DNA from: Candidatus Microgenomates bacterium
Lineage (GTDB): Bacteria; Patescibacteriota; Microgenomatia; UBA1400; PJMF01
DNA: 37,075 nt
Assembly: GCA_015486535.1 (NCBI GenBank)
Contig: WFRK01000005.1
Coordinates: forward strand, 1-37,075
Direction: 5' to 3'
The notes under the pieces were generated by a model that was given only the letters and a program-made list of their open reading frames with translations, did not search any database and was not told the DNA's origin. Shown here one piece after another: positions 1 through 37,075 of the stretch; position 1 is the stretch's first letter; each line of letters begins with the position of its first letter. The position numbers and the translations under genes are program-made.

Positions 1-540
1 CAATTACTCAATGCCAATCGTACAGTTCAATATCAGGGCGGCGATCTACCAACACTAGCAAACATTGCCAATCAAATGTTTTTTTTGGATGATCTGCCCC
101 TTATTGGTTCATGGTTTCATTCGCCACAAAAAAAATTGATCGCTCAAACATCACCCACCCCGGTTGGTTGGGTCGGGGGGACCGCCGTGATGATTAAACG
201 TCAACTGATAGAAGAAATTGGCTTGTTAGATGAGGCTATTTTTATGTATGCCGAAGACATTGATTACTGTTTTAGAGCGCATCGCGCCGGTTGGCGCATC
301 GCCATCGAGCCAAAGGCACGGGTCATTCATTACGGTTCAGCCAGCAGTTCAAGTGAAAGTGCCATTCGAGGAGAGTTTAAAGGATTAATTTACTTGTTTA
401 AAAAACATCGACCAGCTTGGCAGTTAACTTGGCTTAAACTGATTTTAAAAATTGCTGCCTATCTGCGTTTTTATCTTTTTAGCATTGTCAAAAAAAATGC
501 AAGCGCCCCTTACAAAAAAATCTTAAGTGATTTAAACTGA
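1..540 (+). CDS. GT2 family glycosyltransferase (WbbL/rhamnosyltransferase-like), 5'-truncated by the window edge
   Basis: Frame 1 is open from base 1 (QLLNANRTVQYQGGDLPTL...) into the tracked ORF. Motifs 'VGWVGGTAVMIKR..IEEIGLLDEAIFMYAEDIDYCFR' and 'VIHYGSAS' are typical of the GT2_like_c C-terminal half. Confidence 0.88.
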   Translation, partial: QLLNANRTVQYQGGDLPTLANIANQMFFLDDLPLIGSWFHSPQKKLIAQTSPTPVGWVGGTAVMIKRQLIEEIGLLDEAIFMYAEDIDYCFRAHRAGWRIAIEPKARVIHYGSASSSSESAIRGEFKGLIYLFKKHRPAWQLTWLKLILKIAAYLRFYLFSIVKKNASAPYKKILSDLN

Positions 541-546
541 AATTTT

Positions 547-2226
547 ATGACAAAAGTAGCGAGAACTAAAAAAAGTCATCTGCAAATCTTGCTTCATTGG
601 CTCGATGATCATCTTTTGTTGATCATGACCGGTTTGCTTTTTGCTTTTATACCGCTTTATCCGAAGATTCCTCTTTTTGACATCCTCCCCGGTTATATTG
701 TGCGTGTCAGGGCAGAGGACTTTTTGATTCTTTTGACCGTGATCATTTTTCTCATTCAGCTGGCGCGGCAGCGCATCAATCTACGTACTCCATTAACTCG
801 ATGGATCGCTGTTTATGCTGTCGCGGGTTTTGTCTCCATCTTGGCCGCCATTTTTATTATTCATACTGTCCCACTTCAATTACTTCATGTGGGCAAAACC
901 ACTCTTCACTATTTAAGATATCTGGAATATTTTTGTTTATTTTTTATTGCCTATGTCAGTGTCAAATCTAAAAAAGATCTTTGGTGGCTTCTTGGCGTTA
1001 TCTTTGTCACTTTAATTGGCATTTTTATTTATGGTGTCGGCCAAAAATATTTCTATTGGCCGGTTTATTCGACGATGAATCGAGAATTTAGCAAAGGCAT
1101 TCGTCTATATTTAACTAAACATGCGCGGGTACAGTCAACTTTTGCCGGTCACTATGATCTCGGCGCTTATTTGGTGATTGTGCTCCCTTTGATCGCCAGC
1201 TTTATGTTTAGCCTGAAAAACCGCTGGCAAAAAATTGCCCTTCACTTAATATTTTGGCTCGGCGTTTGGTTATTAATCGTCAGTGCGGCCCGCACTTCTT
1301 TTGCGGCTTTCATTATTAGTTTAGGCTTTTTAATTCTCGTTTTTAGTTACCAGCAAAAAAATCGTTGGGCAAGAGCGAAATATTTCTTCAAGCAATCAAG
1401 TTATATCTTTGGTCTGGTAATCTTGATGATGATCGTTTTTGGCAATGATTTATCTGATCGTTTAATGCAGGTGGTTGATTCAAATCCGGAAATGAAACAA
1501 GAAATTGATTATCTCAATGATCGACGCAAAATAGTCATCAAAAATTATGTCCTCATCCCACTGCATTTAGAAAAAATTGAAAAACCCAAAAATGGCATGT
1601 CAACCGATGAAGCAATGAAGGTGATCGTTAAATCTGACCAACGACCAAGTGAAAAAAGACCCTCGACGCAGCGTCCAAGCGACGTTTATGTTAATATTCC
1701 GGATGAAGTGACCATTTCCACCCGTTCAGCCAATGGTACTCTGAAAGTAACCACCATCGAAAAACCGCGTACCTATTCCATCAACGCTTTGAAACACGGT
1801 CTTAGTCTAGCGATTCGCTTAGATTCTCTTTGGCCTCAAGCAATTAGGGGTTTTAAGCGAAATCCGCTCACCGGTTCCGGTTATGCCACTCTAAATAAGC
1901 ATGGCGAATATCAATTTACTGAAGCAGATAGCACCGACAACAACTACTTACGTACTTTAGGCGAAACCGGCTTATTCGGCTTTATCGTTTTTTATGGCAT
2001 AATCCTGTATGTGATTGAACAAACAATCAACTTCATCAAAAAAACTGATGACAAACTGATGCGCTCATTTGCCTTTGGTTTTCTTGCCGGTATCATTGGT
2101 CTCTTAATCAATGCTATTTATATTGATGTTTTTGCCGCCTCTAAAGTAGCGATGACTTTTTGGGCTTTAGTTGGGATGATTTTGGCCAGTTTTAGATTAA
2201 CTTTAGAGCAAAAAAATCATGCCTAA
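547..2226 (+). CDS. O-antigen ligase/Wzy_C-like integral membrane protein (WaaL/O-OTase family)
   Basis: About 12 hydrophobic segments. Motifs 'RVQSTFAGHYDLGAYL', 'SAARTS', 'IRLDSLW..AIRGFKRNPLTGSGY' and 'TDNNYLRTLGETGLFG' resemble the Wzy_C pattern (NPxxGxG...HNxYL..E.G..G). Confidence 0.8.
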   Translation: MTKVARTKKSHLQILLHWLDDHLLLIMTGLLFAFIPLYPKIPLFDILPGYIVRVRAEDFLILLTVIIFLIQLARQRINLRTPLTRWIAVYAVAGFVSILAAIFIIHTVPLQLLHVGKTTLHYLRYLEYFCLFFIAYVSVKSKKDLWWLLGVIFVTLIGIFIYGVGQKYFYWPVYSTMNREFSKGIRLYLTKHARVQSTFAGHYDLGAYLVIVLPLIASFMFSLKNRWQKIALHLIFWLGVWLLIVSAARTSFAAFIISLGFLILVFSYQQKNRWARAKYFFKQSSYIFGLVILMMIVFGNDLSDRLMQVVDSNPEMKQEIDYLNDRRKIVIKNYVLIPLHLEKIEKPKNGMSTDEAMKVIVKSDQRPSEKRPSTQRPSDVYVNIPDEVTISTRSANGTLKVTTIEKPRTYSINALKHGLSLAIRLDSLWPQAIRGFKRNPLTGSGYATLNKHGEYQFTEADSTDNNYLRTLGETGLFGFIVFYGIILYVIEQTINFIKKTDDKLMRSFAFGFLAGIIGLLINAIYIDVFAASKVAMTFWALVGMILASFRLTLEQKNHA

Positions 2227-3667
2227 ATTAATAAAAATATTGAAACATTTTGAAATAATCAGTTTAGTTCTTTTGGTTGGTCTCGCTTTCTGTCTCAGGC
2301 TCTACCGCCTATCAAATCCACCGTTAGATTGGCATGCTTTTCGCCAAGCAGATACGGCTTCGGTGAGTCGTGAATATGTCAAGCATGGTATCGATCTGCT
2401 CCACCCGAAATATCATGATCTTTCGAACATTCAGAGCGGTCAATTAAATCCTTCGGGTTACCGCATGGTTGAGTTTCCAATTGTCAATGCTTTGGTGGCG
2501 GCGATTGTTCTTAGCACCCATTTTAATTTGGTGATTGTCAGTCGTTTATTGGCCATCGTCGCCTCATTGGGCACACTCCTCAGTCTTTATTTTTTGGTCA
2601 AAGAAATATCGGGTCAACGAACTGCTTTTTGGACGGCCTTGTGGTTCAGTCTTCTGCCTTACGCTATCTTTTACTCGCGTGTGATTTTGCCCGAACCATT
2701 TATGCTTTTCGCCGCGACATTCAGTCTCTTAACTTTTTACTTTTTTCTCAAATACGAACAGTGGCGTTATTGGTGGTTAAGTTTATTCAGTTTTGCTTTG
2801 GCCCTACTTTTAAAACCGTTTGTGATTTTTTTAGCTCTCGTTTTTTTGGCTTTCGGCTTTGTTTTTCGCGCTTGGCGAAAGAAAAAATTCTGGCTGGCTT
2901 ACGCTGGACTGACTTTCGCTGCCGTCCCACTTATCGCTTGGAGAGAATGGATTCAGCAGTTTCCCGCCGGTATTCCCGCCTCGGACTGGCTTTATAACAG
3001 TGACGGCATCCGACTCCGGCCCGCTTGGTTCCGTTGGTTGTTTTATGAAAGACTGGTGAAACTTTTTCTTGGCTTTATTGGTGTCATCTTTTTACCATTC
3101 TCTTTGCTTAAACTCAAAAAGAAAGAGTGGCTTATTTATGGCGCTTGGTGGCTCGGCATCCTCGCCTACTTTGTTGTTTTCGCTACGGGCAATGTAAGGC
3201 ATGATTACTATCAAAATTTAATGCTGCCTATTCTCGTTATTACCTTAGGTCGAGGAACGACGATGTTAGAAAATTTTTTGCGACAGAAATTTAATCCTCT
3301 TTTGGCTACTGTGGCCGTTAGTTTTCTACTCTTGGTGACAAACATCTCCGCTTGGCAATTTGTCAAAGGTTACTTTAACATTAATCATCATGAATATTTG
3401 ACTGCCGGTCAGGCGGTAGATGAGCTACTTCCTAAAAATGCCATTGTCATTGCCCCAGACTTTGGTGACACACAATTTTTATATGCTACCAATCGACGTG
3501 GCTTTCCCATCGGTTTTGAAATCAGCAAAAAAATCAAAGCGGGCGCTCAATATTATGTCACCACCAGTTTTGATCAAGAAGCGAAAAATTTAGAAAAACA
3601 ATACTTTACGGTCAAAAAAACGCCGACCTACTTGATCCTTAATTTAACTCGTCCAAAATCAAATTAA
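2219..3667 (+). CDS. GT-C fold membrane glycosyltransferase (PMT_2/ArnT-like, GT39/GT83)
   Basis: Multi-TM protein with N-terminal 'LRLYRL..P.DWHAFRQADT' loop, 'EFP', 'SRLLAIVASLGTL..LYFLVKE', 'YSRVILPEP' and 'ALALLLKP', typical of PMT_2 proteins. Confidence 0.8.
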   Translation: MPKLIKILKHFEIISLVLLVGLAFCLRLYRLSNPPLDWHAFRQADTASVSREYVKHGIDLLHPKYHDLSNIQSGQLNPSGYRMVEFPIVNALVAAIVLSTHFNLVIVSRLLAIVASLGTLLSLYFLVKEISGQRTAFWTALWFSLLPYAIFYSRVILPEPFMLFAATFSLLTFYFFLKYEQWRYWWLSLFSFALALLLKPFVIFLALVFLAFGFVFRAWRKKKFWLAYAGLTFAAVPLIAWREWIQQFPAGIPASDWLYNSDGIRLRPAWFRWLFYERLVKLFLGFIGVIFLPFSLLKLKKKEWLIYGAWWLGILAYFVVFATGNVRHDYYQNLMLPILVITLGRGTTMLENFLRQKFNPLLATVAVSFLLLVTNISAWQFVKGYFNINHHEYLTAGQAVDELLPKNAIVIAPDFGDTQFLYATNRRGFPIGFEISKKIKAGAQYYVTTSFDQEAKNLEKQYFTVKKTPTYLILNLTRPKSN

Positions 3668-3670
3668 ACT

Positions 3671-4858
3671 ATGAAAATTCTCATGTTGACACCCTATCTG
3701 CCTTATCCGCTCTTATCCGGCGGTCAGATTCGCACCTTCAATCTCTTGAAACACTTGAGTAAAAATCATCAAATTAGTCTTTTTGCATTGATTAAAGACC
3801 AACAAGAAAAACAGTATATTACTCAATTGGAAAAGTTTTGTTATCAAGTAAAAGTTTTCAAACGCTCGCGTCATCCATTTACAATTAAAAATATTTTGCA
3901 AACCGCTATTTCAAAGTACCCTTTTTTGGTGGTGCGCAATTATTCGACCAAAGCCGCCGCCGCCGTTAAGGAAGAACTGAAAAATAATCACTACGATCTT
4001 ATTCATGCCGAGACTTTTTACATGATGCCTCATATTAAACAAACGAAAATTCCGACAATTTTAGTTGAGCAAACCATCGAATATTTGGGTTATGAAAACT
4101 ATGCTGACCAAGCATCTCCTTATTTACGACCATTATTAAATATCGACATTCACAAAATTAAAAATTGGGAAAAACATTATTGGCAACGCTCAAACAAATT
4201 GATTGTTATGAGTCAGGAAGATAAAGACTTCATTAAACCGTTTGTAAGAGAAACAAGCAAAATTGCTGTTGTCGAAAATGGAGTGGACATTCAATGGTTT
4301 GACCAAAAGAAACGTTTGGAACCGGAAAAACCCACCATTTTATTTGTCGGCACCTTCAACTGGTTGCCTAATCGCGAAGCAGTGAAGTTTCTAGTCAATC
4401 AAGTTTGGCCAAAAATTAGTCAACAAATTAAGAGCGCCCGTTTGTGGATTGTCGGTAATGCCCCAACTGAGGATGTCCTGAAACTAAATCAAAGAGATCG
4501 TCACATTCAAGTAACGGGTGGTATTCCTGATATTCGCGATGCTTTTCGAGCGGCCACCGTCCTGGTGGCACCAGTTTTCTCGGGTAAGGGGACACGTTAT
4601 AAAGTACTTGAAGCCATGGCGGCCGGCACGCCGGTGGTAGCGACACCATTAGCGGTCGAAGGCTTAAAAGTAAAGCATCAAGAGCATGTACTTATTGCCC
4701 AAACCGCCACCGATATTGCGCAAGCGACAAACCTACTCATTCGAAACCCAAAGTTAAGAAAAAAATTAGCCAAAAATGCCAAAAATTTTGTTGCCAAACA
4801 TTATGACTGGCCCCTCATTGCCCAAAAGCTGAATAAAATTTATAATAATGTCGCCTAA
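3671..4858 (+). CDS. GT4 family glycosyltransferase
   Basis: 'MKILMLTPYLPYPLLSGGQIRTFNLLKHL', 'VVENGVD', 'ILFVGTFNWLPNREAV' and 'GKGTRYKVLEAMAAGTPVVAT' (GT-B/GT4 signature). Confidence 0.9.
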   Translation: MKILMLTPYLPYPLLSGGQIRTFNLLKHLSKNHQISLFALIKDQQEKQYITQLEKFCYQVKVFKRSRHPFTIKNILQTAISKYPFLVVRNYSTKAAAAVKEELKNNHYDLIHAETFYMMPHIKQTKIPTILVEQTIEYLGYENYADQASPYLRPLLNIDIHKIKNWEKHYWQRSNKLIVMSQEDKDFIKPFVRETSKIAVVENGVDIQWFDQKKRLEPEKPTILFVGTFNWLPNREAVKFLVNQVWPKISQQIKSARLWIVGNAPTEDVLKLNQRDRHIQVTGGIPDIRDAFRAATVLVAPVFSGKGTRYKVLEAMAAGTPVVATPLAVEGLKVKHQEHVLIAQTATDIAQATNLLIRNPKLRKKLAKNAKNFVAKHYDWPLIAQKLNKIYNNVA

Positions 4859-4862
4859 ATTT

Positions 4863-5741
4863 ATGTCAAAGAAAAAATCAAGTTTAGAAATTATCATTCC
4901 TAATTACAACTCGCAGTTCTGGTTGAAAAAAACTTTGATTAGTCTTAAGCAGTTTTATCTCGATCAAGCTTATCATCATGTTTCCGTTACCTTGGTCGAC
5001 AATGCTTCCAGCGATGACTCGGTAGCAATGATCCGACGTAACTTCCGTTGGGTGAAGTTGATCGCCAATCAAAAAAATTTAGGCTTTGCCGGCGCGAATA
5101 ATTTGGCTTTAAGAGAAACTCAGGCAGATTATGTCATGTTACTTAATTCGGACGTTGAGTTAACGGCCGATTCCAATTTTGATAAATTAATTGACTATCT
5201 GAACCAACATCAAAAAGTGGCCGTCATCACTCCTAAAATAATTTTCTCGAACGGCCAAATCGACCCCGCTTGTCATCGCGGGGAACCAACACTCTGGGCT
5301 TCATTCAGCTATTGGTTTAGATTAGAAGCACTTTTTCCTCGCCAACGCTGGAGTAGCCAATATCATCAATGGTTCAAGGAGCTTGATCAAATTCATATGA
5401 TTGACGCTTGTTCCGGAGCGGCGATGATGGTCAGAAAAAAAGCGATTGACAAAGTTGGCTTACTTGATGAGCAATTTTTTATGTACGCTGAAGATCTTGA
5501 CTGGGCTCATCGTTTCCGTCAGGCTCATTGGCAGATTGTTTTTTATCCCGCTGTTAGTTTGATTCATCATAAATATAAATCCGGTTTAAAAAACACTTCT
5601 CAAGCAATTGCAAGAAATACGAAAAAACATTTTTATAATACTATGCTACAATATTATGATAAACATCATGCGCGACGATATCCTCATTGGGTGCGTCAGC
5701 TGATACATTTATTTATTACTATTAAGAAAGGTGGATTATGA
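4863..5741 (+). CDS. GT2 family glycosyltransferase (WbbL-like)
   Basis: 'IIIPNYN', 'VDNASSDDS', 'NLGFAGANN', 'LLNSD' and 'LLDEQFFMYAEDLDW'. The start is either ATG 4848 or ATG 4863; the latter avoids overlap. Confidence 0.9.
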   Translation: MSKKKSSLEIIIPNYNSQFWLKKTLISLKQFYLDQAYHHVSVTLVDNASSDDSVAMIRRNFRWVKLIANQKNLGFAGANNLALRETQADYVMLLNSDVELTADSNFDKLIDYLNQHQKVAVITPKIIFSNGQIDPACHRGEPTLWASFSYWFRLEALFPRQRWSSQYHQWFKELDQIHMIDACSGAAMMVRKKAIDKVGLLDEQFFMYAEDLDWAHRFRQAHWQIVFYPAVSLIHHKYKSGLKNTSQAIARNTKKHFYNTMLQYYDKHHARRYPHWVRQLIHLFITIKKGGL

Positions 5742-6193
5742 ACGAACTCCAACTAAAAATCCAAGACCTGCGAACAAAAAATGTGCAGGTTTTACTTGAA
5801 GCGATCACGGTGACAATTGTCACTTTAGTCATCAATAGCATGTTGCCTTTGCTGTTGGTGAAATATGTTTATGCAAATAAACAATTATTAACCGCACCGC
5901 CAATTTTTAACTATATTAACGTTGGTTCATTTTTGGTGACGGTTCTTTATTTCACCTATGCTTTCGTGAGTAACTTTGGTCGAGAAAAACAGATTAAAAC
6001 GCTCATGTTTGAGTTTGAATCTGATGAACTTGATGAAGAATTAAGCGACACAGAACTTGAGGAACTGGAAGAGATTGTCGATCAAGCTTTAAGTAAACGC
6101 AAACCAAAAACAAAAATAAAAAAACTCAGTCGAACGACAAAAAAGGCGACACGGGCAAAAAAGGGCAGCAAGAAGACCAGTCGTAAAAAATAA
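5738..6193 (+). CDS. Hypothetical two-TM membrane protein with an acidic segment followed by a Lys/Arg-rich tail
   Basis: ATGA overlap with the upstream gene, SD-like AAGGTGGA, two hydrophobic helices, then 'EFESDELDEELSDTELEELEE' and 'KKATRAKKGSKKTSRKK'. TAATG overlap with the next gene. Confidence 0.7.
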   Translation: MNELQLKIQDLRTKNVQVLLEAITVTIVTLVINSMLPLLLVKYVYANKQLLTAPPIFNYINVGSFLVTVLYFTYAFVSNFGREKQIKTLMFEFESDELDEELSDTELEELEEIVDQALSKRKPKTKIKKLSRTTKKATRAKKGSKKTSRKK

Positions 6194-7281
6194 TGCAGAA
6201 ACGTATCGGCCTCGATTGCCGTTTAGCCGGTACTAAGCATACAGGTATTGGCCGTTATATTGTCGAACTGGTACCGAGATTGATTGAGAAAGCACCGAGT
6301 GATTATCACTGGGTGCTTTTTGTTTCTGATCCCCATTTATTTGCCGGTCTAAAAAATAACTCTCACGTCCAATTTGTGGCGACAAATATCCAACATTACT
6401 CATTTAAAGAACAATGGCAGTTGGCCCGTTTATTTCGTCAAGCGAAATTAGATCTATTGCACATTCCTCATTTCAACCAACCGTTACTTTACCGTCGGCC
6501 CACTATTTTGACGATTCACGATCTTCTTTGGCATCAACAACAAGGACTGGGTGTAACGACACTTTCACCCTTAAGCTACTATTTGAAGTATTTCGGCTAT
6601 CGTCTCGTCGTCAATCAAGCGGTTAAACAAGCAGAAACAATTCTCGTTCCTTCTTTAAAAACAAAGCGAGATTTGCTTCATTATTATCCTAAAACAGAAT
6701 CAAAAATTGTTGTCAGCCGCGAAGGCGTTTCACTCAATCAACCACCTCTTAAACCAAATAAGTTATTGCCAAAAGATTATTTGCTTTACGTCGGTTCACT
6801 TTATCCTCACAAAAATGTTGCTGTTCTGTTGAAAGCACTTACCTTGGCGCCAAAAGAAAATCTGGTCATTGTCAGCGCTCGTTCTATTTTTCGCCAAAAA
6901 ATCGAAAAGCAACTGCAACAATTAAAATTGACTCATCGGGTAATTTTCTTTGACTGGGTCAGCGATGCAACATTAGCTTATCTTTATCAAAAGGCAAAAG
7001 CATTAATCCAACCATCAATCAACGAGGGTTTCGGTCTCACCGGCATCGAAGCAATGAGCTTCGGTACACCAGTAATTGCCTCCAATATTGCCATTTTCCA
7101 AGAAATCTATCAACAAGCCGCTTACTTTTTTACCCCAAACAACTATCATCAATTGGCACAAATAATTCAGAAAAAAAATCTCAGCGAAAAATTAGCGCAA
7201 GCAAAAACACTCTTAGGTCAATATAGTTGGAATCAGTGTGCTCAAACGACTTTAACTGCCTATGCCAAAAGTTTTACTTAA
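6193..7281 (+). CDS. GT4 family glycosyltransferase (MtfB/WbpY-like, possible mannosyltransferase)
   Basis: 'IGLDCRL...TGIGRYI.EL', 'LTIHDL', 'YVGSLYPHKN' and 'EGFGLTGIEAMSFGTPVIAS'. Confidence 0.9.
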   Translation: MQKRIGLDCRLAGTKHTGIGRYIVELVPRLIEKAPSDYHWVLFVSDPHLFAGLKNNSHVQFVATNIQHYSFKEQWQLARLFRQAKLDLLHIPHFNQPLLYRRPTILTIHDLLWHQQQGLGVTTLSPLSYYLKYFGYRLVVNQAVKQAETILVPSLKTKRDLLHYYPKTESKIVVSREGVSLNQPPLKPNKLLPKDYLLYVGSLYPHKNVAVLLKALTLAPKENLVIVSARSIFRQKIEKQLQQLKLTHRVIFFDWVSDATLAYLYQKAKALIQPSINEGFGLTGIEAMSFGTPVIASNIAIFQEIYQQAAYFFTPNNYHQLAQIIQKKNLSEKLAQAKTLLGQYSWNQCAQTTLTAYAKSFT

Positions 7282-8557
7282 GAACTCAAACCGGCAACAA
7301 CCAAAAATTGCTCTAGTTTATGATCGGGCGAATACGTTTTTTGGTGGTGCGGAACGAATTTTAGTCGCTTTAGCAGAACATTTTGCTCCACTAGATTTGT
7401 TTACTCCGCTCATTAATCCTCAAACTAAATGGGTGAAACAGTTTCACCAGCATAAGACCAGTTTTATCAATCGCTTACCACTGGCCCAAAAATATCATCA
7501 ACTTTATGCGCCTCTAATGCCTCTGGCGGTAGAAAATTTTGATTTATCTGCCTATGATATTATTATCTCCTTATCGAGCGCGGAAACTAAGGCGGTGCTC
7601 ACCAAGCCAGGGCAACTCCACATCAATTATTTATTGACACCGCCACGTTATCTCTATCAGTATGATCAAGTTTATCTCGGAGCGACGCCTCAGCCGATTG
7701 ATCACTTAATCAAGCTTCTGTCTGCGCCGGCGCGCGCTTATCTCCGTTGGTTTGATCAGATGAGTATTTTCCGGCCCGATGTTATTGTACCTATCAGTCA
7801 ACTCGTGCGCCGGCGCGCCCAACGAATCTATCCCCAAGCGCAATTTCGCCCAGCCCTTTATCCCTTTGCACCAAATTTAGTACCTGAAGCGCAAAAGGCC
7901 GCTCAGCAATATGCCCAATTAGATCATCGACTCCGTCGTTGGCAGTTTAATTTAAGTGTCAATCGGTTGGTGAAATATAAACGGGTTGATTTGACTATTA
8001 AAGCTTCTCTTAAGGTAAAACAACCATTGCTCATCGTTGGTCGAGGCATAGAGCAGGCTTCTCTATTAAAATTAGCTGGTCCCTTGGGAACTAAGTTTGT
8101 TTCTCCAACAAAACAAACTTACCTCCAGCCACAGCAAGGAGGAGCACTCCTACTCCGTTGGCTCAACCAAGCGCAACAAAACGGTAAATTGGTTTTCTTT
8201 TTGGATCAAGTAAGTGATCAAATTTTGAGCCTCCTTTATCAGCATGCGCAGGTCGTTATTGCACCGGGATGGGAGGATTTTGGTCTCGTCCCGTTAGAAG
8301 CAGCCTACTTCGGTACACCATCAATTATTAACGCCCGGAGTGGGGTAGCGGAAGTACTTCATCATCAAAAAGAAGCTTGGCATTTGAAACGACAATCAGT
8401 CACACAACTGGCACAAATTCTTAATCGCAAAGAATATAAAAAAATAAACCAATCATTAATAAAAGCAGTGGCACAAAAATTCAATCAAAAAACATACTTG
8501 AAAAACTTTGGCGCTTTAGTGTATGATGAGTGGCGTCAAGTGTCATACAAAGTATGA
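7262..8557 (+). CDS. GT4 family glycosyltransferase (WbaZ-like)
   Basis: 'ALVYD....GGAERIL', 'MPLAVENFDLSAYDIIIS', 'HINYLLTPPRYLY', 'RLVKYKRVDL' and 'EDFGLVPLEA..GTP'. Confidence 0.88.
   Translation: MPKVLLKNSNRQQPKIALVYDRANTFFGGAERILVALAEHFAPLDLFTPLINPQTKWVKQFHQHKTSFINRLPLAQKYHQLYAPLMPLAVENFDLSAYDIIISLSSAETKAVLTKPGQLHINYLLTPPRYLYQYDQVYLGATPQPIDHLIKLLSAPARAYLRWFDQMSIFRPDVIVPISQLVRRRAQRIYPQAQFRPALYPFAPNLVPEAQKAAQQYAQLDHRLRRWQFNLSVNRLVKYKRVDLTIKASLKVKQPLLIVGRGIEQASLLKLAGPLGTKFVSPTKQTYLQPQQGGALLLRWLNQAQQNGKLVFFLDQVSDQILSLLYQHAQVVIAPGWEDFGLVPLEAAYFGTPSIINARSGVAEVLHHQKEAWHLKRQSVTQLAQILNRKEYKKINQSLIKAVAQKFNQKTYLKNFGALVYDEWRQVSYKV
8498..8527 (+). promoter_or_regulatory. Putative sigma70 promoter for manC
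   Basis: TTGAAA (8498-8503), N18, TATGAT (8522-8527). The downstream gene has SD AAGGAG at 8593-8598. Confidence 0.4.
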
Positions 8558-8602
8558 CAGTCTAAATTGAGGAAAAAATTTGCAGTCAAGCAAAGGAGTT
8601 TT

Positions 8603-9715
8603 ATGCCCACAAAAAATCGTCTTTTTGCCCTCATTCTCGCTGGTGGTGGTGGTACCCGCCTTTGGCCAAAATCAAGAAAGAAAACTCCCAAACAATTTCT
8701 CAGATTGGGCGGTGATAAAACAATGCTTCAAGTAACAGCCGATCGCTTTAATAAAATTGTTCCTTGGGAAAACATGATTGTCATTAGTAATAAACTCTAT
8801 GTAAAAGAAGTCGCTGCCCAATTGCCTCAAGTACCTAAGCAAAATATTATCTTTGAACCGGAGAAGAAGGATACTGCCTTAGCCATGTTAGTGGGAGCAA
8901 TTTTTGCCAAAACCAAAAATGAACAAGCGATTGTGATTAATGGCGCTTCAGATCACGTGGTAAAACAAGTAGATGAATTTATTAGGTTGATGAAAGCCGC
9001 GGCGCGCGCCGCCGAAGACAAAACAAAGTTAATTGCTGTGGGCATCACCCCAACACGACCAGCGACCGGTTTCGGTTACATCAAGATTGGTCAAGAAATT
9101 GGCAAAATCAATCATCATATCAGCTTGTTCAAAGTCGCTAATTTTACAGAGAAACCTAATCTAGCGACGGCGCGCGCTTTCATTTCCACCGGTCGCTACT
9201 TCTGGAATGCCAATAATTATGTTTGGTCGGCTGATGCAATTATTGCCGCTTTCAAAAAATATCAACCGGATCAATATCAATTGACGAAAAAACTATTATC
9301 ACTCAAAAATCCGCTACGGTTTCAAAAAGCATTGAAGCAAATCTATCATCAAGCCGCGAGCATTTCGATTGATTATGCCATCTCTGAAAAGGCAGATAAT
9401 CTTTACTTAATTCCCGGTGATTTTGGTTGGGATGATATTGGTGAATGGTCGGTCGTCTATCAATTGAATCGAAAAGATCTCAATGGTAACGTGATTTTAG
9501 CTGACTCTGATAAAAAACAAATTAAAGTCCTTAGCGTCCAGTCGCATAATAACTTGATCCATAACGATAATCGCTTAATCGCTCTCCTGGGCGTCGAGGA
9601 TATGGTCGTTGTCGACACACCGGAGATTTTGCTCGTCATGCCCCGAAACAAAAGTCAAGATTTAAAACAATTGGTACAACGACTCAAAAATGAAAAAAAA
9701 GAAGAGTATCTTTAA
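8603..9715 (+). CDS. manC: Mannose-1-phosphate guanylyltransferase (no C-terminal PMI cupin domain)
   Basis: 'ILAGGGGTRLWPKSRKKTPKQFL', 'EPEKKDTA', 'SDH', 'TGFGYI', 'FTEKP', 'SIDYAISEK' and 'GWDDIGEW'. Start placed at ATG 8603 behind SD AAGGAG rather than at TTG 8567. Confidence 0.92.
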   Translation: MPTKNRLFALILAGGGGTRLWPKSRKKTPKQFLRLGGDKTMLQVTADRFNKIVPWENMIVISNKLYVKEVAAQLPQVPKQNIIFEPEKKDTALAMLVGAIFAKTKNEQAIVINGASDHVVKQVDEFIRLMKAAARAAEDKTKLIAVGITPTRPATGFGYIKIGQEIGKINHHISLFKVANFTEKPNLATARAFISTGRYFWNANNYVWSADAIIAAFKKYQPDQYQLTKKLLSLKNPLRFQKALKQIYHQAASISIDYAISEKADNLYLIPGDFGWDDIGEWSVVYQLNRKDLNGNVILADSDKKQIKVLSVQSHNNLIHNDNRLIALLGVEDMVVVDTPEILLVMPRNKSQDLKQLVQRLKNEKKEEYL

Positions 9716-9718
9716 ATT

Positions 9719-10396
9719 GTGAAAAAAATTAGACAGGTCGCCATCGCTATCGCCCAAGTACACAGCCGACAACATCAGCGTTACTATGTCTATAAACGGA
9801 TCTTAGACATCACTGTCGCTCTCATTCTGATTATCATTTTTTTGCCTTTTTGGATTTTAGTCCCATTAGTGGTTTGGGTTGACTCCGGACGCCCCATTTT
9901 TTTCAAGCATAAGCGTGTCGGTAAATACGGTGAGGAATTTTATTTATTCAAATTCCGTTCGATGGTTAAGGGTGCTGATGAACTCCTTCATAAACGTGAC
10001 AAAGAACTGTTGGCAAAATTCAAAGCGAATGATTGGAAAATCGAAAATGATCCCCGCATCACTCGTGTCGGTAAAAGTTTAAGGCGCTTAACGATTGATG
10101 AATTCCCCCAACTTTTTAATGTCCTTAAGGGTGAGATGAGTGTCGTCGGACCGAGAGCTTATGTAGCCAAAGAATTGATTGAGCAAACAAAACGTTATCC
10201 AACGACAAGAAAGTATTTGCCTTACATTTTGTCAATTAAACCCGGTATCACCGGTGTTTGGCAAGTGAACGGGCGCAATGACATCCCCTTTACACAACGT
10301 TCGGCCATGGATGCGGCTTACGCCAAACGTCATCACATCGTTGAAGATATCCTTATTCTCCTAAAAACGCCAAAAGCGATGATTTCTCGCTGGTAA
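9719..10396 (+). CDS. Priming phosphoglycosyl transferase (Bac_transf; WbaP/WcaJ/PglC-type small PGT)
   Basis: 'KRILDI', 'FFKHKRVG..G..F..FKFRSM', 'DPRITRVGK.LR..IDEFPQLFNVLKGEMSVVGPR' and 'KPGITGVWQVNGRND'. Confidence 0.93.
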   Translation: MKKIRQVAIAIAQVHSRQHQRYYVYKRILDITVALILIIIFLPFWILVPLVVWVDSGRPIFFKHKRVGKYGEEFYLFKFRSMVKGADELLHKRDKELLAKFKANDWKIENDPRITRVGKSLRRLTIDEFPQLFNVLKGEMSVVGPRAYVAKELIEQTKRYPTTRKYLPYILSIKPGITGVWQVNGRNDIPFTQRSAMDAAYAKRHHIVEDILILLKTPKAMISRW

Positions 10397-10430
10397 TTTG
10401 CTTTTTTTTCTTTTATACTTTTCTTTGTCT

Positions 10431-12416
10431 ATGCTGAATTTGGATCCAACGCAACCAACAACAAAAGTCAAAGACGTGCTTCGCGGTGAAGCGACTGAAG
10501 CAGCTCAAATGAATCAATCGCCTGAATCAACAAAGATGAACGGCAAAAAAAGAAAATCAAAGAAAAAAATCTTGTTTATTATCGCGATCTTCCTGCTTTT
10601 TTTACTGAGCACTGCTGCTGGTCTGGCTTTTTACACTTATACCATTGTTAACCAATTGAAAAATCAGGCGGCGGAGGTGAAGCAATCAAGCGAGACAGCC
10701 TATACACAATTCAAGCAACAGAATTTACCAGCGACAAAAACCGCTCTTGATCAAGCACAGACTGAACTCGGTCAACTCAAATTAACCTACACCAAATTAA
10801 ATTTCTATCGCTTCTTTCCTCTGGTAAATTTATACTATGCCGACGGAGAACATGGGTTGGCGGCGACACAGTCAACCATTGCCGCCGGTCAAAAGGCGAT
10901 TGACGTTCTGGTACCTTATGCCGATGTGCTTGGTTTCACCGGCAAAGGAAGTTTTACCGGCGGCACGGCGGAAGACCGATTGGGTTTGATTTTGAAGACG
11001 ATCGACAAACTTTTACCGCAAATGGACGCAATGCAGGCTGATTTGAAAAACGCCGATGAGCAGCTGGCTCAAATCGATCCCCAACGCTACCCGGAAAATT
11101 ACCGTGGCCTGGCAATTCGTGCCAAGTTAATCCAAGCACGCAGCACTCTTCACGGAGCCAATGAGGCCCTATCAACCTATCGACCGGTGATCGCTCGACT
11201 CCCCAGTTTAGCCGGAGCCGAGGGAAAACGAAAAAAATATTTGGTTCTTTTTCAAAATGATAATGAGTTAAGACCAACAGGTGGATTTTTGACTGCTTAT
11301 GCGGTCGTCTTTGTTGAAAATGGCAAAGTCACTCCAGAGAAATCGGATGATATTTATGAATTGGATAAAAAATTTAGGAAGAGAATTCCCATTCCCGCCG
11401 CATTGGGTCGTTATCTCACAACTGAAAAATACTGGCACTTAAGGGACATGAACATCGATCCTGATTTCAAACAATCGATGGACACTTTTTATCGCTACTA
11501 CAAGCTGGTACCTGGAGAACCAAACAACATTGATGGCATTATTGCTTTGGATACGCAATTCCTGGTTCATTTGATGAACATTCTCGGACCGGTTCAAGTA
11601 CCCGGTTACGGTACTTTTAGCGCTAAAAATGATAAAAGCTGCGATTGTCCCCAGATTATTCATGTCTTATCAGAAATTATTACTCGGCCAACACCATATA
11701 TCCGTAAACATCGTAAAGGCATTTTAGGTCCGTTAATGCGAGCGATTATCATTAAAGCTTATGGCGCTCCCAAAGCCCAGTGGCCCGGTTTATTCGGACA
11801 GTTCTTCACCGATATCGAAGCCAAACATATTCAGTTTTATTTCCTCAATCAAGCCGATGAAAAAGCGGCGACGTTAATTAATGCCACAGGAGAGATGAAG
11901 CCCAAACCGAACTCGGATTATTTGGCGGTGATTGATGCCAATTTAGCTGGTGCCAAATCAAATCTTTATGTACGAAATAGTCTGAAAGAAACAGTCAAGC
12001 CACCAGTCAAAGGAGAAATGGAGAAAACATTGGAAATTACTTACAAAAACCCCCGTCGGGCCGACAATTGTAATCTTGAAGCGGGCCTACTTTGTTTAAA
12101 CTCGACCTTAAAAGATTGGAATCGGATTTATTTACCCGCAGGGAGTAAGTTGATCAAGGCGCAAGGTTATTTAGAACCACCGAAAGTCTATCAAGCACAA
12201 GGTTTCACGGTCGTCGATGGTTTCTTTATTCTTGAACCTAAAGGTGTCGCAAAACTGAAATTGGATTATCGCGTGCCTTACCAAGATGAAAAAGTTTACC
12301 GTCTCCATATTTTCAAACAGGCCGGTATCCGTCAATATCCATTTTTAATTAATGTGAATGGTAATGAAACACGTTTAACCATTAATAAAGATACTGACTT
12401 TAAGAGTCAATTTTAA
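10431..12416 (+). CDS. DUF4012 domain membrane-anchored extracellular protein
   Basis: Basic patch plus a single TM, a long helical region, then 'KYLVLFQNDNELRPTGGF' and 'LRDMNIDPDF...DGIIALD', characteristic of DUF4012. Start placed at ATG 10431, downstream of a TATACT box. Confidence 0.78.
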   Translation: MLNLDPTQPTTKVKDVLRGEATEAAQMNQSPESTKMNGKKRKSKKKILFIIAIFLLFLLSTAAGLAFYTYTIVNQLKNQAAEVKQSSETAYTQFKQQNLPATKTALDQAQTELGQLKLTYTKLNFYRFFPLVNLYYADGEHGLAATQSTIAAGQKAIDVLVPYADVLGFTGKGSFTGGTAEDRLGLILKTIDKLLPQMDAMQADLKNADEQLAQIDPQRYPENYRGLAIRAKLIQARSTLHGANEALSTYRPVIARLPSLAGAEGKRKKYLVLFQNDNELRPTGGFLTAYAVVFVENGKVTPEKSDDIYELDKKFRKRIPIPAALGRYLTTEKYWHLRDMNIDPDFKQSMDTFYRYYKLVPGEPNNIDGIIALDTQFLVHLMNILGPVQVPGYGTFSAKNDKSCDCPQIIHVLSEIITRPTPYIRKHRKGILGPLMRAIIIKAYGAPKAQWPGLFGQFFTDIEAKHIQFYFLNQADEKAATLINATGEMKPKPNSDYLAVIDANLAGAKSNLYVRNSLKETVKPPVKGEMEKTLEITYKNPRRADNCNLEAGLLCLNSTLKDWNRIYLPAGSKLIKAQGYLEPPKVYQAQGFTVVDGFFILEPKGVAKLKLDYRVPYQDEKVYRLHIFKQAGIRQYPFLINVNGNETRLTINKDTDFKSQF

Positions 12417-12965
12417 ATGTTAGCTAGAAGCTTTAAGGTCAAAGGTCTGATTCTGAAACGAGCTAACTTTGGCGAAGCTGATCAGATTATTCATTTTTTA
12501 ACCCTTGAATATGGTAATTTTGCGGCGGTCGCTAAGGGGGTGCGACGACTCCGATCAAAAAAAATGGGCACTCTAGAACCGGGTAATCTTGTCCATGCTT
12601 TTTTCATTCGCACTAAAGGCTTGCCTTTAGTGACCCAAATCGGCCAACGAAAAAGCATCGACTTTTCACAATTGGATCTCAAACAAATGAAATTGTTGCT
12701 CCAACTTTTAGAGACGTTCGACAAATTATTTGTTGAAGAGGAGCTAGATCGTTATAGTTTCCAGCAAATTCTTTCATTGAGACAGTTAGTGCTCAATCGG
12801 GCTGAGCCAAGATCGGCAATTCAAACTCAGTTAGCTGATCTCATTAGTCATTTGGGATTTCAGCATCCTCAACAAAGCCATTTTAGCAGCCTGACAGCTT
12901 ATATTGAGGCGCTAACGGAAACCCAACTTAACAGTGGTCGATTTTTGAAAGTTAAGGTAAAATAG
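12417..12965 (+). CDS. recO: DNA repair protein RecO (short form, no Zn finger)
   Basis: OB-fold N-terminus 'KGLILKRANFGEADQIIHFLT.EYG...AVAKGVRRLRSKKMG.LEP'; adjacent to GlyRS. Confidence 0.88.
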   Translation: MLARSFKVKGLILKRANFGEADQIIHFLTLEYGNFAAVAKGVRRLRSKKMGTLEPGNLVHAFFIRTKGLPLVTQIGQRKSIDFSQLDLKQMKLLLQLLETFDKLFVEEELDRYSFQQILSLRQLVLNRAEPRSAIQTQLADLISHLGFQHPQQSHFSSLTAYIEALTETQLNSGRFLKVKVK

Positions 12966-12969
12966 GTTT

Positions 12970-14388
12970 ATGTCAACGCCAAGTCTGAATGAAATTGTTT
13001 CCCTTGCCAAACGTCGTGGTTTTGTTTATCCTTCGTCAAGCATTTATGGCGGTTTGGCTAACGCTTACGATTATGGTCCCCTTGGTTCGCAGCTGATGAA
13101 AAACATCCGTGATGCCTGGTGGCATCACTTCATTGAATCACGCGCCGATATGGTTGGTCTTGATTCTCAGGTCATTCAACACCCAAACACCTGGATCGCT
13201 TCCGGTCATGTCGCATCATTTAATGATCCTCTCGTAGAAGATACCGTTAATCACAAACGCTATCGTGCCGATCATTTAGTCGAGGGTTGGTTGAAAGAAC
13301 AGAAAGAACCACCAACGGTTGACGTTGACAGTCTCTCCCTTGCCGAGTTGGCTGATTTCATTCAAATTCATCACGTTTTAAGTCCCGACCGAAATCCGGT
13401 TACACCACCGAAACCATTCAGTCTCTTATTCAAGACACATATTGGCACTATTGAGGGAGATCAGGACGAGGTTTATCTCCGCGGTGAAACGGCCCAAGGT
13501 ATTTTCCTTAATTTTAAAAACATTCTGGATTCGACCCGTGTCAAGCTTCCGTTTGGCATTGGCCAAATTGGCAAAAGTTTCCGTAATGAAATTACGACCG
13601 GCCAATTTGTTTTCCGCACTTTCGAATTTGAACAAGCAGAAATTGAGTACTTCTTTAACCCAAAAACAACTGCCTGGCAACCATTATTTAAACGTTGGCA
13701 GACAGAGATGTGGCAGTTTATCACTGACACTCTTGGTGTCGAGGCCAAACATCTTCGCTGGCGTCAGCATTCTGATGCCGAGAGAAGTTTTTATAGTCGG
13801 GAAACTTATGATCTCGATTATCAATTTTCTTTTGGTTTTAAGGAGTTATGGGGCATCGCTTATCGTACCGATTATGATTTACAGCAACAGATGAAATTTT
13901 CCGGTCAAGATCTGAGTTACATTGACCCTTACACTCAAGAAAAATTTATGCCTCATGTCATCGAGCCGGCTTTGGGTTTGAATCGAGTTTTTCTGATGCT
14001 CTTAACTGATGCCTACCACGTTGACCCAATCAACCAACGTCATTATCTGCGCTTAAAACCGGATTTGGCCCCTTATCATCTTGCCGTCTTTCCCTTATTG
14101 AAAAATAAACCTGCTTTAGTCAAAAAAGCGCAAACAATTTTTCATCGTCTTCAATCTCACTATCGTGTCACTTGGGACGAACGAGGTAATATCGGCAAAC
14201 GCTATCTTTACCAAGATGAAATTGGCACTCCTTTTGCCTTAACGATTGATTTTGAAACACTTGATGATGAAGCGGTAACGGTGAGAAATAGAAATACAAC
14301 TACCCAAAAAAGAGTGGGTCTGAATAAACTTGAGCGCTATCTCCAACAAAATTTAAACAAGACACAAAAGAATCTCTCAATTGATTAA
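12970..14388 (+). CDS. glyQS: Glycine--tRNA ligase, homodimeric alpha2 type
   Basis: 'SLAKRRGFVYPSSSIYGG', 'YDYGPLG', 'LRGETAQGIF.NF', 'QIGKSFRNEIT', 'PHVIEPALG..R' and anticodon domain 'GNIGKRY..QDEIGTPF'. Confidence 0.96.
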   Translation: MSTPSLNEIVSLAKRRGFVYPSSSIYGGLANAYDYGPLGSQLMKNIRDAWWHHFIESRADMVGLDSQVIQHPNTWIASGHVASFNDPLVEDTVNHKRYRADHLVEGWLKEQKEPPTVDVDSLSLAELADFIQIHHVLSPDRNPVTPPKPFSLLFKTHIGTIEGDQDEVYLRGETAQGIFLNFKNILDSTRVKLPFGIGQIGKSFRNEITTGQFVFRTFEFEQAEIEYFFNPKTTAWQPLFKRWQTEMWQFITDTLGVEAKHLRWRQHSDAERSFYSRETYDLDYQFSFGFKELWGIAYRTDYDLQQQMKFSGQDLSYIDPYTQEKFMPHVIEPALGLNRVFLMLLTDAYHVDPINQRHYLRLKPDLAPYHLAVFPLLKNKPALVKKAQTIFHRLQSHYRVTWDERGNIGKRYLYQDEIGTPFALTIDFETLDDEAVTVRNRNTTTQKRVGLNKLERYLQQNLNKTQKNLSID

Positions 14389-14430
14389 GTCTCAAACAAT
14401 AATTTATTTATCAATTAAGGAAAAACTAAA

Positions 14431-15318
14431 ATGCAAGTTGAATCAGATACTTCAATGCCAACCAGCAAAAATCAATCCTCTGTCATGAAATCTAAATCAC
14501 TTTGGTTAATTGTCGCTGGAATTTCTTTAAGTTTACTTTTATTGGCAATAGTGGCTTTCTTCTTTATTCAAAGACAATTTCAGCAACCGGCGGCAAAAAC
14601 AATCACGCAACCAAAAAAACGAAAACTGAGTCAACCGCTGAATGTAATTCCCTTACAAAAACGACCTTACCTTAGTATCTCACCTGAAGTGGATGGTCAT
14701 CACCTTGTCATTCATATCGATCATCTCGTCAAGGGTGCTGCCAGCGCTGAATATGAACTGGAGTATCAAACGGGCAGCATGCTCCAAGGTGCTTTCGGTG
14801 AAATTCAATTAGCCCAATTACCGGCAAGAGAAACGGTTTTCCTCGGCAGCTGTAGTGCTGGAGGCGCCTGCACTTATCATGAAAACATCAAGGGAGGCTC
14901 TTTATTAACCCGTTTCAAAGGTGAACATAATTATGCACTGAAGTCGGATTTTCGTTTTTATGAGACACAAAAAATGACCGATACCACTTTTGCTTCACGC
15001 GATGCGAAATTTCGTTTGACCAGTACTGATTTGATCAAAAATAAATATGTCATTATCTTTAACGGGGCTGGGATACCCAAAGCAGATAAACTTAAAGGTG
15101 AAATTTTATCCGATCCGTTCATCATTGCCGTCAGTGGCCATCTTAAGGGCGACGCAAGCGAACTCAGTATTCTCACTCGCCAACCGGGAGCAACCGCTAT
15201 TGCGGGCTGGGATGGTCAAAATTGGCGTTACTTTCCAGTGAAAACTAATGTTGGCAGTAAAACGATTGATTTGAAAAACCTGCCTTTGATGAAAATTTAT
15301 CTGGCAATGAAACGTTAA
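14431..15318 (+). CDS. Hypothetical membrane-anchored extracellular protein
   Basis: SD-like AAGGA, N-terminal TM helix, beta-rich ectodomain with paired Cys 'LGSCSAGGACTYH'. No family recognised. Confidence 0.75.
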   Translation: MQVESDTSMPTSKNQSSVMKSKSLWLIVAGISLSLLLLAIVAFFFIQRQFQQPAAKTITQPKKRKLSQPLNVIPLQKRPYLSISPEVDGHHLVIHIDHLVKGAASAEYELEYQTGSMLQGAFGEIQLAQLPARETVFLGSCSAGGACTYHENIKGGSLLTRFKGEHNYALKSDFRFYETQKMTDTTFASRDAKFRLTSTDLIKNKYVIIFNGAGIPKADKLKGEILSDPFIIAVSGHLKGDASELSILTRQPGATAIAGWDGQNWRYFPVKTNVGSKTIDLKNLPLMKIYLAMKR

Positions 15319-15435
15319 TCAATCGCTCCCTTCATTCCTCAGAATAATCTTCTTGTTTTCCTTGTTTTCCTCGCCGAGATTATCTCCGCTGCCATCTAAC
15401 TTCTCCCAGCTGACTTTAATTTCCTCTTGCATCAT
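15319..15435 (-). CDS. Candidate 38-aa small ORF divergent from mraZ
   Basis: Manual translation: MMQEEIKVSWEKLDGSGDNLGEENKENKKIILRNEGSD*. Its TGA abuts the TAA of the convergent gene (15318/15319), and the minus strand is purine-rich here. Confidence 0.35.
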   Translation of the reverse strand: MMQEEIKVSWEKLDGSGDNLGEENKENKKIILRNEGSD

Positions 15436-15456
15436 TGTGGTAAAAAGTGGTAAAGT
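15427..15456 (+). promoter_or_regulatory. Pmra promoter with overlapping MraZ-binding GTGG repeats
   Basis: TTGCAT (15427-32), N18, extended -10 TG-G-TAAAGT (15448-56). GTGG repeats at 15437-40 and 15447-50 (GTGG-N6-GTGG, 10-bp period) match known MraZ operators. Confidence 0.7.
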
Positions 15457-15522
15457 ATCTTATAAGTTAAAAATACCTTGATAACCAGAGAAAAAACTTT
15501 ATTCAAGGTCAATTATAAATTT

Positions 15523-15951
15523 ATGTTTATCGGCCGATACTATCACACACTAGAACAGAAGAGACGCTTGTCTTTGCCGAAAGTTTTTCGCGATCAAGCA
15601 AACCAATGGGTGGTCACACGTGGTTTGGATGGCGGTTTATTTTTAATGAAAGCAGCCGAATTTAAAAAAAATCTGCAACAACTGGCGCAACGCAGTTTTA
15701 CCAAAAAAGATAATCGTGATTTTGTGCGTTTAATGGCTCATGATGCGAAGCAACTCACACCCGACAAACTTGGTCGAATCCAACTGCCCGAATATTTGAC
15801 TCAATTAGCTCAGCTAAAAAAGAATCTTGTTGTTGTTGGTTCCTATGACCATGTTGAAATTTGGGACCAAATAAAATATCACCAATATCTTGAAAAATTA
15901 GAGAAAAAAGCGGAAGTGATTGCCGAAAGATTGGAAGATGTCACTAACTAA
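15523..15951 (+). CDS. mraZ: Transcriptional regulator MraZ
   Basis: 'MFIGRYYHTLEQKRRLSLPKVFR', 'VVTRGLDGGL', 'DKLGRIQLP..L' and 'VVVGSYDHVEIWD'. The true start is ATG 15523. Confidence 0.95.
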   Translation: MFIGRYYHTLEQKRRLSLPKVFRDQANQWVVTRGLDGGLFLMKAAEFKKNLQQLAQRSFTKKDNRDFVRLMAHDAKQLTPDKLGRIQLPEYLTQLAQLKKNLVVVGSYDHVEIWDQIKYHQYLEKLEKKAEVIAERLEDVTN

Positions 15952-16834
15952 AGCCTTACACCAACCGGTAATGCTGACCACCACACTAGAGTGGTTGGCA
16001 ATTAAACCGGGGCAGTGGTACGTCGACGCTACTTTTGGTCGCGGCGGTCACACTCAGGCAATGCTGCAACAAAAAGCGAGAGTGATTGCTTTTGACTTCG
16101 ATAGTGAAGCAATTAACTATGGCAAAACTCATTTGCAACGGTTTATTCAAACAGGAAAATTAATTCTTATTCGACGCAATTTTGATCAGTTGCAAGAGAC
16201 CGTGGCTAACTTAGAAAAAAAAGGGATTGTCTCAGCCATTTCGGCCATTTTATTTGATTTTGGCACCAGTGTCGATCAATTAAAATCAAAAGAAAGAGGC
16301 TTCAGTTTTGCTCATGAAGCACCATTGGATATGAGAATGGATCAAAAATTGGCCGTCACCGCCGCCGATTTACTCCGTTTTCTGAATGAAAAACAATTAC
16401 GACAACTTTTTTGGCAGTATGGCGGTGAAAAAAAAGCGCGCGCCATTGCCCATGCCATCAAACAAACAAATCAACCGATTGAGACAACTCAAGCACTGGT
16501 TCAATTGGTTCTTAACATCAAGGGTAAACGACACGGCAAGTTACATCCTGCTACGAAAGTATTTCAAGCTTTAAGAATTGCGGTTAATAGTGAACTGGAT
16601 AATATCATTACTGTTTTACCTCAAGCGATCGAAATTCTGGCCTCAAAAGGTCGTCTCATTGCCATCAGTTTTCATGAAGGCGAAGACAGACTAATCAAGC
16701 AAACATTTAAGTCCTGGCAACTAGAAAATTTGGGCAAGATACTGACTAAAAAACCGCTGACTCCGAATGAACAAGAACTTAGTTTTAACCAACGTGCTCG
16801 TAGCGCTAAATTGCGCGTATTCGAAAAAATATGA
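15938..16834 (+). CDS. rsmH: 16S rRNA m4C1402 methyltransferase RsmH
   Basis: 'HQPVML', 'YVDATFGRGGHT', 'ERGFSF..EAPLDMRMD', 'HPATKVFQALRIAVNSEL', 'ISFHEGEDR' and 'N.RARSAKLR'. Confidence 0.97.
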   Translation: MSLTKALHQPVMLTTTLEWLAIKPGQWYVDATFGRGGHTQAMLQQKARVIAFDFDSEAINYGKTHLQRFIQTGKLILIRRNFDQLQETVANLEKKGIVSAISAILFDFGTSVDQLKSKERGFSFAHEAPLDMRMDQKLAVTAADLLRFLNEKQLRQLFWQYGGEKKARAIAHAIKQTNQPIETTQALVQLVLNIKGKRHGKLHPATKVFQALRIAVNSELDNIITVLPQAIEILASKGRLIAISFHEGEDRLIKQTFKSWQLENLGKILTKKPLTPNEQELSFNQRARSAKLRVFEKI

Positions 16835-17145
16835 CCAAACATTTAAAAACTCAACCCAGAAAAAAATTCGGCCTCACCGGCTACTACTCATTGCTGGCTC
16901 TTTTAGTCATCTGGCAATTAGGCCTGACTCTTTACCATATTGGTAACAGTATTGGCTGTCGCGCTCAATTGGCGCAACTCAGTCATCAATATCACCTTCT
17001 CAGCCAACAAAAAATGCAGCTCAGTTTAAAAAGCAGTCAAAAAGTGAGTTTGGCCACGGTTGAAAAAAAAGCCGAAAGCGACGGTTTTGTGAAAATTCAA
17101 CGAGTTGCTCGCATCGGTTTAAAACAACACTTGGCCGCTCTTTGA
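16831..17145 (+). CDS. ftsL: Probable cell division protein FtsL
   Basis: Lies between rsmH and ftsI; short basic N-terminus, one TM, Leu/Gln heptad coil, and 'SLATVEKKAESDGF' (cf. 'IE..A...LG'). Confidence 0.65.
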   Translation: MTKHLKTQPRKKFGLTGYYSLLALLVIWQLGLTLYHIGNSIGCRAQLAQLSHQYHLLSQQKMQLSLKSSQKVSLATVEKKAESDGFVKIQRVARIGLKQHLAAL

Positions 17146-17157
17146 CGTTAATTACCC

Positions 17158-17186
17158 TTAAATTTCGCCATCGAAATTGTTAGACT
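17158..17186 (+). promoter_or_regulatory. Putative internal promoter for ftsI with an inverted repeat in the spacer
   Basis: TTAAAT, N17, TAGACT with a TG extension (17178-79). IR AATTTCG-CCAT-CGAAATT at 17161-17178. ATG lies 6 nt after the -10. Confidence 0.45.
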
Positions 17187-17192
17187 AAGGCT

Positions 17193-19007
17193 ATGGTAAA
17201 ATTTGGTTTATTAAAACACACTTCTCGATCTCAACGAGAAAGACACTCAACGGCGGTGGACCAAGGTAGGTTCCCCTTAATTTTCCTTATCTTTTTGTTT
17301 TTATTCTTGGCTGTGATTGTGAGACTGTTTTACTGGCAGGTCATTAAGGCAAAAGAGCTGAGCCAACTGGCAAAAAAACAATACCAGCGTCAACTAATTC
17401 AAACTGGTCAAAGAGGAAATATTTATACCGCTGATGGCTATATTCTGGCTACGAATACACCCGCCTTCCGCCTGTTTGCTCAACCAAAATTAATTCCCGC
17501 CGCCCAAAAAAAGCCTTTAGCCGAAAAACTGGCAAAAATTTTATTTGCTTTTGATAATAAAGACAATCCTACTCCAAAAACCGATACAGAGAAAAAGGCA
17601 ACCATTGAGGCACTTAAGAAAAAATTATTGACTAAGTTAGAACAACCAAAAAGTTGGATCAGTCTTTATTTGAATTTGAATGAAGCGACAAAAGAAAAAA
17701 TCAGTCAACTTCATGTTAAACAGCTTGGATTCGACCAATACAGTAAGCGCATTTATCCTGAAGCGTCAATGGCAGCCCAAATTGTTGGTTTTGTCGGTAA
17801 AAATAAAGCCGGAGAGGATACCGGTTATTTCGGGATTGAGGGAGGCATGAATAAAGAACTTGCCGGCCGAAAAATGAAAAAAACTTTCCTCACCGATGCC
17901 CTTGGTTTGATCATTTCCAGTTCAGGATTGAATCAACCATCACTTGATGGCCGCGATGTCATTTTAACTATTAGACGTGATTTACAACATATCGCCGAAG
18001 TACACCTGGCTGCCGGGATTAAAAAATATGGCGCTGAGAGAGGCGAAATTGTCATTGCTGATCCCCAAACAGGGGCGATTCTAGCCGATGCCGTTTGGCC
18101 TAGCTTTGATCCAAATAAATTTTGGCAATTCCCCAGTTCAAGCTATCGCAATCCTTCATTAGTCGACAGCTATGAACCGGGATCGACTTTCAAAACTCTG
18201 ACCGTTGCCAGCGGACTTGACGCCCAGGTAATTCAACCGAACACACCTTGCACTCGCTGTAGTGGTCCGCGAAAGATCGATAAATACACCATTCGCACAT
18301 GGAATGATCAATACCATCCGCAAATCAGTGTCACTCAAGCTCTAGCCAAATCGGATAATATTGCGATGATTTTTATCGCTGAAAAATTGGGTACCCAAAG
18401 ATTAAAAGCTTATCTCCATCGCTTTGCTATCGGTCAAGCATTAAATATCGATCTGCAAGGAGATCATTCGACTCCTTTTCCTAAAAGATGGGGACATGTT
18501 GAACTAGCAACAATTTCTTTTGGTCAAGGCATTGTCACCACCAGCCTCCAATTGGTGAGGGCGGTTGCAAGTTTGGCCAATCATGGTGTTTTAATGCAAC
18601 CGCTAATCGTTTCTCAGGTAAAAGACAAAACTAGCGGAGAAACAATCACCATCCGCCCAAAAAAAATTCGTCAAGTAGTCCAACCAGAAACGGCCGCCAA
18701 GATGGTCAAGATGATGATTGAGTCAGCGATGCATGGAGAAGCGCAATGGACTGCATCTAAAGATCATTGGGTCGCTGGTAAAACTGGTACAAGCCAAGTT
18801 GCTCAAGGTGGTAAATATGCCAATGATCAAACAATCGCCACCTTCATCGCTTTTGCTCCACCAGACAAACCCCAATTCATTATGTTAGTGAAACTGGTGG
18901 CACCCAGATCATCACCTTGGGCGGCAGAAACGGCCGCACCACTCTGGTTTCAAACTGCCAAGGATGTCTATTTAGCTTTGGGTATCCCTCCGGATAGAGA
19001 AAACTAA
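17193..19007 (+). CDS. ftsI: Class B penicillin-binding protein (FtsI/PBP3-type transpeptidase)
   Basis: TM anchor, 'RGNIYTADG..LA', 'RIYPEASMAAQIVGFV', SxxK 'EPGSTFK', SxN 'SDN' and KTG 'AGKTGTSQ'. Confidence 0.93.
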   Translation: MVKFGLLKHTSRSQRERHSTAVDQGRFPLIFLIFLFLFLAVIVRLFYWQVIKAKELSQLAKKQYQRQLIQTGQRGNIYTADGYILATNTPAFRLFAQPKLIPAAQKKPLAEKLAKILFAFDNKDNPTPKTDTEKKATIEALKKKLLTKLEQPKSWISLYLNLNEATKEKISQLHVKQLGFDQYSKRIYPEASMAAQIVGFVGKNKAGEDTGYFGIEGGMNKELAGRKMKKTFLTDALGLIISSSGLNQPSLDGRDVILTIRRDLQHIAEVHLAAGIKKYGAERGEIVIADPQTGAILADAVWPSFDPNKFWQFPSSSYRNPSLVDSYEPGSTFKTLTVASGLDAQVIQPNTPCTRCSGPRKIDKYTIRTWNDQYHPQISVTQALAKSDNIAMIFIAEKLGTQRLKAYLHRFAIGQALNIDLQGDHSTPFPKRWGHVELATISFGQGIVTTSLQLVRAVASLANHGVLMQPLIVSQVKDKTSGETITIRPKKIRQVVQPETAAKMVKMMIESAMHGEAQWTASKDHWVAGKTGTSQVAQGGKYANDQTIATFIAFAPPDKPQFIMLVKLVAPRSSPWAAETAAPLWFQTAKDVYLALGIPPDREN

Positions 19008-19050
19008 TTATTTTCCAAAAATGAGCTTAACTTTTATATAAGCTCGGGGC

Positions 19051-19079
19051 ATGACAAGTGTTTCTATCCTTGATATAAT
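19051..19079 (+). promoter_or_regulatory. Near-consensus sigma70 promoter upstream of murE
   Basis: ATGACA (19051-56), N17, TATAAT (19074-79) with a TG extension (19071-72). Preceded by the hairpin GAGCTTA-N9-TAAGCTC (19023-19045). Confidence 0.65.
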
Positions 19080-19090
19080 GCGATCAGTTT

Positions 19091-20308
19091 ATGCAATTTT
19101 TGATTTATCGGGTCAAGCATTGGTGGCATTTTTTCAAAACTGGTTTATTACAGGCTTTACCTGCCATCATCCATAACCATTTTCCTCAACGACAACTCAA
19201 GTTGATTGCGATCACCGGTACCGATGGCAAAACTACCAGTGCCACTCTTCTTTATCATGTGCTAAAGACAGCCGGTTTTCGCGTTGGTTTGGTGACTACT
19301 GTTTCCGCTTATATTGGCGATCAACAGGTACCAACCGGCTTTCATGTAACAACGCCGCAACCGAAACAGCTCTACCGCTTTTTAGCCCAAGCCAGAGATA
19401 AGGGCATAGACTACATGGTGCTGGAGATCACCTCTCACGGGCATTATCAATTTCGCGATTTTGGTCTGCGATTTAAATTGGCGGGACTGACAAATATCAG
19501 TCACGAGCATCTTGATTATCATCTTAATCTAGCCGAATATGCGCGGGTTAAGCTGGCAATTCTTCAATCTGCTCAACAAGTAGTTTTAAATGAAATGGAC
19601 AGTTATTTTAATCTTTTCAAAAAATCGCTCGGTCGCAAAGTAATCGCAACTTATTCTTCTCGAAGCTATCTGCCTCTTGAAGTAAAGCAGGCAATGGAGC
19701 AACGCTTCCCAGAGAAGTTTAATCGTCTCAATGCTCGTTTAGTCTATGAGCTAGCACGTCTGTTGTCAGTCGAAACAGACTTAATTGCTCAAGGTTTTAA
19801 AACATTTCCAGTTGTTCCCGGTCGAATGGAGCTAATCACTAATCGGCGCCAGTTGCATGTTTATATTGATTTTGCTCATACACCCAATGGTCTGAAAGCA
19901 AGTTTGTCTGCCTTAAAACAAATTATGCGCCAAAAAGGTGACTCACAACGACGACTAATCGCTGTTTTTGGGGCGGCGAGCAAACGCGATCTGACTAAAC
20001 GTCCCCTGATGGGTAAAATTGCCACTCAATTAGCCGATCTGGTGGTCCTGACTGCTGAAGATCCACGTTACGAAAATGTCTGGTCAATCATTCGTCAAAT
20101 TAAGTCTGGGGTTACCAGCGGACATGATAAAATCGCTTCCATCGCTGATCGACGAAAAGCAATTTATTTTGCGATCAATCGGTTAGCAGAGAAAGGTGAT
20201 TACATTGTTATTCTCGGTAAGGGTCATGAAAAAAGTATCAATTATGGGGGACGGGAATACCCTTGGAGTGATCGTCAAGTGGCGGAAGAGGCGTTAGCCC
20301 AATATTAA
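19091..20308 (+). CDS. murE: UDP-N-acetylmuramoyl-tripeptide synthetase MurE (short N-terminus)
   Basis: 'IAITGTDGKTT', 'HVTTP', 'LEITSH', 'TNISHEHLDYH', 'PGRME', 'DFAHTPNGL', 'RD.TKRPLMG', 'TAEDPRYE' and 'GKGHE'. Confidence 0.9.
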   Translation: MQFLIYRVKHWWHFFKTGLLQALPAIIHNHFPQRQLKLIAITGTDGKTTSATLLYHVLKTAGFRVGLVTTVSAYIGDQQVPTGFHVTTPQPKQLYRFLAQARDKGIDYMVLEITSHGHYQFRDFGLRFKLAGLTNISHEHLDYHLNLAEYARVKLAILQSAQQVVLNEMDSYFNLFKKSLGRKVIATYSSRSYLPLEVKQAMEQRFPEKFNRLNARLVYELARLLSVETDLIAQGFKTFPVVPGRMELITNRRQLHVYIDFAHTPNGLKASLSALKQIMRQKGDSQRRLIAVFGAASKRDLTKRPLMGKIATQLADLVVLTAEDPRYENVWSIIRQIKSGVTSGHDKIASIADRRKAIYFAINRLAEKGDYIVILGKGHEKSINYGGREYPWSDRQVAEEALAQY

Positions 20309-20363
20309 TAAGAAACGAACTATTCTTCAAGGTTAGACCAAACGATCAAAGAAATCAAAATCA

Positions 20364-22817
20364 ATGTTAAAAAAATTTAATCGATTTTATTTCGTGGGGG
20401 TCACCGGCGTCGGTATGGCTGCCTTAGCCCAAGTGTTAAAAACTATGGGTAAACAAGTTTCCGGTTGGGATGTGGCAAATTGCTTTGTCACTCAAGCTAT
20501 TTTGGCAAAACAAAAAATTCCCGTCACCGTTTCAGCCAGCGATCAAGCTGAACTACCAGATGAAACAGAAGTGGTTATTTATACCGGTGCTCACAACGGA
20601 AAACAAAATCGATTGGTACAAGAAGCAATTAAACGACAATTGCCAATTTATACTCATGCTCAAGCATTGGCTGAGTTATTCAACTCAAAGAAAGGAGTTG
20701 CCGTTTGCGGCGTGGGTGGTAAAAGCACTACTTCGGCTATGCTCGCGTTTTTAACTTGGAAACTGAAACAAAAGGCCGCTTTTCAGGTGGGAGTAGGAGA
20801 GATCATTGGATTGAACTACACAGGATTTTGGTCTGATGAAGCAGAATTTTTCATTAGTGAAGCAGATGAATACGCCCAAAACCCTTTAGCGGTGAAACAA
20901 AAACGAGAAAAACTCATTCCGCGTTTTCACTATCTTCGACCTTATGTGACAATTGTCACCAATTTACAGTTTGATCATCCCGATGTTTATCATGATTTTA
21001 ATCAAACTCAAGCTGTTTTTTATCAGTTCTTTCAGCAAATCAAGCCTCAGGGATACTTAATCTATAATCAATTTGATCCCCAATTAGTAAAATTAACTGA
21101 TCAATTAAAACAAATTCGACCGGATATTCAACTGATTGGTTTTGGCCGCGGTGAGACAATCAGCTTGTCTTTACCTGGCGCTCATTTTCGACGAGATGCG
21201 GCGGCGGCCGTCGCCGCCAGCGAGATTATTGGTCTACCTCGCGCCAAAGTCCTCAAAACACTGAAGCAATTTCGTTCAACCGGCCGCCGCTTTGAACAAA
21301 AAATAAAAGCGAAAAATTTTATTGGTTATGATGACTACGCCCATCACCCGAGTGAGATTAAAGCAACCATCAGCGCTTTGCGCCAAACTTATCCTCATCA
21401 CCAATTGACGATCGCCTTTCAACCTCACACATTCAGTCGCACTCAAGCATTGCTGAATGAATTTGCTCAAAGTCTTTTAGCGGCGGATCGCATTGTTCTA
21501 TTGCCGATTTTCACTTCAGCAAGAGAAAAAAAAGGTCAAGTAAAGATTGAAGATTTAGCCCAGAAAATCAATCAATTGGCTAAAGATAAACCGGTTGAAG
21601 TGATGACAATTAATCAATTAAGCGATCGTATTGGGTCAATGCAAAAAAGTCACACTCCTCAGGTATTGGCGACTTTAGGCGCAGGCGATATTTACCAAGC
21701 TTGGGAAACGACACCGGCTATCAAACTTAAAAATGCTTTTCCTCGATTAGATTTTAAATTTAACGAACCACTCGGCCGACATATCCATCTTGGCATTGGT
21801 GGTCCGGCAGAAATTTTTTGGGAAGCAAAGAAACAGACCGAATTAACCAAAGTGATTCAATTTGCCCGAAAAATCAATTTACCTCTTACTATTTTGGGCT
21901 GGGGCAGTAATGTTCTCATTGCTGACCAAGGTCTAAAAGGTCTGGTGATTCAGAATCGTGTCAGTCAAATCAGCTTAGTTAATGAAGCAACCAGCAAAAA
22001 ATTTCTTCATCAGAGAGATGAACTCAAACCATCAACCAGGCAAGATAGTCGTTGGCAAGATTGGCAGAAAGAACGACAGAGATCAAAAGAATCCCAAAAT
22101 TTAGCCTTAAACAAAGATGTCAAAAGCAAGCCTGTTTACCTGCGTTGCGCCGCCGGCACCGTCTTAGCCTTAGCCATTAATTGGTCAATCGCACATGGTC
22201 TACTCGGCTTGCATCATTATATAAAAATCCCCGGTACTATCGGCGGCGCCATCGTCAATAATATTCACGGTGGAGAACATTTAATCAGCGAACTAGTGGC
22301 GGCAGTTGAGATTATTGATCAAACAGGCAAGATTAAACTTCTCCAACCGAATCAGTTGGAGTTTGCCTATGATTATTCAAGATTCCACCATCAAGCGGAA
22401 ATTATTAGTCAAGTGTATCTCAAACTTCACCGTGGTAATCAAAATCAACTTAAATCCGCCCAAGAAAAAATGAAACAAATGTTGCAGGTCAAACAAAAAC
22501 AAACCTTCAAAAGTTTGGGCTGCGTTTGGCAAAACCTTGATCAAGAAACACAGTTAAAACACAATCTGCCGCATCCATCTGTCGGTTATCTACTTGACAA
22601 AGTACTCAATCTAAAAAATTTGGCGGTTAACGGTGCGCGAGTGAGTGAGAAACATGCTGCGTTTATTACTGTGTCGGCCGAAACAAAAGCGGCCGACTAT
22701 CTCAGTCTAATGAAAAAAATTAAACGTATCACCAACGCGAAATTGGGCATCAAACTAAAACCGGAGATTTTCTTTCTCGGCTTTACTAATAAGACATTAG
22801 CGACGATAATGGATTAA
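20364..22817 (+). CDS. murC-murB: MurC-MurB fusion (UDP-MurNAc--L-Ala ligase plus UDP-GlcNAc-enolpyruvate reductase)
   Basis: N-terminal ~450 aa: 'FVGVTGVGMAALA', 'GGKSTTS', 'EADEY', 'RRFE', 'DDYAHHPSEI', 'FQPHTFSRT', 'GAGDI'. C-terminal part: 'NEPL...LGIGGPAE', 'LGWGSNVLIADQG', 'IPGTIGGAI', 'FAYDYSRF', 'SLGCVWQN', 'VSEKHAAFI', 'LKPEI'. Confidence 0.92.
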   Translation: MLKKFNRFYFVGVTGVGMAALAQVLKTMGKQVSGWDVANCFVTQAILAKQKIPVTVSASDQAELPDETEVVIYTGAHNGKQNRLVQEAIKRQLPIYTHAQALAELFNSKKGVAVCGVGGKSTTSAMLAFLTWKLKQKAAFQVGVGEIIGLNYTGFWSDEAEFFISEADEYAQNPLAVKQKREKLIPRFHYLRPYVTIVTNLQFDHPDVYHDFNQTQAVFYQFFQQIKPQGYLIYNQFDPQLVKLTDQLKQIRPDIQLIGFGRGETISLSLPGAHFRRDAAAAVAASEIIGLPRAKVLKTLKQFRSTGRRFEQKIKAKNFIGYDDYAHHPSEIKATISALRQTYPHHQLTIAFQPHTFSRTQALLNEFAQSLLAADRIVLLPIFTSAREKKGQVKIEDLAQKINQLAKDKPVEVMTINQLSDRIGSMQKSHTPQVLATLGAGDIYQAWETTPAIKLKNAFPRLDFKFNEPLGRHIHLGIGGPAEIFWEAKKQTELTKVIQFARKINLPLTILGWGSNVLIADQGLKGLVIQNRVSQISLVNEATSKKFLHQRDELKPSTRQDSRWQDWQKERQRSKESQNLALNKDVKSKPVYLRCAAGTVLALAINWSIAHGLLGLHHYIKIPGTIGGAIVNNIHGGEHLISELVAAVEIIDQTGKIKLLQPNQLEFAYDYSRFHHQAEIISQVYLKLHRGNQNQLKSAQEKMKQMLQVKQKQTFKSLGCVWQNLDQETQLKHNLPHPSVGYLLDKVLNLKNLAVNGARVSEKHAAFITVSAETKAADYLSLMKKIKRITNAKLGIKLKPEIFFLGFTNKTLATIMD

Positions 22818-22820
22818 ATT

Positions 22821-24149
22821 ATGCCAATACTGCATATTAAAGGTGGTGTGCCCCTAGTGGGATCTGTGCGTATCGGTGGAGCCAAGAACGCCTCTTTCAA
22901 GCTAATGATTGCCGCTCTTCTTGCTCAGGGAGAGTCGCGCCTGCTCAATTTCTCTCGGATTAGTGATGTAGAGACCGTTGCTCAAATTATTCAGAGTTTG
23001 GGAGCAAAAATTAAACGAGCCGGAGAGAGAGCTATCTTTATTTATCCTGATAGCTTGAATAATTTTGCCATTGACGCCGATAAAGGGGGACAAGGTCGTT
23101 TTTCCACTATCTTTATTCCGGTTTTACTGCACCGTTTCAAACGAGCCATCGTTCCAGCTCCCGGAGGAGACAAAATTGGCAAACGACCACTCGACCGTCA
23201 TCTCCAAGGTCTTCGTGCTCTCGGGGCTAAGATTAAGGAGAAAGATGGCCTTTATTTCGTCGAAGCGCCAACAGGTTTAACCGGCACTCATTATCGTTTT
23301 GTCAAAAACAGCCATACCGGTACCGAAACTTTGATTCTGGCAGCCGTTTTAGCCCGCGGTACAACTATCTTAGAAAATGCGGCCCTTGAACCGGAAATAG
23401 ATGACCTGATTACTTATCTGAATCGGATGGGAGCAAAAATTGAACGCCAGCCACAACGCATTATCAAAATTGAAGGCGTCACCCATTTACGTGGTACAAT
23501 CCATAAAATTATTCCTGATCGGAATGAGGCCGTTTCTTATGCCACCATTGCTTTGGCCACCAAGGGAGATGTGATTATTGAGAACGCTCGCGCCGATCAT
23601 TTGCAAGCTTTTCTGGCTGCGCTTGATCAAGCCGGCGCCGGTTATGAAATTGCTCCTTATGGCATTCGATTTTATTATCGTCAACCGCTCCAAGCAACTC
23701 AAATTAGTACCGCTATTGAACCGGGATTTATGACCGACTGGCAGCCGCTCTGGGGCACATTAATGACCCAAGCTCAAGGTAAAAGCACTATTCACGAAAC
23801 AGTCATGCTTGATCGTTTCGGTTACGTTGAATCGTTAAAACAAATGGGCGCTAAAATTACTCGTTTCCAACCAAAAATCACTCAACCAAATCAAGTTTAC
23901 AATTTTAACTTAAGCAACGACCAACCTCAACTAAAACATGCCATTGAAATCAAGGGTCCAACAGAGTTACGCGCCGGCAAGTTTGCGGTAAAGGATCTCC
24001 GTCATGGCGCGAGTTTGGTCATGGCGGCCATGCTGGCCAAAGGTGCTTCAACCATCTATAATGTAGACCAGATTGATCGGGGCTATGAGAATCTCGCCGG
24101 TCGTCTTTGTTCCATGGGAGCTCAAATCAAGCGCATTAACCTAACTTGA
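22821..24149 (+). CDS. murA: UDP-N-acetylglucosamine 1-carboxyvinyltransferase MurA (Asp-type)
   Basis: 'GGAKNA', 'PGGDKIGKRPLDRHL.GL.ALGA', 'NAALEPEI', 'IPDRNEA', 'PGFMTDWQ', 'DLRHGASL' and 'IDRGYE'. Confidence 0.96.
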   Translation: MPILHIKGGVPLVGSVRIGGAKNASFKLMIAALLAQGESRLLNFSRISDVETVAQIIQSLGAKIKRAGERAIFIYPDSLNNFAIDADKGGQGRFSTIFIPVLLHRFKRAIVPAPGGDKIGKRPLDRHLQGLRALGAKIKEKDGLYFVEAPTGLTGTHYRFVKNSHTGTETLILAAVLARGTTILENAALEPEIDDLITYLNRMGAKIERQPQRIIKIEGVTHLRGTIHKIIPDRNEAVSYATIALATKGDVIIENARADHLQAFLAALDQAGAGYEIAPYGIRFYYRQPLQATQISTAIEPGFMTDWQPLWGTLMTQAQGKSTIHETVMLDRFGYVESLKQMGAKITRFQPKITQPNQVYNFNLSNDQPQLKHAIEIKGPTELRAGKFAVKDLRHGASLVMAAMLAKGASTIYNVDQIDRGYENLAGRLCSMGAQIKRINLT

Positions 24150-24212
24150 GCAAACCTAGTAATAAAAGTCGTCAACTAATCAAAGATAATCATCTTAGGG
24201 AAATCAGAAACA

Positions 24213-25259
24213 ATGAATCGATCACTTATTCTTTTACTTGGCTTACTGATGTTTTCTTTTTTAATCACCAGTGTTCTAATCGTGCCATTCATCAATTTGC
24301 TCTATAAGTTCAAATTTCAAAAACTAGACAAAAAAAGTAAAGATGCTTTTGGTTTGTCGACGCCGATTTTCAATCAATTTCACCAAAAAAAAATTGGCAT
24401 CCCGATTGGTGGCGGTTTTTTAATCGTACTCATAGTCATTAGCTTATTCGCTTTAATCATGCCCCTTTTGCATTCATTTCATGTCGATGTCACCGCTATT
24501 TATAAATCAAAGAGCGGAGAAATTGGGGTGATTCTGTTTACCTTTATTTCTTTTGCTTTGCTTGGGTTAGTCGACGACCTCAAGAAATTTTTTACTTTCA
24601 AGCATTCGGGTGTTTTTGGTTTGCGCATGCGCCATAAGTTTATTTTAGAATTAATCTTGGCTTTCTTTATCGCTTGTCTACTTTTTTTCCATTTAGGCAT
24701 TTCCATTCTGCATGTGCCTTTCGTTGGCACCTTTAATCTTGGCTGGTTCTATCTACCCTTTGCCGCTTTTGTCATCGTCGCTTTTGCCAACGCAGTCAAT
24801 ATCACCGACGGTTTGGACGGTCTCGCCGCTGGCACGATGATGATTTCACTTTTTGGGCTTTGGTTATTGTCGAGCTCAATTCTTGACATTCCCTTGTCGG
24901 TTTTTATTGCCCTTTGGCTCGGGAGTCTCATTTCTTTCCTTTATTTTAATATTTATCCCGCACGGCTCTTTATGGGTGATGTCGGTTCCTTATCCTTTGG
25001 TGCCACCCTAGCGGTGATTGGTCTGCTTCTGGGTAAACCATTAGCGCTCATTGTCATCGGTTTTATCTTTATCATCGAAATCACCAGCGCTTTTCTTCAG
25101 TTGCTGAGCAAAAAATTCAGGAAAAAACGGATTCTTCCGGCGGCTCCATTTCACTTGACTTTACAGTATCTTGGCTGGGCAGAACCAAAAATCGTTCAAC
25201 GCGCTTGGCTGACCCAAATTATGTTTACTATCCTTGGTGTCTGGCTCGCCGTCCTTTAG
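24213..25259 (+). CDS. mraY: Phospho-N-acetylmuramoyl-pentapeptide transferase MraY
   Basis: About 10 TM; 'KKIGIPIGGG', 'GLVDDLKK', 'NAVNITDGLDGLAAG', 'FNIYPARLFMGDVGSL' and 'APFH...GWAEPKIV.R'; in the dcw cluster. Confidence 0.92.
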   Translation: MNRSLILLLGLLMFSFLITSVLIVPFINLLYKFKFQKLDKKSKDAFGLSTPIFNQFHQKKIGIPIGGGFLIVLIVISLFALIMPLLHSFHVDVTAIYKSKSGEIGVILFTFISFALLGLVDDLKKFFTFKHSGVFGLRMRHKFILELILAFFIACLLFFHLGISILHVPFVGTFNLGWFYLPFAAFVIVAFANAVNITDGLDGLAAGTMMISLFGLWLLSSSILDIPLSVFIALWLGSLISFLYFNIYPARLFMGDVGSLSFGATLAVIGLLLGKPLALIVIGFIFIIEITSAFLQLLSKKFRKKRILPAAPFHLTLQYLGWAEPKIVQRAWLTQIMFTILGVWLAVL

Positions 25260-25268
25260 TTAACTGTC

Positions 25269-26381
25269 ATGAAATTGAAACAACCAACCACTCTTTGGCC
25301 CAGTCTGTTTCTAATTTCACTCAGCCTATTAACGCTCATCGGCGTTTTGTTTGTCTTTGAAGCTTCTTTGGTAGAAAGTTTGACTACCTTTAATAATCAA
25401 TATTACATTATCACACAACATCTTTTAGGTCTTGGTTTGGGTCTGGGTCTATTTTTGCTCGTAAGCCGCTTACCAACAAAACTTTGGTTAAAATTCGCTA
25501 CACCAGTCTACCTGTTTAGTCTCATTCTGCTCCTGGCTACATTCATTCCCGGCATTGGTCTAAAACTCAATGGGGCTCATCGCTGGATTAATTTGAGATT
25601 TGTTCGTTTTCAACCGGTGGAAGCAATCAAGTTCAGTTTAATTTTATTTTTAACTGATCAATTGGCCGGTTTGAAAAATGAAAAAACAAGACTGATTAAG
25701 TTCGTTGTTTTTTTTAGTCTGCCGGCATTAATCATTCTCCTTCAGCCTGATTTAGGTTCGTTACTTTTGGTTGGATTTATTGCGGTTTTAGTTTATTTTC
25801 TCGTTGGAGGTTCAATTAAAAGTTTGATGATTTTAAGCGTCGCTGCTTTGCCACTTGTCATCGCTGCCATTGTTTTCGCTCCTTATAGATTACAGCGCCT
25901 GACCACTTTTCTTCATCCCAATCAAGATATTTTGGGCTCTAGTTTTCATATTCGTCAAATTAGTTTGGCACTTGGGCGCGGCGGTCTGTTCGGTCAGGGA
26001 GTGGGCAATTCAAGGCAAAAATATGCTTATATTCCTGAAGCCGCCACCGACTCAATTTTTGCTATCGTTGCTGAAGAAGTTGGGTTTACCGGTTCACTTT
26101 TCATCTTGACGCTTTATCTGATTTTTTTTGTTAGTGGCCTTAAAATTATCCAAGATGCGCATCAACCTCCAAAAGCCAAACTCATTGGTCAAGGTTTTTT
26201 AATCGCCATCATGGCTCAAGTTTTCTTCAACTTGGGCGCTGTCGTTGGACTTATTCCTTTAACCGGCATGCCTTTGCCATTTTTCTCTTATGGTCGCTCA
26301 TCGCAGATTATGATATGGTTAGCGGCAGCTTATATTTTTAGTTTAACAAGAACAAAAGCGAAATATTTAAAGGCAAAATGA
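25269..26381 (+). CDS. ftsW: SEDS family peptidoglycan glycosyltransferase FtsW
   Basis: 'NGAHRWI', 'FQPVEAIK', 'QPDLGS', 'YRLQRL..FL.P', 'GGLFGQGVGNSRQKYAYIPEAATDSIF' and 'PLTGMPLPFFSYG'; directly upstream of murG. Confidence 0.93.
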   Translation: MKLKQPTTLWPSLFLISLSLLTLIGVLFVFEASLVESLTTFNNQYYIITQHLLGLGLGLGLFLLVSRLPTKLWLKFATPVYLFSLILLLATFIPGIGLKLNGAHRWINLRFVRFQPVEAIKFSLILFLTDQLAGLKNEKTRLIKFVVFFSLPALIILLQPDLGSLLLVGFIAVLVYFLVGGSIKSLMILSVAALPLVIAAIVFAPYRLQRLTTFLHPNQDILGSSFHIRQISLALGRGGLFGQGVGNSRQKYAYIPEAATDSIFAIVAEEVGFTGSLFILTLYLIFFVSGLKIIQDAHQPPKAKLIGQGFLIAIMAQVFFNLGAVVGLIPLTGMPLPFFSYGRSSQIMIWLAAAYIFSLTRTKAKYLKAK

Positions 26382-27517
26382 AAAAAATTCTTATTTCTGG
26401 GGGTCATCTCACTCCGGCCTTGGCGTTGATTGATTATTTGGCAAAGAAAGAGCCGGAAATTAAAATTATTTTTGCTGGTCGAGTCTACGCCCAAGTAAAT
26501 AATCGTCAACCGGCGCACGAATATCAACTGATTAAACAGAGAGATAACGCCCTCTTCGAACCATTCAACTCGGGCAAATGGGGCAATGGCCATCTTTTGT
26601 ATAGACTGCAACAAATTGGTTTATTTTTCATCAGCCTCCCTCACGCCTTATCGCTCATGTGGCACCATAAGCCAAAGTTATTTATCTCTTTTGGTGGTTA
26701 TCTCGCTGTTCCTTTAAGTCTGGTGGCTAAACTTTTGGGAATACCGATCATCACCCATGAACAAACTCATACTGCTGGTTTGGCCAACCAGCTGATTGCT
26801 CATTTAGCTAATCGTGTCGCCATTTCTTATCTGGAAACAAGAAAATTTTTCCCTCCGCAAAAAACGGTTTTAACCGGTAATTTGATTAGGGAAAAAATTA
26901 TGACCCAAGCAAAACCGCCGCGTTGGTTTCGTCTCAAACAAACACAACCAATCCTTTATATTACTGGTGGTAGTCAAGGATCAGAGATTATTAATGGCAC
27001 TAGCGGTCAAATCATCCAACCCCTTCTGAAAGACTGGATTGTCATTCATCAGTGTGGTAGTAAATCGAAGATGCGTAATTATCATCATGAGTTAACACAG
27101 ATCAAACAACAGTTAAACCCAAAAATGGCCAGCCATTACTTAATCAGAGAATGGTTGAATGAAACTGAGTTAGCTTGGGTTTACCAACAGGCTCAACTCG
27201 TCGTTGGCCGAGCGGGCGCTAATACGGTGGCAGAGATTAGTCTTTACCAGATTCCCTCGATCCTCATTCCTCTTAAGATCTCTCGGGGCGATGAGCAAAC
27301 AAAAAATGCCCAACAATTGGCCCAAATCGGAGCAAGTTTCATCATCGATCAGACTGACTTATCGCCGCAATTACTTTTAGAAAAAATTCGTTTTGCTCAA
27401 GCAAACCTAATTCAGATGCGGGCTGCTTTCAAAAAATTACCACCATTGAATGACGGTTTAAAAGCATTTGTTCAATTGATAAATGTTTTTCTTTCTCCTC
27501 ATGTCACAAAAAAATAA
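26378..27517 (+). CDS. murG: Undecaprenyl-PP-MurNAc-pentapeptide GlcNAc transferase MurG
   Basis: 'SGGHLTPALA', 'FGGYLAVP', 'HEQT..AGLAN', 'TGN.IR', 'TGGSQGS', 'RAGANTVAE' and 'EQTKNA'. Confidence 0.93.
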   Translation: MKKILISGGHLTPALALIDYLAKKEPEIKIIFAGRVYAQVNNRQPAHEYQLIKQRDNALFEPFNSGKWGNGHLLYRLQQIGLFFISLPHALSLMWHHKPKLFISFGGYLAVPLSLVAKLLGIPIITHEQTHTAGLANQLIAHLANRVAISYLETRKFFPPQKTVLTGNLIREKIMTQAKPPRWFRLKQTQPILYITGGSQGSEIINGTSGQIIQPLLKDWIVIHQCGSKSKMRNYHHELTQIKQQLNPKMASHYLIREWLNETELAWVYQQAQLVVGRAGANTVAEISLYQIPSILIPLKISRGDEQTKNAQQLAQIGASFIIDQTDLSPQLLLEKIRFAQANLIQMRAAFKKLPPLNDGLKAFVQLINVFLSPHVTKK

Positions 27518-28208
27518 AATTTTAGTTACTATTTTGTTGTTTTTTGTTGTTTTAGTGGTGAGCGATTATTTTACTCGAATTACAGCAGTGGATTGTCAAA
27601 TTATCGATCAAGAACAGCAACAGGCTTGCCCAGAGCAATTAACGGCAGCACTAAAGGAAACACTCCTCCACCAACCACTTCTGTATCAACCGTTAAAACA
27701 AAAAATATCGACAGCCAAAACAATTTTTGGTCATTATTTGATTCTCAAATTGCGGAAAAAATGGCCTAATCAACTGCAATTGATTCTTCAGAAAGACAGA
27801 TTAGTTTACCAAGTCGATAATCAGCAAAAAATATTTAGTCTCACTCGTTCAGGGGTAATTGATCGCGTCGCTAAAACCGATCCTCAGCTACCGCAAATTA
27901 AGACTGACTTGGTTCACCTCCAATCGAGTCAGTTAATTGATGACGCACTCCATCAAAAAATCCTGCGTTTAATTCAATTCGCCCAATCAAAAAATATGCG
28001 TTTAGTAAGCGTTGATCTCGATCAAGGGAGAGTGAAGGCAAAAGTTCTCTTTCAACCGCGAACAATTGTTTTGATGAATTTCAATCAAAAATTACCTTTG
28101 AGGGAGTTGGCTCTCATTCTCCAGGCAAATCAATATCAGACCCAATTACGATCGGGAGCAATCATTGACCTTAGATTTAGATTACCAATACTACGCAAAC
28201 ATGAATAA
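27501..28208 (+). CDS. ftsQ: Probable FtsQ/DivIB-like cell division protein (divergent)
   Basis: Between murG and ftsA; N-terminal TM, POTRA-like 'LRKKWPNQLQLIL' and C-terminal 'IIDLRFRLP' (FtsQ 'IDLR' motif). Confidence 0.7.
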   Translation: MSQKNKILVTILLFFVVLVVSDYFTRITAVDCQIIDQEQQQACPEQLTAALKETLLHQPLLYQPLKQKISTAKTIFGHYLILKLRKKWPNQLQLILQKDRLVYQVDNQQKIFSLTRSGVIDRVAKTDPQLPQIKTDLVHLQSSQLIDDALHQKILRLIQFAQSKNMRLVSVDLDQGRVKAKVLFQPRTIVLMNFNQKLPLRELALILQANQYQTQLRSGAIIDLRFRLPILRKHE

Positions 28209-28232
28209 ATTTGTTATGCTAACATATAAGTT

Positions 28233-29558
28233 ATGGCAAATCAAAAAGTTATTGCTGCCATCGATATTGGCACAGATAAGTGCGCCACGGTTATTGGCGT
28301 TGTCGACGGATCAACAAATAAACCGAGGATTGTCGGCGTGGCCGCAACCCCATCGAGCGGCGTGAAAAGAAGTCAGATTGTCGATCTTGAGCAAGTGATT
28401 GCGAGCATGACTCGCAGTCTTGACGCAGCGGAACGTATGGCCGGCTTAGAGATTAAAACCGCTTTCTTATCAACCTCTGGCAGTCATATTAAATCACAAA
28501 ACTCTAAAGGTGTTGTCGCAGTCGCCTCACCTAATCAAGAAATCGCGGCTGATGATGTTAATCGCGTCATTGAGGCCGCTCGCGCTGTTTCGCTACCATC
28601 TGACCGAGAAATTATTCACGCTATTCCCAAGAGTTTTAAAATTGATTCTCAAGAGGGGATTAAGGATCCTGTCGGCATGACCGGTGTCAGACTGGAGACA
28701 GAAACTCATATTATCACTGGCTTGACCACGGCTTTAAAAAATATGGAGAAGTGTGTTTACGACTTGGGTGTAGAGGCGGAAGGTTTCATTTTTTCTGGCC
28801 TGGCTGCCAGTGAAATCATCCTCTCAGAAACAGAAAAAGAATTGGGCGTGGTAGCGGTCGACCTAGGAGCGGGATCAACTTCAATTGCTGTCTGGGTTGA
28901 CGGTGCTTTAGAGTTTTCCACTTCATTGCCGATCGGCGCAAGACACATTACCCAAGATATCGCCCTGGGCTGTCGTTTAAGTCTCAATCAAGCAGAAAAA
29001 TTAAAGGTCTATCTATCTCAACATCAGAAAGAAATACCCCATGCTTTAAAGGCAAATCCGGGAGAAACTAAAGCTGAGTTGGCCAAAAGAAGGCGAAAAG
29101 TGGATGAAATCAATCTGTTAGAGTTAAATATTAGTGACGAACGTGAAGTGTTGTCAAAAAAGAAAGTAGTCGAAGGCATTATTTATCCTCGTTTAAAAGA
29201 AATTATGGCTTTTATCGGTGAAAGCTTGGAAAAACATGGACTTTTCAATCAAGTACCAGCTGGTTTGGTATTTACTGGCGGCGGTGCCCAGACTATTGGT
29301 TTGACACATATGGCAAAACAGGTACTTGGCTTACCGGCAAGGATTGGTCAGTTAAAACCGACCGATGGCCTGACAAATGATATTTATGATCCCTCTTTGG
29401 CTGTTGCCATCGGTTTAATTCATTATGGCTTTAAACATGGTGGTGGTAGCGAGCAATCTGGTTTTAATTTCGGCAAATTAACTAGCTGGATTAGTCTCTC
29501 ATCAATCAAAAACAAACTTGAGCGCTTACTCGCCTTGATTGTTACAAAAGGACGCTAG
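28233..29558 (+). CDS. ftsA: Cell division protein FtsA
   Basis: 'AAIDIGTDK', 'AERMAG', 'DPVGMTGVRLE', 'EKELGVVAVDLGAGST', 'PIGARHITQDIA', 'AEKLK' and 'VFTGGGA'. Confidence 0.96.
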   Translation: MANQKVIAAIDIGTDKCATVIGVVDGSTNKPRIVGVAATPSSGVKRSQIVDLEQVIASMTRSLDAAERMAGLEIKTAFLSTSGSHIKSQNSKGVVAVASPNQEIAADDVNRVIEAARAVSLPSDREIIHAIPKSFKIDSQEGIKDPVGMTGVRLETETHIITGLTTALKNMEKCVYDLGVEAEGFIFSGLAASEIILSETEKELGVVAVDLGAGSTSIAVWVDGALEFSTSLPIGARHITQDIALGCRLSLNQAEKLKVYLSQHQKEIPHALKANPGETKAELAKRRRKVDEINLLELNISDEREVLSKKKVVEGIIYPRLKEIMAFIGESLEKHGLFNQVPAGLVFTGGGAQTIGLTHMAKQVLGLPARIGQLKPTDGLTNDIYDPSLAVAIGLIHYGFKHGGGSEQSGFNFGKLTSWISLSSIKNKLERLLALIVTKGR

Positions 29559-29566
29559 TTTGTTCA

Positions 29567-29594
29567 TTGATTATTTGTGAATAAATGATAGACT
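29567..29594 (+). promoter_or_regulatory. Putative ftsZ-specific promoter
   Basis: TTGATT (29567-72), N16, TAGACT (29589-94) with a TG extension (29586-87); AT-rich leader with no SD. Confidence 0.45.
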
Positions 29595-29631
29595 TTGCAT
29601 TATATAAATCGAGCTAAAAACTAATATTCTT

Positions 29632-30846
29632 ATGGCACTGGTTAAACCAACGAACACTACATTCGCAAAAATTAAAGTCATCGGTGTCGGTGGTGGCGGT
29701 GGTAACGCTATCAATTCCATGATTGACTCTAATCAGATTAAGGGTGTTGAGTTCATTGCTCTCAATACCGACGCTCAGGCGTTATTGACCTCAAAGGCAG
29801 AAACCAAACTTCAGATTGGCAGCAATCACACAAAAGGACTTGGCTCCGGTGCCGATCCTGATATCGGTAAAGAAGCAGCGGAAGAATCCTACGATAAAAT
29901 TAAGGACTTGCTTTTCGATACCGATATGGTTTTCATCACCGCCGGTATGGGTGGTGGTACCGGTACGGGTGCTTCACCCATTATTGCTGAAATAGCGAAA
30001 GAAAGCGGTGCTCTAACAGTCGCCGTCGTCACCAAACCATTCCATTTCGAAGGGCGCAAACGGATGGATGCCGCCGAAAGTGGCATCGAAGAAATGCGAG
30101 ACAAAGTGGATACGTTGATTGTCATTCCTAATCAACGTTTAATGGAAGTCGTTGATAAAAAAATGACACTCTTAAATGCTTTCAAGTTGGCGGATAATGT
30201 TTTAGGTCAAGGCGTAAAAGGCATCTCTGATCTTATTACTGTTCCGGGACTGATCAATGTTGATTTTGCTGATGTGAAAACGATTATGGTTGATTCCGGT
30301 TCAGCTTTGATGGGTATTGGTGAAGCAAGTGGAGAAAATCGCGCCGCGACAGCGGCCCGAATGGCCGTGGCCTCACCTTTGTTGGAGGTATCAATCGATG
30401 GTGCTCAAGGCATTCTCTACAACATTATTGGCGGGCCAGACATGACAATGAATGAAGTCGCCGAGGCATCAACAATCATTGCCAATGCCGCTGCCAGTGA
30501 TGCCAATATTATTTTTGGCGCCACAATCGATGAATCAATGGGAGAGAAGCTAAAAATTTCCGTTATCGCTACTGGCTTTGATGGCATGACCTATAAATTC
30601 GGTCGAAAAAATATGTTTGGGGCCTATTCAAAAAAAGCCGCAGAGAAAGAAAAAATAGATGATACCAGTGTTACCGGTGGTCCGGCCTTAATTAATCAAA
30701 CACCGGCTGGCTTTACTCAACCAGTGACGAACGGAGCAGAACAAGTTGAAACTGAAGTGGGGCATCAAAAAACAGATCGGATCGAAAATATCGATGAGCT
30801 AGATGAAGAAGAGTTCGAAATTCCCGCCTTCATGAGACAAAAATAA
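29632..30846 (+). CDS. ftsZ: Cell division protein FtsZ
   Basis: '[15 protein letters not shown]', 'NTDAQAL', tubulin signature '[10 protein letters not shown]', 'INVDFADV' and C-terminal core 'EIPAFMR'. Confidence 0.99.
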
Positions 30847-30851
30847 AAATC

Positions 30852-31067
30852 ATGATTGATGCTGACCTACGAGATTTTTACCAAAAGATCCAAACCAAAT
30901 TGAAGAGGCAACCTAATTTTAATGTTTTTCGGGCTCTATTTTTATCCACACCGGATAAACAACAATAATTCAGACGTTTGCTGGAACAAACTTATCCTCT
31001 CTTGATCGTTCATGATCGTCCTGGAGGAATAGAAAAAATAGCTGACGGATTTTCAACTCACAAATGA
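30852..31067 (+). pseudogene. Possible small ORF interrupted by one in-frame TAA, or a 38-aa sORF
   Basis: MIDADLRDFYQKIQTKLKRQPNFNVFRALFLSTPDKQQ* (TAA 30966-68), then in frame FRRLLEQTYPLLIVHDRPGGIEKIADGFSTHK* (TGA 31065-67). Starts 5 nt after the ftsZ stop. Confidence 0.3.
30942..30950 (+). promoter_or_regulatory. Perfect DnaA-box consensus TTATCCACA
   Basis: Exact 9-mer in the ftsZ-ileS gap, embedded in the IR TTTATCC-N5-GGATAAA (30941-30959). Only one copy was noticed. Confidence 0.3.
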
Positions 31068-31094
31068 TTCGACTTGATATATAATAGCTGCGTT

Positions 31095-34000
31095 ATGCCA
31101 AAAACAGATTTGCAATTAAAAGATATTCCACCGCATCCGAATTTGCCAAAACTAGAGGAAGAGGTGCTTAAATTCTGGGACGAAACAAATGCTTTCCAGA
31201 AATCAATCGCTTTGAGAAGTAAAAAAAACCGTTATGTTTTTTATGACGGGCCACCTTTTGCTACCGGCCTGCCTCATTATGGTCACATTGTCGCCAGCAC
31301 AATCAAGGATATTATTCCGCGTTATTTTACAATGAAGGGCAAACGCGTGGAGAGAAAATGGGGCTGGGACTGCCACGGTTTACCAATCGAAAATATCGCG
31401 GAAAAAGAACTGAAAATTAAACGAAAGAAAGACATTGAAACTTTAGGTGTGGCAAAATTCAACGAAGTTTGTCGTTCCAAAGTGCTTAGCTACGTCGCTG
31501 ATTGGAAGAAGATCATTAAACGATTGGGGCGTTGGGTAGACATGGAACATGATTATAAGACGATGGATTTGACCTTCATGGAATCAGTCTGGTGGGTCTT
31601 TAAGCAGCTTTACGATCAAGGTTTAATTTACGAAGACTACCGCTCAATGCATATCTGCCCTCGCTGCGAAACGACCCTTTCACAATCGGAAGTGACCGAG
31701 GGCTATAAAGAAATTACTGATATTTCCGTCATTACCAAATTTAAGCTCTTGCAACCGAAACAAATTTTGGGTGCTAAAATAAAATCGAGAACAGTTTACG
31801 CTCTCGCTTGGACAACGACACCCTGGACTTTGCCGGGAAATGTTTTGTTGGCTGTTAATCCCAAACTTACCTATGTCATTTTTTCCGATCATGAATCAAA
31901 AAGTCTTTACCTTGCTGCCCAGGCAAGAGTCAAAGAAGTGATGGGTGATGAGCCAATCAAAATCATCACTAAAATTAAAGGTGAAGACTTGTTGGGCCTA
32001 AAATATGAGCCGCTTTTCCCCTATTTCAAAGAAACGAAACGGGCTTTCCAAATTGTTTCGGCAGACTTTGTCTCTGCTGAAGATGGCACCGGCATCGTTC
32101 ATGTTGCTCCTGCTTTTGGCGAGGACGATTTTAATCTGGGAAAACAAGTCGGTGTCCCACTTATTCATCATGTTGACGCTGAAGGAAAATTCATCGCCGC
32201 TGTGACTGATTTTGCCGGCATGAAGGTGAAACCGAAAGAAGATCCGACTAAAGCTGATGTCGAAATTATCAAATGGCTCGCAAAAAATAACAAACTCTTT
32301 GCCAAGAAAAAAATCAAACATAGTTACCCTCATTGTTGGCGCTGTGATACGCCACTGTTGAACTATGCCACCAGTAGTTACTTTGTCAGAGTTACCGCTC
32401 TAAAAGAACGGATGCTTACTTTAGCCAAAAAAATCAACTGGATGCCGCCTCACATCAAAAAAGGCCGCTGGCATAACTGGCTCAAAGGCGCTAAAGATTG
32501 GTCTATTAGCCGGCAACGCTACTGGGCAAGTGTCATTCCAATTTGGAAATGTGATCAATGCGGTCAAGAAAAAGTTTTCGGCTCAATTGCAGAAATCGAA
32601 AAGAAACTTGGTTCGTTTCTTGTCATGCGCCATGGAGAGGCGGAAAATAATATCAAGGAGATTTTATCCAGCAAACTCAATGATGGTATGCCTTTGACAA
32701 AAAAAGGGGAGACAATCGTCAAAAAATCGGCCCAGAAACTGATAAAGGAGAAAATTGATTTAATCATTTCATCTGATTTGGAAAGAGCGAAACAGACCAG
32801 TGAAATTGTTGCTCAAGCGACCGGGGCTAAAATCATTTACGATGCGCGTCTGCGAGAAATTGATGCGGGCGACTATGATGGATCAAATTACGCCCAAATA
32901 GCTGAATTTCTGAAATCTTGGGGTCAGGCAGACAAAAATGTTCATTTCCCCAATGGAGAGAGTTGGCAAACCATTCAAGCTCGGATTAAAAGTTTCTACA
33001 ATGATTTGTTTACTCAATACAAAGATCGGCATGTCTTGGTTGTTTCTCATGGTGACGTGCTTGTTGCCCTCCAAGCTCTGATAAGTCACAAAGACTTTTA
33101 CGCTACCGTCAGAGAAATACACTCTTCAGAGGGAGAATATATTGAAAAAGGTAGGCCGATGAAACTAAAATATAAATTGATCGATCTCCACAAACATGTG
33201 GTTGACACCATCACCTTCGCTTGTGATCAATGTAACGGCACGATGCATCGTGTTCCCGATGTGCTTGATACTTGGTTTGATTCTGGCTCAATGCCTTATG
33301 GTCAAGTACATTATCCCTTTGAGAATAAGGCCCAATTTGAAGCAAACTTTCCCGCTGAGTTTATTGCGGAAGGTATCGATCAGACGCGGGCTTGGTTTTA
33401 CTATCTCCACGCGATTGCTACCGGCATTAAGGATAGTAATGCGTTTCAAAATGTAATTGTGAACGGCATCGTTTTAGCGGAAGACGGTAAAAAAATGAGT
33501 AAACGTCTGAAAAATTATCCCGATCCAAGTAAATTACTTGAACAATACGGCGGTGATAGTTTGCGCCTTTATTTGGCCAGCTCACCGGTGATGAAGGCGG
33601 AAAACCTTAATTTTAGCGAGAAAGGTGTCGCGCAAGTTAGGCGGAAGGTATTTTTAATCCTTTGGAACATGTTCTCTTTTCACAAACTTTATCATCAACT
33701 TGGGTCAATGAACTTGGTTGAATTTGAAAAGTTTGAACCAACCTCAAACAATATTCTTGATCAATGGGTTATCTCTTTGACTCACTCAACTTTGAAACAA
33801 GTGACCGATCATCTTGATCATTATGATTTAGTGAAATCAAGTCGCGTGATCATCGAGTTTGTTAATCATTTGTCGACGTGGTATTTGAGACGTTCGCGCG
33901 ACCGTTTGAGAGAAAAACAAGAGGCTCAGGCTACTTTCCGTTACGTCCTCGCTCTTACCTGTCAAATGTTGGCCCCATTTGCACCCTTTATGAGTGAGCT

Positions 34001-34520
34001 CATTTTTAACAATTTGATTGATTTGCCAAAAGATAAACCGAGTATACATCATACCAATTGGCCCAAGGTGAAGGTGAAATTGATCAATGCCAAATTAGAA
34101 TCAGTCATGATAGAAATTCGTAAAGTGGCGGAAAAAACTCACGCTCTGAGAAAAGCTCATCAGGTGAAAGTAAAACAGCCTTTAGCAAAATTAACAGTCA
34201 TTTCCACTTTAAAACAACCAAGCGATCGCCTCTTGAAAGTGCTCGCTGAGGAAGTGAATGTCAAGACGATCGATTGGCAAAAAGGCGATTTACTTGAAGT
34301 GAAGTTAGATTTTAATCTCACTCCAAAATTAAAAGCGGAAGGGGAGGCGAGAGAATTAATTCGCGAGATTCAGAAATTAAGAAAAAAATCAAATTTAAAA
34401 CCGGAAGACCGGGCTCATTTCAGGGTGAGGCAAATTCCTCAAGGATGGCAACAGCAGATTGAGACACAGACACATAGTCAGATTGAGCTTGGTGATCAAC
34501 TGCAGCTGCTCAACTCATGA
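31095..34520 (+). CDS. ileS: Isoleucine--tRNA ligase, type 2 (archaeal/eukaryote-like), with an inserted histidine phosphatase domain
   Basis: 'FYDGPPFATGLPHYGH', 'GWDCHGLPIE', editing motifs 'WTTTPWTLPGN' and 'GTGIVHVAPAFGEDD', 'HSYPHCWRC', 'DWSISRQRYW', 'WFDSGSMP', 'EGIDQTRAWFY' and 'KMSKRLKNY'. Start at ATG 31095. Confidence 0.96.
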   Translation: MPKTDLQLKDIPPHPNLPKLEEEVLKFWDETNAFQKSIALRSKKNRYVFYDGPPFATGLPHYGHIVASTIKDIIPRYFTMKGKRVERKWGWDCHGLPIENIAEKELKIKRKKDIETLGVAKFNEVCRSKVLSYVADWKKIIKRLGRWVDMEHDYKTMDLTFMESVWWVFKQLYDQGLIYEDYRSMHICPRCETTLSQSEVTEGYKEITDISVITKFKLLQPKQILGAKIKSRTVYALAWTTTPWTLPGNVLLAVNPKLTYVIFSDHESKSLYLAAQARVKEVMGDEPIKIITKIKGEDLLGLKYEPLFPYFKETKRAFQIVSADFVSAEDGTGIVHVAPAFGEDDFNLGKQVGVPLIHHVDAEGKFIAAVTDFAGMKVKPKEDPTKADVEIIKWLAKNNKLFAKKKIKHSYPHCWRCDTPLLNYATSSYFVRVTALKERMLTLAKKINWMPPHIKKGRWHNWLKGAKDWSISRQRYWASVIPIWKCDQCGQEKVFGSIAEIEKKLGSFLVMRHGEAENNIKEILSSKLNDGMPLTKKGETIVKKSAQKLIKEKIDLIISSDLERAKQTSEIVAQATGAKIIYDARLREIDAGDYDGSNYAQIAEFLKSWGQADKNVHFPNGESWQTIQARIKSFYNDLFTQYKDRHVLVVSHGDVLVALQALISHKDFYATVREIHSSEGEYIEKGRPMKLKYKLIDLHKHVVDTITFACDQCNGTMHRVPDVLDTWFDSGSMPYGQVHYPFENKAQFEANFPAEFIAEGIDQTRAWFYYLHAIATGIKDSNAFQNVIVNGIVLAEDGKKMSKRLKNYPDPSKLLEQYGGDSLRLYLASSPVMKAENLNFSEKGVAQVRRKVFLILWNMFSFHKLYHQLGSMNLVEFEKFEPTSNNILDQWVISLTHSTLKQVTDHLDHYDLVKSSRVIIEFVNHLSTWYLRRSRDRLREKQEAQATFRYVLALTCQMLAPFAPFMSELIFNNLIDLPKDKPSIHHTNWPKVKVKLINAKLESVMIEIRKVAEKTHALRKAHQVKVKQPLAKLTVISTLKQPSDRLLKVLAEEVNVKTIDWQKGDLLEVKLDFNLTPKLKAEGEARELIREIQKLRKKSNLKPEDRAHFRVRQIPQGWQQQIETQTHSQIELGDQLQLLNS
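32610..33179 (+). other. In-frame histidine phosphatase (His_Phos_1/PGAM-like) domain inside IleRS
   Basis: 'FLVMRHGEAENN', 'PLTKKG', 'DLIISSDLERAKQT', 'DARLREID.GDYDG', 'PNGES...AR' and 'VLVVSHGD'. Confidence 0.9.
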
Positions 34521-35584
34521 AGAGAATCGTTATTCCCACTATTTTGGTTACCTTAGATCTCATCAGTCTATTGATCATTCATCATTTAGACTCGGCTTTA
34601 TTTGCTAAACAATTAAGTTTTGTGTTGATTAGCTTAACTCTCTTTTATCTTGTCAGTAAGATCAAACCAACGATGTTTTTTCAGCATAGTTTCTGGCTTT
34701 ACTTAGCCCTCAATTTGCTTCTTCTCTTCACGCTTTTTTTCGGTCACGGTCGCGGCACTCATCGCTGGCTTAGTGTCGCTGGCTTAACACTTCAAGCGTC
34801 CCAATTAGCCATTCCCTTGCTTGGGCTATTTCTGGCGGCATTAATTCATCACTTCACACCGATCAATTTTAAAAGTTTAATACTTATTTTGGTGACGATC
34901 GCTTTGCCTGCCGGCTTGATTTTCTTAGAACCTGATCTAGGAACGAGCCTACTATTTCTTTTCCCGGCACTGTTGCTTATTTTCGTTGCCGGGGTAAAAT
35001 CAAGTTATCTTTTTAGCCTTGGTTCTATTGTTATAGTTTTGGCATTGTTGACCTTTCCAATTTTACTCAAACCATATCAAAGAAGTCGCATTCTCAGTTT
35101 TATAAAAACAGACTCGAATGTAACTCGATCGATCAGTCCGTCAGACTACAACCGCAATCAAGCATTGATCGCCATTGGCTCTGCCGGTCTTTGGGGTAAA
35201 GGTTTGGGTAAGGGCACCCAATCTCAACTCAGGTTTTTACCGGAAAAACAAACTGATTTCATTTTTGCCAGTTTAACCGAAGAGGGCGGCTTTGCCCTTG
35301 CCCTGATGATTATTATTCTCTATGTTTTCTTAATCATCTTCTTATTAAAACAAGTAAGGTTGTCAGCTTCACCAGCCAATTTATTTATTTTCTTTGTTAC
35401 CAGTTTGTTTGCCTGGCAAATTATCATTAACCTGGGAGGTAATCTCGGCTTAATGCCGATCACCGGCCTCACTTTGCCATTCATTTCCTATGGGGGAAGT
35501 TCGATGATTAGTTTGGCTTTAAGTTTCGCTCTCGTCCAAGCGTTGATTAACGAAACTAAACCTAAATCAAAAGCGATAATTTAA
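34517..35584 (+). CDS. rodA: SEDS family rod-shape protein RodA
   Basis: 'GTHRWL', 'EPDLGTS', 'LKPYQRSRILSF', 'YNRNQALIAIGSAGLWGKG.GKGTQSQLRFLPEKQTDFIF' and 'PITGLTLPFISYGGSS'; ATGA overlap with ileS. Confidence 0.9.
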   Translation: MKRIVIPTILVTLDLISLLIIHHLDSALFAKQLSFVLISLTLFYLVSKIKPTMFFQHSFWLYLALNLLLLFTLFFGHGRGTHRWLSVAGLTLQASQLAIPLLGLFLAALIHHFTPINFKSLILILVTIALPAGLIFLEPDLGTSLLFLFPALLLIFVAGVKSSYLFSLGSIVIVLALLTFPILLKPYQRSRILSFIKTDSNVTRSISPSDYNRNQALIAIGSAGLWGKGLGKGTQSQLRFLPEKQTDFIFASLTEEGGFALALMIIILYVFLIIFLLKQVRLSASPANLFIFFVTSLFAWQIIINLGGNLGLMPITGLTLPFISYGGSSMISLALSFALVQALINETKPKSKAII

Positions 35585-35607
35585 AATTGTTAATCTTGTG
35601 TTATACT
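35580..35607 (+). promoter_or_regulatory. Putative rplU promoter (extended -10)
   Basis: TTTAAA (35580-85), N16, TATACT (35602-07) with TG at 35599-600. ATG lies 8 nt later with no SD. Confidence 0.55.
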
Positions 35608-35615
35608 ACTTATCT

Positions 35616-35930
35616 ATGTCATTCGCAATTATTCAACTTCAAGGCAAGCAATACCAAATAAGCGAAGGTGATGAACTGGTCGTTGATCATTTGGAAACTC
35701 CGGTAGGTGACAGCTTGTCTATCAGTGATGTCCTGCTTGTTAATCAAGCTAAAACAGTAAAAATCGGCACACCATTAGTAAAAAACGCTCAAGTAAAATT
35801 GACCGTTTTAGAACAAGGTAAAGGCGAAAAAATTCGTGTTGTCAAATATAAAGCAAAATCAAGATACCGTAAAGTAAGAGGGCACAGACAACATTTGACA
35901 AAGTTAAAAGTCGTCAAGATTAGTGCTTGA
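35616..35930 (+). CDS. rplU: 50S ribosomal protein L21 (bL21)
   Basis: 'FAIIQLQGKQYQISEGD', 'IGTPLV' and 'GKGEKIRVVKYKAKSRYRKVRGHRQ.LT'. Start at ATG 35616. Confidence 0.97.
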   Translation: MSFAIIQLQGKQYQISEGDELVVDHLETPVGDSLSISDVLLVNQAKTVKIGTPLVKNAQVKLTVLEQGKGEKIRVVKYKAKSRYRKVRGHRQHLTKLKVVKISA

Positions 35931-36035
35931 ATTAGTTTCGACCATCAAGCTCACATTTCAACTGATTGAGGGTTTAAGCTTTTAAACTAAACTAGCTCGC
36001 TGATCTTTTTGCAATCGCAAAAGAATAACTCGAAT

Positions 36036-37075
36036 ATGCATCGTTCTCAACCACTACCAACTTCATTGCTGTTTTTACTTGGTAATACACCACGTCTTTC
36101 CCTGGCTGAAGTTCGAGCAACGATCGATCCTCAGGCAGAGTTAATTAATGCGCAAGTGGCTCAGGCCAAAACAAATCAATCAGCACAAACCCTAATCGAC
36201 CGTCTTGGGGGAACCATAAAAATTTTTCAGCCGATTGATCGTTTTAATGTCACCACTGGAACCAAAACTCTGACTGATTATTTGACACAGAAATTGGCCC
36301 AAATAGCACAACAACAAACCACAAAGTTAAGCTTTTATATTGCACAAATCGGTCAAGAGCATCGAGAACGAATTGATCTCAATCGCATCAAACAAAATCT
36401 AAAAACATTAAATCTAAAAGCGCGTTTTTCTCCTGGAAAACGGAATGGGCTGTCCGCCGCTAATTTACTCCATCAAAAAACCGTGGAATTAAATTTAATT
36501 TATACTGATGAATCAATTATTTTGGCAAAAACCGTCGCTGTTCAGAATATTGACCTCTGGACGGTGCGGGACCGTTATCGACCTTACACCCAACGTCAAA
36601 AAGGCATGTTACCACTTAAAGTCGCCCGAATGATGGTAAATCTCGCTATCCGTCAAGATGAACTGCAGAAAAAATCTTTACTCGATCCTTTTTCCGGTTC
36701 CGCCGGCGTTTTGATGGAGGCAGCTACGGTCGGAGTTAAAAATTTAATGGCGGCAGATAATGATCAGCAAGCAGTAAAAGGAAGTCGCTTGAATCTTAAT
36801 TGGTTGCGAGAAAAATTTCATCTTCCGATTGAATATGAGGTCTATCATCAAGACGCCACTCAATTACAATTGACAAAAAAAATTGATTATTTAGTGACAG
36901 AACCTTTTCTCGGTCGGCAGACACCCAACCCAAAAAAAATTGAAAATATCGCTCTCGGTTTAGAAAAACTTTATTGGGGTAGTTTCAGACACTGGACAAA
37001 TTTATTACAACCAGATGCTCGAGTCGTCATTATTTTCCCTTATTGGCCGATGCAACCAAAAGCAAACTTTAAAAA
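36036..37075 (+). CDS. Trm11/TrmG10-like (UPF0020) SAM-dependent RNA methyltransferase, 3'-truncated by the window edge
   Basis: Manual translation, open to the window end: 'LFLLGNTPRLSLAEV', 'DRLGGTIKI', 'RDRYRPY....GMLPLKVARMMVNLA', 'LLDPFSGSAGVLMEA', 'AADND' and 'LVTEPFLG'. Absent from the supplied ORF track. Confidence 0.78.
   Translation, partial: MHRSQPLPTSLLFLLGNTPRLSLAEVRATIDPQAELINAQVAQAKTNQSAQTLIDRLGGTIKIFQPIDRFNVTTGTKTLTDYLTQKLAQIAQQQTTKLSFYIAQIGQEHRERIDLNRIKQNLKTLNLKARFSPGKRNGLSAANLLHQKTVELNLIYTDESIILAKTVAVQNIDLWTVRDRYRPYTQRQKGMLPLKVARMMVNLAIRQDELQKKSLLDPFSGSAGVLMEAATVGVKNLMAADNDQQAVKGSRLNLNWLREKFHLPIEYEVYHQDATQLQLTKKIDYLVTEPFLGRQTPNPKKIENIALGLEKLYWGSFRHWTNLLQPDARVVIIFPYWPMQPKANFK

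Follow-up and report, generated by a model that had tools for sequence, protein, structure and literature searches.

Why would an isoleucyl-tRNA synthetase (IleRS) carry a phosphatase within it? The question is raised by a 37,075-nucleotide stretch of DNA from Candidatus Microgenomates bacterium (contig WFRK01000005.1; hereafter the window), in which a first-pass annotation had described a histidine phosphatase nested in a type-2 IleRS. Most known cases of extra catalytic domains in aminoacyl-tRNA synthetases come from eukaryotes or are end-to-end fusions; here an essential synthetase of a bacterium has a second complete enzyme within its catalytic body. We found the architecture itself to be near certain, and we hold it an even bet that the locus as a whole represents a working IleRS with a laterally exchanged phosphatase cassette in a permissive surface loop. 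All features described below are on the forward strand.

The gene, ileS (31074..34520), matches TIGR00392 at 899.7 bits (cut-off 621.4; 900.2 bits in the genome-wide scan) in two stretches with the insert between them, and the Pfam tRNA-synt_1 match is likewise interrupted by the His_Phos_1 insert. The reading frame gives 1148 aa from a TTG at 31074, from which we number residues, and 1141 aa from an ATG at 31095; since the database twin of this protein (P0003) is 1141 aa long, the ATG is probably the true start. The class I signatures are read in the translation as HYGH for "HIGH" (aa 68-71, 31275..31286) and KMSKR for the "KMSKS" loop (aa 807-811, 33492..33506). In an alignment of 121 insert-bearing IleRS rows, H68 is His in 107 and H71 in 114, the rest being Gly, Asn or truncated, and K807 and K810 are each present in all 121. 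WTTTPWTLPGN and DGTGIVHVAPAFGEDD, which we take to be the CP1 Thr-rich and GTG.VH editing motifs, are legible, and isolated editing-domain structures of Thermus thermophilus align to aa 210-420 (1wk8_A, E 2e-34).

The first CP3 zinc knuckle is a CDQC motif (C493, C496; 32550..32561), placed by alignment to solved IleRS; by alignment offset it corresponds to the first CP3 knuckle of T. thermophilus IleRS, presumably residues ~461-464 in Cys numbering. C493 is kept in 119 and C496 in 118 of the 121 rows. The second knuckle, read as the same motif (C717, C720; 33222..33233), has each Cys conserved in 120 of 121. A CP3 zinc motif is described in PMC7191050. Every string quoted in the first-pass annotation was located (HYGH at aa 68, WKCDQCG 491, RHGE 519, SSDLERA 566, LREI 593, SHGD 658, LIDLHK 702, FACDQC 715 and KMSKR 807), RHGE lying at 32628-32639 as stated there. 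Its view that HYGH, KMSKR and the editing motifs are intact holds in the translation, with HYGH and KMSKR conserved in homologues. This is the sole IleRS of a genome that is 96.5% complete and its HYGH and KMSKR are intact; tRNA charging should therefore persist, and the enzyme is, as judged from this indirect evidence, probably a working one that has kept tRNA-Ile aminoacylation.

In the CP3 zinc subdomain, the insert separates one CxxC knuckle from the other, at the tip of the zinc-knuckle hairpin, where the usual linker is 1-7 residues. Pfam His_Phos_1 matches aa 516-673 (E 8.9e-36; 123.8 bits against a gathering threshold of 21.7), and the excised insert alone scores 128.0 bits against PF00300. 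Structure alignment sets the domain boundaries at aa 514-700 (32613..33173): residue 513 aligns with residue 493 of 9w01_B and residue 701 with residue 495, leaving 187 aa in place of 1-3, and the IleRS of G401, a same-genus relative, has seven residues at this site. The NCBIfam CobC model extends to aa 687, and the rest of the insert has no other Pfam or NCBIfam match. The earlier claim of a complete branch-1 histidine phosphatase between the zinc knuckles of a type-2 IleRS is borne out. The extent given for it (~190 aa, ~32610-33179) was right to within a few bases, and the few residues that it took as normal for type-2 enzymes correspond to the 1-7 found in solved enzymes and relatives. The linkers joining phosphatase and synthetase are very short, 2-3 residues, and such nesting gives one polypeptide with two active sites.

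The catalytic set is conserved across the 121 insert-bearing rows. In the RHG motif (32628..32636), R519 and the nucleophile H520 are present in all 121, and G521 is Gly in 118 and Ala in 3. The second phosphate-binding Arg, R571 in SSDLERA (32784..32786), and the second catalytic His, H659 in SHG (33048..33050), are each found in 121 of 121, and the general acid, E595 in LRE (32856..32858), is Glu in 118 and Asp in 3, in agreement with the set named by the earlier annotation. The set is again invariant in alignment A1, which includes stand-alone homologues. Because these residues are invariant in inserts that are only ~30-50% identical, selection has acted on catalysis. The AlphaFold model of the domain is confident (pLDDT 91.7, pTM 0.90), and Foldseek returns 307 PDB matches at E <= 0.001, the top ones all histidine phosphatase family members. 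The nested domain is apparently a complete and, by its residues, catalytically intact phosphatase.

Could the arrangement be an assembly artifact or an old inheritance? We consider it extremely unlikely that the contig is a chimera of two organisms' ileS, or that the insert was vertically inherited and repeatedly lost in relatives. That the sequence occurs in one run only, possibly the source sample, would fit the former. However, Logan unitigs of that run (X1) cover 31000-32910 and 32974-34162, so that both junctions are crossed, with no branching at either and with similar depths (45 and 64). For a chimera, two crossovers would have to fall within 700 nt and leave the insert in frame at exactly the position where over 180 other genes have theirs. 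The junctions, for which the first-pass annotation had named chimeric assembly as a danger, are bridged by independent unitigs of one run. The sole bubble in the unitig graph is inside the insert, at a variable phosphatase stretch (aa 613-634, 32910..32975) where a pair of 123-nt unitigs gives alternative paths (depth 36 and 15); the minor strain variant differs in six residues. Two further observations were not taken as evidence: run X3 holds only short conserved pieces of 90-95% likeness, and a low-depth joint from 31834 to 33272 (depth 5, side 24) most likely belongs to another organism's synthetase.

Mapping the domain across the phylum, we found His_Phos_1 nested in IleRS in at least 43 of 401 sampled Patescibacteria genomes and at the equivalent site of valyl-tRNA synthetase (ValRS) in 3 of 401. 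Many homologues share the architecture, which is common but patchy in this phylum. The insertion site is that of the more than 180 other genes mentioned above; 10 of 18 further long frames that were fetched and examined from the phylum sample hold two nested domains, and all 17 longer or fragmentary multi-domain proteins scanned are IleRS. Among the 40 nearest relatives, the same-genus genome included, no His_Phos_1 was found in an open reading frame longer than 417 aa, and in relatives with both IleRS halves listed the halves abut every time. A full-text literature search, with supplements and subscription journals outside its coverage, found no paper on a phosphatase in IleRS.

The insert and its host have different histories, as emerged from the comparison of insert and host trees that had been proposed with the first description. 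The IleRS backbone is sister to that of same-genus G401 (SH-aLRT 100) within a clade of six insert-lacking family members (99). The insert groups with that of P0004 and others in a clade of 15 rows (99), inserts whose host proteins belong to a different IleRS clade. An AU test rejects joining the backbone to the clade with the nearest inserts (p 2.5e-43), and two further AU tests, whose groups were named after the trees had been seen, reject insert/backbone congruence (p 3e-8 and 2e-7). Moreover, this protein (P0001) and P0004 are 53% identical in the insert and 58% in the backbone (z = 3.2 against 9591 other pairs), the insert being closer to P0004-type inserts than backbone distance predicts. 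In a 243-row IleRS backbone tree, insert presence or absence changes 22 times, of which well-supported branches force at least 20. Around P0004, one clade of 13 rows in that tree mixes 7 carriers with 6 non-carriers. The insert is thus frequently gained and lost across the phylum.

We infer that this lineage acquired the insert recently and laterally, after its split from the same-genus relative. This acquisition, the turnover in the phylum and the ValRS occurrences all go beyond what the first-pass annotation had described. Vertical inheritance with repeated loss, the other half of the explanation held extremely unlikely above, can point to P0117, the insert-bearing IleRS with the nearest backbone, which is sister of the family clade (98), and to the insert data alone, on which an AU test does not reject a clade of P0001 and P0117 (p 0.176). 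It would, however, need at least four separate precise losses among the seven rows of that clade, with further ones among 24 family members, and it leaves the closeness to P0004-type inserts, nearer than expected from backbone distance, without an account. At just 53% identity, even the closest insert known does not point to a donor. Foreign composition was not seen: GC and GC3 are 0.406 and 0.39 in the insert and 0.415 and 0.419 in the backbone, and the genome GC is 0.403.

In a window identity comparison, the flank after the insert through the second knuckle (aa 704-727, 33183..33254) has 54% identity to G401 versus 73% to P0004/P0005, with surrounding windows 67-100% identical to G401. This stretch may be a recombination tract; the pattern is suggestive only, lying ~2 SD from the mean and not being the most extreme of the windows. 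A likely route of entry would be recombination of a foreign, insert-bearing ileS through its conserved flanks. Such exchange would explain why the insert has been acquired and lost so often in the phylum, with ileS serving as a conserved, always-expressed carrier and CP3 as a structurally permissive site.

Movement of this kind raises the possibility of a selfish or neutral passenger that spreads by recombination in an essential gene, intein-like without splicing and of no benefit to the host, and persists where precise deletion is rare. We regard this as highly unlikely. Patchy, laterally exchanged presence, always in one position within a conserved gene, would suit a passenger, as would the unremarkable composition. 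Yet the catalytic residues are invariant in 121 rows despite ~30-50% insert identity, losses appear frequent and the insert is therefore not trapped, and neither an endonuclease nor a Hint domain is present: no Pfam match to a Hint/intein domain or endonuclease was obtained in the insert at E <= 0.01. The insert ends ...KLKYK, followed by LIDLHK, and the C-terminal HN is absent, which agrees with the earlier judgment that it is not an intein. At the junction codons, read by eye alongside G401, no target-site repeats are evident.

What, then, could the phosphatase contribute? We lean, a little short of even confidence, toward an ordinary phosphohistidine-type phosphomonoesterase whose substrate would be some small phosphorylated metabolite or a nucleotide and whose activity would not depend on aminoacylation. 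The IleRS of 40 of the 40 nearest relatives works without the insert, and the nearest sequence and fold relatives of the insert are small-metabolite phosphatases; in NCBIfam and in the fold search it comes closest to CobC, PspA, archaeal dPGM, PhoE, Rv2419c and a riboflavin-pathway phosphatase. All NCBIfam equivalog phosphatase models stay below their cut-offs with this insert (CobC 104-108 bits vs 162.9, PspA 73-77 vs 350, SixA 34.8 vs 74.5, dPGM_arch 91-95 vs 225, GpmB 77-81 vs 261, pgm_1 33-39 vs 81.7), and in PHROGs it matches phrog_12933, a family of unknown function (E 1.5e-28).

The nested domain would, as a metabolite phosphatase, do the job of the relatives' stand-alone family members in a genome without such a copy. 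It is the only His_Phos_1 domain in this genome (96.5% complete), and stand-alone copies are present in 35 of the 40 relatives; at the spot that is syntenic in G401 and G082, just 46 bp separate the flanking genes in G000. In rough counts over the phylum sample, 14 of 46 nested-domain carriers have no stand-alone copy, versus 117 of 355 non-carriers. Stand-alone copies are not depleted in carriers, so the nested domain does not, as a rule, simply replace them. A search for stand-alone homologues gave 18 proteins, some on contigs shorter than 2 kb that may be gene fragments. In the family tree nested and stand-alone domains interleave: a free tree of 36 nested and 91 stand-alone domains has 17 changes, of which well-supported branches force at least 2. 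A single clade of the 36 nested domains against the 91 stand-alone ones is not rejected (p 0.067), so independent captures of the phosphatase by synthetases are at most suggested.

Several specific roles were tried against the genome content. The insert as the only phosphoglycerate mutase was rejected: the dPGM models stay below cut-off, and the genome has a frame of 577 aa from the Metalloenzyme family, which is probably a mutase of the cofactor-independent kind, as well as PGK and two matches to enolase. The genome search recovered neither family I PPase nor H+-PPase, but it did recover a DHHA2 (family II type) frame, and the insert is therefore not needed for pyrophosphate removal, a role that we rejected. 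A (p)ppGpp link was set aside, no RelA_SpoT ((p)ppGpp synthetase) domain having been found in the genome. HipA_C was not found either, which speaks against a resident HipA-type kinase and is silent on foreign toxins. As to membership in a defence system, PADLOC gave only a 15-bit match (E 0.005) to an unrelated model.

Alternatively, the phosphatase may be coupled to aminoacylation, reaching from CP3 a phosphate on something the synthetase handles; this seems to us possible though doubtful. The candidates would be the CCA end bearing a phosphate (at 3' or 2') or a pyrophosphate, the product AMP or another nucleotide, and a phospho-Ser of the KMSKR loop, and the domain would repair or protect the charging of tRNA-Ile (of tRNA-Val in the ValRS forms). 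The first-pass annotation had likewise made the speculative proposal that the domain acts on tRNA ends, translation components or toxin products. That the same family occupies the same loop of the paralogous IleRS and ValRS, sometimes twice, hints at a link to aminoacylation: it occurs at the homologous loop of IleRS and three ValRS, two such domains are found in 10 of the 18 further long frames, and the host is IleRS in 17 of 17 multi-domain proteins scanned. The very short linkers and the undiminished stand-alone copies in carriers are also in favour of coupling, and patchiness with lateral movement is typical of conflict systems. In LeuRS, the module at the CP3 position contacts the tRNA acceptor arm close to KMSKS. 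The Ser of that loop is, in class I synthetases, a target of HipA-type kinases, and the CCA end is pyrophosphorylated by toxic homologues of RelA-SpoT. Against coupling, we know of no histidine phosphatase family member that acts on RNA ends, metabolite phosphatases are the fold and sequence neighbours, the insert is dispensable in that 40 of 40 relatives have an IleRS without it, and there is no PADLOC match. HipA_C and RelA_SpoT were not found in the genome, although an attacker's toxin need not be encoded here. PMC7191050 locates CP3 only as lying opposite CP2, which also counts against coupling.

A sharper version of coupling, which we judge improbable, makes the cassette a mobile counter-measure installed in the target itself, where the CP3 phosphatase strips attacker-installed phosphates and keeps tRNA-Ile/Val charging going. 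From a position next to the KMSKS loop, where the 3' end of the tRNA would enter, it would act on HipA-like KMSKS-Ser phosphorylation or RelA-SpoT-type CCA pyrophosphorylation. If true, this would account for the fixed site, the restriction to particular synthetases, the second copies and the rapid gain and loss, as well as for the differences between strains in the substrate lid and for the lack of any tie to housekeeping copies that stand alone.

A regulatory or sensing module, in which the phosphatase acts on a signal or protein and is switched by the Ile-, ATP- or tRNA-bound state, or a mainly structural or dimerising element, appears more improbable still. Rigid nesting by 2-3 residue linkers and hosts that are two branched-chain amino acid synthetases, IleRS and ValRS, would be consistent with it, and many small histidine phosphatase family members are dimers. 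However, it has no known partner or signal, a (p)ppGpp synthetase domain was not found in the genome, and frequent gain and loss fits a wired-in regulator poorly; a structural role alone would not need invariant catalytic residues.

The arrangement is common in a large and poorly understood phylum, recurs in the matching loop of ValRS and varies in presence within one genus. Should its substrate prove to be the synthetase or the ends of tRNA, the phosphatase would represent a new mode of translation protection or repair. If it is a metabolic enzyme travelling in ileS, as we prefer, conserved essential genes can ferry accessory functions between lineages without intein machinery, and accessory cargo of this kind bears on how horizontal transfer and gene content are interpreted where genomes are reduced. 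Because natural pairs exist that differ in the insert, a ready-made experiment is at hand.

Compared with known systems, the host is an ordinary type-2 IleRS. Its best PDB matches have E 1e-208 to 1e-224, and it shares with such enzymes, of which T. thermophilus IleRS (1ILE) is an example, HIGH/KMSKS, CP1 editing, a pair of Cys4 zinc sites and a DUF5915 region at the C terminus. It differs in having a 187-residue phosphatase at a point spanned by 1-7 residues in solved structures and in the 40 nearest relatives. The guest shares the RHG...R...E...H set, a size of ~190 aa and the fold with CobC, PspA, PhoE, Rv2419c and the riboflavin-pathway HFP (PDB 9mmh); against small stand-alone branch-1 phosphatases, Foldseek gives E 3e-14 to 1e-12, TM 0.72-0.79 and 24-28% identity. 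Those phosphatases are free proteins, whereas this domain is nested in another enzyme, and its motif reads RHGEAxxN versus RHGETxWN in the stand-alone copies of relatives.

Synthetases with extra catalytic domains are already known, and a phosphatase nested in IleRS is a variant of this theme. NCBIfam NF040702, IleRS with an N-acetyltransferase domain, also describes an IleRS that hosts an extra catalytic domain, and curators have therefore already recognised such enzymes. Its guest is a GNAT and not a phosphatase, appears from profile coordinates to sit in the CP1 region and not in CP3, and the present IleRS scores 311.8 against a cut-off of 1999. Likewise, NF005567 (RNase H / acid phosphatase, Rv2228c type) joins a CobC-like phosphatase to a nucleic-acid enzyme, and the insert matches its phosphatase half at 86-90 bits, below the cut-off of 326; that protein is an end-to-end fusion with a different partner, whereas here the domain is nested. 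Inteins, too, are in frame at one fixed site, patchy, laterally spread and different between close relatives. Unlike them, the insert has no Hint or endonuclease domain and no splice-junction residues, has its own enzymatic residues under selection, and is evidently retained in the mature protein. The closest positional parallel is presumably the leucine-specific domain of LeuRS, which we take to be topologically equivalent in position, following the strand after "ISRQR.WG.P.P.W" and preceding the "D.WF.SG" helix. CP3-position modules of class Ia synthetases such as this one are small and non-catalytic, and in contrast to them the insert is a complete second enzyme.

At the ileS frame (31074-34520, forward strand, 1148 codons read through), a histidine phosphatase domain lies inside isoleucyl-tRNA synthetase (IleRS), as the first-pass annotation had claimed; Pfam, NCBIfam and structure alignment agree on this, and every sequence string quoted there was found at its position. 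Pfam places tRNA-synt_1 in two parts around His_Phos_1 (aa 516-673, forward strand, E 8.9e-36), followed by Anticodon_1 and DUF5915, and the NCBIfam ileS model matches in two stretches with 899.7 bits against a cut-off of 621.4. Residues are counted from 31074; the database copy of the protein, P0003 (1141 aa), starts at an ATG seven codons later, at 31095. In an alignment to solved IleRS structures, the insert (aa 514-700) replaces 1-3 residues of the eukaryotic and Thermus enzymes, and by alignment offset its flanking CDQC knuckles correspond approximately to Thermus residues 461-464 and 502-504. PMC7191050 places the Thermus zinc motif within the CP3 subdomain, the connection between CP2 and the second half of the catalytic fold. 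From the structure alignment together with this placing, we regard the nesting of a histidine phosphatase domain in CP3 as confirmed. The assembly (750,820 bases, estimated 96.5% complete) has a single IleRS and a single His_Phos_1 match. The gene sits in a one-strand run, preceded by a protein with a tubulin-type GGGTGTG motif (29632-30846), FtsZ-like by reading only, and followed by a multi-pass membrane protein (34517-35584), the first 4 bases of which overlap the end of ileS, and a small basic protein (35598-35930).

Chimeric assembly, a concern of the earlier annotation, is unlikely. Logan unitigs from one run, possibly the source sample itself, cover 31000-32910 and 32974-34162 with their sole bubble inside the insert, and therefore cross both insert junctions without branching. 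The bubble (32910-32975) reflects a minor strain variant at unitig depth 15 versus 36, with 8 differing bases in 123, giving one silent change and six substitutions within phosphatase aa 613-634 (L613R, K614Q, G617D, V623A, H624Q and I634V); the flanking 1.9-kb and 1.2-kb unitigs have 2 and 1 differences. A low-depth Logan contig (depth 5, shorter side 24 bases) joins 31834 to 33272 and most likely comes from a class I synthetase of another organism that matches at two conserved stretches.

Both host and guest keep their key residues. Among 121 aligned insert-bearing IleRS (119 homologues plus the window's protein and its database twin), no row deviates at R519, H520, R571 or H659. At E595, 118 rows have Glu and 3 have Asp; each of the four knuckle cysteines is conserved in 118-120 rows, and KMSKR retains K807 and K810 in all. 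A confident domain model built from 51 sequences (pLDDT 91.7, pTM 0.90) best matches small members of the family: 9mmh, a riboflavin-pathway phosphatase, along with PspA, Rv2419c, PhoE and CobC. The first-pass interpretation is supported in part, namely for the predicted bifunctional synthetase-phosphatase; the targets proposed there stay candidates.

The architecture recurs across Patescibacteria. The best 120 matches to aa 470-760 all carry PF00133 and PF00300; those with a source name are labelled class I tRNA ligase family protein or isoleucyl-tRNA synthetase and derive largely from Patescibacteria/Parcubacteria MAGs. Among 401 genomes sampled evenly from the phylum (the unpublished G150 entering tallies only), a junction-spanning match at E <= 1e-30 was found in 28, the window's genome included, and none of the other 27 belongs to its class, order or family. 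Eighteen further long His_Phos_1 frames, fetched from the 150 matches listed of 547, comprise 15 IleRS, of which 10 have two phosphatase domains in one loop, and three valyl-tRNA synthetases (ValRS; L063 in G310:C2, L064 in G114:C1 and L067 in G304:C62; 886, 686 and 879 bits with NF004349). In ValRS the phosphatase sits in the loop that corresponds by homology to the CP3 site of IleRS, before DTWFSSG and, in two of the three frames, after R[VI]PVWY; L064 has an extra insertion of ~200 aa directly before it. At least 43 of the 401 genomes thus carry the insert in IleRS and at least 3 carry it in ValRS, and true numbers are higher because these rest on the matches listed. The 17 multi-domain relatives scanned, longer or fragmentary, are without exception IleRS. 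Double-phosphatase IleRS of 1460-1550 aa, both domains in the same loop, occur at loci L057-L062, L065, L066, L068, L071 and L021 and in the database protein P0084. Other domains also occur: NUDIX inside the CP1 region of P0056 and P0062, rhodanese at the C-terminus of P0062, and, in the truncated fragment P0198, an IS200-like Y1 transposase domain in CP1 with GNAT downstream of the phosphatase. The insert's top match in the representative library, P0141 (2848 aa), has an unusual repeat architecture, with 42 stretches matching the phosphatase domain.

In the window's lineage, the insert was probably acquired recently and laterally. None of the 40 nearest genomes (1 of the same genus, 23 of the same family, 16 of the same order) has His_Phos_1 in a frame >417 aa, and the two IleRS flanks adjoin wherever both halves are listed. 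The same-genus relative G401, whose flanks are 80-81% identical to the window's, reads ...ELEKDSGQKVTDLHKH... where the window has EIEKKLG, 187 aa and KLIDLHKH. In a backbone tree with insert and flanks (aa 491-730) removed, the window is sister to G401 (SH-aLRT 100), the pair lying inside a clade of six insert-free family members (support 99). Its insert falls in a 15-row clade with those of the database proteins P0004, P0005 and others (support 99); 12 of the 14 other proteins in that clade lie inside a separate 15-row clade of the backbone tree, and forcing the window's backbone there is rejected (AU p 2.5e-43). Insert identity to P0004 is 53%, although the two backbones share only 58%; this excess over what backbone distance predicts (z 3.2) is reached by 0.9% of 9591 other pairs. 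Over the 24 residues that follow the insert and take in the second knuckle, identity is 54% to G401 and 73% to P0004/P0005, neighbouring windows being 67-100% identical to G401; this deviation of only ~2 standard deviations suggests a recombination tract. Composition of the insert gave no foreign signal. Counting against a lateral origin, the insert data alone do not reject placement beside P0117, the insert-bearing protein with the nearest backbone (AU p 0.176).

Across the phylum, the domain comes and goes. After adding 80 loci by searching species-representative genomes with P0004 (29 with insert, 51 without), a 243-row backbone tree (FastTree) implies 22 presence/absence changes, at least 20 of them forced by branches with support >=95; this is a minimum for the set, not a rate, because rows were picked by likeness to the insert or two query proteins. 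Two additional AU tests, with groups defined only once the trees had been inspected, also reject a shared history for insert and backbone (p 3e-8 and 2e-7). In phosphatase-domain trees, nested and stand-alone copies interleave, and second copies of double forms make their own clade (97) apart from first copies, suggesting a second capture, not tandem duplication. Independent captures of the nested domain stay a suggestion, because the test does not reject uniting every nested domain in one clade (p 0.067).

The catalytic residues are under selection, and on that ground we treat the domain as an active phospho-histidine phosphomonoesterase. It may plausibly, if tentatively, be a small-substrate enzyme for which ileS is a conserved, always-expressed vehicle: near relatives of known function are all metabolite phosphatases, IleRS of all close relatives clearly works without it, and stand-alone copies occur in 35 of 40 relatives and none in the window's genome, where the genes flanking the spot syntenic in G401 and genome G082 lie 46 bp apart. 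However, across the phylum carriers lack stand-alone copies no more often than non-carriers do (14 of 46 versus 117 of 355, a rough comparison because matches are not copy numbers). Recurrence of one phosphatase family in the equivalent loop of both IleRS and ValRS, sometimes as two copies, also hints at a link to the aminoacylation site. Coupling to tRNA ends, to nucleotides or to the KMSKR loop is a less likely alternative to the small-substrate role; regulatory, selfish or artefactual readings jointly take the probability left by these two. As needs of the window's genome, a mutase role, pyrophosphate removal and (p)ppGpp hydrolysis were excluded. This 0.75-Mb genome has two enolase matches (G000:C51:2264-3103 and G000:C39:3018-3836), the stronger (E 5e-117) with a TAA within the matched stretch.

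Compared with known systems, this is an ordinary type-2 IleRS hosting an ordinary branch-1 histidine phosphatase, the latter falling below the curated NCBIfam cut-offs of CobC, PspA, dPGM and SixA. That synthetases can carry additional catalytic domains is already recognised, NCBIfam having a model of IleRS with a GNAT domain, and histidine phosphatase fused to RNase H is likewise known (NF005567). A search of the main text of freely available articles yielded no paper on this architecture. What appears to be new is a histidine phosphatase nested in CP3, its occurrence also in ValRS, and its presence or absence differing among close relatives.
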